This document shows, piece by piece, positions 1 through 64,000 of a stretch of 64,000 bases of DNA. The stretch covers positions 3,744,001 through 3,808,000 of the forward strand of contig CBDCDZ010000004.1 of the NCBI GenBank assembly GCA_965215565.1. The letters are read 5' to 3'. This stretch comes from Trueperaceae bacterium (lineage in GTDB: Bacteria; Deinococcota; Deinococci; Deinococcales; Trueperaceae). A program made the translations under genes and the position numbers. Below the pieces are notes generated by a model. The model ran no database searches. It was not told where the DNA came from and saw only the letters and a program-made list of their open reading frames with translations. The number at the start of each line of letters is the position of its first letter. Position 1 is the first letter of the stretch.

Positions 1-109
1 TATCCCTCGCTCCCTCACTCTCCGAACGGCGCTACAATCTCCTCACCTCGTCGCCCTCTATAGTGGGGTATACGTAAATGTGAGAACACTTTCACTTGAA
101 GGGAAAACC

Positions 110-598
110 ATGTTAGATAAAGCGCTGAATGAATTTTTCGGGCAGGACAAGAACCGCGAGGAGGACTACCGTGACTTCGAGCGTCGCCAGCGGGAGAACC
201 CCGAGCAGGTCTCGGACCAGGAGGCGGCGCGGCGCTACCGCGAGATGATGGGCCAGATGGACGACCAGGACGAGGACGAAGAGGTGCAGCGCGAGTACGA
301 ACGCGCGTTTAGCAATCTCTCACCCCAAGAGCGGCGCGACCTAGCCGAGCGTTATATGAAGGCGACGGAGGACAGCGGACGCTCTTATCAGGGGTATGAC
401 CGGAATCACGATGTGGAGCAAGCATCCTCGCCCCGCGAGTTGGGCCGTATGACGCGCCGCGCCGCCAAGCAAGACCCTGACCTCTTGGAGCAGCTTGTCG
501 GTTCGAATAGCCCGCTGAACAGCCGCGGTGGCAAGATGGCTTTAGCTGGCTTAGCCGCTTTTGCTGCTAAGCGGTTTCTAGGCAACAAGCGACGCTAG
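110..598 (+). CDS. hypothetical charged helical protein with C-terminal amphipathic/hydrophobic tail
   Basis: ORF 80..598; ATG at 110 follows GAAGGG; C-terminus GKMALAGLAAFAAKRFL. Confidence 0.7.
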   Translation: MLDKALNEFFGQDKNREEDYRDFERRQRENPEQVSDQEAARRYREMMGQMDDQDEDEEVQREYERAFSNLSPQERRDLAERYMKATEDSGRSYQGYDRNHDVEQASSPRELGRMTRRAAKQDPDLLEQLVGSNSPLNSRGGKMALAGLAAFAAKRFLGNKRR

Positions 599-639
599 TA
601 CCCACAGAAAATGACGATAGAGCACCTGCGCAGGTGCTC

Positions 640-936
640 TTACTTTTGCTTGCTGACCCAACCTAAGAATTTCTGCACGCGCGGCTCGGCGAGAATGGCG
701 CTCAAGGTGTTGTACTCGCGCCCCAGCTCTTTCTCCGTAAAGGTGCGGTGCAGGTGCTTGTGACAGGCGCGGCAGAGCCACACGCCCCGGTGGGTCATGT
801 CACCCCGGTCGAAGCGCTTTTTGAACCACTTGTTGCTGTGGTTCGTGCGCGGGATGAGGTGGTGAAAGGTCAGCGGCTTGTCGCGCCCACACATAGCGCA
901 CGTGTTTGGCTTGTCAGGTTTAGCAGTGAGGCTCAC
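640..936 (-). CDS. small HNH-like zinc-binding endonuclease (YisB-like)
   Basis: CAMC...FHHLIP...LCRACHKHLH pattern. Confidence 0.8.
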   Translation of the reverse strand: MSLTAKPDKPNTCAMCGRDKPLTFHHLIPRTNHSNKWFKKRFDRGDMTHRGVWLCRACHKHLHRTFTEKELGREYNTLSAILAEPRVQKFLGWVSKQK

Positions 937-1060
937 AACCTCTTGATTTTACCTGTGGAAAGCCCGTTGGTGCGTCGCTCACGACGTTTCTGGCTGATAT
1001 TTTTTGGTGGTTTCGAACCGAATGCCAACGTGCGCTTCTTCCGCCATTTTCGTATGATGG

Positions 1061-1083
1061 ACAAGGGGTTTCAACCCCTTGTT
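1061..1083. repeat. REP-like palindrome, family A
   Basis: ACAAGGGGTTTCAACCCCTTGTT, identical to 42184..42206. Confidence 0.85.
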
Positions 1084-1272
1084 AGCCTCTGTATTCTTCC
1101 AGATAGAGCCCCTACTTTTTTAAGATATCGCGCGCAGTTTTCCGTACAGACTCGAGCCCTAATTCCCTTTAGAAATTATTCTTGCATGTTTCCCCGGCCT
1201 CTTTGCAATGCGGCTTTCCCAATGTCACACATGCTAGCATCGAGAAAAGCCTCGAGCTAGAAGGAGAACATC

Positions 1273-2850
1273 ATGCCACAAACAGCCGTCAAAACCTTTG
1301 CCAACCTCATCGGTGGACAAGAGGTCCCCAGCCAAGAGACTTTCGAGTCGCACAACTCATCGAATCAAAGCGACGTCGTCGGCACATTTCCCGAAGCCAC
1401 GAAAGAGCAGGTCCGCGAGGCGTGCCGGGTGGCGAAAGAGGCGTTTAAGCGCTGGTCAAAGACGCCTGCCCCGGTGCGCGGCGAACTCATCGGCACCATC
1501 GGCAAGGCGTTGGAGCGGGAAAAAGAAGCCCTGTCGCGCCTGGTCACGCGCGAGATGGGCAAGACGCTCAAGGAGGCGCGGGGCGAGGTGCAAGAAGCCA
1601 TCGACACCTGCCACTTCTTCCAGTCCGAAGGGAGGCGGTTGTACGGGCAGACCGTCCCCTCGGAGATGCCTAGTAAGGACCTCACCACCTACCGCCGACC
1701 GCTCGGCGTCGTCGGCATGGTCACGGCGGGCAACTTCCCCATCGCCGTGCCGAGTTGGAAGATCATCCCCGCGCTCGTCACGGGCAACACGGTGGTTTGG
1801 AAACCCTCGGAGGACGCGCCCGCCGTCGCGTACGCCTTTGTCAAGCTCATTCAGGAGGCGGGCATCCCCGAAGGGGTGGTCAACCTCGTTTTCGGCGGCG
1901 GTAAAGATGCGGCGGGGCAGCACCTCATCGACATGATGGACGAGGGTTACTTGGGCAAGTTCGCCTTCACGGGCTCGACTCAAGTCGGCAAGATGATTGG
2001 CGAGGTTGCGGGGCGCAACCTCTTGCATCCAACCTTGGAACTCGGCGGCAAAAATCCCCTCGTGGTGATGCGCGATGCGGACCTGGACAACGCCGTGACG
2101 GGGGCGCTCTGGGCTAGTTTTGGGACGGGCGGACAGCGCTGCACCTCGGCGGGCAACCTCATCGTGGACGCGCCCATCTACGATAACTTTAAGGAGAGAT
2201 TTTTAGCGGCGGCTAAAGAGGTCAAAATCGGCGACCCGAACAGAGTCGAAGACGTGCTCTACGGGCCTTTCATCAGCGAAAAGTTTTTCGAGCGTTGGGC
2301 GGAGCACTACACCTGGGGCGAAGAGGACGGCGCGACGCGCCTCTACGGACAGGGACGCATCACCGAAGATAATCAACCCGGGGGCTTCGTGAGCGACGCG
2401 GACAGCAGCTTCTACGGCTGGCCCACCATTTGGGAGGACGTTAAACCGGGAATGCGGCAGTTCCAGCAAGAGGTCTTCGGTCCCACCATCAACCTCGTCA
2501 AAGTGGACGGCATCGACGAGGCGATCGAGGTGGCGAACGCAGTGGATTACGGCCTGTCGTCCGCCATCTACACGAACAGCCGCGAGTGGGCGCACCGCTT
2601 CAAAGACGAGATTCAAGCGGGCATGACGAGTATCAATAACTCGACTTCGGGCGCGGAGGCGCACATGCCTTTTGGCGGCGTGAAGGGCTCGGGCAACGGC
2701 GCGCGCGAGTCAGGGATTTGGGTTTTGGACTCGTACACCTATTGGCACGGCGTCAACGATGATATTTCAGGCGAGTTGCAACTCGCGCAGATGGACACGG
2801 CGTATATCGAGCCGCAAGGCGAGGTGAAAGTCGAGAAGCTGTTCGGTTGA
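1273..2850 (+). CDS. aldehyde dehydrogenase family protein
   Basis: AAGGAG RBS; motifs FTGST, TLELGGKNP, GQRCTS (catalytic Cys), EVFGP, PFGGVKGSG. Confidence 0.95.
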   Translation: MPQTAVKTFANLIGGQEVPSQETFESHNSSNQSDVVGTFPEATKEQVREACRVAKEAFKRWSKTPAPVRGELIGTIGKALEREKEALSRLVTREMGKTLKEARGEVQEAIDTCHFFQSEGRRLYGQTVPSEMPSKDLTTYRRPLGVVGMVTAGNFPIAVPSWKIIPALVTGNTVVWKPSEDAPAVAYAFVKLIQEAGIPEGVVNLVFGGGKDAAGQHLIDMMDEGYLGKFAFTGSTQVGKMIGEVAGRNLLHPTLELGGKNPLVVMRDADLDNAVTGALWASFGTGGQRCTSAGNLIVDAPIYDNFKERFLAAAKEVKIGDPNRVEDVLYGPFISEKFFERWAEHYTWGEEDGATRLYGQGRITEDNQPGGFVSDADSSFYGWPTIWEDVKPGMRQFQQEVFGPTINLVKVDGIDEAIEVANAVDYGLSSAIYTNSREWAHRFKDEIQAGMTSINNSTSGAEAHMPFGGVKGSGNGARESGIWVLDSYTYWHGVNDDISGELQLAQMDTAYIEPQGEVKVEKLFG

Positions 2851-2892
2851 GCGTTAGCCGCCGCAACTGAATAACTGGGATGGAGCGCGTGG

Positions 2893-2922
2893 CGTAGGGG
2901 AGATTTGTGAATCTCTCCTACG
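2893..2922. repeat. GTAG-type REP-like hairpin
   Basis: CGTAGGGGAGATTTGTGAATCTCTCCTACG; related to 29711..29751. Confidence 0.6.
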
Positions 2923-3017
2923 AAACGTCGTGTATCTGTTTATAAGATTTGAAGGGACATTTTCATCTGGCTTGCATGTTGTCCTCTTGCCTAAAATGTT
3001 TCGACAGGAGGCAAACT

Positions 3018-3590
3018 ATGACCGTAGCGACGACGAAGCCAGGCAAGCCGAGCTTAGGGTCCTTTCGAGAGCAACTCCGCAACATCGAGGAGGACACGAA
3101 AGACCTCTGTGCTGATCTGACGCCTGAGCAGCTTACGCGGCAACCTCTTTCTGGCGGTTGGTCCGTCCAGGAATGTCTGGTGCACCTCAACGTTACGGGC
3201 GAGCTTTATCTGGCGAAGATGGAGCCCGTCCTCGAGGCCTCCAGAGCGAGAGGTGAAAAAGGGCAAGCCCCTCTTCGCTACGGACTTCTGGGTGGACCTT
3301 TTATCCGCTCGCAGGAGCCGCCCGTTCACTTCAAAGCGAAAGCCCCCGAGGTCTTTCGTCCTGTCCAGACTCCAGATGAATCGGTTTTACCGAACTTTCT
3401 TGCGTTCCAAGAGAGCGTGCGTGACCTCTTGGTACGGGCTGAGGGCTTACCGCTTACGAAGTTGAGCGTCACCTCGCCTGCAAGCAAGTGGCTTAAACTC
3501 AGCGTTTTCGAAGCGTTCGGCTTGCTGCTCGCGCACGAACGGCGGCACCTGTGGCAAGCGCGGAGGGTCAAAAGCGAACTCGTTCCATGA
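3018..3590 (+). CDS. DinB family protein
   Basis: AGGAGG RBS before ATG 3018; WSVQECLVHL and HERRHLWQ motifs. Confidence 0.88.
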   Translation: MTVATTKPGKPSLGSFREQLRNIEEDTKDLCADLTPEQLTRQPLSGGWSVQECLVHLNVTGELYLAKMEPVLEASRARGEKGQAPLRYGLLGGPFIRSQEPPVHFKAKAPEVFRPVQTPDESVLPNFLAFQESVRDLLVRAEGLPLTKLSVTSPASKWLKLSVFEAFGLLLAHERRHLWQARRVKSELVP

Positions 3591-3682
3591 AGTTTCGTTT
3601 AGCTCCTTTAGAGAGGTTTATTAGAGAGGTGCGTCATACTCCGGGTTAGCGTAGGTCATCCCAACCTCAGAAGGAGTCATCC

Positions 3683-4378
3683 ATGAAACCTCTTATCTTA
3701 GCCAGCCTTTTAACCCTGTTCGGCGCACTTGCGTGGGCGCAAGACGGACTGGGCGAAAGTACCATCGCCGTTACCGGTACGGGTACGGTCTACGCCGAGC
3801 CTGACCGAGCGATGTTCGACGTAGGCGTGAGCGCCTTTCAAACGGATGTCACCCAAGCGAGCGACGAGGTCAGCGACAAGGTCACGCAGGTTATCGCAAC
3901 ATTAGAGGCGCTAGGCGTTGCTGAAAGGGATATCCGCACGGTGGACATCAGCATCTTTCCCGAGCAGAATTACAACCGCGAGGGCGAACTTACCGGTACG
4001 CGCTTTCGCGTCGCGAACCGCCTGCGCGTCACCGTGCAGGACACCGAGCAACTCAGCACGCTCTTAGGGCGGAGCGTTCAGGCGGGCGCGAACGAGGTGA
4101 GCAACGTTCGCTATACGTTTGCCGACCCTAAAACTTTGGAGGACGAAGCGAGGGCGCAGGCGATGAGCGCGGCACGTGACAAAGCGGAGCAACTCGCGAG
4201 TTTGGCGGGCGTACAACTGGGCGTAGTCCAGCGTATCGTGGAGCAAGGCGGTGGCTCACAGCCCTTCCCCCAACAGACGCGCATGATGGCGGCGGAAGCG
4301 GACAGTAGCGTGCCCGTCTCGGCGGGGCAGCTCTCGGTGAGCGTCTCTTTGAGCGTCAACTACGCGATCACGCCGTAA
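3683..4378 (+). CDS. SIMPL/DUF541 family periplasmic protein
   Basis: signal peptide; VTGTGTVYAEPD, AMSAARDKAEQLA, PVSAGQLSVSVSLSVNY. Confidence 0.9.
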   Translation: MKPLILASLLTLFGALAWAQDGLGESTIAVTGTGTVYAEPDRAMFDVGVSAFQTDVTQASDEVSDKVTQVIATLEALGVAERDIRTVDISIFPEQNYNREGELTGTRFRVANRLRVTVQDTEQLSTLLGRSVQAGANEVSNVRYTFADPKTLEDEARAQAMSAARDKAEQLASLAGVQLGVVQRIVEQGGGSQPFPQQTRMMAAEADSSVPVSAGQLSVSVSLSVNYAITP

Positions 4379-4402
4379 GCAGCGCGTGTTAAGTTAGCAG
4401 CT

Positions 4403-4987
4403 ATGCCCGAAGAGGTCCTCTGTTTGCCTGTTGCACATTTGCCCGAGCCGAGCCCCGACGTGCTACCTCTTAGCGAAGCGCTCTACGAATTCATCGCCAC
4501 AAGGGGCGAATTCAGAGCGCGAGACGCCGTGGAAACGGACGAGACCTACCGCCAGATCATCCCTTATGCGGTGCTCGAGCGAGAGGACCGCGTCTTCTTG
4601 GTCGAGCGGCTCAAAGCCGGCTCCGAGGCGCGGCTCCACAACCGCCTGTCGATCGGGCTTGGCGGGCATATCAACGCCGCCGACGCCTCAGCTACTTATG
4701 CGAACGCGCGAGACCTGCTCGAGGGCGCGCTGACCCGCGAACTCCGCGAAGAGGTCTACATCCGCGCCTTTTTCGCTCATGCGGTAGGGCTCATTCACCG
4801 CGCCGAAACTCCCGTCGAACGAGTTCACACCGGCATTTTGTACCGCGTCAAGACGCCTGGCGAGGTCCGCGTGCGCGAGACGCACAAGCTTGCGGGCGAC
4901 TTCGTGGCGTGGGAAGAGGTCGAGCGGGTCTCGGAGCGGCTCGAGCGGTGGTCGCAGACGGCGCTCAAATTCTTACGCAGGGGTTAG
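4403..4987 (+). CDS. NUDIX-type phosphoesterase (COG4112-like)
   Basis: ETDETYRQIIPY, SIGLGGHIN, RELREEV, VERVHTG. Confidence 0.85.
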   Translation: MPEEVLCLPVAHLPEPSPDVLPLSEALYEFIATRGEFRARDAVETDETYRQIIPYAVLEREDRVFLVERLKAGSEARLHNRLSIGLGGHINAADASATYANARDLLEGALTRELREEVYIRAFFAHAVGLIHRAETPVERVHTGILYRVKTPGEVRVRETHKLAGDFVAWEEVERVSERLERWSQTALKFLRRG

Positions 4988-5024
4988 TGACGCGAAAGAC
5001 GTTCGCTAAGTGTGGGCGTCCGTA

Positions 5025-5681
5025 TTAACTAAACGCTTCGTCCTCGAAAAGCCCGTGCATAAAGAGGTGTAAAACCGCCTGTATAACCCGTTCATCCTCG
5101 CTTGCGGGCTCCTCCGCGATGCGCCAAAAGAGCCCGTTGAGAAGCCGCGCCGTCGTCTCGACGTCCACCTCTTGCCGCGCCCCTGGAAGTGTGAGCGCCG
5201 AGCGCAACACGAACTCGACGCGCTTGGCGGTCCACGTTTGAATACGCCCGTCAAGCGCCGCGAGTTCAGTGTCGCTGAGCGCCACCTCGCGCCACGCCCG
5301 GTATGCGCCCGCGTAGGTGCGGTCTGCGCTGAGCCCACTTCGGAGCGCAGCCTCTAATACCTCTTGTGGCTCATCTGCGCTGAGGTCTAAGTTGAGCGTC
5401 TCGAGTTCCCTCAACAAGCTATCCATCAAGACGAGAAGAAGCTGCCGCTTCGAGCGGAAGTGCTGATAGAACGTGCCCGCCGCTGCGTCCGCTCCCTGGG
5501 CGACATCAGCAATGCTCGTCCTCTCGAAGCCGCGCTCCGCGAAGAGGGCTAAGGCGGCGTTTAGAAGGGCGTCTCGGGTGCGGCGACTCCGCGCTTGCTG
5601 CGGAGCGGCGGGCACGTCCTCGTTTGCTAAGAGGTCGGGGCGGGTCAGCTCAGGTGAGGACGGGTTGAGGGATAGTGTCAT
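5025..5681 (-). CDS. TetR/AcrR family transcriptional regulator
   Basis: HTH LFAERGFERTSIADVAQGADAAAGTFYQHF; ATG 5681 overlaps the hydrolase end. Confidence 0.92.
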   Translation of the reverse strand: MTLSLNPSSPELTRPDLLANEDVPAAPQQARSRRTRDALLNAALALFAERGFERTSIADVAQGADAAAGTFYQHFRSKRQLLLVLMDSLLRELETLNLDLSADEPQEVLEAALRSGLSADRTYAGAYRAWREVALSDTELAALDGRIQTWTAKRVEFVLRSALTLPGARQEVDVETTARLLNGLFWRIAEEPASEDERVIQAVLHLFMHGLFEDEAFS

Positions 5682-6507
5682 TGACAAACAGTGTAATCGA
5701 CTCGGTGAGAATTTCTGGCTGGTCCTCGGACACGAACGTTCTGGAATTTGCAACGCGCTCTAAGCGGGCATTAGGAAAAGCGTCTGCTAGGCGCTCACCG
5801 AACACGAAGAGCCTGTCGTCTTGTCCCCAAACTACTAAGACGGGTTTATGAAATTCGGAGAAGCGCTCCGCAGCTTCTAGGGTGTAGCGGTTGGAAACCC
5901 CAAGCGCTACTTTTTTAGCGTCTCGCCTTATCTCGGGGCTGTGGATGTAGCCCTCGAAATAGCTCTCTGCGACGTGGGGCTCGAGCTTTGCGTGAGCGAG
6001 CAAGGCGTAGAGGAGGTTCTGAACGGAGCGAAACCGCGCGGCGAAGCCGAGCAGTGACGCGCCACCAGGTATCTGAAAAAGAGCGATGAACGGCTTTAGA
6101 AGGGGCGGGACGAAGTGTTCGAAGGCGTCGCAGTTGGTCAGTACGAGGCTACCTACCCGTTCGGGGTAGTGCACTGCGACGAGCTGGGTGAACGCACCAC
6201 CTGTATCGCACGCAATGACGGTGACATCCATAAGGTTAAGCGCCGCCATGAAGTCGTCTATAAGCTGTGCGACGCCTAAGGGGGTAAGGTCGGCGTCCTG
6301 GTGTATAGGCTTAGTGTGTCCCCCGAGAGGTAGAGTCAGCACGACGCACCGGAAGTGCTCGGAGAGTGGGGGGTAGACCTTGCGCCACATCTCACCGTTG
6401 ACCAGAAAGCCGTGGATGAAGAGAAGGGGTGGACCTGCGCCCATGTCTCTATACTGAATAGGACCTTGGGGAAGCTGGACGGTGCGTAGGCTCGCATCTG
6501 CTGTCAT
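5650..6507 (-). CDS. alpha/beta hydrolase
   Basis: LLFIHGF oxyanion loop, ACDTGG nucleophile elbow (Asp type), VVWGQDD; AAGGAG RBS. Confidence 0.92.
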   Translation of the reverse strand: MTADASLRTVQLPQGPIQYRDMGAGPPLLFIHGFLVNGEMWRKVYPPLSEHFRCVVLTLPLGGHTKPIHQDADLTPLGVAQLIDDFMAALNLMDVTVIACDTGGAFTQLVAVHYPERVGSLVLTNCDAFEHFVPPLLKPFIALFQIPGGASLLGFAARFRSVQNLLYALLAHAKLEPHVAESYFEGYIHSPEIRRDAKKVALGVSNRYTLEAAERFSEFHKPVLVVWGQDDRLFVFGERLADAFPNARLERVANSRTFVSEDQPEILTESITLFVNDTIPQPVLT

Positions 6508-6528
6508 CCTATACTCCTTTCTCGTTTC

Positions 6529-6572
6529 CGAATTCGCATTCGTATTTTAGAGAAATAGAGATAAAAAGTCAA
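6529..6572 (-). promoter_or_regulatory. sigma70-type promoter for hydrolase-tetR with adjacent palindrome (candidate TetR operator)
   Basis: minus strand TTGACT-N17-TAAAAT (6572..6544); CGAAT-N4-ATTCG at 6529..6542. Confidence 0.65.
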
Positions 6573-6646
6573 CCTGAAGGGTTCGCGCCGCCGCCATCGC
6601 CTGATCTTACTAGCCACCGACTAGGTCCGCGCGGTAGGCTAACCTT

Positions 6647-7807
6647 ATGACGCTCACGCCCGGCACGCGCTACGCGCTCACGGAAGAAACGCAAAGAAGG
6701 TTAGACGTCACGGCGCGGCTGCGCCACCTCTTCACGAGTTGGGGTTACGCGGCGGTGGACGTGCCCGTCTTAGAGCCCTATGACCCCACGCACCCCGCCG
6801 CCGAGAGCGCCTTTAAGCTGGGCGGTTTGGAAGGCGACTTGCTCGCGCTGCGCGCCGACTTCACCCCAGCCATCGCGCGCTTAGTCAAGCTGCACTACCC
6901 CGAGGTGACTTCTGGAATGCCGGGGCGCTTCCAGTATTGCGGGCGGCTCTGGCGGACCGTCGTCCCTGACATCGCCCGCACCCGCGAATTCACCGAAGTC
7001 GGCGTCGAACTCGTCGGCGTCTCGAGCCCGAAAGCGGACGCCGAACTCGTCCATCTGGCGCGGGAAGCGGTGCGTGAGGTGGGCTTAGCGCCCCGCGTGG
7101 AGGTAGGCAACCCCGGCTTCGTGCGCCGCCTCTTCGACCTCGCGGAGATTCCGCCTGGTGAGCGTGACGCGCTCGCGAGCGCGATCGACCGCAAAGACGT
7201 GGCGACGCTGCGGACGCTTTTAGAGGCTCACGCCCTGAATCCTGAGTTACGAGCCGCGCTTATGGGCGTGCCTGACCTCTACGGCGACGTGAGTATTCTA
7301 GGGGAGGCGAAGCGGCTCGCGCCTTGGCGGGAGATGAGCGAAGAACTGGCGCGTTTAGAGGTCATTCTGAGCGAGTTCGAGGACGACAGCGAACTCCTCT
7401 TAGACTTAGGCATGGCGCGGCGTCTGAGTTATTACACGGGCGTGACCTTTCGCGCGTACACCTTTGATTTCGGGCAACCGCTGCTGGGCGGCGGACGCTA
7501 CGACGGGGCGCTCCTGCCCTACGCGGCGGGCTTCGCCATCGGGCTGGAGCGCCTGCTGAACGCGGCGCTGGGTGACGCCGCGAAGGTGACGCCGCTCGTA
7601 CTGAGTGTAGACGACGACGCCTCGCGGCACCTCCGCGCGCGCGGCTACAGCGTCGAGCGCGCGCTGGTGCCCGATATGGGCGCGCTCAGGCGCTACGCCC
7701 GCGCGCGCGGTATCCCTTACCTCTTGAGCGCGTCCGGCTTGGAGCCGCTGACGGCGGAGCGCCCCTTTTATGAGGCGTTACAGGGATTGCTCGAGGTGCC
7801 CGCGTGA
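6647..7807 (+). CDS. hisZ: ATP phosphoribosyltransferase regulatory subunit
   Basis: [38 protein letters not shown]; coupled to short hisG. Confidence 0.95.
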
Positions 7808-8430
7808 GCACGGGCGCGCACAAGCTGACGCTCGCGCTACCTAAGGGGAGGGTCATGGAGGAGAGCCTGCGCGTTCTGCGCGCGGCGGGGTTGGACGTGC
7901 GGATCGGGAACAGAGGGCGCGCCCTCCGGCACGACGCGGGCGACGCCTTCATCACCGAAATGCGCAACACGGACGTGCCGACGTACGTCGATTTAGGCGT
8001 GGCGGACGCGGGCATCGTCGGCAAAGACGTGCTCTTAGAGTCCGGGCGCGACGTGTACGAGCCGGTGGACTTGGGCTTCGCGGCGTGCCGCTTGTCGCTC
8101 ATCCGCCCGAACGGTGAAACGCACAAACTCCGCCGCGTGGCGAGCAAGTATCCCGCGACGGCGCAGGCGTATCTGCGGCGTCAGGGTGAGAGCGCTGAAG
8201 TCATTAAGCTCGCGGGCAACGTCGAGCTGGCGTGCTTGACGGGCTTGGCGGACGCGGTTATCGATATCGTCGAAACAGGGGGGACGCTGCGGGCGAATGG
8301 GCTTGGAGAGGTCGAGACGATCCTCCACTCGTCTGCGCGCTTCGTGGTGAACCGCGCCGCCCTGAAGCTCAAGGCGGACACCTTAAAGCCGCTTATCGCG
8401 GCGCTAAGAGAGGTTGCGGCGGCGGTTTAG
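7804..8430 (+). CDS. hisG: ATP phosphoribosyltransferase, short form
   Basis: [35 protein letters not shown] overlap with hisZ. Confidence 0.96.
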
Positions 8431-8432
8431 GC

Positions 8433-9590
8433 TCAGCGCTCCGTCTTGCGGATGAGGCTCTCCGCCTCGAGCTTCTCCACGTGCGCTCTCAAGTCGCTCG
8501 GCTCCACGCTGAGCGAGCGGGCGACGTCCGCCACCGTGGAGCGGCGGGCGAGTTGCGTCAGGGTCTGCCGCCCGGTGCGTCCGAACTCGCGCTCGAAACG
8601 CATGGCGAGTTCGGTCATGGGGTTTAGGGCGTCGCGCCCGCGCAGCGTGAGATAGTAGCGCTGCTCCTCCCAGCCCGGCGGCTCGCTCGGCAGATGCAAA
8701 CCGGGCGCGCTGTAGGCGGGCGCGTAGAAGCCCAAATCGTTTCGTAACACTTCGGCGGTGTGGGCGATGAAGAGGGTGGGGAGACCCGCGCTGTAGTAGG
8801 TGTAGCCCACCGAGGACACCTCGACGCCGCTACGCTGCTCGCCTACGTCGGTTCGGTCTCCACTTTCGGTTCCTTGCGCCATCCCAAGGAGGCTGGCGCA
8901 AAGCAGCGGTGGCAGGGCGCGCAGCTCGAGCCACGCCTCGCCCTTATCCTCCCTAAGCTGCGCGAACCGCTGGTCAGAAAGCTGCAACGTCGCCCTGAGC
9001 GCACCACTCCCCCAAGAGGTAGCCGTCTCCGTCTTCTTCCCCTCAGCATCTCTATAAGCCTCATGAAACGCCGCGCCGATGCGCCCGCTGAAGAAGAGCA
9101 TGACGCCCTCTTGACGTTCTTGCTCCTGGGTCCTAACCGCGAGCGTGCCGGTGAAGCGCTCCTGGGCGAGCCGCGCGACGAGGGCTCTAAGGTCTGTGTC
9201 GTGAAGGCTCAGCCGTTGGCTGCCGAGCGCGGGCAGCGCGCGGAGCACGGCGCTGTTGCTGCGAGGGAAGTGGCTGCCGAACTGCGGGAGCGTATTAGTT
9301 TCTACGCGGTGGGCGTAGAAGGTAAAGGAGAGGTCCGAGGCGCTCAGCTCGAGCGTCTCACCGAGCGCGAAGCTGCGGTGCTGCCCGCTGTCCCAAAGCC
9401 CCAACCAGTGGCGCGTATCGTGAGGGGTGTCGGAGGTGAACTGCTCGAGCAGCAAGGTCCCCGACGCCCGCATCATCTCCAACGCTTGCAGCGCCCCGTA
9501 GCCCGACTGGTTCCCGAGCGAGCCGCGTACAGGTCCGTTCGACTCCCCGTTCGATCCCCTATTCAACCCCCTGGTCAACACTGTCACCAA
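8433..9590 (-). CDS. hypothetical protein with C-terminal winged-helix-like segment
   Basis: long ORF co-oriented with NUDIX/amidase; ERFTGTL motif; C-terminal TVADVARSLSVEPSDLRAHVEKLEAESLI; start uncertain. Confidence 0.7.
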   Translation of the reverse strand: MVTVLTRGLNRGSNGESNGPVRGSLGNQSGYGALQALEMMRASGTLLLEQFTSDTPHDTRHWLGLWDSGQHRSFALGETLELSASDLSFTFYAHRVETNTLPQFGSHFPRSNSAVLRALPALGSQRLSLHDTDLRALVARLAQERFTGTLAVRTQEQERQEGVMLFFSGRIGAAFHEAYRDAEGKKTETATSWGSGALRATLQLSDQRFAQLREDKGEAWLELRALPPLLCASLLGMAQGTESGDRTDVGEQRSGVEVSSVGYTYYSAGLPTLFIAHTAEVLRNDLGFYAPAYSAPGLHLPSEPPGWEEQRYYLTLRGRDALNPMTELAMRFEREFGRTGRQTLTQLARRSTVADVARSLSVEPSDLRAHVEKLEAESLIRKTER

Positions 9591-9617
9591 GTCCTCAACC
9601 TTTCCATGCGCACGCCT

Positions 9618-10025
9618 CTACGCCTCTCCCTGCAAAAACGCCTCTAACATCTTTTTATCTTCCTCGAAGCTGAGTTGCGCGAGCGCCCGCTTCGGCGCGA
9701 AGAAGTCGCCCTCCTGAAAGAGCGCCTCGCGTAAGGTAGGCTTGGGTGCGTCCGTACGGAGCGCGAAATAGGTGATCTCTCTAAGTTCGCCTCGGTTGTT
9801 GTGGTAGCGCGTCGTGTGGGTTCTGCTCTCGTCGGGGCACGTCGCGACGACGCCCCCTTCCTCTTCGACCTCGCGCAGCGCCGCCTCTAAGGGGGTCTCG
9901 CCAGGTTCGATGTGCCCTTTCGGAAAGACCCAACTGCCGCTCTTGTGTTTGAGCAGGAGCACGTCGCCCTGCGCGTTGCGCACTACGCCACCCGCTCCCG
10001 GCGTCGCTGATGAAGATTCTGACAC
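9618..10025 (-). CDS. NUDIX hydrolase (Ap4A-hydrolase-like)
   Basis: Nudix box GHIEPGETPLEAALREVEEEGGV; GGAGG RBS. Confidence 0.92.
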   Translation of the reverse strand: MSESSSATPGAGGVVRNAQGDVLLLKHKSGSWVFPKGHIEPGETPLEAALREVEEEGGVVATCPDESRTHTTRYHNNRGELREITYFALRTDAPKPTLREALFQEGDFFAPKRALAQLSFEEDKKMLEAFLQGEA

Positions 10026-10037
10026 CGCTTGCCTCCC

Positions 10038-11705
10038 TTACGGTTGCTGCGCGAAAACGCCGCCCTGCTCGAAAAAGGTGATGATGCCGTCTGCAATGGC
10101 TGCGGCAAGTGTGGTCTGATAGGCGTCAGTGGCGAGCTTGGGACCCTCTTCGGGATGAGAGACGAAACCCGTCTCCACCAAAATCGCGGGCGTGCGGGCG
10201 TTTCTAATGACGTAGAAGATGTTCTTCTGCACGCCTCTGTCGGTTGCGCCCGTCGCGCTGACCATGCGGTCTTGCACCATCTTGGCGAGCGTCAGGCTGT
10301 AGTTGAACTGCTCCTCGCGGAACAGTTCGCCCTCGATACTCGCGACGACTTGCGCCGCCTCGGTCAGCTCCGCGCCGACCTCGCCGCCGCCATTCTCTTC
10401 GACGGCGCGGCTCACGAGCGTGTCGTTGAGCGGCTGACCGAAGACCCACGTCTCCACGCCCTGCGCGTTCGCGTTTTCGGCGGCGTTGGCGTGGATGGAC
10501 AAGAAGAGGTTGTGCTTGTCCGAGGTGGCGAGGTCCGCTCGAGCCGCCAAATCCGCCCGTTTTTCACGTTGTAGGGCGTAGTCGTCGTCGCGCGTCAAGA
10601 TCACCTCGATACCGTTCGCCTCTAAGATGTCGCGCACCTTGAGCGCGATGGCTAAAACCACTTCTTCCTCGCTCGCGTAGCCCTGCGCGCCGGGGTCTCT
10701 GCCACCGTGTCCGGGGTCAATCACCACCGTATGCGTGATGCCCTCGGGCGCGCGCACCTCTTGTGACTCAGCGGGAGCCGTTTGCAGCGTCTCGGCGGGT
10801 TGCCCCTGTAACCCCGGACCGAAGTCCACATAGAGCACCTCGCGCTGCCGTTCGCTCGTCGTGGGCAAAAGCCCGACCTCATACCCTTGTCCCTCTGGGC
10901 TCAGCGGGTAGTCCGTCTGGACGACGAGCGCCAGGTTGCCGTCCACGGAGGTGTAGCCGAGGCTCCCTATGTGCGCCCCCTTCTCCTCTCGGCTAAACGC
11001 CTCGCCGCGCAACCCCGGAAAGGCGATGACCATGTTCGATTCGTCGACTAAAACTGTGTAGGACGCCCCTTCGGGCAAGTCGAGCGCGACGCGCGTCTTG
11101 TCGGCGTGGACGCCCACGCGCGGTCTTTCTAGTGTGACCTCTTGGGTAGACTCCGGTTGAGCGGGTTCGGAAGAGGTCTCCGCAACGGTCTCGGTAGTAT
11201 TTTGCACTGTATCTGGCTCGCTAGAGTCTGGCGAGGCTGTATCGACCTCATCGGGGGTGAACTCGAGCAGCACCACGCGCGTCTCGCTGTCCCACCCTAC
11301 CTCGCCGCCCAACGCCGTTACGAGCGGATTGATCGCGACGTAACTCTGTCCACCCACAAGAATAATCTGCGGGCTGCTGGACGTTTCACCGTCTACGCTC
11401 ACCGTCCCTGAGCGCTCATTCAAACCACGCTGAATGTCGTCGGTGGCGGCGAAAGTGACCGCTCTACCGCCCTGACTGAAATAGAACGCACCCGTGTTCG
11501 GATTGTAACTGTAGCCGACGCCCAGCACGTCGGCGAGCAGGTCAACGCGGGCGAAGGCGTCCGCGGAGTTGCCCTCGGCGATGAAGTAGTAAGGTCCGAC
11601 CTCATCTAAGAGGAGTTCGCCCTCGTAGCCCAGGTAATTGTGTCGCTCTTGCGCCGCAGAGCTAAACACAAGGATAAAAGAGAGGATGACAGCAAGATAC
11701 TTCAC
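10038..11705 (-). CDS. N-acetylmuramoyl-L-alanine amidase (Amidase_3) with N-terminal secreted domains
   Basis: signal peptide; IDPGHGGRDPGA, SIHANA, PAILVETGFVSH. Confidence 0.93.
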   Translation of the reverse strand: MKYLAVILSFILVFSSAAQERHNYLGYEGELLLDEVGPYYFIAEGNSADAFARVDLLADVLGVGYSYNPNTGAFYFSQGGRAVTFAATDDIQRGLNERSGTVSVDGETSSSPQIILVGGQSYVAINPLVTALGGEVGWDSETRVVLLEFTPDEVDTASPDSSEPDTVQNTTETVAETSSEPAQPESTQEVTLERPRVGVHADKTRVALDLPEGASYTVLVDESNMVIAFPGLRGEAFSREEKGAHIGSLGYTSVDGNLALVVQTDYPLSPEGQGYEVGLLPTTSERQREVLYVDFGPGLQGQPAETLQTAPAESQEVRAPEGITHTVVIDPGHGGRDPGAQGYASEEEVVLAIALKVRDILEANGIEVILTRDDDYALQREKRADLAARADLATSDKHNLFLSIHANAAENANAQGVETWVFGQPLNDTLVSRAVEENGGGEVGAELTEAAQVVASIEGELFREEQFNYSLTLAKMVQDRMVSATGATDRGVQKNIFYVIRNARTPAILVETGFVSHPEEGPKLATDAYQTTLAAAIADGIITFFEQGGVFAQQP

Positions 11706-11762
11706 TCTGTAAGCGAGTCTAACACGCTTTGTGAAAGAGGTTGCTGAGAGATTTGTAACATT

Positions 11763-11907
11763 TAGGCGGGTATCAAAGTCTGTCTCCCGTTGGTCGGTTC
11801 ACGTTAGTACTCGCGCAGCGATGGTGGTCAGGAACGCTCTCACTATGTGAAGCGCTGTATGACACACACGTTTTAAGATGGTATCTGCGGCACTTTGTTT
11901 GAGTATG
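11763..11907. repeat. family B intergenic repeat (degenerate copy)
   Basis: TGGTCAGGAACGCTCTCACT...AAGATGGTATCTGC...TTTGTTTGAGTAT aligns with 51030..51142. Confidence 0.6.
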
Positions 11908-11970
11908 CCCTATTTCGGCAGCAACCTCTCCCCATAGACGCCCCCGCCGTCCCCTTGCTAGGCTACACGG

Positions 11971-13296
11971 ATGACGACGCTGCTCCGCGCCCAGCTCTTC
12001 CACACGCCGAAAAACCCCTTCACCGAAGCGGACGCTTTGGAGGTTCATGGAGATGGCGCGGTGGCGTTCGCGGAGGGACGCATTCACAACGTAGGGGCAT
12101 TTGACGAGCTTCGCGCTCGGTACCCCGAAGCCGACGCCATAGAGAGGCGGGACTGCGTACTCCTGCCCGGTTTGGTGGATACCCACGTCCATTATCCACA
12201 GGTGCGCATCATCGGCGCAATGGGGCTCAAGTTGCTGGACTGGCTGAGCGAGCGCACGCTACCCGAAGAGGCGCGACTGGCGGATGTGGACTACGCGAAG
12301 GAGGTAGCCGGAGCCTTCGTCCGCTCCCTCTTGCGCAGCGGCACCACCACCGCCCTCGTCTTCGGCTCGCACTTCGCTAGCGCGCAAGAGGTCTTGTTCG
12401 AGGAGGCGGAGCGTACGGGCTTGAGGATAACCAGCGGGCTCGTGTTGTCGGATAGGAAGTTGCTAAGCGAACTCGAGTCCACCCCCGCCCGGTGCTACGA
12501 GGAGAGCGTCGCGCTGCTCAAGAGGTGGCACAACCACAGGCGGCTGCGCTACGCCGTCACGCCGCGCTTCTCGGTCTCGTGCAGCGAGGACATCTTGGAG
12601 GTGTGCGGCGCACTCCTGCGCGAATACCCTGACCTCTTCTTTCAGACGCACCTCAATGAGAGCGTAGAGGAGATTCGCGTCGTCCGCGAGCTTTTTCCGT
12701 GGGCAAAAGATTATTTGGAAACCTACGAACGCTTCGGCTTAGTCGGTCCAAATTCCGTTTTCGCGCACGACGTTCACGTGACGGACGAGGAACTCTCGAG
12801 GCTCGCCAAAGCAAACGCGGGCGTAGCGCACTGCCCCTCCTCCAACGCCTTTATTGGCAGCGGGCTGTTCGACATGGTGCGGCACGTGGCGCACGGCGTC
12901 CCCTTCGCGCTCGGCACGGATGTCGGCGGCGGTACGGGGTTCAGCCTCTTAAAAGAGGGGTTGATGGCGTACCAGACGCAGATGCTGGTCTCGAGTAGAC
13001 AGGGCAGTGTTGACAAGAAGGGCTACGCGCTCAGCCCGGCGCATCTGCTCTACCTAGCGACACAAGCGGGCGCAAACGTGCTCAATTTAGGAGAAGAGGT
13101 TGGCAGTTTGGCGGCGGGTAAGAGCGCGGACTTCGTCCTCTTGCGTCCGCCTGAAAAGAGCAGTCTAGCCGAAGTTTTAGCGCACAGCCCCTCGGCGGAG
13201 GCGAGTTTAGGCGCGCTCTTTACGCTAGCAAGGGAAGACTACGTGCAAGAGGTCTACTTAGCTGGTGAGCCCAAGCTGACCGAACGTTACGAGTGA
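11971..13296 (+). CDS. guaD: guanine deaminase
   Basis: PGLVDTHVHYPQ, VTPRF, QTHLNE, HCPSSN, GTDVGGG. Confidence 0.95.
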   Translation: MTTLLRAQLFHTPKNPFTEADALEVHGDGAVAFAEGRIHNVGAFDELRARYPEADAIERRDCVLLPGLVDTHVHYPQVRIIGAMGLKLLDWLSERTLPEEARLADVDYAKEVAGAFVRSLLRSGTTTALVFGSHFASAQEVLFEEAERTGLRITSGLVLSDRKLLSELESTPARCYEESVALLKRWHNHRRLRYAVTPRFSVSCSEDILEVCGALLREYPDLFFQTHLNESVEEIRVVRELFPWAKDYLETYERFGLVGPNSVFAHDVHVTDEELSRLAKANAGVAHCPSSNAFIGSGLFDMVRHVAHGVPFALGTDVGGGTGFSLLKEGLMAYQTQMLVSSRQGSVDKKGYALSPAHLLYLATQAGANVLNLGEEVGSLAAGKSADFVLLRPPEKSSLAEVLAHSPSAEASLGALFTLAREDYVQEVYLAGEPKLTERYE

Positions 13297-13808
13297 GTCT
13301 TCGTCGGTCTCTTCCGGTTCGGCGCACTGCGAGGGTAGCTCGCCACCTTTTCTTTCTCCTTCTCGTCCACGCTCTCGGTGTCCTCGTCCACCTCTTCCGC
13401 CTGCACCTTTGTGACTGGTACGTTGTCATCTGAGCCGTCGTCCACCACGACGTTCTGAACGGGTTCGCGGCGGGCGGAGAACGAGTCCTCCAACTGAAGC
13501 TGCTTGCGCTGCTCGAGCTGCTTGCGAAACTTCTCGTCGCCCACGAGCTGATACGCGCCGCCCTCTAGGTGGTCGTAAACCGCCTTATAGCTCTGCGTGA
13601 GGTTGTCCACCAGTTCTGCTGTCCGCAGGAAGTGCTCGCTCACGTCCTCGCGGTACACCTCTAGCTCTTCGGTCTTGGCATCGAGTTCTTCTTGCAGTTT
13701 TTTAAGCCTGCGCGAGTTGCGGTAGCGCAGCGTGAAAAAGGCGAAGCCCAAAATGCTGCCCACCACAAAGACCACCACGACGAAAAGCCAAAAATTCTCG
13801 ATATACAT
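13287..13808 (-). CDS. YhcB/ZapG (DUF1043)-like membrane-anchored coiled-coil protein
   Basis: N-terminal TM helix, then ELEVYREDVSEHFLRTAELVDNLTQSYKAVYDHL; GAGGAG RBS. Confidence 0.8.
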   Translation of the reverse strand: MYIENFWLFVVVVFVVGSILGFAFFTLRYRNSRRLKKLQEELDAKTEELEVYREDVSEHFLRTAELVDNLTQSYKAVYDHLEGGAYQLVGDEKFRKQLEQRKQLQLEDSFSARREPVQNVVVDDGSDDNVPVTKVQAEEVDEDTESVDEKEKEKVASYPRSAPNRKRPTKTHS

Positions 13809-14141
13809 GTGTCCTCCTCTAAACCTTGCTAGGGCAATACACTGATATCCTCACAGCGCCACGCCCGTCATCATCTCAATCGTTACCGCCTCCAGCTTAA
13901 CTGGAGTACGTCAATCTCATCTCTACAGTTTAAGCTAACTCGCCCGCGAAGGGGTGTGACGTGCAAGAGGAGCAGAGGAGGCAGAATATTACCTTCTGTA
14001 TTCTCTTCCTGCCAACTTCTTCACATCCGCGCTTTATCCACTAAAAATTTGCTGAAAAGGTGACGAAAGCACATGAAGATATGAACGGTCTATGAAAAAT
14101 TAGGGTACCCGCAAGGGCACACTCACACTTATAATCATAGG

Positions 14142-16079
14142 GTGGACGCCGTCTCTTGCCCTTCGTGTAGCGCGCCGAACCCCAAGGCGATGCGCTTTTG
14201 CGGCATGTGCGGAGCGCGACTTGCCCCGCACCCGTTAGGGCGCGAGCGGCGGCGGGTGACGGTGGTTTTTATCGATCTGGTGGGTTTTAGTGCGCTCACC
14301 CGTGACTTCGATCCTGAAAAGCTGCGCGACCTAGCCGACGAAATTTTGACCGTCATCGCGGGCATCGTCGAGGACTTCGACGGCTACGTGGACGCTTTTC
14401 AAGGCGACGGGCTCATCGCGCTCTTTGGCGCGCCGCGCTCGCACTCGGACGACCCGGAACGAGCGGTCTTGGCGGCGGCAGCGGGGCTCCGCGCGGTGGA
14501 GACTATCGGGCAGAACAAGGGCATTATGCTCAAAGGGCGCGCGGGCATCAACACGGGCACGGTTATCGCGGGCACAGTGGGTACGCGGCGCGTCAAGGAC
14601 TACACGGTCATGGGCTCGGCGGTGAATCTGGCGGCGCGGCTCGAGGCGGCCGCCTCCCCCGGCGAGGTCTGGGTGGGCGAAGAGACCTTCGAGGCGACGC
14701 GCCACCGCCTCTACTACGCGCCGAGCCCGCCCCTGACGCTGCGCGGCTTCCCCGAGGTGACGCGGGCGTACCACTTCACCGAGCGGATGCACGCCCGCGA
14801 CCCGTACGCGCACTTGAACTTCGTGGGGCGCAAGGAGGAGCGCCAGGTCTTATGGGACGCCCTGGAAGAGGTGCGCCGCACTGCTCAGGTGAAAGAGGTG
14901 CGACTCGTCGGTGAGGCGGGCAGCGGCAAGACGCGGCTCATGCGCGAGTTTTGCAAAGAGGTCAAAAGGCGGCGGGTGGCGCAGGTGGTGTGGCCCCAAC
15001 CCGATCCCTTCACCACGCCCTCCGCCTCATCTCTAAACGCCTCACTAGAACCTCTTCTCCTCAGCGACAACCTCCAAGACACGCCCCTCCTACTCGTCAC
15101 CGAGCCGAGCGCAGCGCAAGAGGCGATGCTCTTAGAGCGGGCGGCGGCAGGCGCACTCGTCGTTCGCCTAACTCGCAAAAGAACCGAAATAAGTGTGGGG
15201 TCTGAAGGCACCTTGCCCCTCGCCCCGCTCAGCACCGAGGAGAGCTTGGCGCTTTTAGGGCAACTTACCCGCCCGGAATTCAAGGTGGCGGCGGAAGCCC
15301 TGGTCACGCAAGTTGGTGGCGTCCCCGCGCACGTCATCGAACTAGGGCGCGCGCTCGGCGCAGCCCGCTTCGGTACCTTGCCCAACTCGCTGACCTCGCT
15401 CTTGCAAGCGCGGCTCGATTTGCTGCCGCAGAGCGCGCGGCAGCTTCTCGCCCAACTCGCCCTCGTGGGCGAGCGCTGCTGGGCGGGTCTCGCTCTTGTC
15501 CTCGCGGCGCAAAACGACCTAGAAACGCTCCTCAAGGAGAATCTGCTCGTGTTAGAGGCGCACACCGCGCTCCCCGGCGAGACGGAGTACCGCTTTCAGA
15601 GCGACCTCTTGCGCAGCGCCGCGCTCCTCATGGTCCCCTTGAGCGAGCGCCCCAAAACGCATCAGCATATCGCGAACTGGCTGGCGAGTCGCAGCCTCGT
15701 CGAAGAGGCGAAAGTGGAGGACATAGCGGCGCTGACGGTGCACCACTTCAGGCAAGCGGGCGACGACGAGGCTGCGTATCCTCACCTCTTGAACGCGGCG
15801 CTGGCGGCGGCTGAAAGAGGCGCGTACGAGGGGCTCGAGACCCTCGCAGCTTTGAACGTTCCCCCGCACCTGCGCGCGCAGAGCGCCCTCGCCTATGCTC
15901 AAACGATGTGGCAACGCGACGCCCAAACCTCCTCTCAGAGACTAGAAGAGGTCAGAGCGTGGCTCGCATCAGAACCTGAAAGCGAGCACGAAGCCTTACG
16001 GACGCAATACGACGAACTGGTGAAAACGCTCAAAGCCGGTGTTCAGATAGGACAAGCGGGCTTGCGCATGGCGAGCTAA
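14142..16079 (+). CDS. zinc-ribbon / class III nucleotide cyclase / AAA-type P-loop multidomain protein
   Basis: CPSC..FCGMCG; VFIDLVGFS, GDG, VNLAARLE; GEAGSGKTRL. Confidence 0.9.
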   Translation: MDAVSCPSCSAPNPKAMRFCGMCGARLAPHPLGRERRRVTVVFIDLVGFSALTRDFDPEKLRDLADEILTVIAGIVEDFDGYVDAFQGDGLIALFGAPRSHSDDPERAVLAAAAGLRAVETIGQNKGIMLKGRAGINTGTVIAGTVGTRRVKDYTVMGSAVNLAARLEAAASPGEVWVGEETFEATRHRLYYAPSPPLTLRGFPEVTRAYHFTERMHARDPYAHLNFVGRKEERQVLWDALEEVRRTAQVKEVRLVGEAGSGKTRLMREFCKEVKRRRVAQVVWPQPDPFTTPSASSLNASLEPLLLSDNLQDTPLLLVTEPSAAQEAMLLERAAAGALVVRLTRKRTEISVGSEGTLPLAPLSTEESLALLGQLTRPEFKVAAEALVTQVGGVPAHVIELGRALGAARFGTLPNSLTSLLQARLDLLPQSARQLLAQLALVGERCWAGLALVLAAQNDLETLLKENLLVLEAHTALPGETEYRFQSDLLRSAALLMVPLSERPKTHQHIANWLASRSLVEEAKVEDIAALTVHHFRQAGDDEAAYPHLLNAALAAAERGAYEGLETLAALNVPPHLRAQSALAYAQTMWQRDAQTSSQRLEEVRAWLASEPESEHEALRTQYDELVKTLKAGVQIGQAGLRMAS

Positions 16080-16095
16080 TTAGAGCTGCTCCATA

Positions 16096-16944
16096 TCACT
16101 TAGGCACCACCTCTTCAGGCGATTTCCCAGGTAACTCTTCCGCCGAGCCGAAGACCACAAACCACGCCCGAAAGCTCGGCTCGACCTCTAGGAGGAGCCT
16201 CGAGACGTCACCCCGGTCAAGCTTCTTGCCGCCTTGCAACCTCTCTCGCAGCGCCGCCGGAAAATCCCACCCTCGCTCCGCCAAAAGCTCCGCCGCCCGG
16301 AGTGTAAACACCCCTTGAAACCAGAGTAGATTACCGAAGTCGAGTTTCCCCCTCGGATACTCAAACGCGCCGAGGTCCGCCCGCTTGACCGTCGTACCGG
16401 CGACTTGCAGCCGCGCCCACGCCGTGAAACGCTCCTTGACGGCGTCTAAACCTGCAGCCTCTAAAGCCGCCAAGAAGAGGTACGTCGCCATAAATTCGTC
16501 CACCCACTTCACGCGGCTGCGAAGCCCTGAAAGGTTCGCCGCCGCGTGTCCCCACTCGTGCCCAATCAAGAGGTCCAAAAACTCGCGCACGTCCCCCGGC
16601 GCGTCCTCGCCCGCTTGCGCCGCCCGCACCAAAATATCGTCCCAACGCCGCAACATCCGCGGCGGATAGTCCGCCGCCGCGACGATGCTCACGCCCCCAC
16701 CTTTTTGCGTGCGCGTGAAGGGTAGACCGTAGGGGTAGCTAAAGAGCTTCTGCCAGTCGCGGCGGCTCACGATGAGGAGTTCGGTATCTGACAGCTCGCC
16801 CAAATGCGGCGCGGCTCCCGCTTGCAACTCGCCCAAAAACCGCCTGAGTTGCGCCGTGCGCCGCTGAGCACCCTTGGAAAAACGCGCAGGCGGCGAGCCG
16901 GGTAGAGGTTGCAAGTAGACCTTGCGGGCGTAGGGGTCACTCAC
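16096..16944 (-). CDS. hypothetical protein with zincin-like HExxH motif
   Basis: GHEWGH followed by WVDEFMATY; GTG start at 16944 preferred. Confidence 0.75.
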   Translation of the reverse strand: MSDPYARKVYLQPLPGSPPARFSKGAQRRTAQLRRFLGELQAGAAPHLGELSDTELLIVSRRDWQKLFSYPYGLPFTRTQKGGGVSIVAAADYPPRMLRRWDDILVRAAQAGEDAPGDVREFLDLLIGHEWGHAAANLSGLRSRVKWVDEFMATYLFLAALEAAGLDAVKERFTAWARLQVAGTTVKRADLGAFEYPRGKLDFGNLLWFQGVFTLRAAELLAERGWDFPAALRERLQGGKKLDRGDVSRLLLEVEPSFRAWFVVFGSAEELPGKSPEEVVPK

Positions 16945-17023
16945 GCTTCGGCGCGTGGTTGAGTGGGTTGCGTCATGGGTTAGTGTACCGCGAAGGGCAG
17001 AACGTTTCGTAGACACCTGAACC

Positions 17024-17066
17024 GTCATTCCGAGCGGATGTGAAGACTCTCTACGTTCAGAATGAC
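17024..17066. repeat. GTCATTC...GAATGAC hairpin (degenerate REP-like)
   Basis: GTCATTCCGAGCG...CGTTCAGAATGAC imperfect inverted repeat. Confidence 0.5.
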
Positions 17067-17096
17067 ATCTTATTCCACCTCTACTCACCAGACCTC

Positions 17097-17155
17097 TTGA
17101 CAACTCATCTACATAGGAATACTATATACTCAATCTGAGTACCTAGTATTCCTAT
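17097..17155 (+). promoter_or_regulatory. sigma70 promoter and long palindromic operator of the padR operon
   Basis: TTGACA(17097)-N17-TACTAT(17120); ATAGGAATACTA-TA-TACTCA-ATC-TGAGTA-CC-TAGTATTCCTAT at 17113..17155. Confidence 0.8.
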
Positions 17156-17165
17156 GGAGGTAAAT

Positions 17166-17492
17166 GTGAACGGCAACCTGCTCAAAGGCAACCTAGACCT
17201 CATCCTCTTGGCGATATTGGAGGACGAGCCCAAATACGGCTTAGAGATTATCGGCGAAGCTAGGGTCCGCACGGACGGCTACTTCGAATTCAAAGAGGGC
17301 AGCCTCTACCCGGCGCTGCACCGCCTCGCTAAAGCGAAGCTCGTCGCGGCGGAGTTCGCGCCCTCGGACGCAGGCGGGCCGCGCCGCCGCTACTACCGCT
17401 TGACGGACGCAGGTAGCAAGCGCTTGGCGGAGAAGCGCAAGGAGTGGGAGCGGTTTAACGGCGCGGTTCGGGCGCTTTGGGAGGGACGATGA
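17166..17492 (+). CDS. PadR family transcriptional regulator
   Basis: LLKGNLDLILL, YGLEI, EGSLYPALHRL, RRRYYRLTDAG; GGAGG RBS before GTG 17166. Confidence 0.95.
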   Translation: MNGNLLKGNLDLILLAILEDEPKYGLEIIGEARVRTDGYFEFKEGSLYPALHRLAKAKLVAAEFAPSDAGGPRRRYYRLTDAGSKRLAEKRKEWERFNGAVRALWEGR

Positions 17493-18706
17493 GCGAGGTC
17501 GAGCGGTATTTGCAGAGGGCGACATGGGGTCTTTGGGGACGCAAGCGCCAAGAGGTGCGCGAGGAGCTAGAGACGCATATTCAAGAGAGGATTGTAGCGC
17601 ACCGGATTGCAGGACTCAGCGAGAAAAACGCCGTGGAGCGCACGCTCAGTGAGATGGGTGAGCCGCGAGAGGTGAGTGAAGGGATGACGCGAATTTACAC
17701 CTTGCCCACGCTACTAGGTTCCGGCGTGTTCTTCGCGGCAGCTTGCGCAATTGTCGTTGTAACGTTCTCAGATGGTTCAGCGCAGTCTCTACCTCTAGAC
17801 TACCGCTGGCCTGCGGAGATTTGCCTCGAGGCGTCCGCCCAAAACCTGCCAGAAAAGTGTAAGGCAGACGAACCCTGGCTCAGCGTCGAAGAACTTAAAG
17901 AGAACCTCGGGCCACTCGGCGTGGGCGTCACAGAGCAAGGTGATGACACTATCCTCTCCTTCCCCAACGCGCAACCCGTACGCCTGCCGCCCCTCGACAT
18001 CAAGCCCGCAGATTACGGTTCAAGCGCGGGCACGGAGACGCTTAACACCTTTCTCCGAAGTGAGCAGTTGCGCGAAGGGTACTACCCCCTCTACGCAATT
18101 GTTTTCCAGATCGCGAGCCAGGCTGACGTACCTGTAAGGCTCGAGGGGTGGGAAAACCCAACGTTGCAGGTGGGCGACGCCGCTTTCCAGCTAGGGACCG
18201 AAGCGCAACCGCTCCAAGATATGTTCCTCTTTGGACTGCTTTTCATGCCCCTGATAGACCAGCCGTCCTTCCCCGAATTCATCGAATCCACCGGGCTTAC
18301 CTACACCGCTTGGGACGACGGGGACGGGTCTTCTAAATACAACCTCGAGAGCCAGCGTTTCGAGGTCGGCGCGGAAGAGGGCGAGAGGTACTTCGTGGCG
18401 GCTTTTTTGGAGCCGACGCCAGACGACGTGGCTCGGCTCGAGCGTGAGGTAGATAACACAACCCTTTGGTACGACATCGCTCGAGGAAACGCAGACGGCA
18501 CCGTCAACCTGCGCCTGCCCAATGAAGTCACCTTTGTAGAAAAGATAAGTGAGCAGCCAGAGGTGAATACGGCTGTGCTCATACGGCTTACGGATACGTT
18601 CGTGCCTTACCGCGTAGCGACGGAGCGCGAAGGTGGAGAGGTTGCGGGATTGGATTACGGAATTGTCTCGCCCACTCAGATTCGTGCAGTGGAGGAAGCG
18701 CAGTGA
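17489..18706 (+). CDS. HAAS / permease-prefix-domain membrane protein with large extracytoplasmic domain (paralogue 1)
   Basis: VERYL..EVREELETHI..MGEPREV N-terminus, one TM helix; ATGA overlap with padR. Confidence 0.85.
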   Translation: MSEVERYLQRATWGLWGRKRQEVREELETHIQERIVAHRIAGLSEKNAVERTLSEMGEPREVSEGMTRIYTLPTLLGSGVFFAAACAIVVVTFSDGSAQSLPLDYRWPAEICLEASAQNLPEKCKADEPWLSVEELKENLGPLGVGVTEQGDDTILSFPNAQPVRLPPLDIKPADYGSSAGTETLNTFLRSEQLREGYYPLYAIVFQIASQADVPVRLEGWENPTLQVGDAAFQLGTEAQPLQDMFLFGLLFMPLIDQPSFPEFIESTGLTYTAWDDGDGSSKYNLESQRFEVGAEEGERYFVAAFLEPTPDDVARLEREVDNTTLWYDIARGNADGTVNLRLPNEVTFVEKISEQPEVNTAVLIRLTDTFVPYRVATEREGGEVAGLDYGIVSPTQIRAVEEAQ

Positions 18707-19932
18707 ACGACGTTGAGCAGTATCTAAAAAGGGCAACACGCGGACTTTGGGGGCGCAGGCGTAAAGAGGTCCGTGAGGAGTTAGAAGCGCACATTCAAGA
18801 GCGCGTCATGGCGTACCGAATCGCAGGATTAGATGAAGAAGATGCAACTGAGCGAACGCTTGGAGAACTTGGGCATCCGAGAGAGGTGAGTGCAGGCATG
18901 GCAAGAATTTACACCCTACCGACGCTTTTTGAAACGGGTCTTTTGGCTACGGCAGCTTGTGTTTTGGTGGCGTCGCTTAGCTCGAGCAGCCTAGCGCAGT
19001 CCGTAGAAGGTCTTTTCTACTATCCGACTGAAACGTGCGTCCAAGCTGTAGAGGAGGGGAAAATCAGCATCGGTTCGCTCGAGGAGTATCACTCTGACAC
19101 CTCAGACGCTTGCGTAATGATGTTTGACGGTTCGCTCTGGCTGAGTGTGGCGTCGCTCGAGAGGGCGTTGGAACCGCAGGGCGTTGACGTGTATAGAGAC
19201 AGGTTTCTTACCTTCGACTTTCCAGAAGCGGACAAGGTCTTTTTAGCTTCCAACGCAAGCGATATTCAGTACTTCGTTGAGGATGGACAGCTTCCTCTCG
19301 CGCAGTCCTCTTATATCTCGCTCTGGAATCTCCTCGAGGCGGCAACTCGATCAAGAAATATAGATGTCGGTGTGACAAGCTGGGATAATCCGACTGTGAA
19401 GTTCAACAATGCTTCCCTTCAAATCGGTACAGAGACGCAGCCTGTGAGAGGAGAGGATTTCTATAACACTTACCTGAGTTGGCTTCTGTCTGGTACTTTA
19501 GTCGATCCATTCATCAACATGGATTACATGTATTTGGTCAACATGTATGACGAGCAAAGCGCGAACGCCACCGAACATACGTCCCTTCACACCCTAGAAA
19601 TTGACTCTACGCAAACCCTGTCCGAAAGTAGCTCTCCAGGTGTTTATGGCGTAGTTGTCGTACTAGATTCGGCAGGACCTCTAATCCGCGATACGTACGC
19701 TGACCAGGTGGACGACGCTCCGGGCATGGCATTTCTAACGGACATAACTAGGGTTAATCAAGAGGGACAGCTAGACCTGCATCTTCCAACAGGCGAGGTT
19801 CAGTTTGTCGAGTCGTTGTCAACAAACCCGGAGCCCGGTACGGCGGTGTTGGTGCGTCTTACCGGAGGCTCGAACGAGTTTCAGAGGTGGTACGAGGTTG
19901 TCTTACCCGAGCAAATCCAAGAGGTGAACTAA
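18703..19932 (+). CDS. HAAS / permease-prefix-domain membrane protein (paralogue 2)
   Basis: N-terminal ~75 aa closely similar to 17489..18706; GTGA overlap. Confidence 0.85.
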   Translation: MNDVEQYLKRATRGLWGRRRKEVREELEAHIQERVMAYRIAGLDEEDATERTLGELGHPREVSAGMARIYTLPTLFETGLLATAACVLVASLSSSSLAQSVEGLFYYPTETCVQAVEEGKISIGSLEEYHSDTSDACVMMFDGSLWLSVASLERALEPQGVDVYRDRFLTFDFPEADKVFLASNASDIQYFVEDGQLPLAQSSYISLWNLLEAATRSRNIDVGVTSWDNPTVKFNNASLQIGTETQPVRGEDFYNTYLSWLLSGTLVDPFINMDYMYLVNMYDEQSANATEHTSLHTLEIDSTQTLSESSSPGVYGVVVVLDSAGPLIRDTYADQVDDAPGMAFLTDITRVNQEGQLDLHLPTGEVQFVESLSTNPEPGTAVLVRLTGGSNEFQRWYEVVLPEQIQEVN

Positions 19933-19953
19933 GCCAAGCGCTATACTAAGCCT

Positions 19954-20262
19954 ATGTCAGCCCAAGACAGACTTACCCCGGCGCAGCAGAAAGCACTTAG
20001 AGAGTTCTGCGAAACGCACGGTGTGAAGCGGCTCGCCTTCTTCGGCTCTGTCATCACAGACCAGTTTCACGCCGAGAGCGACGTTGATGTGCTGCTCGAG
20101 TTTCGCCCTGGCTGCGTGCCCGGCTTCGCGTTCTTTGGTTTACAGGACGAACTGGAAACTATCTTAGGACGAAATGTGGACGTGACCACACCGGGCGGCT
20201 TGCATCCATTGATTCAAGAAGAGGTTATGCAAGGCGCTCAAACGTACTATGAATATTCCTGA
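19954..20262 (+). CDS. MNT minimal nucleotidyltransferase antitoxin (MntA-like)
   Basis: FGS-x10-DVD motif, GRNVDV. Confidence 0.9.
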   Translation: MSAQDRLTPAQQKALREFCETHGVKRLAFFGSVITDQFHAESDVDVLLEFRPGCVPGFAFFGLQDELETILGRNVDVTTPGGLHPLIQEEVMQGAQTYYEYS

Positions 20263-20584
20263 AAGGGACGTTCTCTATTTGAATGACATGCTGAGCTACG
20301 CGCGTGAGGCGGTTAGCTTTACGACTGAGACGACGCTCGAAGCGCTAAGAAAGGATATGAAGACGAGGTTGGCGCTCGAGCGTGCTGTAGAAATTGTAGG
20401 AGAGGCGGCTAAAAGCGTCTCCGCAGAGACGAAAGGAACCCTGCCTCAAATACCCTGGCGAGATATGGCGCGAACTCGTGACTTCTTCGCCCACCAATAT
20501 TTCAAAATTGACGTAGAGATTTTGTGGCGTATTGCGAGGGAGAATCTACCGGAGCTTATTAGCGCTTTAGAAGAGGTCGTTTAA
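20249..20584 (+). CDS. HEPN/DUF86 ribonuclease toxin (HepT-like)
   Basis: EIVGEAAK, IPW, R-x4-H-x-Y (RDFFAHQY); overlaps MNT. Confidence 0.9.
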   Translation: MNIPERDVLYLNDMLSYAREAVSFTTETTLEALRKDMKTRLALERAVEIVGEAAKSVSAETKGTLPQIPWRDMARTRDFFAHQYFKIDVEILWRIARENLPELISALEEVV

Positions 20585-20648
20585 GCCTCGAGCTGCTTCC
20601 TAAAGAAGCTGGAAAGATTCTCGAAACAATCTAACAAATAACCACGCT

Positions 20649-22007
20649 TTAAAACCCCAAATACGGCGCGGGGTCGTACCACACCGCGCCTTCCCCTTGG
20701 GGCGTCCCCATGCGAAACTGCAAGGTGTCGGGCGGCGTCAGCGTGCCCCCGCCTAAGTAGCCGATAATCTGCCCCTGCTCGACTTGATCGCCTATGGCGA
20801 TGTTGTCAGGAAATTGCAGATTGGAGTAGGCGGTGATGAGTTCGGGACCGTTCAGGATAGCGACTAAGTAGCCGCTGTTCGCGGAGATACGCCGCACGCG
20901 CCAGACGGTGCCCCCTTTAACGGCGCGAACGGCTGTACCAGGCTGCTCGGCTTTCAAAAGAATCTGACTCGCGCCGCCCTCGCTGAAACCGCTCACGAGA
21001 CCGGGGTTGGCAAAGGGCAGCGTGAACTCGCTGTTACCGAGGTCCGTGGGCGTCTCCAACGTGCGAATCTGGTCTTCTAAGTCTTCCGCCTCCTGGCTAA
21101 ATTGTTGCCACTCGCGCACCGCTTCTTCGGCGGCTTGGCGCTGCTGCGCCTCGGCGTCCCTATTGATTTGGCGCTCACGCGCCGCGGCTTCGCGTTCCCT
21201 AGCGGCTGCCTCACGCCGACGCGCGAGTTCGGCGGCGCGTCGCAGTCTGGCGAGTTCTTCTTGCAAGGCGGCTTCGGCGTTGAGCAGGGTCTGTTCGATG
21301 TCGGCTTGCTCATTCAACAGGGTCTGCTGCTGCGCGAGTTGTCCCTGGCGCGTCTCCTCGAGCTGTGCAATAACACCTGCCAACGCCTCTCGCGTTCCTT
21401 GCAGCGCAGTTTGATTCTCAGCAAGTTGCGCCTCTCGCGCGTTCAGTTCTTCGATCTGCGTACTCAGCGTGAGTTGCGCGTCTTGCAGTTCGGCAACCGT
21501 GCGGTTCATCTCTTGAATGAGCAAGACATCTTGCTCGGTCAGTCTCGAGAGGTAGAAGCTCTTCACGCGCAGGTCGAAGATGGATTCGGACTCCGCCAAG
21601 AGGCGGGCGTAGCGTCCGCCGCGCTCTTTATGCAGGTTGACGAGCAGCGCTTGCAGGCGGGTCTCGAGCGTCGTCAAGCGTTCTTGTAAACCGCGGATGC
21701 GTTCCCTCGTCGCCTCTAAGTCCTGATTGAGCGCTGTGACGCGCTCCGTAAGCTCGGCGCGTTGCTCCTGCAACGCGCCTATTTCTGCGTTCAAGCGGTC
21801 ACGCTCAGCGAGTTGCGCGTCCAACTCTGCGCTCGTCTCCTGCAGCGCGGCGTCGATTTCCGCTTGCGCGGCTCTGCGTTCCTCCAAGAGCTGTTCGTAA
21901 CTTTGAATGTCCTGCTCGAGCTGGCGAGTCTCACTATTTTGCGGCTGCGATTCTTGCGCGTGTGCGAAACTAAAAGCAAGAACGATAAGAATCCAGGCGT
22001 ACCTCAT
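20649..22007 (-). CDS. envC: EnvC-like murein hydrolase activator (coiled coil plus degenerate M23 domain)
   Basis: signal peptide MRYAWILIVLAFSFAHA, long coiled coil, TAYSNL / GDQVEQGQIIG; downstream of ftsX; alternative start 22214. Confidence 0.8.
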   Translation of the reverse strand: MRYAWILIVLAFSFAHAQESQPQNSETRQLEQDIQSYEQLLEERRAAQAEIDAALQETSAELDAQLAERDRLNAEIGALQEQRAELTERVTALNQDLEATRERIRGLQERLTTLETRLQALLVNLHKERGGRYARLLAESESIFDLRVKSFYLSRLTEQDVLLIQEMNRTVAELQDAQLTLSTQIEELNAREAQLAENQTALQGTREALAGVIAQLEETRQGQLAQQQTLLNEQADIEQTLLNAEAALQEELARLRRAAELARRREAAAREREAAARERQINRDAEAQQRQAAEEAVREWQQFSQEAEDLEDQIRTLETPTDLGNSEFTLPFANPGLVSGFSEGGASQILLKAEQPGTAVRAVKGGTVWRVRRISANSGYLVAILNGPELITAYSNLQFPDNIAIGDQVEQGQIIGYLGGGTLTPPDTLQFRMGTPQGEGAVWYDPAPYLGF

Positions 22008-22210
22008 ACGGATTCCGCTTAATTCACTATCACCGAGAAAGTCGTTCGGTGATAGTCCATACGCTCCATCCGTATTTTTGTTCCTACTCGCAGGAGAGTC
22101 TTCAACAGGGCGTATCATGCCGTTATCGACACGCTGGCTCCATGACCAGATGCTACCTGCTGTTGAAGACTCTTTCACTCGGATTGATAAAAAATCAATC
22201 GGAATTTGTA
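22007..22210. mobile_element. 204-bp MITE-like element with imperfect TIRs and TCA duplication
   Basis: TACGGATTCCGCTTAATT / AATCAATCGGAATTTGTA ends; TCA at 22004..22006 and 22211..22213. Confidence 0.8.
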
Positions 22211-23071
22211 TCATACGTCCTCCTGTAAGTATTGCGAGACCGAAATAGCGCTGCCTGCGAGTCCGACGAGCAGCGACAGCGCGGCGAGGAGCACGGCGAC
22301 TTGTAAGAGGACTAAGGGGTCACGCTCGAGGGGGAAGAGGGGCAGATTCTCCGTCAAGAGGTCTGTCACGAAGCGGTAGCCCGGCAGCACCAGCGCGAGG
22401 GTGATGAGGGCGCTGATGAGCCCGAGCAAAAACCCTTCGATGAGGAAGGGCGCGCGGATAAAGCCGCGCGTCGCGCCGACCAAGCGCATCACCTCGATTT
22501 CGTCTTTGCGGGCGGTAATCGCGGCGCGAATCGAGTTGACGATGGCGAACAGCGCAGCGGAGAGCAGCACGACGATGAGAATCGAGCCCACCACGCGAAA
22601 GGCGTCGTTAATGGCTAAAAAGGTCTCGACTTCGTCGCTGATGGCGTCCACCTCGGCGACGCCCGGCAAAGCGCGTAGCCGCTCGGCGACGCCTTCGGTC
22701 TGCGTCGGGTCGAAGAGGCGCATCCGCAGCGTGAAAGGCAAGGGGTTTGCCACCGCGCCGCTCGCCTGGGCGATGTAGGGGCGCTCGCTCTCGAGCGACG
22801 CTAACGCCTCCTCCGGCGAGATGAGGTCCACATCCGCCACCTCTTGCCACACGCGCACCTCTTCCACCACGGCGGGTGGGTTGGCTCCCTCTTCCAGATA
22901 GGCGGCGAGTTCCAAGTCGCTCTGCAACTCCTGCAAGGTCAGGTTGAGGTTCAGGCTCAAGAGGCTAAAGCCCGCCAAAATCGTCAAGGAGAGCGTCATC
23001 GTCGTCAGCGTCGAGACGCTGGCAATCCAGTTGTTGCGCAGGGCGCGCAGGGCTTGTCGAAAGGCGTACAT
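22211..23071 (-). CDS. ftsX: cell division permease-like protein FtsX
   Basis: 4-TM layout, IVNSIRAAITARKDEIEVMRLVGATRGFIRAPFLIEG; alternative start 23116. Confidence 0.93.
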   Translation of the reverse strand: MYAFRQALRALRNNWIASVSTLTTMTLSLTILAGFSLLSLNLNLTLQELQSDLELAAYLEEGANPPAVVEEVRVWQEVADVDLISPEEALASLESERPYIAQASGAVANPLPFTLRMRLFDPTQTEGVAERLRALPGVAEVDAISDEVETFLAINDAFRVVGSILIVVLLSAALFAIVNSIRAAITARKDEIEVMRLVGATRGFIRAPFLIEGFLLGLISALITLALVLPGYRFVTDLLTENLPLFPLERDPLVLLQVAVLLAALSLLVGLAGSAISVSQYLQEDV

Positions 23072-23381
23072 AATTAGCGCCGTCCCCAGGCGCAGCACTG
23101 TGGGGAGAGGGCCCATGTTCTAAACTTTATCTGTCGTTTCTGCTTCACTGAAACGAGTGTATCAAATCGACGAGATGAATTCGCTGAGCTGGCGAAACGT
23201 TCTCCTTAACTGTTGAGTTGGGGACGTGCCTGCTAGGGACTCTATAGCGGTGAGCATAGACCGGTTGAGCATACGAGTAAGTTTAAGTGCAAGGAGCGGA
23301 TAGCCTCTTCTCAACCTCTTGTCTGAGCTGTAAGTCAGGAGGCGAAAAGGATGAATATAACGGTGTTAGGCTACCCTCTAT

Positions 23382-23513
23382 TAGCAGCTCTAAGACATAC
23401 CGAGGCGAAGTGTAGCAGGTATCATCATCGAATGTGTGTGCTGCGCGATGTTCTCAAAAGTGTTAGTGTTGCTTCGCATAACTTCGTTCACTCTGACCAG
23501 ATAATACCTGCTG
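23382..23513. repeat. family B intergenic repeat
   Basis: TAGCAGCTC...AGCAGGTATCATC...CTGACCAGATAATACCTGCT. Confidence 0.75.
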
Positions 23514-23514
23514 T

Positions 23515-24420
23515 ATGAACCTCAAAGTGACCCTCTTCTTACTTCTTCTCGCGGTCTTTTGGGGCTCGGCGTTTCCGCTTATCAAGATAGGGCTCGAGGA
23601 CTTCTCCCCAGGTCACTTGACGCTGATACGCTTCATCGTCGCGTCAGCGTGCTTCATGCCGTACCTCTACTTGACGAACAGCACCCTCTTTCCCAAACTG
23701 CGCGATATTCCCTACTTCTTCTTACTCGGGCTTTTGGGCATCACGATTTATCACACCGCGCTCAACTTCGGCGAGCTTTACGTGACGGCGGGGGCGGCGA
23801 GCCTGATTATCGCGACAGCTCCGGCGATCAGCGCGGTTCTGGCGTACTTCATGCTCTCAGACCGCTTGCCGCTCCTGGGCTGGGTAGGCACGCTCATCTC
23901 ATTTTTCGGCGTGCTCCTCATTGTCATGGGCGAGGACGAGGGGTTGAGCTTCAATCCTTACGCGCTGCTGATTCTGCTCTCCGCTATCGTGACGGCGTTT
24001 TTCGTCGTCTTGCAAAAGCCGATGCTAGGGCGCTACAAGTCTGCCGAGGTCTCCGCGTTCGCAACTTGGGCGGGGACGGTGCCGCTCTTCGTCTTCGCGC
24101 CTGGGTTTGTAGGCGAGGTCAGCGCGGCGAGCACCGCGCCGCTCTTAGCGGCTATCTACATCGGCGTCTTTCCCGCCGCTATCTCTTACGCAATTTTTTC
24201 CTACGCGCTCTCCAAAGCGCCCGTTACGGTGGTGACGGCGTTTCTCTATACTGTGCCCGTTTTCAGCATCTTCTTCTCCTGGCTGCTTATTGGCGAAGTC
24301 CCGACCTATCTCACACTCGTCGGGGGCGTCGTGGCAATTTTGGGCATCGTGCTGGTGAACTGGGCGAAGCGGCGGGTACGTGTAAGGGCGCGTAAGGCTT
24401 CGCCGTCGGTTGCGAGGTGA
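23515..24420 (+). CDS. DMT/EamA family transporter
   Basis: 10 TM helices, FWGSAFPLIKIGL, duplicated EamA halves. Confidence 0.92.
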   Translation: MNLKVTLFLLLLAVFWGSAFPLIKIGLEDFSPGHLTLIRFIVASACFMPYLYLTNSTLFPKLRDIPYFFLLGLLGITIYHTALNFGELYVTAGAASLIIATAPAISAVLAYFMLSDRLPLLGWVGTLISFFGVLLIVMGEDEGLSFNPYALLILLSAIVTAFFVVLQKPMLGRYKSAEVSAFATWAGTVPLFVFAPGFVGEVSAASTAPLLAAIYIGVFPAAISYAIFSYALSKAPVTVVTAFLYTVPVFSIFFSWLLIGEVPTYLTLVGGVVAILGIVLVNWAKRRVRVRARKASPSVAR

Positions 24421-24437
24421 TGGAGTACTTGCGTTCG

Positions 24438-24617
24438 TAGCAATGAGTTGAAAGCACAGGTCAGAGCGAAGCTCAAGCAGGTTAGAGCAAAGCTCAGTAG
24501 GTTCTTACAGGTGAGCACAAAGTGCAACGGCTTTCAGCCTTAGCCTGTGCACTATGTGCTTCACCTAATGAGCAATGAGTGAAAACCTTTAGACTCATTG
24601 CTTGGTACTCATTGCTA
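24438..24617. repeat. family C intergenic repeat (TAGCAATGAGT TIR)
   Basis: ends TAGCAATGAGT / ACTCATTGCTA; 48-bp core 24569..24616 differs at one base from 28045..28092. Confidence 0.85.
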
Positions 24618-24633
24618 AGATTTGTACTCGTTG

Positions 24634-25326
24634 TTAAAACAGCGAATATGCCACCGGGCGCGGCGTCCACAGGGGCTCAGCGTACTTCACCCCGATGAAG
24701 GTGCCCCAGTACGCCGCTCGTCCGCGCCTGCGCATGTACACGTCCGGCGTGACTGTCTCCGAGGCGGCTTCGCCCGTGAATTGGCTTCCGTAGCAACGCA
24801 CCGCCTCTTCCCAGGTGTCTATATAGTCGCTCGTATCCACCACGAGCGTCGCCTCGAAGGGACCGTTGCCCATGTAGAAAAAGAGGTTTTTGGGCTTGTA
24901 AGGCTCGCCGGAAAGAGGGCTGTTTTTGAGACCCGCTAAGTGAACGGCGGCGGGGACGATGTGCGCCGCCGCGACGTGGTCGGGGTGGCGGTCGTTGGCG
25001 TGTGGGGCGATGACGACGTTCGGGCGCAGTTCGCGCAGGACGCGCCCGAGCTGCAAGCGGCGGTCTTCGCTGTCCATGATGCGCGAGTCAGGCCAGCCTA
25101 AGTTTTGACGCACGTCTAAGTTGAGGACCTTTGACGCCGCCTCGACCTCTTCGGCGCGAATCTCCGGCGTGCCTTTGGTGGCGGCTTCACCCCTCGTCAA
25201 ATCGACGATGCCCGTGCTGCGCCCTTCGGCTTTAGCGCGCGCTAAGCTGCCGCCCACACCGAGTTCGGCGTCGTCGGGGTGAGGGCTCACGACCAAGAGG
25301 TCGAGCCCGGAGGCTCGGCTAGGCAC
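24634..25326 (-). CDS. bshB1: bacillithiol biosynthesis deacetylase (PIG-L family)
   Basis: PHPDDAELG, DLTRGE, DRHPDH, CYGSQF, GVKYAE; GTG overlapping plsY stop. Confidence 0.88.
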   Translation of the reverse strand: MPSRASGLDLLVVSPHPDDAELGVGGSLARAKAEGRSTGIVDLTRGEAATKGTPEIRAEEVEAASKVLNLDVRQNLGWPDSRIMDSEDRRLQLGRVLRELRPNVVIAPHANDRHPDHVAAAHIVPAAVHLAGLKNSPLSGEPYKPKNLFFYMGNGPFEATLVVDTSDYIDTWEEAVRCYGSQFTGEAASETVTPDVYMRRRGRAAYWGTFIGVKYAEPLWTPRPVAYSLF

Positions 25327-25957
25327 GGCTCGAGGACTTCTCTGCGTTCTTCGTCGCTGTTTTCTCACCGATGCGCCGCTCGTTGCCGTTCGCCAAACGG
25401 ATGATGTTCTCCTTGTGCCGAATCACCGCGAGGGCGGCGAGCGAGGCGAGCAAACAGAGCTGCGGCAGCGTGAACGTCGGCGTCATCACTAAGAAGAGGG
25501 GCGCGGCGACGAGACCCACCACCGAGCCAAGCGAGACGTAACGCCCGATGACCATCGTAAAGAGCCCGACTGCGGCGGCTGCGAGCGCGGCGGCGGGCGC
25601 AATCGCGATGCCGACGCCCAAGCTCGTGGCGATGCCTTTGCCGCCTCTCAGACCCAAGAAGACGTTGAAGTTATTTCCCAAAACCGCCGCGAGCCCCGCT
25701 AAAACGAGCCCCCATTCGCTCAAGCTGAAGAGGTTGGCGATCAAGACCGCGAGCATCCCTTTTAAGGGGTCCGCAACGAGGACGATGAGCGCCGGAACCG
25801 TGCCCACCGCGCGCAATACGTTCGTCGCGCCGATGTTGCCCGAGCCCGTCTTTTGAATGTCGACGCCGTGAGCGCGCGCCACCCAGTAGCCTGTCGGGAA
25901 GCTGCCGATGAGGTAGCCCACCACCAAACAGAGAGCAAAACTTAATGCGTCAATCAC
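25319..25957 (-). CDS. plsY: glycerol-3-phosphate acyltransferase
   Basis: GSGNIGATNVLR, GGKGIATSLG, YVSLGS, RHKENIIRL. Confidence 0.95.
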   Translation of the reverse strand: MIDALSFALCLVVGYLIGSFPTGYWVARAHGVDIQKTGSGNIGATNVLRAVGTVPALIVLVADPLKGMLAVLIANLFSLSEWGLVLAGLAAVLGNNFNVFLGLRGGKGIATSLGVGIAIAPAAALAAAAVGLFTMVIGRYVSLGSVVGLVAAPLFLVMTPTFTLPQLCLLASLAALAVIRHKENIIRLANGNERRIGEKTATKNAEKSSSRA

Positions 25958-26222
25958 CAGGACCTCCTCTTGAGCTTAACGTATCCTTTATGGTGCACCG
26001 CTACCACCCCCAACACTATGTACCGACATGCTCTACTCGTCAACGCAACCTCAAAGCTCAATTATACGCACTGCGAAGTTCATCAGCCTATCACGTTGGG
26101 ACGATGCACGTTGGAATACTTCCGCAGCCTATACACAAGTTTCGCTAAACCGTTTTCTCACGACGGGTCTGGACGAGTGCGGAAGTGAGGTGGCATCATG
26201 GAATCACGCCCTAAGCTACCTT

Positions 26223-26333
26223 CAGCAGTTCCACGACACATTGAGAAAGTTGAGCGCAGGTATCATCCCTTAAAGTGCGTGCTAAACATCGTTTTATAAA
26301 GTGAGTGTGTTTCTGACCAGATGATACCTGCTA
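26223..26333. repeat. family B intergenic repeat
   Basis: AGCAGTTCCACG...GCAGGTATCATC...CTGACCAGATGATACCTGCTA; reverse complement aligns with 51030..51142. Confidence 0.8.
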
Positions 26334-26405
26334 CTTGTAGCGCTTCTAAAACCTGTGTAAAACTAGGCGTCACCTCTTATCCGCTCGACAAGGTAGGCTA
26401 AACCC

Positions 26406-27959
26406 ATGAGTCAAGCTGCCCTCTTCTTGGTGGTGCTGAGCATCACCGGCATTTACAGCGTCCGCTGGACGATGCGCTTAGCGCCCCTTATGAGCGAACT
26501 GCCGCTCAAAACGGTCCTCGCCACCGCCCTCTGCGCGCTCGCCGCCGCGCTGTCGTTCACGACGAACGTCGCTTCGGTACTTATCGTCAGTGCGCTCATC
26601 ATAGGACCGCTCTTTATCCTAGCGCCTCTGCTGCTCACGAGTTTGGCAAGGGGGAGGCTCTACAACGCAGCCAAATCTATAACAAATCTGCTCTATTGGA
26701 CAGACGAAGGACGTATGGGCGTGCGGCGCTTGCTCGCGCAGGTCGCGTTGCAGCAAGCAGACGCGGACGCGGCGCTGGAGCTTCTACCGGAAAAAGGCGC
26801 GGACCTCTTGCGAATTCAAGCTTACGCGCTCGCTGAAAGGTGGCTCGAGCTTTTAGAGCTAGACGTGCCCGAGCGGGGCGACAACGCGGCGCTTGCGCGC
26901 GCAGGGAGAGCGCAAGCCTACTTAGCTCAGGAGCAGCGTAACGCCGCCGAAGCGGAGCTCACGAGGATGCGCCAAACCTGGGAGGACGAGGGGCAGGGTC
27001 CTATCGGCTACCGCAGCGTCAAGTTGACCCAGGCGCGGCTTCACGCCTATGACGGCAACCTGGAGGCGGCGCGGCGCGAACTGCAAGACCCGCTGCCGGG
27101 CGTGCCGCCCTACCGCATTTTAGACATCCTCGCGGACGCCGCCGAGAGAGGTCATAACGTGGACGCGGCGGTGCGCCTCTACGCGCAAGCCTACACGTAC
27201 GCGCCGCCGAGCCAGCGGGAGAGGTTCGAGCGGAAGCTCGAGCTGTACGGTCAGAGCGTCCCCGACGTGCCGAGCCCCACCTCTCGCCTGAGCGTCGCCA
27301 CCCTCTCACTCGCCGCTGCCATCATCGCGGCTTATATCGTGCAGGTTTGGATAGACCGCACCTACGGCGCGAACGCAGGGAGCCTCGTCGCAGGGTTTAT
27401 CCTCAACCAGCCGGGCATCCCCGAAAGTAACGCGCTATGGCGCTACCTCTCCTATGCGTTTGTCCACGGCGGTATCGTCCACATCGGTCTCAACACCTGG
27501 GTGCTCTACGACATCGGGCGGCTCTACGAGACGCGGCGGCACTGGGGAAGCTTACTCGCCGCCTTCGTTTTCGGCACGGTTATGGGTGCGTACCTCTCCG
27601 TCGTCGCAGAGGGGAGTGGGCCGCTCACGCTCGTCGGCGCGTCAGGCGGCGTGCTCGGCGTCGCGGGCGCACTCCTCGCGGACGTGTGGCGCAGCACCAG
27701 CCCTCAAGACAAGCTCCTTACCCGCTCGCTGTTGCAGTGGGTCGTCCTTATCGTCGTCTTTTCGCTCGCCATTCCCGGCGTGTCGCTGTGGGGGCATATC
27801 GGCGGGCTCGTGGGCGGGGCGCTCTGGGGCTTTATGCGTCAGGGTTCGCCCAAGACGAGGCAGTTCGATATCATCGCGGGCGGCGTGAGCGTCGGGCTCA
27901 TGATCTACGCGGTGACGGAGGCGGGGCTGTGGTTGGTGCGCTACGGACCGCAATTGTAA
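26406..27959 (+). CDS. rhomboid intramembrane serine protease with N-terminal TM and TPR-like region
   Basis: WRYLSYAFVHGGIVHIGLN, GASGG, GHIGGLVGG. Confidence 0.92.
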   Translation: MSQAALFLVVLSITGIYSVRWTMRLAPLMSELPLKTVLATALCALAAALSFTTNVASVLIVSALIIGPLFILAPLLLTSLARGRLYNAAKSITNLLYWTDEGRMGVRRLLAQVALQQADADAALELLPEKGADLLRIQAYALAERWLELLELDVPERGDNAALARAGRAQAYLAQEQRNAAEAELTRMRQTWEDEGQGPIGYRSVKLTQARLHAYDGNLEAARRELQDPLPGVPPYRILDILADAAERGHNVDAAVRLYAQAYTYAPPSQRERFERKLELYGQSVPDVPSPTSRLSVATLSLAAAIIAAYIVQVWIDRTYGANAGSLVAGFILNQPGIPESNALWRYLSYAFVHGGIVHIGLNTWVLYDIGRLYETRRHWGSLLAAFVFGTVMGAYLSVVAEGSGPLTLVGASGGVLGVAGALLADVWRSTSPQDKLLTRSLLQWVVLIVVFSLAIPGVSLWGHIGGLVGGALWGFMRQGSPKTRQFDIIAGGVSVGLMIYAVTEAGLWLVRYGPQL

Positions 27960-28092
27960 GCAATGAGTTAAAAGCAATCCAGTCGAGCTGGTTATGTAAT
28001 CTTGCGAAGCAAACGATTACGAAGTTTTCGCGGAGGCGAAACGGTGAGCAATGAGTGAAAACCTTTAGACTCATTGCTCGGTACTCATTGCT
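27959..28092. repeat. family C intergenic repeat
   Basis: AGCAATGAGTTAAAAGCA...TGAGCAATGAGTGAAAACCTTTAGACTCATTGCTCGGTACTCATTGCT. Confidence 0.85.
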
Positions 28093-28096
28093 GCTT

Positions 28097-29359
28097 CTAT
28101 CTCCTCATTACCTGCTTTTCCGCCCGCTTCCAATACGAGCTGAACGAACGTAAGGACGCTTCGACTCGAGCAAATGGTTCATCCTCCAAGGCAGATACAG
28201 GTAGGTCAGCGTTGAGCTTTTCGAACATTCGCCACGTACCCGGATGCCACGAGCCGGGCGCGGCGAGGCTTTCGCACCCTCTCTCTCGGGCGTACTCTCG
28301 CACCTCTTGAGCGCTCCCAAACATAAGCTCGGCCTCTCGCCCCTCGCCTCGCAACCTCTTCACAAGGTCCGCCGCCAAGCTCACCGCGAAGTGGAGCCGC
28401 ATGAAACTCGGCTGCTCGCGCTTGAACCGCTCGGCGTCCAGATAGACCAGAACGGGCGCGTCCACAACTTCTAAAACCCTCGCCCCAGCCGACAACCGCT
28501 CCGCGTGGAGGAGCACGAGTGGTCTCTCGCCCGCAGGTCTGAGCAGGTCGGGGTGAGGGACGCTCATAACAGTTTGCGGCTGCTCTTTCGGGCGCTTCTC
28601 AAAACCGCCTTTGCCGTAGCCGCTGAAAAACCGCTCGTCCAGCGCCTCATATGAGTCGTTAAAAGGCGCGTCCTCGCACGGCTCATGACCGTTTTGACGC
28701 ATATTTTCGCCGTTGAAATAGTAGGGTTTGCTAGAAAAGGTGGACGCTACCCACTGCCACGAGAGCGCGTTCGGTCCCGGCTCGCCGTCTACGAGGTAGC
28801 GGTAGAAGAGCCTTTCGCCGTGCCACCAATGGGCGTTCGCAAAGTGCGTGACATAAGCGGCGAACCACAAGCGCTGGTGGTTGTGCAGATAGCCCGTGTC
28901 TTTTAGCTCGTGGACGATGCGGTCGATGCACGAGAGCCCCGTTTCACCTCTTTCGATATCAGCGGGTAACTCGTCGCGTTTTTGCGTGGGATATTTGTAG
29001 GGCTCGAGCGACTCATACACCCTATCCCCCAGCGCCAAGAACCCCTCCCGAAAATACGCCTTCCAACCGAGTTCCGAGACAAACTTTTGATAGTCCTTAC
29101 CCTGCGAACGTCCCTTCGCGTGACGCTGCACCTCAGCCAGCGTGAAAACGCCCCAGGTGATATAGGGGTTTAAGCGGCTGACGTTGCCGTCAATGCTGTT
29201 GCGCGTTCGGTTGTAGCCTTTCGGATTAAAGCTATTTAACTGCTCTTTTGCGGCGGCCAAGGTTGGGGTGAAGAGGCTCGAGGTATGAACGTCACCGCTG
29301 TAGAAATCTCGGAGCGTTTCAGCGAGCTTATTTTGCGTTTCATCAACATTCAAAATCAT
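28097..29359 (-). CDS. photolyase-like FAD-binding protein with inverted domain order (NewPHL-like)
   Basis: VSRLNPYITWG, TGYLHNHQRLWFAAY, LVDGEPGPNALSWQWVAS in the N-terminal half; antenna-like segment C-terminal. Confidence 0.88.
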   Translation of the reverse strand: MILNVDETQNKLAETLRDFYSGDVHTSSLFTPTLAAAKEQLNSFNPKGYNRTRNSIDGNVSRLNPYITWGVFTLAEVQRHAKGRSQGKDYQKFVSELGWKAYFREGFLALGDRVYESLEPYKYPTQKRDELPADIERGETGLSCIDRIVHELKDTGYLHNHQRLWFAAYVTHFANAHWWHGERLFYRYLVDGEPGPNALSWQWVASTFSSKPYYFNGENMRQNGHEPCEDAPFNDSYEALDERFFSGYGKGGFEKRPKEQPQTVMSVPHPDLLRPAGERPLVLLHAERLSAGARVLEVVDAPVLVYLDAERFKREQPSFMRLHFAVSLAADLVKRLRGEGREAELMFGSAQEVREYARERGCESLAAPGSWHPGTWRMFEKLNADLPVSALEDEPFARVEASLRSFSSYWKRAEKQVMRR

Positions 29360-29470
29360 GAGGTAACGTACCAGTACAAAAATATAGCGACAGCAAGAAG
29401 AGGTGCAATAACGTGAATATTGCAATTAACATAAGTACTGATTGGAATAGCGCAAGTCTCAGCCGCAGGC

Positions 29471-29618
29471 TAGCGGGATTTCATTCTCAAATGTGCGTGC
29501 TGCTTACGCAGTTTTCGAAAAGCGAATTACGTAGTTTGCCGTTAGGCAACGGTGTTCTACATCGTGAGAGCGTTGCTCCGCAAAACTTACGTACACTCAA
29601 ACCAAATGATACTTGCTA
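29471..29618. repeat. family B intergenic repeat (long variant)
   Basis: TAGCGGGATTTCATTCTCAAATGTGCGTGCT...GAGAGCGTT...ACCAAATGATACTTGCTA. Confidence 0.65.
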
Positions 29619-29710
29619 TATTGCTCCAGCACCGTATTCACGTGGGACCAGGTTTCGAACCCACCTCTACATCACGCCGCCTAAATCTAAAGATTAAAAC
29701 GTGCCACCCG

Positions 29711-29751
29711 GTAGGGGCGATTCATACAGTGATTCTTATGCGCGCCCCTAC
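29711..29751. repeat. GTAG-type REP-like hairpin
   Basis: GTAGGGGCG...CGCCCCTAC. Confidence 0.65.
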
Positions 29752-29765
29752 GTAACTCAAGCCCG

Positions 29766-30161
29766 CTAAGCGTCCCTCTTGCCCAAACTCACGAAGAGCA
29801 GCGCCCAGCCGATGAGTTGGAGCACGCCGCCGATCGGCGTGACCGCCCCGAGCCAGGAGATACCGCTCAAGACGAGAATATAGAGGCTCCCCGAAAAGAT
29901 GAGGCTGCCGATGAACATGAACATTGCGGCGCGTTGTCCCTTGACTGGCAGAGCGCCCACTACTAAAAGCGCGAGCGCGTGATACATCTGGTAGCGCACG
30001 CCCGTCTCGAAGGTGTCCAAACGTTCCGGCGTAACAATGCCTTCTAAACTGTGCGCCCCGAACGCGCCCAAGCCGACCCCGATAAAGGCCAAAATTGCGC
30101 CCAGTCGTGCGGGCTGAACCTTGAACCTACCTCTTGAGCGCTGCATCTCTCTACTTGCCAT
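29766..30161 (-). CDS. DUF423 (YgdD/TMEM256) membrane protein
   Basis: GAFGAH, YQMYHAL, FSGSLY, GAVTPIGG. Confidence 0.92.
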   Translation of the reverse strand: MASREMQRSRGRFKVQPARLGAILAFIGVGLGAFGAHSLEGIVTPERLDTFETGVRYQMYHALALLVVGALPVKGQRAAMFMFIGSLIFSGSLYILVLSGISWLGAVTPIGGVLQLIGWALLFVSLGKRDA

Positions 30162-30174
30162 AATGAAACCCCTT

Positions 30175-30882
30175 CTAAAGTGCGATAACCTCTTCTTTCG
30201 TCCTTTCAGGCGGCGTGCGCTCGCCTTTGAGAAGACCGTCCTCGAGGTCTAATACCACATCCACCTTTTCCACCAAGCGAGGGTCGTGCGTCACCACGAT
30301 GACGGTGCGCCCCTCCTCCGCAACCTCTCGCAAGGTCTGCAGCACGACTGCGCCGCTCTTCGAGTCCAAGTTGCCGGTGGGCTCGTCGGCAAAGACGACG
30401 GACGGGTTGTTAGCGAGCGCCCGCGCCACGCTGACCCGCTGCCGTTCACCGCCCGAAAGCTTATAGGGGAGATGGTTCGCCCGTTCAGCCAGCCCGAAGC
30501 GCTCCAGTAGGGACAGCGCCCTCGCCTTGCGCGTCGCCGCGTCCACACCTGCGAGCCCCATCGGAAAGGCGACGTTTTGTTGCGCGTTCAGAATAGCAAC
30601 CAAGTTGTACGACTGAAAGACGAAGCCGAACTCGCGCAGCCTGAGTTCTGAACGTCCATTCTCGTTCAAGCTGCTGACCTCTCGAGCGTTCAAAGTAACG
30701 CTACCACTGGACGGTACATCCAGTCCCGCCAAGAGGTTTAAGAGCGTGGACTTACCCGAGCCCGACGGTCCCATAATGGCGGTGACTTGGCCTGCTTGAA
30801 AGGCGTAGCTGAAGTTTGCCAAAGCGGTGACTTCGCCCGAGGGATCGTCATAAACTTTGCTGAGGTTAGCGGCGCTGAGCAC
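30175..30882 (-). CDS. ABC transporter ATP-binding protein (LolD/MacB/FtsE type)
   Basis: GPSGSGKST, GFVFQ, LSGGERQR, ADEPTGNLD, VTHD. Confidence 0.93.
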   Translation of the reverse strand: MLSAANLSKVYDDPSGEVTALANFSYAFQAGQVTAIMGPSGSGKSTLLNLLAGLDVPSSGSVTLNAREVSSLNENGRSELRLREFGFVFQSYNLVAILNAQQNVAFPMGLAGVDAATRKARALSLLERFGLAERANHLPYKLSGGERQRVSVARALANNPSVVFADEPTGNLDSKSGAVVLQTLREVAEEGRTVIVVTHDPRLVEKVDVVLDLEDGLLKGERTPPERTKEEVIAL

Positions 30883-31080
30883 GTCTTAGAGCATATCGCG
30901 CCCCGCGCGAATCTTTTGCAAGCTGCCTTGCGCAAAGTTTCACATTCGTGAAAACTGCGCAATCGGAAGCTAAAGCCACCAGCTCGATTGGATTGCTGTT
31001 TTAGACTCGCGGACAGCCACCATGGTGCAGTCAGCCGCCCCCAACTTCATTCAGTCCTGGCAGTGGCTCTATCTGGAACG

Positions 31081-31130
31081 ACAGGGGTGTCAAGCAAGGG
31101 GTGTCAAGCAAGGGGTGTCAACCCCTTGTT
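31081..31130. repeat. REP-like palindrome family A with tandem 14-bp half-sites
   Basis: AGGGGTGTCAAGCA x2 then AGGGGTGTCAACCCCTTGTT. Confidence 0.8.
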
Positions 31131-31179
31131 TATCGCGTGGAGACGGTAGAAGAAGCGCACAGGTATTCGACTCAAACCA

Positions 31180-31830
31180 CTACCCCGGACCTTTATCTTC
31201 ATCCAGGCTTTGGTCCGAAGTTCCGGCACTGTCAGCAACCTCTTCGGAAGGTGTCTCGGCTCGAGGGCGCAAGTCAAGACCGTTCGTGCGGTTCGTCGCT
31301 TTGTTCAAACCCTCACTCAGCATCAGCTCAACACTGTCGGCTGCTTGCCGAACCACCTCGTCTAAAAGCTCTCTCTCGTCCTCGCGGAAACGGCTCAAGA
31401 CCCAGTTTTCCACCTTCCAACCCTCGGGCGGACGGCTGATACCCACCTTGAGGCGGTGAAAATCCGCGCCGATTCGGTTTCTGATGTCCGCCACGCCGCG
31501 CTGACCGCCCGCGCCGCCCCCGGTCTTGAAGCGGAGGCGGCCTAGAGGCATGTCGAGGTCATCGTGAACGACGAGCACCTCTTCTGGTACGAGTCCCTGT
31601 TTTGTCATGGTGGACTGCACCGCGCTTCCCGAAGCGTTCATGAAGGTGAGCGGCTTGATGAGGCGGAGTGCGCCCCACCTCACCTCTTCGGCTTGCTTCC
31701 CCTTGCGAAAGGAGAGCGTGTACCGCTTGGCGAGTTCGTCCAGCACGAGAAACCCGGCGTTGTGCCGGGTGTCCCTGTAGCGCGGTCCGGGGTTGCCCAG
31801 ACCGACGATGAGTTTGATAGAAGGTGTCAT
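31180..31830 (-). CDS. pth: peptidyl-tRNA hydrolase
   Basis: VGLGNPG, TRHNAGF, KPLTFMNASG, VVHDDLD. Confidence 0.96.
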   Translation of the reverse strand: MTPSIKLIVGLGNPGPRYRDTRHNAGFLVLDELAKRYTLSFRKGKQAEEVRWGALRLIKPLTFMNASGSAVQSTMTKQGLVPEEVLVVHDDLDMPLGRLRFKTGGGAGGQRGVADIRNRIGADFHRLKVGISRPPEGWKVENWVLSRFREDERELLDEVVRQAADSVELMLSEGLNKATNRTNGLDLRPRAETPSEEVADSAGTSDQSLDEDKGPG

Positions 31831-31845
31831 AATTTACCGAACGAC

Positions 31846-31963
31846 GCAGCTATTGTCTCTTTACGTGTACGCTCGTCAATACTTTGTTTGCTGAGCGCGT
31901 TACTTCGCATGACTGCGTCGTGACAAGCTCCGAGCGAAGTGAGATAGACTTTAATACCTGCTT
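31846..31963. repeat. family B intergenic repeat (degenerate)
   Basis: TTACTTCGCATGACT...AATACCTGCT matches the 23382 copy. Confidence 0.45.
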
Positions 31964-32607
31964 TATTCGGCGGACGTATCCTCTTCTGAACCCTCTTCGA
32001 TCTCGTCATCCTGACCGATAACTTCAGGCTGCGTGACTTCCGCTTCTTCGGTAGGCTCTTCGGGCTCCTCGGCGCGTGGCGCTAAGATGGCGACGAGCGT
32101 GCGCTCGGGCTCGTCTAAAATTTCCGCTTCCGAGGGCAACATGTGGAGGATGTCCGAGATGTGAATGGCGTCGCCGATTTCCAGAGCGCTGACGTCCACT
32201 TCCAAGTTGCTGGGAATGAGGCGCGGCAAGATGTTGATACGCACGTCGCGGCGCTGAACGTCCACCTGACCGCCCTGCTTCGCGCCCGCGGGCGTACCGA
32301 CGAAGTCGATGACGACGGCCACCTCGACCACTTGACCCGCCGTGACCGCGTAGAAGTCCACGTGGATGGGCTCGCGGCGGCGCTTATTCATCTGCACGGC
32401 GCGGACCAAGACGTCGTGGCTCTCGCCGTCAATCTCTAAGTCGATGATGTTCGAGGTGCCCTGCGAGCGAAACGCCTTGTCAAAGGCTCTCGTCTCTAAG
32501 CTCACCGGAATGTTGGTCTCCTTGTTGTAGACCACGCCGGGCAAGTGTCCCGTTTTGCGAATGGCGTTCGCCTCACCGGGCGTGCGTTTCTCTGCGGTTA
32601 ACTTCAT
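31963..32607 (-). CDS. rplY: 50S ribosomal protein L25/Ctc (long form)
   Basis: PGVVYN, PIHVDFY, DVSALEIGDAIHISD, acidic tail; AGGAGG RBS. Confidence 0.95.
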   Translation of the reverse strand: MKLTAEKRTPGEANAIRKTGHLPGVVYNKETNIPVSLETRAFDKAFRSQGTSNIIDLEIDGESHDVLVRAVQMNKRRREPIHVDFYAVTAGQVVEVAVVIDFVGTPAGAKQGGQVDVQRRDVRINILPRLIPSNLEVDVSALEIGDAIHISDILHMLPSEAEILDEPERTLVAILAPRAEEPEEPTEEAEVTQPEVIGQDDEIEEGSEEDTSAE

Positions 32608-32812
32608 GGTTCCTCCTGGTGCCTTGATTTCGCTGTCTGGATGATGGTGTGACCGTTCGTCATATCAACGCGACATGCTCTAAATCTTTTAACGTTCGGC
32701 TGCTAAGCGCAACCGTCAGCAACAAACCGAGATGATACCACTAAATGCCTCGAGCTTGTGAAAGCTGCTTCAGCGTCCGCCAGAGTTAATATGAATGCTG
32801 AGGTTGTATCAC

Positions 32813-32914
32813 GCAGATATCATCTTAATAACGTGCGTACTCAGCAGACGCTCTTTTCACTAAGAGCGTTTCTAACCAGCTGACCTGTGCCCTGCTTTAG
32901 CGGGTATACCTGCT
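32813..32914. repeat. family B intergenic repeat
   Basis: GCAGATATCATC...TAAGAGCGTTTCTAACCAG...ATACCTGCT. Confidence 0.65.
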
Positions 32915-32915
32915 T

Positions 32916-33860
32916 TCATGTCTGAAAAAGCTGACTCACCGAGTCGTTCTCGTGGACGTTGTGAATGGCTTTGGCTAAGAGCGGCGCGACCGAGAGCACC
33001 TTGATGCGCTCATGCTGCCCCTCGATGGGAACCGTGTCGGTGATGAACACTTCGCTGATGGCGTCGTGGCTGAGACGCTCTAAAGCGGGCGGCGTAAACA
33101 CGGGATGTGTCGCGACGACGCGCACGTCAGGCTCCGCGCCTAAATCTAAAAGTGCATCAACGGCTCGCGTAATCGTTCCGGCAGTTGAGATCATATCGTC
33201 CGCGATGATGGGGCGCTTGCCCTCCACCTCGCCGATGACGTGCGTCACGCTCGTCTCGGTGGGACTGCTGCGGCGCTTATACAAAATGGAAAGAGGTAAG
33301 CCTAAGTGGTTGGCGAGCCGCCGCGCTTCGGTAGCCCTGCCCACATCGGGCGAGACGACGACGCTGTCACTGAGGTCGAGCGTCTCCAAGTGACCACCCA
33401 AAATACCGAGCGCGGTCAGGTGGTCCACAGGCACGTCGAAAAAGCCTTGAACCTGTCCGGCGTGTAGGTCAACTGTGATGACCCGGTCAAACCCGGCGGT
33501 CTGCATGAGGTTGGCGACGAGCTTGCCCGTGATGGGCTCTCTCGCCTGCACCTTTTTGTCCTGCCGTGCGTAGCCGAAATACGGCACCACCGCGTTGATG
33601 CGCCACGCCGAAGCGCGGCGCAAGGCGTCCGCGAAGACGAGGAGTTCCATAAGGTTGTGGTTCACGGGCGAGCAGGTGGACTGGACGATGTAGCAGTCCG
33701 CGCCGCGCACCGACTCCTCGATCTGCACGCGGCTCTCGCTGTCAGGGAACTGTGAGACCCAGCCCTTGGAGAGTTCGCGCCCTAAATGCTTGGCGACGTT
33801 CGTCGCGAGTTCGGGCGTGGCGTTGCCGCAGAAGATTTTAACTTCGTCGCCGGTGTTCAT
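32916..33860 (-). CDS. prs: ribose-phosphate pyrophosphokinase
   Basis: PYFGYARQDKK, DLHAGQVQGFF, SPDVG, DDMISTAGT. Confidence 0.97.
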   Translation of the reverse strand: MNTGDEVKIFCGNATPELATNVAKHLGRELSKGWVSQFPDSESRVQIEESVRGADCYIVQSTCSPVNHNLMELLVFADALRRASAWRINAVVPYFGYARQDKKVQAREPITGKLVANLMQTAGFDRVITVDLHAGQVQGFFDVPVDHLTALGILGGHLETLDLSDSVVVSPDVGRATEARRLANHLGLPLSILYKRRSSPTETSVTHVIGEVEGKRPIIADDMISTAGTITRAVDALLDLGAEPDVRVVATHPVFTPPALERLSHDAISEVFITDTVPIEGQHERIKVLSVAPLLAKAIHNVHENDSVSQLFQT

Positions 33861-34262
33861 GACCTGACACTCATGACGCTGCCATGACACGCTTGGGGAG
33901 GACGGGACATACGCTATAAAACGGGGGGTGAAACAAGGGAAACCTCACTCAAATGTCGCTGCTCGAACATCATCTGTTGGGGCGTGGTGATTGGATTGTG
34001 GCAGGGCAAAACGCCGAAAATGCCAAGGGTGAGTATACACAGAAAAGCGCTCCTACGCAAAAGGTTTGAGGCAGATTATATCCGCAGCTAAGGTGCAAAG
34101 TCGCATACTTCACTTTGAGCCTTTGGCATTTCTTGGCTTGTCAGCCCGCCCTACTTCGTTTCAAAAACGCCCGTCCCTATTGCTATAACCCCAGGTGTTT
34201 TGCTATGCTACCTCTTCGGAGCGTTTGGTCTCATTAGTTTTACAATAAGCTGAGACGAACGG

Positions 34263-34387
34263 ACGCAGATCTCAGTTCGAAGAACTAGCGGGATTTCATC
34301 TTTGAACGTGCACGTTGAACAGTATTCGGTAAGCTAAGAGCGTTTCTGACCAGATGATTGCGCGAAGCTTTACGAAGTAACCTGCTG
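34263..34387. repeat. family B intergenic repeat immediately upstream of tRNA-Leu
   Basis: TAGCGGGATTTCATC...TAAGAGCGTTTCTGACCAGATGAT...ACCTGCTG. Confidence 0.7.
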
Positions 34388-34392
34388 TTCAT

Positions 34393-34476
34393 GCCGAGGT
34401 GGCGGAACCGGTAGACGCGCTAGATTCAGGTTCTAGTCCTCGAGAGAGGGTGAGAGTTCAAGTCTCTTCCTCGGCA
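34393..34476 (+). tRNA. tRNA-Leu(CAG)
   Basis: acceptor GCCGAGG/CCTCGGC-A, anticodon arm CTAGA-TTCAGGT-TCTAG, long variable arm, GTTCAAGT; no encoded CCA. Confidence 0.96.
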
Positions 34477-34486
34477 TCACGTAAAG

Positions 34487-34529
34487 TCCCCGCATCATGA
34501 CCTCTTCACAGGTTGATGCGGGGATTTCT
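34487..34529 (+). terminator. hairpin after tRNA-Leu
   Basis: TCCCCGCATCA...TGATGCGGGGA followed by TTTCT. Confidence 0.65.
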
Positions 34530-34533
34530 CTAT

Positions 34534-34695
34534 GGTTTTTTGCGCCTCGACCTCTTGCGCCAACTCATCCACTACGTCGCAGAAGTCTTACATCGCCGGA
34601 ACCGCTCTGAAAATGAGGAGTGCGCCGCTAAAAAGCTGCTCGCTGAGCGCCTGCTGCGACGCGGCTTTCTTGAGAACCTGCAAAGACGGGGGCAT
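34534..34695 (-). pseudogene. 5' fragment of a gene with internal TAA
   Basis: AGGAGG RBS, MPPSLQVLKK..LFSGALLIFRAVPAM*DFCDVVDELAQEVEAQK. Confidence 0.45.
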
Positions 34696-34740
34696 GTGGA
34701 CCTCCTGCCTTAGTTTACCTCAGCCGTATCTTTGCAACCT

Positions 34741-35100
34741 CTAGGTCCATACTCCCACAAATGTCCAAAAGGTCAGCGCCAGAAATAAAGAGGTGACGAG
34801 CGTGTATATAAGCGTCGAAAGTTGCCCGAGTTGCGGTTTCAACTCACGCCAACTGAACGCCAGAATAATGAGGCAAGCTAGAGGTGACAAAGACCCAAAT
34901 AACGACCCCACGACCTTTCGCCACACAGCGACCTCTCTATAGCCGAACTCAGCTATGACGGTGCTAAGGTGGCTGTTTAAGAGCAGCCCCGCCGTCATTA
35001 CGAATGGCGCGATGAGGCGGAGCCATAGGCGCTCTTCTCGAGTCCACGACTGGACATAGTAAAACAAGATAGCTCCGAAGAGAAAGAGCGACATGAGCAT
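34741..35100 (-). CDS. small multi-TM membrane protein
   Basis: 119-aa ORF with about four hydrophobic segments. Confidence 0.6.
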   Translation of the reverse strand: MLMSLFLFGAILFYYVQSWTREERLWLRLIAPFVMTAGLLLNSHLSTVIAEFGYREVAVWRKVVGSLFGSLSPLACLIILAFSWRELKPQLGQLSTLIYTLVTSLFLALTFWTFVGVWT

Positions 35101-35187
35101 ACTGCTCTACTCTGGCGCTTGCGACACTTCTCTTCAGTGCAAAACTTTATTTCGCAAAGCCGCGCTGCGTTCGTTTAGAATTACCAT

Positions 35188-35224
35188 AAAAAAGCCTGAG
35201 TCCACATATATAGACTCAGACTTT
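35188..35224 (-). terminator. intrinsic terminator after BCCT gene
   Basis: CTGAGTC/GACTCAG stem with A-run (U tract on minus strand). Confidence 0.6.
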
Positions 35225-35253
35225 ATAGAGAGCTGAGGGTAGGCTATACCCGT

Positions 35254-36858
35254 TTAATCCGTTGGCGCGGCTGCCTCTGAATTTTGATCAGGCAAGACCT
35301 CTTCCCTGAACTCCGTCTGCAAACCTTTGTAGAGACTGACGCAGATGAGCAAAACCACCACGGCGAAGGGCAAACCGAGCGTGATGGCGGCGGTCTGCAA
35401 GGCGGAGAGCCCGCCGCCGATAAGGAGCACCGCCGCCACCGTTCCCTCCGTCACCGCCCAGAAAATCCGCTGGGTTACGGGCGCGTCCTCTTTGCCGCCA
35501 GCGGTAATGCTGTCGATGACCAGCGAGCCCGAGTCCGACGAGGTGATAAAGAAGGTCATGACCAGCAGGATGCCTAAAAGCGAGGCGACGCGCCCGAAAG
35601 GAAGTTGGTCAAACATGACGAAAAGCGCTGTGGAGATATCCGCGTTGACCGCCCCGACGATATCGCCGACGCCGCCTAGCGCCTGAGAGAGCGCCGCGCC
35701 GCCGAAGGCGGAGAACCAGAAGAAGGAGACGATGCTCGGCACGATCAGGACGCCCAGCATGAACTGCTTGACGGTGCGCCCCTTCGAGACGCGGGCGATG
35801 AACATGCCCACGAAAGGCGACCAGGAAATCCACCACGCCCAGTAGAAGACCGTCCAGCTATTTTGCCAACTGCCGCCCTCGTACGCCTCGCCCCAGGTGC
35901 TCATAAAGGCTAAGTTCTGCAGGTAGAACCCCACGTTTTGAATGAACCCGTTGAGGATAAAGAGCGTCGGACCCGCAATCACCACAAACGCTAAGAGCAC
36001 CACGGCGATATTGATGTTCAGCTCGCTGAGCCGCCGGACGCCGCCATCTAACCCTGCGACAACAGAAAGCGTCGCGATGCCCGTGATGATCGCGATGAGG
36101 ATGACCTGCGTCGTGACCGAGTCAGGGATGCCGAAGAGATAGTTCATCCCTGCGTTGGCTTGCCCGACGCCTAAGCCGAGCGACGTCGCTAGACCGAAGA
36201 GCGTCGCTAGCACCGCCAAGGTGTCGATGACGTCGCCGGGCCAGCTATAGATGCGCTCCCCTAAGAGGGGATAAAAGGCTGAGCGCACGGTAAGAGGCAG
36301 CCCCCAGTTGTAGGCGAAGAAGGCGAGCGCCAACCCAACGACAGCGTAGATTGCCCACGCATGGATGCCCCAGTGAAAGAACGTGACCGCCGTCGCGACT
36401 TGCGCCGCGTCCGGTGTGCCTGCTTCGGCTAAGAAGGGCGGCGTAGAGAAGTGCAAGACGGGCTCCGCCACGCCGTAAAACATGATGCCGATGCCCATGC
36501 CCGCGCTAAAGAGCATGGCGAACCACGCCCACAGGGTGAATTCCGGCTTCGCGTCCTGCCCGCCGATGCGCACCTTTCCGAAGCGGCTGAACGCCAGAAA
36601 GAAGGCGAACAGAACAAAGATATTCGCCGCGACGATGAGCAGCCAGCCGAACTTGTTCGCGATAAAGGCTTGCATGGCGCTGAAGACGCTCGCCGCTTGG
36701 TCTTGATAGGCGAGCGTCAAAACGACCATGACGATGATGAGCGCGCTCGAGACGAAAAACACCGGGTTGTGCACGTCGAAGCCCGCGAACTGAACGTTAC
36801 TACTCCCTATATCGTGCTCAGCCTCTTTGCCGCTTTTGTTCCCCTTTTTTAACGCCAT
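35254..36858 (-). CDS. BCCT family (betaine/choline/carnitine) transporter
   Basis: WFAMLFSAGMGIG, FFHWGIHAWAIY, WTVFYWAWWISWSPFVGMFIARVSKGRT. Confidence 0.96.
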   Translation of the reverse strand: MALKKGNKSGKEAEHDIGSSNVQFAGFDVHNPVFFVSSALIIVMVVLTLAYQDQAASVFSAMQAFIANKFGWLLIVAANIFVLFAFFLAFSRFGKVRIGGQDAKPEFTLWAWFAMLFSAGMGIGIMFYGVAEPVLHFSTPPFLAEAGTPDAAQVATAVTFFHWGIHAWAIYAVVGLALAFFAYNWGLPLTVRSAFYPLLGERIYSWPGDVIDTLAVLATLFGLATSLGLGVGQANAGMNYLFGIPDSVTTQVILIAIITGIATLSVVAGLDGGVRRLSELNINIAVVLLAFVVIAGPTLFILNGFIQNVGFYLQNLAFMSTWGEAYEGGSWQNSWTVFYWAWWISWSPFVGMFIARVSKGRTVKQFMLGVLIVPSIVSFFWFSAFGGAALSQALGGVGDIVGAVNADISTALFVMFDQLPFGRVASLLGILLVMTFFITSSDSGSLVIDSITAGGKEDAPVTQRIFWAVTEGTVAAVLLIGGGLSALQTAAITLGLPFAVVVLLICVSLYKGLQTEFREEVLPDQNSEAAAPTD

Positions 36859-37422
36859 ATCGTTCCTTTCCGCTGCTCCCCCAAGAGGTCAACGTGGAAC
36901 TCACCGCCCGCCGCTACGTTTTCGCTGCTGCGCCGTTAGGCTTATTTACACCTTGTGGATGACGCATTCATGACGCAGCCGCGCGGCGTAACAACTCTGC
37001 ATTTACCTATTTCACAAAGAAGACGCGATTTTCACGAAGAGAACATGGCGAATACGCTGCAAGCGAGTAGGTCACCGCGGAACGGATCAGAGTTCTATCC
37101 CACGCGCACGTCTCGAGGCTCGCTCTAGTTTTGGCGACTTAACCTTGTCTCGAGCCTTCAAACGAGTAAGCAACAGGTAGAGGTTGTGCGCAGTAGATAC
37201 GCGCAGCGTTGCGAGGCGGTGAATGACTTACAAGGAGTTATACCACACGCTCATATATCACCCAAAAACGCTCGGCTTGCGCGAGCCTCAGAAAAATGTC
37301 AGACGCGGCTGCCACGCTATGAACCACACCGTGAGAACAGCGGCGCGGAAGGTGTTTGCACTCTACGCCGGGCGCGGCGCTATTACCGCGTCCCCCTGGG
37401 AGGAGGGGCAACAGGTCAAGGT

Positions 37423-38667
37423 TCAATAGAGCGCTTTGTAAATCTCGTAGTCGAGGAGTACCGACTGCAGATATTCCCTCGGTTCGGCGCGGCCGATAAA
37501 GCGGTAGAACTCCGTTTTGTCGCCGCTTATAGGTGCGGACTCAAAGAGTCGCCCGATATAGCCTTGTCCGCCGTTGTAAGAGGGCACGACGCGCTCTAAG
37601 TCGCCGCCGAAGTAGTCCATGAGCCAGCGCAGGTAGAACGCGCCGTAGCGGATGTTGTCCTCGGGATCAAAAGGATCGCCGGGCGTTTCGCCGAGCAGTT
37701 CCGCCACCCAGTCCCAGGTAGGCGAGACGAACTGCATGAGTCCCTCTGCGCCCGTATGCGACACCGCCTTAGGATAGAAGCGCGACTCTTTGCGCATGAC
37801 CGCCCAGACGAGTTCGGGTTCGATCTCTCTAAGCGCAGCTTGTGCGTTCACAAGTGACGGATACGCCCTCGGATACGCCGCCCGCCAGGTGCGCAGGTCG
37901 CGGCTGCTGCGCCCCAAGTACGCTTCGGCGGCGCGGGCGCTCTGGCGGTACTCACCGAGGGCTTGAAGTTTTTCAGCAATCGTTACCGTTTCTGCTTCAC
38001 CTCTCGCGTCCCTAAGCGCAAAGCGCAGTTCGCCCACCGCCGCCTCTGGATCATGCGCTTCCATGAGCGCGTCGGCGAGCGCTAGAACAGGAGATTCAGC
38101 AGCGGGCAATGAAGAGGTCTGGGGCAGCTCGAGCCCCAAGCCCTCCTTCAATCCGAAGAAAGAAAAGGCAGGCAAAAGCGCTCTTGCGCGTTGAGCCGCC
38201 GCCTCATCGCCGTAACGCTCAGCCAGCACGAGCGCCCGGTACGCGGCGTCGTCGGCGTAGCTCGAGCCCATGCTCGCAAGTTCTAAGTAGATAGGGATGG
38301 TGTCTTCAGCGCGGCCTCGAGACTCGAGTAGGTCCGTCGCGCCCCACAGCCGCCGCGCCTCGCCCGTCTGCACAAAGAGGTCTACTGCCGCGTCTACGTC
38401 CCCTTCGCGCCGCGCCACGACGCCCCGCCCGTAGAGCGCGTCGCTGCCCGGCAAGTCGGCAAAGCGCGCGTCCGCCTCCTCATTGCGCCCGAGCGACAAG
38501 AGCGCCCAAGCCTCGCCGTAACGCGCTTCTAGGCTGCTTGGGGCCTCCTGCAACCAGCGCCCGTACGCCTCTAACGCCCGCTGATATTCACCTAGCGCGC
38601 GGTACGCGGGCGCTTCGATAGAAGGAACCGTGCGGCCTTCTAGCGCGGCTAGAGCGCGGCTGTACAT
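37423..38667 (-). CDS. lytic transglycosylase (TPR plus SLT domain), C-terminal part of a split gene
   Basis: VMRKESRF, GAEGLMQF, YGAFYL, SYNGG, EPREY. Confidence 0.85.
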   Translation of the reverse strand: MYSRALAALEGRTVPSIEAPAYRALGEYQRALEAYGRWLQEAPSSLEARYGEAWALLSLGRNEEADARFADLPGSDALYGRGVVARREGDVDAAVDLFVQTGEARRLWGATDLLESRGRAEDTIPIYLELASMGSSYADDAAYRALVLAERYGDEAAAQRARALLPAFSFFGLKEGLGLELPQTSSLPAAESPVLALADALMEAHDPEAAVGELRFALRDARGEAETVTIAEKLQALGEYRQSARAAEAYLGRSSRDLRTWRAAYPRAYPSLVNAQAALREIEPELVWAVMRKESRFYPKAVSHTGAEGLMQFVSPTWDWVAELLGETPGDPFDPEDNIRYGAFYLRWLMDYFGGDLERVVPSYNGGQGYIGRLFESAPISGDKTEFYRFIGRAEPREYLQSVLLDYEIYKALY

Positions 38668-38691
38668 CCTACTTCTGTAAGTAGATATTCG

Positions 38692-39219
38692 CTAACGTGC
38701 CAACGGGTCCGGCTCGAGTCTCTCGAGTCCAGCTACCGCAGCTCCTCCAAGAGGTAGCGCCTGCGCGTAGGCGTTGCTCGCTTCCTCTACGAACCCGGCT
38801 CGCTCAGCGGTCTGGGCACGCTCGAGCTGGAGCGCACGCGCCTCACCTCTCGCTAGCGGGTCAACCAGTTTGAGCCTAAAGGCGCGCCTGTAGTAGCCTG
38901 CGCGCTCGGCAGCAGGAAGATCGCTTCTAGCGAGCGTCAGGAGCACGCGGTAGGTCAAAAAGTCCTCGGCGTCTCGCGCTAAGAGCGCCCCGAGCACGTC
39001 CCTATCCTCTTGCTGCGCGGCGTCATAGAAACGCCTGTAGTCCTCTAGCGACGCAACGTTTTCGTTTCTAGCGTCCTCATAAGGATTGACGATGTCAGCG
39101 CTGACCTCGGGTACAGGAATCTCCCGAAACCCCCAAGGCTGGCTGAGGGCGATAAGCACTAAGCTCATTATGGTGAGGCTCAAGAGTAAGAGAAGTCGCT
39201 GCCGGGTTAGAAGTACCAC
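38692..39219 (-). pseudogene. N-terminal part (membrane anchor plus helical repeats) of the split lytic transglycosylase
   Basis: in frame with 37423..38667, separated by one TAG; leaderless-type TAGACT-N5-GTG start. Confidence 0.7.
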
Positions 39220-39371
39220 ACCCTAGTCTACGGAGCCCCTGCGCCTCTATGTTAAGAAAGGCGACAAAATGTGAAATAGTTCAAACGGACGCTTTGCCCC
39301 GAGTTTCGCAGCCCCTTTGGTAGTCTTGTGTCTAGGGTGCTGGGGGGGTAAACTGTGATTCGTAGGTGCGT

Positions 39372-39445
39372 GGGCCCTTAGCTCAGTTGGTTAGAGCAGT
39401 CGACTCATAATCGATTGGTCGTGGGTTCAAGTCCCCCAGGGCCCA
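39372..39445 (+). tRNA. tRNA-Ile2(CAT) (Met-like anticodon, Ile2-type body)
   Basis: acceptor GGGCCCT/AGGGCCC-A; anticodon arm GTCGA-CTCATAA-TCGAT; resembles ileX-type tRNAs; no encoded CCA. Confidence 0.9.
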
Positions 39446-39470
39446 TCCCGAAAAAGCGCGTGACACACGC

Positions 39471-39506
39471 AAAAGGGGCGACCACCCCGAATGGGGTAGT
39501 CGCCCT
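39471..39506. terminator. GC-rich hairpin downstream of tRNA-Ile2
   Basis: GGGCGACCACCCC-GAAT-GGGGTAGTCGCCC, A-run on left side. Confidence 0.6.
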
Positions 39507-39540
39507 AAATTCTGAATTACAGTTCAACTACAGCTACAAA

Positions 39541-39811
39541 CTAGCGTCTGATACCCTTTACCCTTTTTACGCGCGAGGTTTCTGAGACGCCCCAACGTAT
39601 CCTCGTCCAGCCGCAGTGAAGTGCTCGTGCTCCGTTTGCAGACGGGGCGCGCGGGGAATTCCTGTGTAGCAGCTTCGTCCATAAGCTCCTCGCTTCAGAC
39701 GTGCGTGCTCCAAAAGTTATGCTCCTGACGTTCGTTCTTAAAAACGGGTAGGTCGTCCTTGCTATAAACGATGGTGAACCCGTCCTCGGTTTTTTCAGGT
39801 CGCTCTGCCAT
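39541..39811 (-). pseudogene. CopG/BrnA-like RHH antitoxin pseudogene
   Basis: LPVFKNERQEHNFWSTHV*SEELM...TSLRLDEDTLGRLRNLARKKGKGYQTL; internal TGA at 39695..39697. Confidence 0.8.
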
Positions 39812-39869
39812 CGTAAAAGTATACACGGCGCTTAGAGGGCAGTTTAACAAGCAGATGCTAAACTGTCCC

Positions 39870-40085
39870 ATGCGCACTGTAAAAGCTCTCATCAACGAGC
39901 ACGGCAAAGTAGAACTTTTAGAGCCCCTCACGCTGAGTGAAGAGCGCCAAGCCCTCGTCACCATCCTCGACACGCCCACTCAAGAGCCGCGCCCCTTCGG
40001 GCTCTGCAAGGGCGAATTCAGCGTGCCAGATGACTTCGACGCGCCTCTACCTGACGACACTCTGGATGACTTCGAGCGTACGTGA
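39870..40085 (+). CDS. orphan antitoxin-like protein (VapB-type C-terminus)
   Basis: RPFGLCKGEFSVPDDFDAPLP; TAAACT-N5-ATG. Confidence 0.75.
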   Translation: MRTVKALINEHGKVELLEPLTLSEERQALVTILDTPTQEPRPFGLCKGEFSVPDDFDAPLPDDTLDDFERT

Positions 40086-40093
40086 GGCTGCTT

Positions 40094-40498
40094 TTAGTTA
40101 CGCAAATTGATGACCTCAATATTTCCTCTGTACTTTGTCATGTCCCTGTCCACCGTGTAGAGCCGCGTCGCGCCCTTGCTCAGCACCGAGCTGAGGATGA
40201 GCGCGTCCGCCATGCTCAGTCCGTTTCCGTGCGCTAGACGAACCGCCTGGTCAACGATAGGGAGCGCCGTATCATCTAAGAACACCACGTCGTACAGCAG
40301 CGGTATATCGGTGGCTACCTGAAACGCGGCATTTTTGCTCAACATACCCTTCAAGCCGAGCTTCTTCAGCTCGTAAATGCAGACAACGCTTGTCACTAAC
40401 GCATGTTCGCCCTGCGCTGCCTCCTGGGTAAGCTGCCTAACAGTAGGATTCCGCAAGATGAATTCTACGAAGAACCCCGTATCACAGCCGATGGTCAC
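40094..40498 (-). CDS. PIN-domain (VapC-like) toxin
   Basis: CDTGFF, IYEL, ADALIL, TVDRD acidic tetrad; GTGA overlap with antitoxin. Confidence 0.88.
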   Translation of the reverse strand: MTIGCDTGFFVEFILRNPTVRQLTQEAAQGEHALVTSVVCIYELKKLGLKGMLSKNAAFQVATDIPLLYDVVFLDDTALPIVDQAVRLAHGNGLSMADALILSSVLSKGATRLYTVDRDMTKYRGNIEVINLRN

Positions 40499-40710
40499 GT
40501 GCGCTTCTGATCTGCTAGTCGCATACGTTCAAGCTCAGCCACGTACTCTTCGGATACCTCCGCGCCCTCGCTCGCCGCAACTATTCGCGAGAGTGCCGCC
40601 TGCCGCTGGCTTATTTTACTGCCTAAAAACTCCACGAAGTTCAGCACCTCTCGCTGACGCTCAGGGGGCAACTCGCGCAACCTCTCCAAAACTGCCTCTT
40701 CGACGCTCAT
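40495..40710 (-). CDS. DUF2281-like antitoxin
   Basis: LRELPPERQREVLNFVEFL; ATGA overlap with MTase stop. Confidence 0.85.
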   Translation of the reverse strand: MSVEEAVLERLRELPPERQREVLNFVEFLGSKISQRQAALSRIVAASEGAEVSEEYVAELERMRLADQKRT

Positions 40711-43700
40711 GACACACTCCCTTCTACAATCTTAACCTCTTCCTCCGTCAGCCCATAAAGCTCATACACCAGCGCGTCTATCCGCTCGCCCAGCGCCGCA
40801 ATCTCCCGCGTCACGCGCTCTAACTCCGAGCCCGCCGCACCCGCCTTCTGCTCATGCAGCCCCAACATCTCATCCACCATTTTTGTCATGCAGTCGTGCT
40901 GGTGTTTGTCGGTGGGGTTGGAGAGGTTGAGGGTGCGGATGGGGAGTTGTTCGACGTATTGGGTGAAGAAGCGGAGGTAGCCGCCGCGATAAACAGCGAA
41001 TGCGTTACTGTAGACGAACATCATAAGCGCCGAATTGATGAGGGCGAGAAGATATTTATCGTTGCTCGGAAAAAAGTAAGTGGTGTTGACGGAGTAAAAG
41101 TTACCGCAAGCATCTAGCGTAAAATTCCCTCGAGAACCGATGTCAGGGAAGATAATTTTAGATTTTTCAAAAAGGTTGTAGTAGTCGCAGGGTCTCAGCT
41201 CCCACCAAAACTGACCTTTATCCCCGCGCTTTCTTGCTCGTTCTTCAAAGGGTTTCAAATGTTCCGTGATTGCGGGGTATTGCTGCTGTAACCACGCCCA
41301 CTTATCGCTCGTCTCTCCTGAATTCGCGTTCGTCCAGCCATTTGGAAAGAGAATAAGGTGCTTATCGCTCTGCGGAGGCTGATACCTCTTCACATCCCGC
41401 CCCGCCAAAAACGGTTTAATCACCTCTTCGTTTTTCGGGTCTTCGGCGATGAGCTTGTCTCTGGTGGCTTGGTCGATGACGAAGGCTTCATTAAAACCTG
41501 TTTTGATACCGTAGTAGATTTTCCCGTCTACGTACCTCTCTAACGGCACGCCTGCTTTGTTTATCTTGTTCAAGACCTTTTGCGCGTCCTTGCTGGCTAA
41601 GGACCAGCCGCTACCGTCTAGCTCGGCTTGGGGTTGGGCGTAGGCACGCTGTTTGATGTAGCCGCGCAGGTCGTTGTAGGCTAACTCCTCCATCTTGACG
41701 ATGTTCACCTCTTGGCTGGGCTTGTCTCTGCTTACGAAGAGGATGCAGGGGTAGGTGGTGGCGCTTTCAAAGACGGGTAGGTCGCCGTAGTCGATGATGG
41801 TCATGAGGTCTTGCTTTTTGAGCCATTGGCGCAAGGGCTTGCCGTAGTTCGCCCGCATCCACTTGTTCGCGACGATGTAGGAGAAGACGCCTTTTCTCCT
41901 TAGCAGCTTGACGCCTAGCTCGATGAAGTAGACGAAGAGGTCTGCCGCGCCGTGATACGCCTCGTATTGGGCTTTGAGGTGCGGCTTGAGGTCGCCTAGC
42001 GCTTCTTGGCGGACGTAGGGCGGGTTGCCGATGACGATATCGAAGCCACCATCTCTGATAGCTCTGGGTTCAGCAAGGGGCTGAGCAAGGGGCTGAGCAA
42101 GGGGCTGAGTGGGGTGCTGAGCAAGGGGCTGAAGCCCCTTGTTGGTGGCGGTGGCGCTCTCTGGTGAGGTCAGCATGGATTCAACAAGGGGTTTCAACCC
42201 CTTGTTCTCAGGAAGGCGGTGCTTGTCTCTGTTGTGGGTCACGTAGTGCAAGGTGTTGTGAAGTTGCGCGTCCGTCGTGATCGCTTGCGCATGATACTTC
42301 TGCGCCCACAAATTGAGCGGGTCTGTAATGCCGCGTGCTTGCTTGAAGCGGTATGCGGATTTACCTTTGAGCTTGCGGACAATGTCGCTAAGCTCGTTAG
42401 GATCACACGTCAGGACCATATGAACGTGGTCTTGGCAGATGTTGTACGCCGACACCTTCAGGTCGTTTTCGGCGACGGTATCACGGATATAGCGTGTAAT
42501 CTCGACCTCTTGCGCTTCGTCTAGCAGAACGGGTTCACCGCGCTTGACACCGAACGTCACCATGCGTTCGCTCACGCGGCTGTTGTGCGCAACCCAAGTG
42601 ACATGATACGCCTGCAAAGTTTGTGGCGTGTGGATGTGCTGCCGGAAGACCTCACTAAAATGAACGCGGAAGTCGAAGTCCGCCTTTGCGCCGAAGTCTT
42701 GGGCAGACTTAAAGACGTTCGTGATGGTTTGGTCTATACGGGCGGAGAGGTCGCGCTTCTGCTTTTGGCGTGTCTCGCTGAAGTACGCCCGCTTGAGCTT
42801 TTCTAACTCGCGCATCTCGCTGTCGTCTAAGATGGCTCCTTCCAAACTCAGCACGGAGTTTCCTGCGACGATCTTATAGTCTAAGTTGGGCAGCGGCTCG
42901 ATGCCGTCGGCGTCGTCTTCGTCTACGACTAGCGAGAGCCAGAGGCGCAGCTTGGCGATGTCTACGGCGCTACGGTCGATGTCCACGCCGTAGATGCTCT
43001 CCTGGATGGCGCGGCGCTTGAGGGCGTAGGGGGTGCGCTCTTGTGGGTCTTTGAGGTGGGGCGTCAGCGCGGCGCGGGCGCGGACGATCTCGTTCATGAT
43101 GCCTACCGGAAACGCGCCGGAGCCGATGGCGGGGTCGCAGATTTTGATGTTGGCTAGAGCGTCGTCCACCTCTTGCGCGTGCTCGCGGACGCTTTCGGGC
43201 AGCCGGAAGGTGTACTTATCGGTCTCTTTGCCCTTTTTCATCACGCGGGTATCGTTTTCTACGGCTTGGTCGCCTAAGCGGATGAAGGTCTCTAGGTCCT
43301 CCTTGGGGACGCGCGGCTCGTAGACCTCTTCGGTGAGGGCGGCTTGGGTAGCTTGGGGTCGCCCAAAGAGGTCGTCCTGAACAGCTCCGACTATAGCAAA
43401 GGGCTTAAGCCCCTTGTTCAAGCGGGTGTCCAGAAAGCTCACTAGGCTCTCCTGACACATGTAGTGGACGATTTCGCGGGGCGTGTAGAACGCGCCTTTA
43501 GACTTGCGGTCTTCGACTTCCAAGAGGTTTTCAAAGACCTTACCGAGCATCTCGGGGTCTACGGCGACCTCTTTCTCCAAGGGTTCGTCTTCACGCACGG
43601 TGAAGTTGTACAAATCGAACACGTCCATGATGCGCTCGAAGGTCTTGTTTTGAAGCGGTATCGGCACGTTCACCCAGTCGTAGCCGCCGCTCGGCTCGAA

Positions 43701-44666
43701 GAGTCCGCCATTCAAAAAGGGGATTTTGCAGTCAAAGCGGCTGTAGAAGTTCTCGCTGCGCTCGAGGGCTAGGGCTTCGTAGAACAAGGGTTCTAAGATG
43801 TCGTCGAAAAAGTTGGTGTACGGCACGTAATCCTGCTTGTAGAGGCGGCGCAAGAAGTCCTTGGGTCCCGCGCCCCACGCTTCGCCGCGCTCCACGCCGA
43901 GCCAGCCCTTTTTCTGTAAGAAGTATAAGAAGACAACCTGACCCATGAGCCGTTTGGCGAAGTTGGCGGGGGTGAGGTCTTTGGTTTCGAACTCGGTCTG
44001 TATCTCTTGGTTGCGCTTTAAGAGAGCGTCTAGCTCCTCTTTGAGTTCCAGAAAGAGTGCTTTGTACTGCTTGAAGAACTCTGCCGTCACGCTCTCGATG
44101 TCGAAGGCGGCTTCTAAGGCGTTTAGCGTGACCGGAGCGTCCCTGCGCAGGATAGGTAAGAGCTGTTGCTGCGCGGTGTGGGTGCGCTCGCCTTCACCGA
44201 CCAGGAAGGAGTAGCGGCGAGCTGGGCTGAGTTCCTTGCTGGTTTTGCCCGTTTCGAAGTCGAGGCTGTACTCCATGCGCACCAGCGAGAAGCGCCAGTC
44301 GGGGGTGTCGTCGCTGTAGAAGGCGACCAGGGCGGCGTCGCGCTGAATGTCGCCGCGCCCCCGGTCTAAATACTTGGCGACGAAGTTGCGCTGAGTGGTG
44401 CGGGCGCGTTCTAGTTTGCTGTTGCCTTTGAGTTTCACCGCGAGGATGTCTATCTGGTTTTCCTCGGCGTCCGTGAATGAGCCGATGCGCTTGTACTGCG
44501 CGACGTGGTCTTTGTAGTCGTCCCAGATGTAGTTGCCGCTGAGGGCGCGGTCGTCCTTCTCGCCGAACTCCCTGAACACGTTGCGCACAAACGTCCTGAA
44601 ACGCGCCTCGTCGTAGGGCTGGTTGAAGGTCGCTTCGACTAATCTCTTTGCGGCTTGCTCGTTCAC
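40707..44666 (-). CDS. Eco57I/type IIG-like N6-adenine DNA methyltransferase-TRD with in-frame HUH Y1 transposase domain
   Basis: PFLNGGLF, GAFYTP, motif I DPAIGSGAF, YGVDI, motif IV GNPPY, TaqI_C-like TRD (GIKTG, WWELR, KIIFPDI); insert with DHVH and HYVTHN. Confidence 0.93.
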   Translation of the reverse strand: MNEQAAKRLVEATFNQPYDEARFRTFVRNVFREFGEKDDRALSGNYIWDDYKDHVAQYKRIGSFTDAEENQIDILAVKLKGNSKLERARTTQRNFVAKYLDRGRGDIQRDAALVAFYSDDTPDWRFSLVRMEYSLDFETGKTSKELSPARRYSFLVGEGERTHTAQQQLLPILRRDAPVTLNALEAAFDIESVTAEFFKQYKALFLELKEELDALLKRNQEIQTEFETKDLTPANFAKRLMGQVVFLYFLQKKGWLGVERGEAWGAGPKDFLRRLYKQDYVPYTNFFDDILEPLFYEALALERSENFYSRFDCKIPFLNGGLFEPSGGYDWVNVPIPLQNKTFERIMDVFDLYNFTVREDEPLEKEVAVDPEMLGKVFENLLEVEDRKSKGAFYTPREIVHYMCQESLVSFLDTRLNKGLKPFAIVGAVQDDLFGRPQATQAALTEEVYEPRVPKEDLETFIRLGDQAVENDTRVMKKGKETDKYTFRLPESVREHAQEVDDALANIKICDPAIGSGAFPVGIMNEIVRARAALTPHLKDPQERTPYALKRRAIQESIYGVDIDRSAVDIAKLRLWLSLVVDEDDADGIEPLPNLDYKIVAGNSVLSLEGAILDDSEMRELEKLKRAYFSETRQKQKRDLSARIDQTITNVFKSAQDFGAKADFDFRVHFSEVFRQHIHTPQTLQAYHVTWVAHNSRVSERMVTFGVKRGEPVLLDEAQEVEITRYIRDTVAENDLKVSAYNICQDHVHMVLTCDPNELSDIVRKLKGKSAYRFKQARGITDPLNLWAQKYHAQAITTDAQLHNTLHYVTHNRDKHRLPENKGLKPLVESMLTSPESATATNKGLQPLAQHPTQPLAQPLAQPLAEPRAIRDGGFDIVIGNPPYVRQEALGDLKPHLKAQYEAYHGAADLFVYFIELGVKLLRRKGVFSYIVANKWMRANYGKPLRQWLKKQDLMTIIDYGDLPVFESATTYPCILFVSRDKPSQEVNIVKMEELAYNDLRGYIKQRAYAQPQAELDGSGWSLASKDAQKVLNKINKAGVPLERYVDGKIYYGIKTGFNEAFVIDQATRDKLIAEDPKNEEVIKPFLAGRDVKRYQPPQSDKHLILFPNGWTNANSGETSDKWAWLQQQYPAITEHLKPFEERARKRGDKGQFWWELRPCDYYNLFEKSKIIFPDIGSRGNFTLDACGNFYSVNTTYFFPSNDKYLLALINSALMMFVYSNAFAVYRGGYLRFFTQYVEQLPIRTLNLSNPTDKHQHDCMTKMVDEMLGLHEQKAGAAGSELERVTREIAALGERIDALVYELYGLTEEEVKIVEGSVS
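42054..42644 (-). mobile_element. in-frame RAYT/IS200-like Y1 transposase domain plus REP-encoded linker
   Basis: AYHVTW, NICQDHVHMVL (HUH at 42420..42428), IVRKLKGKSA, LWAQKY, HYVTHN (Tyr 42243..42245). Confidence 0.88.
42072..42206. repeat. cluster of family A REP palindromes and 12-bp tandem half-sites inside the MTase gene
   Basis: (AGCAAGGGGCTG)x3, AGCAAGGGGCTGAAGCCCCTTGTT 42120..42143, AACAAGGGGTTTCAACCCCTTGTT 42183..42206. Confidence 0.9.
43395..43418. repeat. family A REP palindrome inside the MTase gene
   Basis: AGCAAAGGGCTTAAGCCCCTTGTT, read as NKGLKPFA. Confidence 0.85.
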
Positions 44667-44687
44667 GTTACGTTGTTACCTTTCTTG

Positions 44688-44746
44688 GCGAGGGGCTTGG
44701 CAGTGGCAGTAGCAAGGGGCTTAAGCCCCTTGTTGAGCCCCTTGTT
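44688..44746. repeat. family A REP palindrome with extra half-sites between helicase and MTase
   Basis: AGCAAGGGGCTTAAGCCCCTTGTT 44711..44734, then GAGCCCCTTGTT. Confidence 0.88.
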
Positions 44747-44753
44747 ACCTTGA

Positions 44754-47700
44754 CTACTCATTACCAACTAGATACTCAGACAGGATGACCTCACGCGGCA
44801 CGCTCTCGGTGTCGTCCTGGGCGGTTCTCACAAACGTGCTTTCGCCGATGTGCTGCTTCAACACGTTTAGGATAGTGAGCGGTTGATAGCCCGCTGCTTT
44901 GAGGTCGGACATGACGGTCTTGGTGGTGTTTTTGGCGACCGTGCCCGCCTCTAACGCCTGCCGCACCTCACCCAAATAGACTTCGTCGTCGTCGGTGAAG
45001 CCCTTGAAGCGGGTCACTTCTCGAGACTTCAACATGGTTCTCAGCTTGTTTTCGCTCGAGTGTCCCCCGCCACCTTTAGCGCCGCTCTTGGGCTCGGGCA
45101 AATCTTCGGTGAGCGTCAGCCGAAACGCATCGTCGTTCTTCGCTAAGAGGTCGTAGTACGCGGGGGGTATTTTGCGTCTCGGTTCGTCCGGCTTACACGC
45201 GAACAGCTCGGCAGCTTGGAAAAACTCGAGTTCGTAGTCTGACGCGCCGTCGCTCAGGAAGAACTTCTTGAGCCTGCCGCGCCGGAAAAAGGTGATGAGG
45301 GCGTCTCTATCTGCGCCCTCGACACCTAGAGGTCGATTAGGGAGTCGCTTTGCGCTCCGCGCTTTTTTAGGGAGGCGCTTGACCCGCTCGAACAGCTCGG
45401 GCTCCTTGTCGCGGACGTCCCTTAAAAGCTGCAAATACTGCAACTCGGAGCGCTCGTCCTCTTCCTGCTCTAAGCTCTCCTTGCTCGTTAGCGTCTGGTA
45501 GAGCCTATCGCCAAAGAGTGCGTGCGTGGTCACCTCTTCGTCATCGGTGAGGTATTTGGCGTCTTCGCCCAGCGTGTCGTGAAAGGCTTGAATCTTCGCC
45601 TTGATGTTGCCCTCTAAGCCTAGGTGCGCGTCGCTTTGGTCGGTAGGAAAGAAGTTGAAGACGTAAGCGGTCTCATGCGCCGCGCCGACGCGGTTGATGC
45701 GCCCGACGCGCTGCAACACGCGGGTGGGGTTCCAGGGCAGGTCGTAGTTGATAACGACGTTCGAGCGGTGTAGGTTGATACCTTCAGCGAGCACGTCGGT
45801 AGTTACAAGCACGCGGATGTCGTCTTTTTGCTCGCGTTGGTTCGGGTCGAAATTCGCTTTGATGAGGTCTCTAGCCACCGTAACGCCATGACTCACCCCT
45901 CTATGAATACCGCCCTGACTCGCGTAGAAGAACGCTTTGCCGGGCATCGCCTCTTCCAGGTGCGTGTAGAGGTATTCACCCGTTTCCTTCGACTCGGTGA
46001 AGACGATGAGCTTTTGCCCTTTGAGAAGAGGGTGGTGCGTGACCTCATGAAGGAATTGCTCCAACTTGGGGTCTGTCTCGACACGCTGCCACATCCGCTC
46101 GATGGAGCGCAGCACGAGGAGGTCGTTGTTGAGGCTCACCAGGAAGTCATCCTCGAAGTCGCCCGCCGCGTAACTCTGCACCTCGCCGTGCTCAGCCAGC
46201 TCGATAAGCCGCGCCTCGTCGTCGCTCTCCAAGAGGTCATACACATCAAACTTCTTGCTGATATAGACCGCGCCGCTCCGAAACATGCCGATGAAGCGCT
46301 CGTAAGACTCGGTAAAGCGCCGCACGGTCTTCTTGAAGGCGTAGAAACTGCTCTCTAAGCGCTTGACCAAAACGCCTTTCATGAAGCCCCGAACGTTATG
46401 CTGCGACTGCTGCTCCAAAACGCCGACTTCGTGCTTGAGGTAGAGGAGCGGCGCGTAGCGGGCGTACTGAAACTCTTTGAGGAGTGCGATGGTGTCGTCG
46501 AAGACCTGTCCGGTCGCCTCGTCAAACTGATAGACGATGCGCTCGGGCGCAGCCAATTCGGGGAAGCTCAGTCCTTGGCCTTCCAAGTCCTCGCTGAAGT
46601 AATTTTTGATCTCGGTGCGCGTTCGCCTCACCATGACGTGGTTCAAAACTTTGCTTCTCACCTGCGCGGACGCTTCATTGAGCGCCTGAATGTAGACTGG
46701 GTCGGACCTGTCCCCGTCCACGCTTTTACGTGTCGCCTCGAGCGCCAGCCGCAATTTGTCGAAGAAGCTCTGCAAGTTCTTCACGCCGGGGATGCTGCTC
46801 TTTTTGGCGGGTTGAAAAAGTTTAAGGAGCGCTAGAATGTCCCCCAACTTGTTGTTGAGGGGCGTTGCTGAGACTAAGATCACCTTTTTGCCCGCGCATA
46901 TCTTGTGCAGGGTCTCAAAGGACTGCGTCGCTTCGTTGCGGAAGCGGTGGGCTTCGTCGATAAGGACATAGTCGTACCTGGCCGCGCCCTCTCTAAGCAC
47001 GCGGTCTATCTGCCCTAGGGACTCGATACGGCACTGCGGCACGCCGAACTCGAAGAGGGTCGCCCGCCAATAGTCGGCCAAGACTGGGGGGCAGATGATG
47101 AGCTTGCGTCCGGGGAGTTGCTGCAACAAGAGCGCGGAAATAAAGGTTTTGCCCAAGCCCACCACATCGGCTAAGAAAACGCCGTTATACGCCTCGAGTA
47201 TCTTCTTCGCGGAGAGCACCGCCTGACGCTGATAAGCGAGTTCCATGAACCCTTCAGGCAGGTAAAAGTCAACGTCCTGGTCGATGTTGATGTCTTCTTT
47301 GAAATATTCGTATAAGAACTTGAGATAGATACCAAAGGGTGTAACGTTGTCGCTGAGCCAAGTCTTTGTTCTGAGCGTGTCGATGTAGGCTTCGGAGATG
47401 TCCACGCTTTCAGCCCATAGCTCTTCAAATTTGGCGAGGGCGTATTCGACATCTGGCGCGTCTTTAAGTTCGACATTGAATTCGCGCTGGGCGACGAGCC
47501 CGTTTTCAGAGAAGTTGCTCGAGCCCGTAATGACCCGTCCGAAGTCGCGGTCGTCCTCCCCAAAGCGGCTGATGTAGACCTTGGCGTGCATGTTTCGGTC
47601 CCGAAAAGCTCGCAGTTCCAACTTGCCTGACTGGATGAATTCGATGAACTTCCTTGCCGAAATCTCCATGTCCAGGTTGTCAGCGGACGCTTCCATCTCG

Positions 47701-48026
47701 CGCACCAGCGCGTCACTAAACTCAGCTTGGACCTGGTGATGAGAGGCGAAACCAAGCTCGCCTTGCTGAACCCCTCTTTGGGCGTCAAGTCGGGCGGTCT
47801 CTAACAGCGTGAAGGCGTTGCGGTCTACCGACAAACCCACCAAGATGCGCACCTTATCAACAGTCTCCAGGGACTCGTAAAGCCTACGAAAGCCGCTCGT
47901 CCTGAAATAGCCCACCAGTACGTCGAAGTACTGAACGTCGCGCAGCGTCCTTACGAAGCGGTCGTAGAGCGTCTCGTCCGGCTCGTTGGTGAAGAACTTT
48001 AGATCGTTTCGCGGTATCGTCTTCAC
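44754..48026 (-). CDS. PLD-nuclease / SNF2-like helicase fusion (restriction-associated)
   Basis: VGYFRTSG, MHAKVYI..TGSSNFS..EFN (PLD); LADVVGLGKT, DEAH, SATP, AEGINL, QRVGRINRVG. Confidence 0.93.
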   Translation of the reverse strand: MKTIPRNDLKFFTNEPDETLYDRFVRTLRDVQYFDVLVGYFRTSGFRRLYESLETVDKVRILVGLSVDRNAFTLLETARLDAQRGVQQGELGFASHHQVQAEFSDALVREMEASADNLDMEISARKFIEFIQSGKLELRAFRDRNMHAKVYISRFGEDDRDFGRVITGSSNFSENGLVAQREFNVELKDAPDVEYALAKFEELWAESVDISEAYIDTLRTKTWLSDNVTPFGIYLKFLYEYFKEDINIDQDVDFYLPEGFMELAYQRQAVLSAKKILEAYNGVFLADVVGLGKTFISALLLQQLPGRKLIICPPVLADYWRATLFEFGVPQCRIESLGQIDRVLREGAARYDYVLIDEAHRFRNEATQSFETLHKICAGKKVILVSATPLNNKLGDILALLKLFQPAKKSSIPGVKNLQSFFDKLRLALEATRKSVDGDRSDPVYIQALNEASAQVRSKVLNHVMVRRTRTEIKNYFSEDLEGQGLSFPELAAPERIVYQFDEATGQVFDDTIALLKEFQYARYAPLLYLKHEVGVLEQQSQHNVRGFMKGVLVKRLESSFYAFKKTVRRFTESYERFIGMFRSGAVYISKKFDVYDLLESDDEARLIELAEHGEVQSYAAGDFEDDFLVSLNNDLLVLRSIERMWQRVETDPKLEQFLHEVTHHPLLKGQKLIVFTESKETGEYLYTHLEEAMPGKAFFYASQGGIHRGVSHGVTVARDLIKANFDPNQREQKDDIRVLVTTDVLAEGINLHRSNVVINYDLPWNPTRVLQRVGRINRVGAAHETAYVFNFFPTDQSDAHLGLEGNIKAKIQAFHDTLGEDAKYLTDDEEVTTHALFGDRLYQTLTSKESLEQEEDERSELQYLQLLRDVRDKEPELFERVKRLPKKARSAKRLPNRPLGVEGADRDALITFFRRGRLKKFFLSDGASDYELEFFQAAELFACKPDEPRRKIPPAYYDLLAKNDDAFRLTLTEDLPEPKSGAKGGGGHSSENKLRTMLKSREVTRFKGFTDDDEVYLGEVRQALEAGTVAKNTTKTVMSDLKAAGYQPLTILNVLKQHIGESTFVRTAQDDTESVPREVILSEYLVGNE

Positions 48027-48646
48027 GGCGCTACATCCTGTCTGAGAGGTTTGAAGTTTGGCGGCAGCCCCGCGTTGTGCTCTCGACTAGAAGAGTGAAC
48101 ATGCGGCGTCCGTTGGACACGCCCCTAGTAGCGTCAGCATACTTTAGATTGACTTTTGACACGTTGCACGTAAAGTAACATGAGGCTCGCACAGTTAGTG
48201 TGAAAAGTTTCGTGCTTGCCCTCTTACGTGCCTTATCCGAGCAACGCGCTGAGCGGTATAGTGACGGGTAAGCGCTCCAAATAGGCGGGCGTGAGCGAGT
48301 TCATAGAGAAATGCGCAATGAAACGTAGAAACGTGGTATAAGCACCCTTCAAAGTACCACGCTTATTTTGGGGTGCACCCTGCTCTAGTAGGACAAAGCA
48401 AGAAACTTTCTTAACGTCTTGCGAAAAGAAAGCGAAGGGCTCGAATCTTTTTTAGGCTACCATGTTGTTGAGCATAGTTCTCCGAGAGTCTGCGTCTATA
48501 CGAGTTAAGAAGCAATGGGCTAGAGCTTGTGGGTAGAGAGAAACGCTCCCCATACTCCGAAAAACTCGTCATGATAAGTTGTGAACTCTGAATTCGGAGT
48601 CTGTGTGGAGGTGCGTCCTCGAGCCCCCACCCCGTATGATGGATTT

Positions 48647-49441
48647 ATGGAAATCTACACCGAAGCCAACCGCGCCAAGTGGAATAAGCAGGCGGATATC
48701 CACGCCAGAGTGACGCTCGAGGGTCTTTTAGAGCGGGTCAGTGCGCCGGACTTCAGCACCTTTGATGAGGTCGAGCGTGCTGTCTTTGAGAGGATAGGGC
48801 TGGAGGGCAAAGCGGTTGCCCAGCCGAGCTGCAACAACGGGCGTGAACTTATCTCGGTTAAAAAGGCGGGCGCGGGGCGCTGCGTCGGCTTCGACATCTC
48901 GGAGAAGTTCACCGAACAAGGTGAGCGGCTCGCCCAAGCGGGCGGCGTGGACATCGAATTCGTCAGGACGAGCGTCTACGATATCCCGCATGAGTACGAC
49001 GCTCAGTTTGACCTCGTCTACGTGACGATCGGCGCGCTCGGCTGGCTACCCGACATGGCGGCGTATTTCGAGGTGATCGCTCGGCTGCTCAAGCCCGGCG
49101 GAGACCTCTTTTTGTATGAGATGCACCCCATTTTGGACATGTTCGAACCCGAGAAGGGTTTAGAAGTCGTCACCTCGTACTTCACTACCGAGCCCGACGT
49201 CGCGGACGATGAGCCCGACTACTACGATCCGTCGCAGATCGTCGCCGGGACCTCTTACTGGTTTCACCACAAGCTCTCGGACATCATCGGGAACTGCTTG
49301 CGAAGCGGGCTCAACCTCACCTCGTTCGAGGAGTATCCGCACGACCTCTCGGAGGTGTATAGGTCCTTCGAGGCGTTCGGGGCGAAGCCGCCGCTGTCGT
49401 ACTCGCTCACGGCGCGAAAAGGGGCGCAGAAGAGGGTGTAG
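48647..49441 (+). CDS. class I SAM-dependent methyltransferase
   Basis: CNNGRE, VGFDISE, FDLVYVTIGALGWLPD, LLKPGG; TATGAT-N6-ATG. Confidence 0.9.
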   Translation: MEIYTEANRAKWNKQADIHARVTLEGLLERVSAPDFSTFDEVERAVFERIGLEGKAVAQPSCNNGRELISVKKAGAGRCVGFDISEKFTEQGERLAQAGGVDIEFVRTSVYDIPHEYDAQFDLVYVTIGALGWLPDMAAYFEVIARLLKPGGDLFLYEMHPILDMFEPEKGLEVVTSYFTTEPDVADDEPDYYDPSQIVAGTSYWFHHKLSDIIGNCLRSGLNLTSFEEYPHDLSEVYRSFEAFGAKPPLSYSLTARKGAQKRV

Positions 49442-49451
49442 AGGAGAGAGG

Positions 49452-51017
49452 TTAGCGGCGCAGGCGCTTCGTCACTTGCGCCATCTCCGGTAGACCCAAA
49501 TGGAGACTAAAGAGAACGTAGAACCCGCCTAAAACGCTCACACCGACGGTAGCGCGCAGAAGGTAGTCGAACCAGCCTGAGGGCGGCGGAAGTTGTCCGA
49601 GCGCGAGCAGCGTGAGCCCCGCCGCCCCGAGCGCCGCGAGCCAGACGCGGCGCGCGTGGCTCAAGAGGTTGAATAGAGAGAACCGCTCGCGCCGCCACAC
49701 GTAAAAGGTGAGCACCGCGAGTTGCGTCCACTCGACGAGCACGGTAGACCAGCTCAGCCCTACGATGCCGTAGCGCGGCGCGAGTAGCGTGTAGAGCAGC
49801 GCGTTGAGCGAGATGAAGAGGACGCTGATGACGATGGGCGTCACTATCTCGCGGCGCACGTAAAAGGTGCGAATCAAGAGGTTGCGTAAGCCGATAGGGA
49901 AGACTGCCAAGCCCAAAGGCGCGAGTGCGGTGACAGAAAGGCTGAGCACTTGCGGGTTCATCCCGGCACCCGGATGAAACGCGGAGAGCCAGTTGAGCAC
50001 GCTCTGAACCGCAGGCGCGGCGAGGAAGCAGAGAATGAGCCCGGCGGGGACGGTCAAAAAGGTGATGAGGCGCAAGCCCTCTAGGAGCGTCTCAGAAAAC
50101 CTCTCCGGCTCCTCTTTGGCGTTCGCGGAGAGCCTCGAGTAATACGCCAGCGCCGGCGAGATGCTAAAGAGCCCAAGCGCTAAGCCTAAAAAGAGGTTCG
50201 CGTTTTCGAACGCCGTCACGCTGCCCCGGGGCAAGCCGCTCAGCACGTTCGTCGCGACTACGTTAAGAAATTGCCGCGCCCCCGTCGTAAAGGTGAAAGG
50301 AACCATCAAAACGAGGACGCCGCCCAGCGCCGGATGCCACCAGCGCCCGATGCGGGGCAAGAGGTTGTGTCTGACGAGCGCCGGGATTTGGAAGAGCAGT
50401 TGCGCCAAGCCGCCTAAGACGAACGCCACCGCGAGCGGCACCGCTTGACCCGGATAGAGGAGCATCAGCGCCGCCGTGACCACGTTGAGCGCCACCGGAG
50501 CCCAGGCGGGCGCGAAGAAACGCTCCTCAGCTTGGAGAATCCCCATCGCCAGCGCGGAGAAAGAGATGGCCGCTAGAAAAGGAAAAACAGTGCGCGTGAG
50601 CTTGAGCGTGAGCGCGTAATCCACGTTCGCGTTGTCTTGGAGGAGCAGCCCGACGATCCAAGGCGCAGCCCAGACCGCGAGCAGCACGAGCAGCGTGTTG
50701 ACGAGAAAGAGCAGGCTGAGCAGCGCGCCCGAAAGCCCCTTCGCGTCCTCCTCTTCCAAACCCTTATAGACGGGCACGAACGAGTTCGTCAGCGCGCCCT
50801 CGGCGAGCAGTTCGCGAAAGAGGTTGGGGACTTTCAGGGCGACGTTTAGGGCGTCTGTGACGGCGGGCGCGTAAAGCTGGTTGAAGAGCGCGGTGCGTAA
50901 AAGCCCCGTGACGCGGCTGCCGAGCGTGCCGCCCATGAGGATCAGCGCGCCCCTCGAGGCGCTCTGACGCGGCTCAGGGGCTTTCGGTACAGGGTTGGGC
51001 GTGAGTTGGCTCGACAA
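49452..51017 (-). CDS. murJ: lipid II flippase
   Basis: SRVTGLLR, PNLFRELLAEGAL..SFVPVY, about 14 TM helices; AAGGAAGG RBS before TTG. Confidence 0.94.
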   Translation of the reverse strand: MSSQLTPNPVPKAPEPRQSASRGALILMGGTLGSRVTGLLRTALFNQLYAPAVTDALNVALKVPNLFRELLAEGALTNSFVPVYKGLEEEDAKGLSGALLSLLFLVNTLLVLLAVWAAPWIVGLLLQDNANVDYALTLKLTRTVFPFLAAISFSALAMGILQAEERFFAPAWAPVALNVVTAALMLLYPGQAVPLAVAFVLGGLAQLLFQIPALVRHNLLPRIGRWWHPALGGVLVLMVPFTFTTGARQFLNVVATNVLSGLPRGSVTAFENANLFLGLALGLFSISPALAYYSRLSANAKEEPERFSETLLEGLRLITFLTVPAGLILCFLAAPAVQSVLNWLSAFHPGAGMNPQVLSLSVTALAPLGLAVFPIGLRNLLIRTFYVRREIVTPIVISVLFISLNALLYTLLAPRYGIVGLSWSTVLVEWTQLAVLTFYVWRRERFSLFNLLSHARRVWLAALGAAGLTLLALGQLPPPSGWFDYLLRATVGVSVLGGFYVLFSLHLGLPEMAQVTKRLRR

Positions 51018-51029
51018 CGGACCTTCCTT

Positions 51030-51142
51030 TAGCAGGTATCATCTGGTTTGAGACGCTCTCACTTCAAGAAGCAGCGTCTAGCACGCACATTGTGAGATGA
51101 CACCTATAACATTTTGTCTCAGTATTAAGCGTGGAACTGCTA
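51030..51142. repeat. family B intergenic repeat (TA-flanked, opposite orientation)
   Basis: TAGCAGGTATCATCTGG...CGTGGAACTGCTA. Confidence 0.8.
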
Positions 51143-51456
51143 CTTAATGACCTTCGCAGCAGCTCGGGGCGCACGCATTGTATCAGGACTGTGTGATGTT
51201 GGCAGAAGCAAGTTGGATGTTCTGGGATGTGAATTTAGCGGTCCGAGCCGCTGAGTTCGCGCTCTCATTGAGACCTTCGTTGTAAAGCTTAGCCCCAAAT
51301 CTCACTGACGATTTCGGGGTCAGATGGCGTAATCGCTTATGAAAACAGTGTAAGCAACTTTTGAAACATCGTGCATGTTTTTAGTAACGCTAAGTCTAAG
51401 AACTCCAAATTTTGCTTTCTCGTTCTGACATATTTTAATTGAACGTCTATTTGTAC

Positions 51457-51485
51457 TTGACACTTTGTAATTTAATTCATATCCT
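51457..51485 (+). promoter_or_regulatory. sigma70 promoter of amtB-glnK
   Basis: TTGACA-N17-TATCCT; GGAGG RBS at 51522. Confidence 0.75.
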
Positions 51486-51531
51486 AAGTATCAGGCTGCT
51501 CGCTTGAAGCAGCATTCCCCCGGAGGTAAAT

Positions 51532-52839
51532 ATGAAAAAATCCTACGTTTTCCTAGCACTCTCTTTATGCCTGCTCTCAGGCGGCGCGTTCGCGCAAGAG
51601 GGGGGTGACGCGGCAGCGGCGGGTGAGGTGGCGTTTGCCTTAGAGACCATCGCCATCCTCTTCTTCGCGGTTTTAGTCGCCTTTATGCAGCCCGGCTTCG
51701 CCCTCTTAGAAGCGGGTCTCATCGGCGCAAAAAACGTCATCAACATTTTCATGAAGAACTTCGCTGACTTCGCCGTAGCGGGTTTAGCGTTCTGGGCGGT
51801 CGGCTTCGGGCTCATGTACCGGAGCGACGGACAGATTTTTTGGGGTCTAAACGGCTACGAAACGGGCATGAACGTGCCCGTCGCGGCTGACTTCATCTTC
51901 CAGATGGTCTTCGCGGCGACGGCGGCAACCATCGTCTCGGGCGCGATCGCCGGACGGATGAAGTTCCCGGCGTATCTCGTCTTTACTGTGGCAATGACGG
52001 CGCTCATCTACCCCTTCTTGGGGTACTGGCAGTGGGGCGGCGGTTGGCTCTCGCAGATGGGCTTCGCGGACTTCGCGGGTTCTTCTGTCGTGCACGCGGT
52101 GGGCGGCTTCGCGGCGCTCGGCGGGGTGCTCGCCATCGGTCCGCGCGTCGGGCGCTACGCGGGCGGCAAGGTCAACGCGATGCCGGGGCACAACATGGCT
52201 CTGGCGGGTCTGGGCGTCTTCCTCCTCTGGATCGGTTGGTTCGGTTTTAACCCCGGCTCGCAGCTCGCCTACAGCTCACAAGCGGACGCCGAAGCGATTG
52301 CGAACATCTTCCTCAACACGAACCTAGCGGCGGCTGCGGGCGCAGTAGCGGCGATGTTCACCTCTTGGGCGCTGTTCAAAAAGCCCGACTTCTCCATGAC
52401 CATCAACGGCGTGTTGGCGGGTTTGGTGGGCATCACGGCTGGACCCGATGTCATCACGGGTCTCGCGGCGGTGCTCGTCGGCGCAATCGCAGGCGTGATC
52501 GTCGTCTTCAGCGTGCTGATGTTTGACCGTATTCGTATAGACGACCCCGTCGGCGCGATTTCGGTGCACGGCGTCTGCGGCATCTGGGGCACGCTCGCGG
52601 TGGGTATCTTCGGTGGCGGCAACTTAGGCGTGCAGGCAATCGGCACGCTTTCTTACGCGGCGGCGGCGTTTATTGCAGGCTTCGTCATCTTCTACTTGCT
52701 CAAAGTGACCATCGGCATTCGCGTGTCGCCGCAAGAGGAGATCACCGGACTCGACCTCGTCGAGCACGGCACGGAGGCTTACGCAGGTAAGGACACCGTC
52801 GGTGATTCGGTGGTTGTCACAGCGGCAGCGGGCGACTGA
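51532..52839 (+). CDS. amtB: ammonium transporter
   Basis: MQPGFALLEAG, FQMVFA, DFAGSSVVH, WFGFNPGS, DDPVGAISVHG. Confidence 0.97.
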   Translation: MKKSYVFLALSLCLLSGGAFAQEGGDAAAAGEVAFALETIAILFFAVLVAFMQPGFALLEAGLIGAKNVINIFMKNFADFAVAGLAFWAVGFGLMYRSDGQIFWGLNGYETGMNVPVAADFIFQMVFAATAATIVSGAIAGRMKFPAYLVFTVAMTALIYPFLGYWQWGGGWLSQMGFADFAGSSVVHAVGGFAALGGVLAIGPRVGRYAGGKVNAMPGHNMALAGLGVFLLWIGWFGFNPGSQLAYSSQADAEAIANIFLNTNLAAAAGAVAAMFTSWALFKKPDFSMTINGVLAGLVGITAGPDVITGLAAVLVGAIAGVIVVFSVLMFDRIRIDDPVGAISVHGVCGIWGTLAVGIFGGGNLGVQAIGTLSYAAAAFIAGFVIFYLLKVTIGIRVSPQEEITGLDLVEHGTEAYAGKDTVGDSVVVTAAAGD

Positions 52840-52858
52840 GGAAGACGAAAGGGCATAC

Positions 52859-53239
52859 ATGAAACTCATCACTGCAGTTATTCGCCCGAACAAACTAGCC
52901 GAGGTCAAAGAGGCGCTCTTCAAGGCGGGCGTGCGGGGTATCACCATCTCGCGCGTCAGCGGTCATGGTGGACAGGGAGGCGTCGTGGAGCAGTACCGGG
53001 GGAGCCAGTACGTCGTCGAATTCCACGACAAGGTCAAGCTCGAGATCGCCGTCAGTGAACCCTTTATCGACACGACGATCGACGCCATCGTCAAAGCCGC
53101 CCGCTCTGGCGAGGTTGGCGACGGCAAGATCTTCGTGCAGCCTTTAGAGCAAGTTGTGCGCATCCGCACGAACGAACGCGACGACGAGGCGCTGACGCCT
53201 GTTCAAACTGAGGAAAAGAAGGCGAAAGCGAAGCGTTAA
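52859..53239 (+). CDS. glnK: P-II nitrogen regulator
   Basis: MKLITAVIRP, YRG T-loop, GEVGDGKIFV, RIRT; follows amtB. Confidence 0.93.
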   Translation: MKLITAVIRPNKLAEVKEALFKAGVRGITISRVSGHGGQGGVVEQYRGSQYVVEFHDKVKLEIAVSEPFIDTTIDAIVKAARSGEVGDGKIFVQPLEQVVRIRTNERDDEALTPVQTEEKKAKAKR

Positions 53240-53259
53240 AGTTTAGGATAAGTTCGAAG

Positions 53260-53287
53260 GGGCACCTCAGCGGTGCCCTCTTTTTTT
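53260..53287 (+). terminator. intrinsic terminator after glnK
   Basis: GGGCACC-TCAGC-GGTGCCC followed by TCTTTTTTT. Confidence 0.85.
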
Positions 53288-54758
53288 AGCATACCTTTTG
53301 AAAGAGTGCGCCAGAACGCGCCAGGAGGTCTACATCCAACGTTTCCTCCTGCACCGTAAAGGTCTCATTATTCAAGAGGTCTTGGTAGCTTCCGTCCGGC
53401 AACGCCAACTGCGTCACTTTCACGCCATTACCTACATTGAGAAATCCGACGAAAGTTTCACCCTCCAACCTCTTCGTATAGACGTAGAGGTCCTCTGAGA
53501 CGTGCAGGGTTTCAAATTCTCCGCGCCTTAAAGCTGGATGCTCGAGCCTCAATTTGATAAGACGTTTGGTATAGTCCAGCAGTTCCTCATTCCAAGATTC
53601 TTTATCTTCCCAGGGCATTCCCTGGCGGCACTCGGGGTCGTGCCCGCCTGTTAGCCCTAGCTCATCGCCGTAATACAAGCAGGGCGCACCGGGAAAGGTC
53701 ATCTGGAAGAGGAGCGCCGTGCGGTACGCCGCTTCGTCGCCGTTCACCACTGTGAGCGCCCTCGGCGTGTCGTGGCTGCCCAAGAGGTTGAGTTGCACCT
53801 CGGTGATTTCTGGGCGGTGAGCGTGTAGCAAAGTTTCGACGGCGGCAGCGAACGAGGTCGCGTCCAGCTTAGGGATATGCTGGTAGCCGCACCGCGCAAT
53901 CTCCTTTTCATTCAAAGAGCCGGCTGTAAAGCCGAACGCTGCTCGAGTAAAGGGATAGTTCATCACCGCGTCGAACTGGTCGCCCTTCAACCAGTGACTC
54001 GCGTCGTCCCAAATTTCGCCGACGATGTAGCACTCGGGGTTCACCTCGCGGCAGCGGCGGCGGAACTCCCGCCAGAAGGCGTCGTCGCCGATTTCATTGG
54101 GCACATCCAAACGCCAGCCGTCGACGCCGAACTCGAGCCAATACGTCCCTACGTCCCACAAAAAGTCGCGCACCGCAGGGGTGTCGGTGTTGAATTTAGG
54201 CAGGGCGGGCAGCCCCCACCAGGCGTCGTAGCCGAGCCTGTCGCCGTCTTCGCCGCTATACGCCTTGAGGGGCAATTCGCGGATGTTGAACCAATCCAAG
54301 TACGCGCTGTGCGGACCGTTCTCCAAGATGTCGTTAAACTGAAAAAAGCCGCGGCTGGCGTGATTGAAGACCCCGTCCAACACAATCTTCAGCCCGCGCT
54401 CGTGACACGCATCGACGAGTTCTCGTAGCGCAGCGTTACCGCCCAACATCGGGTCAACTTGATAATAATCGTGCGTGTGGTAGCGGTGGTTCGAGGCGGA
54501 CTGGAAAACGGGGTTGAAGTAGAGCGCAGTGATGCCCAAGTCCTGCAAGTAGTCGAGGTGCTCCACCACACCCAAGAGGTCACCGCCCTTGTAGCCGTAG
54601 ACGGTGGGGGGACCCTCCCAGGTTTCTAAATTGCTCGCTTTGCGTACACGCTCGCTCTTGGCGAAGCGGTCAGGGAAAATCTGGTAGAAGACGGCGTCGC
54701 GGACCCATTCGGGGGTGGTGGTGTCGGGTAGATTGTCGGCGGAAGAGGTAGAAGACAT
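53286..54758 (-). CDS. GH13 glycoside hydrolase (neopullulanase/cyclomaltodextrinase-like)
   Basis: YQIFPDRF, DGVFNH, GWRLDV, GEIW, LGSHD, YYGDE. Confidence 0.94.
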   Translation of the reverse strand: MSSTSSADNLPDTTTPEWVRDAVFYQIFPDRFAKSERVRKASNLETWEGPPTVYGYKGGDLLGVVEHLDYLQDLGITALYFNPVFQSASNHRYHTHDYYQVDPMLGGNAALRELVDACHERGLKIVLDGVFNHASRGFFQFNDILENGPHSAYLDWFNIRELPLKAYSGEDGDRLGYDAWWGLPALPKFNTDTPAVRDFLWDVGTYWLEFGVDGWRLDVPNEIGDDAFWREFRRRCREVNPECYIVGEIWDDASHWLKGDQFDAVMNYPFTRAAFGFTAGSLNEKEIARCGYQHIPKLDATSFAAAVETLLHAHRPEITEVQLNLLGSHDTPRALTVVNGDEAAYRTALLFQMTFPGAPCLYYGDELGLTGGHDPECRQGMPWEDKESWNEELLDYTKRLIKLRLEHPALRRGEFETLHVSEDLYVYTKRLEGETFVGFLNVGNGVKVTQLALPDGSYQDLLNNETFTVQEETLDVDLLARSGALFQKVC

Positions 54759-54854
54759 GCCCACCATCTTAAAATGAGGTGAGCCGCGCGAATTGTGCAG
54801 GTAACTTCTTCTTACGGTGAGGTGCGGAAGAGGTTTTGGCTGTAAAGTGTACGC

Positions 54855-55040
54855 ATGGCACATCGTAAAGGTCCGAAACCCGTCAAGTATGGAGAAGAGG
54901 TCTCGCTCGAGACCTCTTCTCCCGAATATGGTCCCACGTCACCTCTTGTCACCGAGGATAAAGACGTGCTTTCGGGCAACTGGACTTGGGTCGCGGACGA
55001 AGACGGTCAGTTGCACTTCAGTGCTCAAGGTGAGCCCTAA
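54855..55040 (+). CDS. small hypothetical protein (61 aa)
   Basis: fills the gap between two genes; TAAAGT-N6-ATG leaderless signature. Confidence 0.55.
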   Translation: MAHRKGPKPVKYGEEVSLETSSPEYGPTSPLVTEDKDVLSGNWTWVADEDGQLHFSAQGEP

Positions 55041-56344
55041 CCCGCCGGGATCACCAATACCATTCCCGGAATAAGCGCATCGGGGTCGTCTAACACATAA
55101 CTGTTCGCGTCCACGATGTCCGTCCAGCGGCTCCCGCTCTGATAGAAAAGGTCGGCGATGCCGGAGAGAAAATCGCCGGAGCGCACGGTGTAAGTTGCCT
55201 GTGCGCCGCTCAAGCGGGCGACGGCGCGTTGCGCGTCCAAGAGGCGTTGCTGCGCCGCCTCGACTTCGCTGCGCCGCGCCTCATCCACGAGGCTTAGGTT
55301 CGGCGTTTCTTGCCGCATGGTGACGTACATCTCAGCCGCCTCGGACGCGCTCGCTCGCGCCTGTTCTAACTGGTCCGCTTGCGGCGCTAAGCTCTCCTCT
55401 AAGCTCTGCTCTTGATTCAGGGCCGCGTTGAGCCGACTTAGAAGCTGGTCGCGCTCATTTTGCGCGCTCTCTAGCTGCTGGCTGAGCTGCTCGCTGCCAC
55501 TCGTCGCTTCGCTGAGCTGCTCGGAGAGATCAGCTTGTTCGGCTTGTACGCTCTCGAGCTGGCTTTGAAGCGCCTCCCTCTCTGCCTGTGACGTTTGACC
55601 CTCTTCGGTGAGCGCTGCTAGTTGCTCCTCCAATGAAGAGACCTGGCTCTGCGCCTCTTCCAACGTGCTGCTCAGCTCTTGATTCTGCGTCTGCGCCGCT
55701 TCTAAATCTTGGGCAAGCTGTTCATTCTCCGCGCCGAGGTTGCTGCGCTGCTGCTCGAGGGTCTGCTGTTCGCCCTGGGCTTGCTCCAGTTGCGCCCGCA
55801 CCTCTTCCAGAGTGCTATTAAGCTCTTGGTTCTGCGCCTGCGCGCTCTCTAGCTGCTGGGTCAGCGTATCGCGTTCGGTACCCAAGGCGTCGGAGCGCTG
55901 CGTCTGCGTCCCGAGGTTTTCGCGCAGCTCGTCACGCTCCGCTTGCAGACTGCTCACCTCTTGCCCGAGCGACTGCAGTTCGACTTGGGCCGCGACGAAC
56001 GCCTCTTGGAAGTTGCTGAGCCGCGCCGCTAAAGCCTGATTCTCTTCGCGTAAAGACGCTTCCAGGGACGACTGCGCCGCCTGCGCCTCACCTGACGGTG
56101 CGTCCTCTTGCTGCGTTCCTTGCGCCTCTTGCGCTTCTTGTCCCTCTTGCAAGGCGGCGAGCTGCGCCTGCACATCTTCGCGCAGCGCAGTGACGTCGTC
56201 ACGCAGGGCGTTACTGACCTCGAGCCCGGCGAGCGCTTCTTGTAACTGGGTGAGAAGGTCCTCTACCTGCGTGCTACCGCTCTGCGAAGCACCTGTAGAC
56301 GAGAGAGTGAGGACGCAGATAAGGGCTAAGACAGACTTCTTCAA
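55037..56344 (-). CDS. secreted coiled-coil protein with C-terminal LysM domain
   Basis: GGAGG RBS plus TTG, signal peptide, Q/E-rich heptads, YTVRSGDFLSGIA..IPGMVLVIP. Confidence 0.9.
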   Translation of the reverse strand: MKKSVLALICVLTLSSTGASQSGSTQVEDLLTQLQEALAGLEVSNALRDDVTALREDVQAQLAALQEGQEAQEAQGTQQEDAPSGEAQAAQSSLEASLREENQALAARLSNFQEAFVAAQVELQSLGQEVSSLQAERDELRENLGTQTQRSDALGTERDTLTQQLESAQAQNQELNSTLEEVRAQLEQAQGEQQTLEQQRSNLGAENEQLAQDLEAAQTQNQELSSTLEEAQSQVSSLEEQLAALTEEGQTSQAEREALQSQLESVQAEQADLSEQLSEATSGSEQLSQQLESAQNERDQLLSRLNAALNQEQSLEESLAPQADQLEQARASASEAAEMYVTMRQETPNLSLVDEARRSEVEAAQQRLLDAQRAVARLSGAQATYTVRSGDFLSGIADLFYQSGSRWTDIVDANSYVLDDPDALIPGMVLVIPAG

Positions 56345-56757
56345 GACGTAACCTCCGAGGTTTTGGAAGATTTTGGAGCCAGCGCCAAAGGGCTGGGCTC
56401 GAGGAAGGGTTGGACCTCCATTGTACCGAGTTTAAGAGGGCAACGCCATCACAGTTTCAGCGCGCGTTTATAAAGGCGTTAAAGCTCCAGTCGCTCTCAT
56501 GAGCGTCCGATGTGTTCGCGTGAAGAAAAACTCGTGAAGGTGTTCTTTTGCAGTTCATTAAAGCTCTTCCAGACGTTCCTCGCTCTCTCAGCCTGACCTC
56601 ACAAACCGGTTCATTAAGCGTTGAGGTTGGCTTAATGTGTGACTTTGCGTACTATTCTTTAGGGGTCGGCGCTTGCTAAGGTGCGCGCATCCACCTCACT
56701 GTGCAATGCGTTACTTCCTCTTTGTGGATCAATCTACACCGCGTTTGGGAGAGCACT

Positions 56758-59262
56758 ATGATACGTTACCGTTTCGTTCTACTACTCGTTCTTGGCTTCG
56801 CTGTCGCTGCTTGCGACATGCGAGGCTCTCCCAGCGTGGTGGAGAGCCCCAACATCACCAGCTTCGAGGCGTCCGAACTCGGCGCGGACGGCAGCGCTAC
56901 CTTGTCCTGGAGGGTGGAAAATGCCGCCACGTTGTCCATCGATCAAGGCGTCGGCGACGTCACCGGGCAGAGCAGCGCCTCTGTCTCGCCCACGCGGACG
57001 ACCACCTACACCTTGCGCGCGGTCAATAGCGAGGGTCAAGCTGAGGCGAGGGCGACCGTCACGGTTGAGGGCACGACGCCCGCCCCAAACCCAGGTGAGG
57101 ACACCGCCGCGCCCTCGGGCAGCTTCGGCGTGTCAGAGGACGCTGACCCGCCCTTCCGCAACGATTCGGGCAGCAGGATCGAGGATGCGGGCGACAACCG
57201 CATCGTCAAGGTGGAGCCGGGGGGAACCTTCTACGCCCGAGTCGCTTACGAGGACCCTAGCGGCGTCACGGACGTGGAGGTCAACCTCGTCAATAGCAGT
57301 CCAGACGGTGTAGCAGGCACGCTCAGTCCGTCGCAGCAGTTTTTCACTCTGGGGGAACCTACCGGAACGTGCGACCTCTCGAGCGACCCTGTGACCGTCA
57401 TCTGCATCTATCCCATCACCGTGGCAGAGGACGCGGTGAATATTGGCGAGTTGGACGGCGCAGGGAGCGAGTTCGCCTACGTCTTCCGCACAAAGGTTAC
57501 GGACGCGGCGGGCAACCAGTCCGATGAGGCGATACGCGGCTATGTCGTCGTCACGGGCGACGCGACGCCCGCGCCGCCGGAAGAGGATAACGGAGCGCCT
57601 ACGGCTGACTTCACCGCCGAGCAAGAAGGCAGCCTCAGCGTGAGGTTCAGCGCTGCGCCCTCGTCCGACCCCGACGGCGACCCGCTCTCGTATGCCTGGG
57701 ACTTCGGCGACGGGAGTGCGGGCTCGAGCCGCGACTTCACCAAAACCTACCGCGACGCGGGCAGCTACGAGGTTACCCTTACAGTCTCCGACGGCAAAGG
57801 CGGCGAGGACACCGTGGCCGAGACGGTGAGCGTCGAAGCGGCGGAGCCTGAACCCCTTCCGAGAGGCAACATCGTCGTCACGTCCACTTCGGGCGCAGCC
57901 TCCTTAGAGGACGAATGCACCCTGCGAGCGGCGATCACGGCGGCGAATACCGACGCGGCTGTCGGCGGTTGCCCGGCGGGAAGCGGCGCGGACACCATCG
58001 TTCTGGCTGAAGGCGCGACCTACGCCTCGAGCGAGGCGGACAACGGGACGGGCGACGACATGAGCGCCCTGCCGCGCATTACCAGCGAGATAAGCCTCGA
58101 GGGTAACGGCGCGACGGTGGAGCGTTCTGGTGCCGAAGACACTCCCCCCTTCCGCCTGTTCTACGTCGCCGAGGCGGGCACCTTGACCTTGGAAAACGTA
58201 ACCGTTCGTGGCGGCGAACTCATCGACACGTCCCACAGTCAAGCACCTGGCGTCGTCGGCCCGAGCTTTCTCAACCTCGGCAGCCTCACCCTGACGAACG
58301 TGATTATAAGCGACGGCTACATTGAAGGGGCGTCGAACGGCGTGGCGGTGCACAACTTGGGAACGCTCAGGCTCGAGCGAAGCACCGCCGAAAATCACTC
58401 CGCGAACGACCCCTACGGCGACAATAGCGCCCTCTACAACGCAGGCGAGGCGACGCTCGTGGATACGCTTGTGCGCAACCCTTCCGAGGGGAGCATCATC
58501 GGCGCTATCTACAACGCGGCGGCGGGCACGCTCGACGTTCAGAGGAGCACGGTGACACGCTTTCTCAACTTCGAAACCTTTGCTGGCGTCGAGAACGACG
58601 GCGAAGCTACGCTCACCGACAGCACCATCTTCGACAATTCCGGCGATAAAAGTAATGCCGGCGTCCTCAATAGAGGCACAATGACGATTCAGCGCAGCCT
58701 CATCGCGGACAACAGCGGCTTCGATTCGGGTCAAGGGGGTATCTTTAATAGCGGCACCCTGACCCTGCTCAACTCAACCCTGAGCAACAACAGCGCCGAC
58801 TTCGGGGCGATAGTCGGCAACACCGGCAGGGTGGATATCCGCTACAGCACCATCAAAGACAACGTCACGGGCACCTTTTTCTCCGATTCTGAAGATGAAC
58901 CCGTACACGTCATCGAGAATGCAGGCACGCTCACGCTGCACGCGAGCATCATAGAGAACGGCGACGGAGACACGCTGCTCAACTGCACAGGCTCTGGCAC
59001 GTTCATTTCAGAGGGGTACAACGCAGCGAGCGACGGGTCTTGTGACTTGGACAGCGACACTGACAACCTCGCCGACTTTGGTTTGGGCTTGGCTCCTCTA
59101 CGCGACAACGGCGGAGAAACCCTGACGCACGCGCTTCCTAACGGCACGTTCTTACTCGACGCTGTCCCCGCTGACGCTTGCGAGGTCCAGACCGACCAGC
59201 GCGGCGTGAGCCGTCCGCAAGGCGAGGCGTGCGACATCGGCGCGTTTGAGTTGGAGCAGTAG
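56758..59262 (+). CDS. lipoprotein with Ig-like, PKD and CSLREA/beta-helix (choice-of-anchor Q-like) domains
   Basis: lipobox VAAC; YAWDFGDG; CTLRAAI; DNGGETLTHAL..DQRG..CDIGAFE. Confidence 0.9.
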   Translation: MIRYRFVLLLVLGFAVAACDMRGSPSVVESPNITSFEASELGADGSATLSWRVENAATLSIDQGVGDVTGQSSASVSPTRTTTYTLRAVNSEGQAEARATVTVEGTTPAPNPGEDTAAPSGSFGVSEDADPPFRNDSGSRIEDAGDNRIVKVEPGGTFYARVAYEDPSGVTDVEVNLVNSSPDGVAGTLSPSQQFFTLGEPTGTCDLSSDPVTVICIYPITVAEDAVNIGELDGAGSEFAYVFRTKVTDAAGNQSDEAIRGYVVVTGDATPAPPEEDNGAPTADFTAEQEGSLSVRFSAAPSSDPDGDPLSYAWDFGDGSAGSSRDFTKTYRDAGSYEVTLTVSDGKGGEDTVAETVSVEAAEPEPLPRGNIVVTSTSGAASLEDECTLRAAITAANTDAAVGGCPAGSGADTIVLAEGATYASSEADNGTGDDMSALPRITSEISLEGNGATVERSGAEDTPPFRLFYVAEAGTLTLENVTVRGGELIDTSHSQAPGVVGPSFLNLGSLTLTNVIISDGYIEGASNGVAVHNLGTLRLERSTAENHSANDPYGDNSALYNAGEATLVDTLVRNPSEGSIIGAIYNAAAGTLDVQRSTVTRFLNFETFAGVENDGEATLTDSTIFDNSGDKSNAGVLNRGTMTIQRSLIADNSGFDSGQGGIFNSGTLTLLNSTLSNNSADFGAIVGNTGRVDIRYSTIKDNVTGTFFSDSEDEPVHVIENAGTLTLHASIIENGDGDTLLNCTGSGTFISEGYNAASDGSCDLDSDTDNLADFGLGLAPLRDNGGETLTHALPNGTFLLDAVPADACEVQTDQRGVSRPQGEACDIGAFELEQ

Positions 59263-59269
59263 CGCCTAA

Positions 59270-59293
59270 GGGCTATCCCCGCAGGGATAGCCC
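59270..59293. terminator. hairpin after PKD lipoprotein
   Basis: GGGCTATCCC-CGCA-GGGATAGCCC. Confidence 0.6.
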
Positions 59294-59488
59294 ACCCAAA
59301 AAAACCTCAACCGAAAACTCAAAGCGCTCGGGTGCCGCGTTCAGCACCTCACCACCGGGCGCTTATGGCCCCTTATTGCTGCACGAACCACTTCGTACGT
59401 AAACCGTGAAAGGGGGTGATGCCCATGTAGCGCGCGTGATGCCCTGGGAGAGCGTACACGAAACCTACTCGAAAGAAAGAGGAAAACC

Positions 59489-62110
59489 ATGAAAAAAATC
59501 CATTCTATCTTCTATTGGGGCGTTCCCCTACTGCTCCTGCTAGCCGCGTGCGGCGAGGACGCCGCACCGACAATCCGTAGTGGCGACACTGCGGAGGTGC
59601 GCGTAGCTTCGAACTTGGGCGCGGACACGGCGGCTACAGCGGAGGTGCTTAGCGTGCAAGGCGTCCCTGTTGACCCAGAAACGGGCGAGTCGGGTGTGGC
59701 GAAAGCGGTGCTCGAGGTCTACGACACCCCCACAGGCGAACAACTCTTCTTCAGAGGCGGACAGATTGTGAGTGAAGCCGAAGGGGAAGCGGTGACCTTT
59801 ACGCCGGAGGAAGGGGGCGTCGCCCTCGCCTTGCCCCCCGGCAACTACAGCTTCTTCTTGTCCGCGTTCGACGACCGCGAACCCGCCAACGAACTCGCCT
59901 TCGGTCTCTCTGAAAACGTTGAAGTCGGGGACGCGGACGTCCAAGTCTCCATCTTCTTGGGCAGCTTTTTAGGGGACGTAACCCTCCGCGTGCCCGAGTC
60001 GGTCGAGTCTAACGCTATCTTCGACGCCTTTTTAGAGGTGTCCCCGCCCGGCAGACCCGACCTGCGCGTGCCTGAAGGCGATTACGCTGTGGTTTACGAC
60101 GCTTTCGGGCCGAGCCAGATACTTTCAGAAAGTCAGCTCGGCGCAAGAGTCGCGGCGGGTTGCGACGACGTTCGGATCGTCGCGCGCACGAGAAGGGTTG
60201 GACCTCGCGCCAAAGCACGCTTCGAGACCAACGCGACAGTCCCGGTCAGCGGTGGAGCGTGCGGAGACGGCTCGGGCGTCGGCGCAGACCTCATCCTGCC
60301 CTTCGTCGCCATCACGAGCCCCGGCGAAGGCGCAAACGTGGACGCTGAGTTTACCCTCATAGGCGACGTGAACGACCAGCAGAGCGGCGTCGACCGCGTC
60401 GAGGTCTACGAGGGCACGGTCCTCTTAGGCGAAGCCGACATCGACACGAATGAGATGCGCTGGAGCTTCGACGTCTCTCTAGAGAAGGGCGCTTACACCT
60501 TGACGGCTGTTGCCTTTGACAACGCGGGCAATACCAGCCGAGAAGAGGTCCGTGTCACGGTTAAAGAGGGCGACGGGAGTACGGGCGGTGAACCCTGCGT
60601 CAACCCGGTAGAGATTCCCGATGAAAACTTGAGAGAGAGGCTGAATCAGGCACTAGGGCGGTCAGACGACGCCGAGCTGACGTGTGAAAACTTGGCTGAG
60701 CTAACCGAGTTGAGGCTTCAAAATCTCGACGGATTAGAGGCGGACAACGTCGTAACGCGCTTAGAAGGACTTCAGTACGCCGTAAATCTGGAACGTTTAG
60801 AGCTTTTTACGCGCACCTTTCGTTCTTATGACCCTTATGAAGACCTAGAGGTCATCTCGAGCCTTAAAAAGCTGACCTACTTCGAAACGGATCAGAGCGT
60901 TCAAGACCTCTCTTTTCTAGCTGGTGCGGTGAGCCTCGAGACGCTTATCCTGACCTCGCGGTTTACGCAGGGTTCTCCCAACGAATATACCGACCTTGCT
61001 CCATTGGCAAACCTCACAAACCTCCGAGTTCTTGATCTCGGTTCCGTACCCGAAGGAGCCCTCGCTGATATCACGCCCCTTGCGGACCTTACGGCGTTAG
61101 AAGACCTCGACCTTAGTAATAACAGCGTCAGCGACCTCACGTCCCTCGTCGCGAATGAAGGGCTAGGACAGGGCGACACCGTCAATGTGGCGGGCAATCC
61201 CCTCGAGACCTGCCCCGGTTCTGAGGATAGGCGGAACATAGACGCGCTCCTTAGACGCGGCGTCGAGGTGGTGTTTAGCGAGCCTACCGACTGTCAACCT
61301 GATGGTGGTGAGCAAGCGTGCACCGACCCCGTGGAGATTCCTGACAAAAATCTGAGGAACATCATCAGGGGAGCCTTAGACCTTTCAGACGACGCCGAGC
61401 TGACCTGTGAGGCTCTAGCTGAGCTGACCGAGCTGTTCATCGGCTACACCGACGGACCCGACGCAGAGTCCTTTAACGTCAGCAACTTAGAGGGGCTGCA
61501 ATACGCCGTCAACTTAGAGCGCCTAGAGCTTCGGCTCAACACCTTTCGTGGCTCATCGCCTATAGATGACCTTTCTCCCTTGGCAGGTTTAGAAAACCTC
61601 ACTTACCTCAAAGTCGACAAGGAGAGTTTAGAAGACATCTCTTTTGTAGCTGAGCTAACCGCTTTGGAAGAACTCGATCTCACCCCGCTTCAAAGCGGCA
61701 GAATCGAGGACATTTCACCCTTGGCTAACCTCGTCAACTTAGAGCGGCTCTACCTCAGCCGCAACTCGTTCATCCGAGACATCACACCCCTCGCCAACCT
61801 CACGGAGCTAGACATCCTCTTCCTCGACGGTAACGCAGTTCGCGACATCACGCCCTTGGAGGATTTGACGGACTTGGACGTGCTCGTCTTGGACGTCAAC
61901 GAGATAGCCGACCTCAGCCCGCTGCTAGAAAATGAAGGGCTGGGCGAGGGCGACGATACAATTAGCCTCAGCTCAAACTGCTTCGACCCCGCAGACCCCG
62001 ACGTGCTAGCGGTTGTCCGGCAACTCGAGGCGCGCAACCCCAATCAAATGAACGTGACCTACGACGAGTTCAGTTCGCCTAGCGAGAGCGACTGCTCTTA
62101 CTTGGAGTAG
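59489..62110 (+). CDS. lipoprotein with Ig-like domain and duplicated internalin-like LRR modules
   Basis: lipobox LAAC; GAYTLTAVAFDNAGN; IPDxNL cap and LEGLQYAVNLERLEL twice; DITPLANLTEL repeats. Confidence 0.9.
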   Translation: MKKIHSIFYWGVPLLLLLAACGEDAAPTIRSGDTAEVRVASNLGADTAATAEVLSVQGVPVDPETGESGVAKAVLEVYDTPTGEQLFFRGGQIVSEAEGEAVTFTPEEGGVALALPPGNYSFFLSAFDDREPANELAFGLSENVEVGDADVQVSIFLGSFLGDVTLRVPESVESNAIFDAFLEVSPPGRPDLRVPEGDYAVVYDAFGPSQILSESQLGARVAAGCDDVRIVARTRRVGPRAKARFETNATVPVSGGACGDGSGVGADLILPFVAITSPGEGANVDAEFTLIGDVNDQQSGVDRVEVYEGTVLLGEADIDTNEMRWSFDVSLEKGAYTLTAVAFDNAGNTSREEVRVTVKEGDGSTGGEPCVNPVEIPDENLRERLNQALGRSDDAELTCENLAELTELRLQNLDGLEADNVVTRLEGLQYAVNLERLELFTRTFRSYDPYEDLEVISSLKKLTYFETDQSVQDLSFLAGAVSLETLILTSRFTQGSPNEYTDLAPLANLTNLRVLDLGSVPEGALADITPLADLTALEDLDLSNNSVSDLTSLVANEGLGQGDTVNVAGNPLETCPGSEDRRNIDALLRRGVEVVFSEPTDCQPDGGEQACTDPVEIPDKNLRNIIRGALDLSDDAELTCEALAELTELFIGYTDGPDAESFNVSNLEGLQYAVNLERLELRLNTFRGSSPIDDLSPLAGLENLTYLKVDKESLEDISFVAELTALEELDLTPLQSGRIEDISPLANLVNLERLYLSRNSFIRDITPLANLTELDILFLDGNAVRDITPLEDLTDLDVLVLDVNEIADLSPLLENEGLGEGDDTISLSSNCFDPADPDVLAVVRQLEARNPNQMNVTYDEFSSPSESDCSYLE

Positions 62111-62136
62111 CGTCATCTTGAAGCGCAGCGCCTAGC

Positions 62137-62178
62137 ATAAGGCTCGAGACCTCTTCGCGAAGAGGTCTCGAGCCTTAT
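62137..62178. terminator. perfect 42-bp palindrome, likely terminator
   Basis: ATAAGGCTCGAGACCTCTTCG|CGAAGAGGTCTCGAGCCTTAT. Confidence 0.7.
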
Positions 62179-62216
62179 TTAACTTTTCTTATCTCGAGCT
62201 AAAGGTAGCATACGGC

Positions 62217-62972
62217 ATGGACGATATCGGCAAACGCGGAAACAACCGAGGCTACGGAAAAAAACCTGAAAAACAGTACGTCATCGACGCCCTAGCCGGC
62301 GAATCCTGGCGGCTCTTTCGCATCATGGGTGAGTTCGTGCAAGGCTTCGAAGACATGAGCGACGTGGATAGAGCCGTCACCATCTTCGGCTCGGCGCGGC
62401 TCAAGGTAGACCACCCTTACTACGAACAAGCGGAGCGCTTAGCTAAAAAACTCGCCGCATGCGACTACACCGTCATCACAGGTGGCGGCCCCGGCATCAT
62501 GGAAGCAGGTAATAAGGGCGCATATGAAGCGAAAGGGCGCTCCATCGGTCTAAACATCGACTTACCCTTTGAGCAAGGCGCGAACCCCTACTTGACCGAC
62601 GAACTGAACTTCCGCTACTTCTTCATTCGCAAGGTGATGCTCGTCAAGTACTCCACCGCCTTCGTCGTCTTTCCCGGCGGCTTCGGCACCATAGACGAGC
62701 TGTTCGAATCCTTGACCCTCATCCAGACCAAAAAGATCAAACCCTTTCCCATCTACTTAGTCGGGAAAGAGTTCTGGGGTGGGCTTTTGGCTTGGCTCGA
62801 GGACACCCTCTTAGAGATGGGCACGATTGCGCCCAAAGACATGCACCTCTTCAAAGTGGTGGACAAGGTCGAGTCGATTCCCGAAGAGATTGACGACTAT
62901 TACGAGAGCTTGGAGCATGGGGGGTTTGAGGTGCCGAGTGACGTGAATGAGGTTGTGGAGACGGAGGGGTAG
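62217..62972 (+). CDS. LOG family (TIGR00730) nucleotide phosphoribohydrolase
   Basis: IFGSAR, TGGGPGIMEA, FFIRKVM, PGGFGTIDELFE. Confidence 0.94.
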   Translation: MDDIGKRGNNRGYGKKPEKQYVIDALAGESWRLFRIMGEFVQGFEDMSDVDRAVTIFGSARLKVDHPYYEQAERLAKKLAACDYTVITGGGPGIMEAGNKGAYEAKGRSIGLNIDLPFEQGANPYLTDELNFRYFFIRKVMLVKYSTAFVVFPGGFGTIDELFESLTLIQTKKIKPFPIYLVGKEFWGGLLAWLEDTLLEMGTIAPKDMHLFKVVDKVESIPEEIDDYYESLEHGGFEVPSDVNEVVETEG

Positions 62973-63038
62973 GAGCGAGTGGCATAAGCAAGGTTTAGAA
63001 AGGGTCAGATAAGCAGTCCGACCCTCAAATTCAATTCG

Positions 63039-63590
63039 CTAAAATCCACCTAGTGAAAAAATAGCGACGAGGGCCGGTGTGCCTATGATGACCGCGACAA
63101 TAAATGACGCAAAAAATGCCTTGAGTACGGTGAACTGGTGCGCTTCTGCCACGGCTCGCCAGTGAACCGTCCACGTCCAAATAGACATAACTACTAAAAA
63201 AGCAAAGAGAATATAAGCGATTTCCGCAAACTGTAAAGCGTTGCCAAGGACCGTCAAGCTAAGGAGGATGACGCGCCATTGAAGCGTTGGCAGGTAGTAG
63301 CCCCATATGGTTGCAGTTCTCATTGCCTCTCCTGTGCCTTGACCGCCGAACCAACTTCCTACCCAGCGCAGTAAGAAAGCGTAAACATAGAGGATGATAA
63401 ACGCCATGATTGGACCAACAATGATACCGATGGGTCCACTTCGTAATCCGATTACAACGCCCGCAATAAGCATAATAGGGATGGCGTGTTTTCCTGAATC
63501 AGTATTCAAGAGGTCGCGAATAATGGCTCTTGGCTGCGTCCAAATCTCGAGCCAGCGATTGTTGATAGAAGGTTGAGCGGATTGTTGCAC
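63039..63590 (-). CDS. Yip1 family membrane protein
   Basis: IWTQPR, WVGSWFGGQG, AEAHQF, five hydrophobic segments; AGGAG RBS. Confidence 0.82.
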   Translation of the reverse strand: MQQSAQPSINNRWLEIWTQPRAIIRDLLNTDSGKHAIPIMLIAGVVIGLRSGPIGIIVGPIMAFIILYVYAFLLRWVGSWFGGQGTGEAMRTATIWGYYLPTLQWRVILLSLTVLGNALQFAEIAYILFAFLVVMSIWTWTVHWRAVAEAHQFTVLKAFFASFIVAVIIGTPALVAIFSLGGF

Positions 63591-63691
63591 GGTAACGTCT
63601 CCTAAAGATTTGACCTCTTGGCATCTTAGGGAGTTGCGCCGCGCCGCCTCGTAAAATTTTCAATACGGCTGCGAAAGGTGTGAAGAAAAGG

Positions 63692-64000
63692 TTAAACCAA
63701 GCCCTGCTCGAGCCCCTTCAACACCGCCCGCGTCCGGTCTCTCACGCCGAACTTGGACAAGACCGAAGAGACGTGATTTTTTACGGTTCCCTCGGAAACG
63801 CTCAAGGCTTGCGCGATGTCGCGGTTCGAGTAGCCGCCCGCCATGAGCCGCAGCACTTCGCGCTCGCGTTCGGTCAAGGGATCGGGTGTGTCTAAACTTG
63901 GATAGTCGTTATCAAGGTGGCTGAGCCCGCGCAAGATGCGCTCTGTTACAGCGGGTTGAATCAAGGTTTTGCCCTCATGTAAGGTGTGCACCGCGTTCAC
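63692..64000 (-). CDS. NarL/LuxR family response regulator, C-terminal part (5' end outside window)
   Basis: LTEREREVLRLMAGGYSNRDIA..EGTVKNHVSSVLSK..DRT. Confidence 0.92.
   Translation of the reverse strand: MNAVHTLHEGKTLIQPAVTERILRGLSHLDNDYPSLDTPDPLTEREREVLRLMAGGYSNRDIAQALSVSEGTVKNHVSSVLSKFGVRDRTRAVLKGLEQGLV

Follow-up and report, generated by a model that had tools for sequence, protein, structure and literature searches.

A RAYT-like Y1 HUH transposase domain translated within an Eco57I-type DNA methylase and its link to a genomic family of REP hairpins

The window, that is, the whole 64,000-nucleotide stretch of DNA that was analysed, contains a DNA methylase gene with a transposase domain in frame in its catalytic region and, upstream of it, a partner gene for a nuclease-helicase protein. 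The two genes and the motifs of the methylase are as follows.

40707..44666, minus strand: carrier gene, Eco57I/MmeI-like gamma-class N6-adenine DNA methylase of 1319 aa (Pfam, PADLOC and fold matches)
43110..43136, minus strand: methylase motif I, DPAIGSGAF (D, G, S, G and F invariant in 71 aligned sequences)
42141..42617, minus strand: conserved Y1 HUH (RAYT-like) domain, residues 684-842 (Pfam Y1_Tnp, alignment and model)
42420..42428, minus strand: HUH motif, H747-V-H749 (D746, H747 and H749 invariant in 117/117 insert-bearing sequences)
42243..42245, minus strand: candidate catalytic Tyr808 (Y-V-T-H-N; Y808, N812 and H816 invariant in 117/117)
42015..42026, minus strand: methylase motif IV, NPPY (in 120/120 aligned sequences, the rows being chosen by NPPY)
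44754..48026, minus strand: upstream partner gene, PLD(HKD) nuclease and SNF2 helicase of 1090 aa (Pfam and PADLOC)

The carrier gene is a single open reading frame without a stop codon or frameshift. In agreement with the preliminary description, which was made from the letters alone, all of the quoted motifs are present in this frame, and NPPY and DPAIGSGAF lie intact on either side of the insert, where they had been placed. The protein shares its motif order with the Eco57I/MmeI-type gamma N6-adenine methylases (Type IIG/IIL, CamA and BREX PglX): motif I (D/E-P-x-x-G-S-G-x-F) precedes motif IV (NPPY), and a TaqI-like TRD is also present. It also has the Eco57I and TaqI_C domains and the fold matches of this group, which in structure comparison are CamA, PglX/BrxX, M.BseCI and M.TaqI. 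Unlike them, the carrier has a whole transposase domain between motif III and motif IV. The Pfam Eco57I profile is broken in two at about profile position 70, and REase_MTase_IIG, the best Type IIG profile of PADLOC (894 bits; label, Type IIG-like), aligns in two stretches that skip the insert. The domain scan returns Y1_Tnp, a split Eco57I profile and a TaqI_C TRD, the three profiles that the preliminary description had named.

Residues 1-480 of the carrier have no Pfam or PDB match other than the methylase start, and the Atlas offers a weak DUF7814/MmeI_hel lead and nothing else. No convincing nuclease match for this region was found in Pfam, PDB or Atlas. An assignment of the carrier to BREX PglX or DISARM DrmMI was rejected: the BREX and DISARM models score far under their cut-offs (PglX models, 66-88 bits against 400-900), and no other BREX genes lie nearby. 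The partner gene contains the Pfam domains PLDc_2, SNF2-rel_dom and Helicase_C and is recognized by PADLOC as 'HKD+Snf2' (188 bits) and as DrmD-like. This HKD-SNF2 partner belongs to this methylase backbone only. Housekeeping genes lie beyond it, and the neighbours include a PIN toxin. With its methylase motifs kept, the carrier would most likely still perform methylation, paired with the neighbouring HKD-SNF2 protein in a restriction-like manner.

The insert is located between FSEVF (residues 670-674) and the GGFD-NPPY stretch of the carrier and contains AYHVTW (residues 686-691), DHVHM, KLKGKS, LWAQKY and HYVTHN; GGFDIVIGNPPY occupies residues 873-884. The extent of about 197 codons that was first assigned to the insert stands, and its conserved part is restricted to residues 684-842. 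Two segments, residues 611-651 and the QPLA repeats at 843-870, occur only in the carrier protein or its nearest kin. Pfam Y1_Tnp (PF01797; gathering cut-off, 23) matches the whole protein with 49.4 bits (E 6e-13) and the 197-aa segment alone with 53.5 bits (E 3e-14). In a 600-aa model, the Y1 region adopts a beta-alpha-beta-beta-alpha-beta-alpha fold with a pLDDT of about 90-97, and Tyr808 resides on a helix (model residues 319-330). A model of the domain alone reaches a pLDDT of 95.5, and the Y1 domain is thus predicted to fold independently. The top Foldseek matches are ISDra2 TnpA, the TnpA-REP structure 4er8 (with a REP hairpin) and IS608 TnpA, with E values of 2e-7 to 4e-5 and TM scores of 0.48-0.66 against 2xma, 4er8, 2vjv and 2f4f. 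Motif I-III and motif IV of the methylase are thus separated by a complete, RAYT-like Y1 HUH domain. The RAYT-like identity proposed earlier is therefore borne out by a Pfam match above cut-off, by fold matches and by alignment.

Could the segment be an artefact or an ordinary piece of the methylase fold? We regard the chance of this as negligible. No point in its support was found, whereas identical junctions occur in 117 independent homologues, insert-less relatives run FxEVF straight into GGFD, and the Y1 segment has a fold and a protein family of its own. The independent assembly of these 117 homologues excludes, in practice, a misassembly. None of the objections foreseen in the preliminary description (no Y1_Tnp match, a misassembly or an ordinary methylase fold) held.

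The fused methylase-Y1 protein is a widespread architecture that is visible in databases; JGI labels such proteins 'methylase subunit/REP element-mobilizing transposase RayT'. Literature searches found no published description of a methylase-embedded Y1 arrangement. The insert occupies the same site in 117 of the 120 best homologues, which rules out a one-off selfish insertion, and these insert-bearing relatives are 31-68% identical. Among 30 mid-length relatives, 27 are Eco57I-type methylases, one is a Type ISP specificity protein and two show Y1 only; the behaviour of a freely mobile in-frame element, entering genes of many kinds, was therefore not seen in this clade. The clade is spread patchily over phyla. 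The fused genes stand alone amid unrelated housekeeping genes, with one fused copy in each of five genomes checked, and no conserved partner gene was found among 41 neighbouring ORFs, mostly housekeeping, at 21 loci. Standalone members of the same clade are hairpin-flanked genes between housekeeping genes such as nuoD/nuoE. A large branch of the family escapes surveys that drop Y1 proteins as 'too long'; 'unexpectedly long proteins' were set aside by Quentin et al. 2018 (PMC6006769), a paper in which no word starts with 'methyl'.

On the methylase tree, the presence of Y1 is clustered, requiring 13 changes compared with about 56 for shuffled labels. The mean pairwise identity is 45% for the Y1 core and 46% for the motif IV side of the methylase. 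The association of Y1 with the methylase is probably old and mostly inherited with the motif IV-TRD half. The invariance of the key residues in 117/117 sequences, the inheritance with this methylase half and the single carrier family argue against a recent accidental parking of the domain. The domain could also be harmless in another way, as an ancient in-frame insert that a surface loop tolerates and that has no function left. The loop does vary in length among relatives and adjoins a disordered linker, and 118 of the 120 closest backbone relatives work without the insert. However, an inert passenger is expected to lose its HUH and Tyr residues, yet they are invariant in 117/117 sequences at identities of 31-68%; the Y1 core is as well conserved as the motif IV side, and the DNA sequence of a hairpin beside it is preserved, with compensatory changes in its stem. 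We therefore consider an inert passenger very unlikely.

The hairpins in and beside the gene are listed below.

42183..42206, minus strand: hairpin 1, AACAAGGGGTT-GA-AACCCCTTGTT, read as NKGLKPLV/NKGLQPLV
42122..42141, minus strand: hairpin 2, CAAGGGGCT-TC-AGCCCCTTG, read as NKGLQPLA
42072..42132, unstranded: tandem 12-nt half-arm repeats, 5.1 copies, coding for the QPLA linker, which is disordered in the model
43401..43412, unstranded: third hairpin-like palindrome in the methylase, residues 417-423, NKGLKPF
44714..44731, unstranded: hairpin AAGGGGCTTAAGCCCCTT with its half-arm repeated, in the spacer that separates the methylase start from the helicase gene

Hairpin 1 occupies the canonical site, about 39 nt past the Tyr codon and just after the Tyr helix. 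The cognate hairpin core is CAAGGGGTTNNAACCCCTTG. A perfect hairpin is present at the canonical site in 34 of 69 related loci from many phyla, with locus GC contents of 24-48%, and is almost identical across phyla, synonymous positions included. In an alignment that consists solely of loci selected for having the hairpin (34/69), 11 of 12 stem pairs exhibit changes on both sides, and the observed values were reached by none of 500 shuffles. Diverged relatives carry hairpin variants with compensatory changes at the same site. The NKGLQPLV peptide could in principle be kept for protein reasons alone, and this explanation is ruled out by the compensatory variants and by nucleotide identity at synonymous sites in AT-rich genomes. 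A DNA hairpin of 18-24 nt can stay conserved across phyla within a coding sequence. The same hairpin flanks standalone relatives on both sides, at -415 to -520 and at +37 to +180 nt relative to the Tyr codon, whereas the upstream hairpin is mostly missing from the fused copies; none was found upstream at the left border of the insert studied here. Rfam, searched with E values up to 1, assigned no known RNA family to the hairpins, its only matches being a tRNA (39372-39445) and two chance matches below the threshold. The hairpin sequence was not found in the published literature.

The genome contains 78 copies of the hairpin (control, 0). Open frames of at least 150 aa cover 84% of the genome but contain only 14 of the 78, and the remaining 64 lie outside. 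The commonest version, the TTGAAA variant (53/78), is identical to the 18-nt core of hairpin 1, which adjoins the Y1 domain. The link to REP hairpins is thus stronger than initially described, given that the hairpin is translated within the gene and belongs to a 78-copy genomic family. Five relatives without the domain contain 10, 1, 0, 0 and 0 TTGAAA copies and 12-21 copies each of the canonical TTGCAA variant. In the set of relatives, all three genomes with a close Y1 domain have hairpins, none of 52 hairpin-free genomes has a close Y1, and six genomes have hairpins (2-28 each) without one. These six genomes, together with the 10 TTGAAA copies of G001, which has no close Y1, indicate that hairpins can persist or arise without the Y1 domain. 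Hairpins are few in five other fused-gene genomes (4, 1, 14, 1 and 2) and reside mostly in or near the gene, and REP upkeep therefore cannot explain the kept catalytic residues there. Hairpin orientation showed no clear strand bias along the chromosome in ten bins.

With moderate confidence, we propose from these sequence comparisons that the insert is a RAYT/TnpA-REP, subclass 2.4-like, that lives in a methylase gene, would be catalytic and would serve the REPs of this genome. The RAYT would operate as an in-frame, co-translated domain in the loop between motif III and motif IV of an Eco57I-type methylase. By analogy with E. coli TnpA-REP and the IS200/IS605 TnpA proteins, the Y1 domain may bind its cognate hairpin in single-stranded DNA and nick and rejoin the strand beside it. 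As the sole Y1 domain of the genome, it probably serves the genomic REPs, maintaining or spreading the 78-copy extragenic hairpin family, and its action could also account for the multiplied hairpins and half-arms in its own linker. RAYTs are the textbook 'domesticated' bacterial transposase, with a host benefit that is unknown. The carrier offers a single tractable protein for the joint study of DNA methylation and the putative hairpin cutting, and the near-identical insert-less allele and the sister genomes without the domain provide a natural contrast that bears on whether a RAYT drives the REP population.

The REPtron, comprising a RAYT/TnpA-REP (such as E. coli TnpA-REP, PDB 4er8) and REP hairpins, has several features in common with this arrangement: a single genomic copy, a Y-x-x-x-N motif in the Y1 HUH core, short GC-rich cognate hairpins that both adjoin the gene and occur scattered through the genome, mainly in extragenic positions, and a patchy distribution across phyla, as for this Y1 clade. 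A profile search likewise found a single Y1_Tnp match in the 4.49-Mb genome. In-frame REP insertions inside tnpA-REP genes are reported as a hallmark of subclass 2.4 by Quentin et al. 2018 (PMC6006769); in the scheme of Bertels et al. 2017 (PMC5581495), this subclass is RAYT group 4. The carrier also has in-frame hairpins within the gene, and judged by its features, the insert is closest to subclass 2.4. Unlike a REPtron, the insert has no gene of its own and no start or stop codon, and it is translated within a methylase catalytic domain; the fused copies mostly lack the upstream hairpin. The NCBIfam RAYT model NF047646 scores 53-58 bits, under its cut-off of 80, and is nevertheless the best-scoring Y1 model.

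The IS200/IS605 TnpA proteins (ISDra2, IS608 and IS200) provide the best sequence and fold matches of Y1 among solved structures, and the insert appears to share their HUH and single-Tyr chemistry and their hairpin-recognising logic. It differs in being a single copy with no TnpB domain or tnpB gene among the scanned neighbours. In addition, its Tyr motif ends in N, whereas subclass 1.1 reportedly has Y---Q (PMC6006769). An IS200/IS605 insertion sequence was rejected: there is one copy, no left-border hairpin and no TnpB domain, and the NCBIfam IS200 model NF033573 scores 47-51 bits, under its cut-off of 55.

Alternatively, the Y1 domain may have been recruited by the restriction-modification enzyme as an effector, either as a nickase or binder of single-stranded invading DNA (ssDNA phages, conjugative entry or phage replication forks) or as a tether of the methylase to single-stranded hairpins. 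The invariance of the catalytic residues (117/117), the clustering on the methylase tree and the nearly constant methylase family and site of the carriers (27 of the 30 mid-length relatives) are consistent with such recruitment, as is the fact that Bacteroidota genomes keep the domain though they have no REP population to serve. However, no result links the domain with defence, N-terminal nuclease modules (HSDR_N and MmeI_N) are already present in many carriers, and the same clade also occurs as the hairpin-flanked standalone genes described above. Furthermore, the strict pairing of Y1 with one self hairpin indicates self DNA as the substrate. We thus consider a recruited effector unlikely. 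The preliminary description had offered a selfish passenger or a domesticated nickase and had pictured an undescribed defence system; the data favour neither of the first two options and do not show the third. The architecture is widespread and already labelled in databases.

Inteins and homing endonucleases likewise place a selfish-type enzyme in frame beside a catalytic motif that is highly conserved in the host protein. Their chemistry differs from HUH/Tyr action on single-stranded DNA, and to our knowledge, the Y1 insert, unlike inteins, has no splicing motifs and stays in the mature protein.

A near-identical allele, P0123, lacks the insert. Its flanks are 94-98% identical to the carrier, and the two alleles differ in the following segment, which is about 35-40% identical.

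40947..42851, minus strand: recombination cassette, residues 606-1240, containing the Y1 domain, motifs IV-VIII and the TaqI_C TRD (comparison with P0123)

Both insert-bearing (117/120) and insert-less alleles are thus at hand for the alignment of homologues that had been envisaged. The comparison indicates that the Y1 domain moves with the motif IV-TRD half as a recombination cassette, and the difference from P0123 in this lineage would be a recombinational cassette swap. A mosaic allele with a swapped TRD half resembles the 'domain movement' reported for the specificity halves of Eco57I/MmeI-type methylases in H. pylori work (PMC3983042).

Does the embedded Y1 domain edit or mobilise its own gene? 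It might use border and internal hairpins as recombination ends, so that the motif IV-TRD cassette is excised, inserted or exchanged (a specificity switch) or the whole gene is moved as ssDNA. Such a self-editing locus, if true, would be a transposon with a cargo protein that includes the transposase as one of its domains. The solitary position of fused genes among unrelated housekeeping genes fits this idea, and the Y1-bearing half is what differs between the two near-identical alleles. Moreover, in L035, L048 and L065 the fused gene has hairpins on both sides, 146-220 nt upstream and 4-42 nt downstream, and L043, L044 and L064 have one downstream only (6/25 loci in all). However, bordering hairpins are absent from the other 19 of the 25 loci, none was found in the window past the carrier stop codon or beyond the helicase gene, and the five genomes checked contain a single fused copy each. 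The borders of the swap, at residues about 605 and 1240, fall away from the hairpins and fit ordinary homologous recombination. A self-mobilising gene is therefore quite improbable in our judgement, and a RAYT that serves the genomic REPs is the reading that we retain. The third palindrome, at 43401..43412, sits where P0123 differs from the carrier.

The gene that carries the Y1 domain encodes an Eco57I/MmeI-like N6-adenine methylase and is accompanied in the window by the following genes.

40707..44666, minus strand: methylase ORF with the Y1 insert, 1319 residues
Upstream of the methylase gene: gene of a PLD(HKD)-SNF2 protein, 1090 aa
40094-40498, minus strand: PIN-domain toxin, just downstream of the methylase gene
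39771-40498: the PIN toxin together with its small, overlapping partner ORF, next to the methylase gene on its downstream side
39372-39445: tRNA gene, downstream of the methylase gene
48581-49441, opposite strand: class I SAM methyltransferase, 286 aa, just past the helicase gene

In Pfam, the Eco57I match of the methylase is split in two, with the second stretch comprising residues 870-966 (profile positions 70-171). The Y1_Tnp match lies between the two halves at residues 707-811 (E 6e-13, 49 bits; cut-off 23), and MmeI_Mtase and TaqI_C match residues 497-578 and 1084-1243, respectively. The 197-residue segment delimited in the preliminary description gives 53.5 bits with Y1_Tnp by itself. 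Of the NCBIfam models, REP_Tyr_transpos scores higher (53-58 bits; cut-off 80) than transpos_IS200 (47-51 bits; cut-off 55), and neither reaches its cut-off. The top PADLOC profile, the REBASE-type 'REase_MTase_IIG' (894 bits), aligns in two stretches, the first being residues 2-677, and skips the insert. No nuclease assignment was obtained for residues 1-480 with Pfam and further searches. The preliminary description had placed a Y1 domain inside the methylase, and this placement is borne out by a Y1_Tnp match above the cut-off, flanked by Eco57I halves in a frame without stop or frameshift. Its motifs and coordinates were all correct, and the three domains that it named for fixing the borders, Y1_Tnp, Eco57I and TaqI_C, were all matched.

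The insert is recurrent and not a one-off. A homologue search with residues 620-960 as the query found PF01797 together with methylase domains in 117 of the best 120 matches, and the matches span Bacteroidota, Balneolaceae, Paceibacteria, Fidelibacterota, Kapaibacteria and other groups. Alignment of 120 sequences (122 proteins less the insert fragment and one protein without NPPY) yielded the insert-bearing set that the preliminary description had sought, with 117 of the 120 sharing one identical site between F-x-E-V-F and G-G-F-D. D746, H747, H749, Y808, N812 and H816 are invariant in all 117 insert-bearing sequences, and motif I and NPPY are likewise invariant in the aligned sequences. The conserved part of the insert covers residues 684-842; local additions make up residues 611-651 and the QPLA repeats (843-870). 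The Y1 core and the methylase's motif IV side are equally conserved, with mean pairwise identities of 45% and 46%. The invariance of the catalytic residues argues against reading the domain as an inert passenger.

An AlphaFold2 model of residues 481-1080, built from 71 aligned sequences (mean pLDDT 83.8), predicts that the insert adopts a beta-alpha-beta-beta-alpha-beta-alpha fold (pLDDT about 90-97) with Tyr808 on its last long helix and with disorder limited to the repeat linker. In a fold search, the methylase shell matches CamA, PglX/BrxX, M.BseCI and M.TaqI. When the domain is folded alone (pLDDT 95.5), the top matches are Y1 transposases only, namely ISDra2 TnpA, E. coli TnpA-REP and IS608 TnpA, and a PDB sequence search is in agreement. 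The 4er8 structure, E. coli TnpA-REP in complex with a REP hairpin, gives a best query TM of 0.55 against the isolated domain. Thus, the structure prediction suggested at the outset points to a Y1 transposase fold.

Behind the Tyr helix, the coding sequence contains translated palindromes, and similar palindromes occur in and beside the gene.

42183-42206: hairpin 1, behind the Tyr helix, AACAAGGGGTT-GA-AACCCCTTGTT, peptide NKGLKPLV
42122-42141: hairpin 2, next after hairpin 1, CAAGGGGCT-TC-AGCCCCTTG, peptide NKGLQPLA
43401: similar palindrome inside the methylase gene
44714: similar palindrome in the spacer that separates the helicase gene from the methylase start

Hairpin 2 is followed by 5.1 copies of tandem 12-nt half-arms, and the hairpin stretch folds as single-stranded DNA with a z of -4.7. 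In a relative of the same family (G018), a standalone 185-aa Y1 gene that is 58% identical lies between nuoD and nuoE, with 'KGLQPLV' both before and after it. A domain-alignment scan using one genome per species yielded 73 loci in many phyla. Motif IV is in frame downstream in 45 of them, nearby in 3 (two being Gracilibacteria with an in-frame TGA) and absent in 25, 4 of which run off a contig end. In Gracilibacteria MAGs (loci L058, L092 and L093), TGA codons lie in frame within the Y1-methylase frames, which look split under table 11; such codons would be expected if TGA encodes an amino acid in these bacteria. Among 25 loci examined around fused genes, 6 have a hairpin 4-42 nt behind the gene, and 3 of these have another 146-220 nt before it. 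Relative to the Tyr codon, standalone genes have one hairpin upstream (-415 to -520 nt) and one downstream (+37 to +180 nt), and fused genes mostly retain just the one at about +40 nt. In 34 of 69 loci, with a locus GC of 24-48%, the stretch from +27 to +75 nt forms a perfect 7-20 bp stem, in most cases (A)ACAAGGGGTTGCAACCCCTTGT(T). Loss of the palindrome leaves decayed peptides such as SEKLQELV and NKDLQPLV.

When these 34 loci and the window were aligned, 11 of 12 stem pairs showed changes on both sides and 92% of cells paired, compared with 36-57% in slid controls; the loci were chosen for having a hairpin, and the pairing percentage is thus partly built in, whereas the compensatory variants are not. 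The observed covariation values were reached in 0 of 500 shuffles. Compensatory variants such as CAGACGGCT-TC-AGCCGTCTG and AACAATGGGTT-GC-AACCCATTGTT therefore show that conservation of the hairpin acts on DNA and that the peptide is a by-product. The linker is a hot spot, in which one protein holds up to five KGL(Q/K)PL copies, and hairpin-like peptides also occur elsewhere in 40 of 145 fused proteins. A diverged subclade (L079-L091) has different hairpins, CAGACGGCT-TC-AGCCGTCTG and CAGAGGGCT-TC-AGCCCTCTG, and a second in-frame hairpin about 112 nt ahead of the Tyr codon, between HUH and Tyr; such a hairpin has also been described for TnpA-REP subclass 2.4. Quentin et al. (2018, PMC6006769) characterize this subclass by a patchy spread and in-frame REP insertions inside its own gene, and the clade of the window's domain matches it in both respects. 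A term search of the accessible text of Bertels et al. (2017, PMC5581495) gave no mention of fusions. We found no description of a Y1/RAYT-methylase fusion or of the hairpin sequence in the literature outside subscription journals; automatic annotation already labels such proteins both methylase and RayT.

The hairpin belongs to a REP family. The window's genome (4.49 Mb) holds 78 matches to the pattern AAGGGGYTNNARCCCCTT, versus 0 for the reversed control. In most copies (G000:C4), a repeat of ~80 nt surrounds the hairpin as its core; it is oriented, and its flanks are conserved. This was seen at window positions 1063-1080 and genome-wide. The copies are singletons, and only the pair within the methylase gene is less than 300 nt apart. 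Although 84% of the chromosome falls in open frames of 150 aa or more, just 14 of the 78 copies lie in such frames. This genome has no Y1_Tnp match other than the domain inside the methylase. The TTGAAA-loop variant, identical to the hairpin beside the domain, accounts for 53 of the 78 copies and the canonical TTGCAA for 13. Five domain-less relatives hold 10 (G001), 1 (G002), 0, 0 and 0 TTGAAA copies, and 15, 21, 20, 13 and 12 TTGCAA copies. All 10 TTGAAA hairpins of G001 lie on one contig in one orientation; orientations in the window's genome are balanced (29 and 29). G001, a member of the same genus, retains only the last 77 or so methylase codons at the syntenic locus, which indicates that the gene was lost there.

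Across 61 genomes, one of them unpublished (G035) and negative in all counts, the hairpin is present in 9. The genomes with a close Y1 all bear hairpins (78 copies in the window's genome, 35 in G018 and 6 in G014), a further 6 have 2-28 hairpins without a close Y1, and all 52 genomes that lack the hairpin also lack such a Y1. The association runs in the expected direction and is imperfect.

Cutting and joining at hairpins are established for E. coli TnpA-REP, IS608 and ISDra2. By analogy with TnpA-REP and IS200/IS605 TnpA, and from the variant pattern, the domain would cut and join at these hairpins and may drive TTGAAA expansion. This proposal is weakest where other phyla are concerned, because their fused genes retain the domain although no REP population is present: five other fused-gene genomes contain 4, 1, 14, 1 and 2 hairpins, mostly in or near the gene, and 4 of the 5 have further Y1 matches, mostly in short frames. 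A function in cis, exerted at the gene's own internal hairpin, is therefore possible, as is a benefit to the host. Among the rival readings, a defence nickase has the most credit, followed by a self-mobilising or self-editing gene and then by an inert passenger.

The domain moves together with the motif IV-TRD half of the methylase. It is absent from 118 of 120 relatives of the N-terminal 600 residues. One of these relatives, P0123 (1146 aa), is an insert-less allele of the kind that the preliminary description proposed to look for, and it is 96-98% identical over residues 1-605, about 35-40% identical between the flanks and 94% identical over 1241-1319. The middle part, residues 606-1240, is closest (70-77%) to the Y1-bearing homologue P0003. 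Thus, one of the two alleles is a recombinant. On a methylase tree of residues 873-1080 with the insert omitted, which has 178 rows (domain present in 101, absent in 77), the domain label changes 13 times, at least 5 changes being forced by well-supported branches, versus about 56 changes with shuffled labels (0 of 500 as low as 13). On a Y1-domain tree of 251 rows (165 fused, 80 standalone and 6 unclear), the fused state changes 23 times versus 62-73 in ten shuffles; both trees were built with FastTree from short regions, and all change counts are rough. The carrier is nearly always one methylase family: 30 mid-length relatives comprise 27 methylases of the Eco57I type, a single Type ISP specificity protein and two proteins that show Y1 only.

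Two separate copies of only the last 77 or so methylase codons (73-78% identical) exist in G001 (locus L013, G001:C1:1253975-1257196), and G019, G009 and G034 likewise have C-terminal tails on their own; on one side, the swapped cassette ends at this conserved tail. The window's genome has another large methylase frame (G000:C4:1475361-1477331, 1349 aa), which is 58% identical to residues 874-1318, has a different N-terminal part, lacks the Y1 domain and is a possible recombination partner.

P0003 (1844 aa), the closest Y1-bearing homologue, is a single polypeptide that joins SNF2 helicase domains to the methylase. This fusion speaks for a functional connection between the window's two neighboring genes. 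No recurrent partner of fused genes was found in other phyla, where they are solitary among housekeeping genes. In G001, the methylase remnant is adjoined by the same toxin pair, which makes the locus syntenic; it has the look of an island beside a tRNA gene. The G+C content is about 53-60% over 39-47.5 kb versus 60-68% just before, which fits an acquired island. The 286-aa SAM methyltransferase weakly matches mad2 in PADLOC (54 bits) and is probably outside the system.
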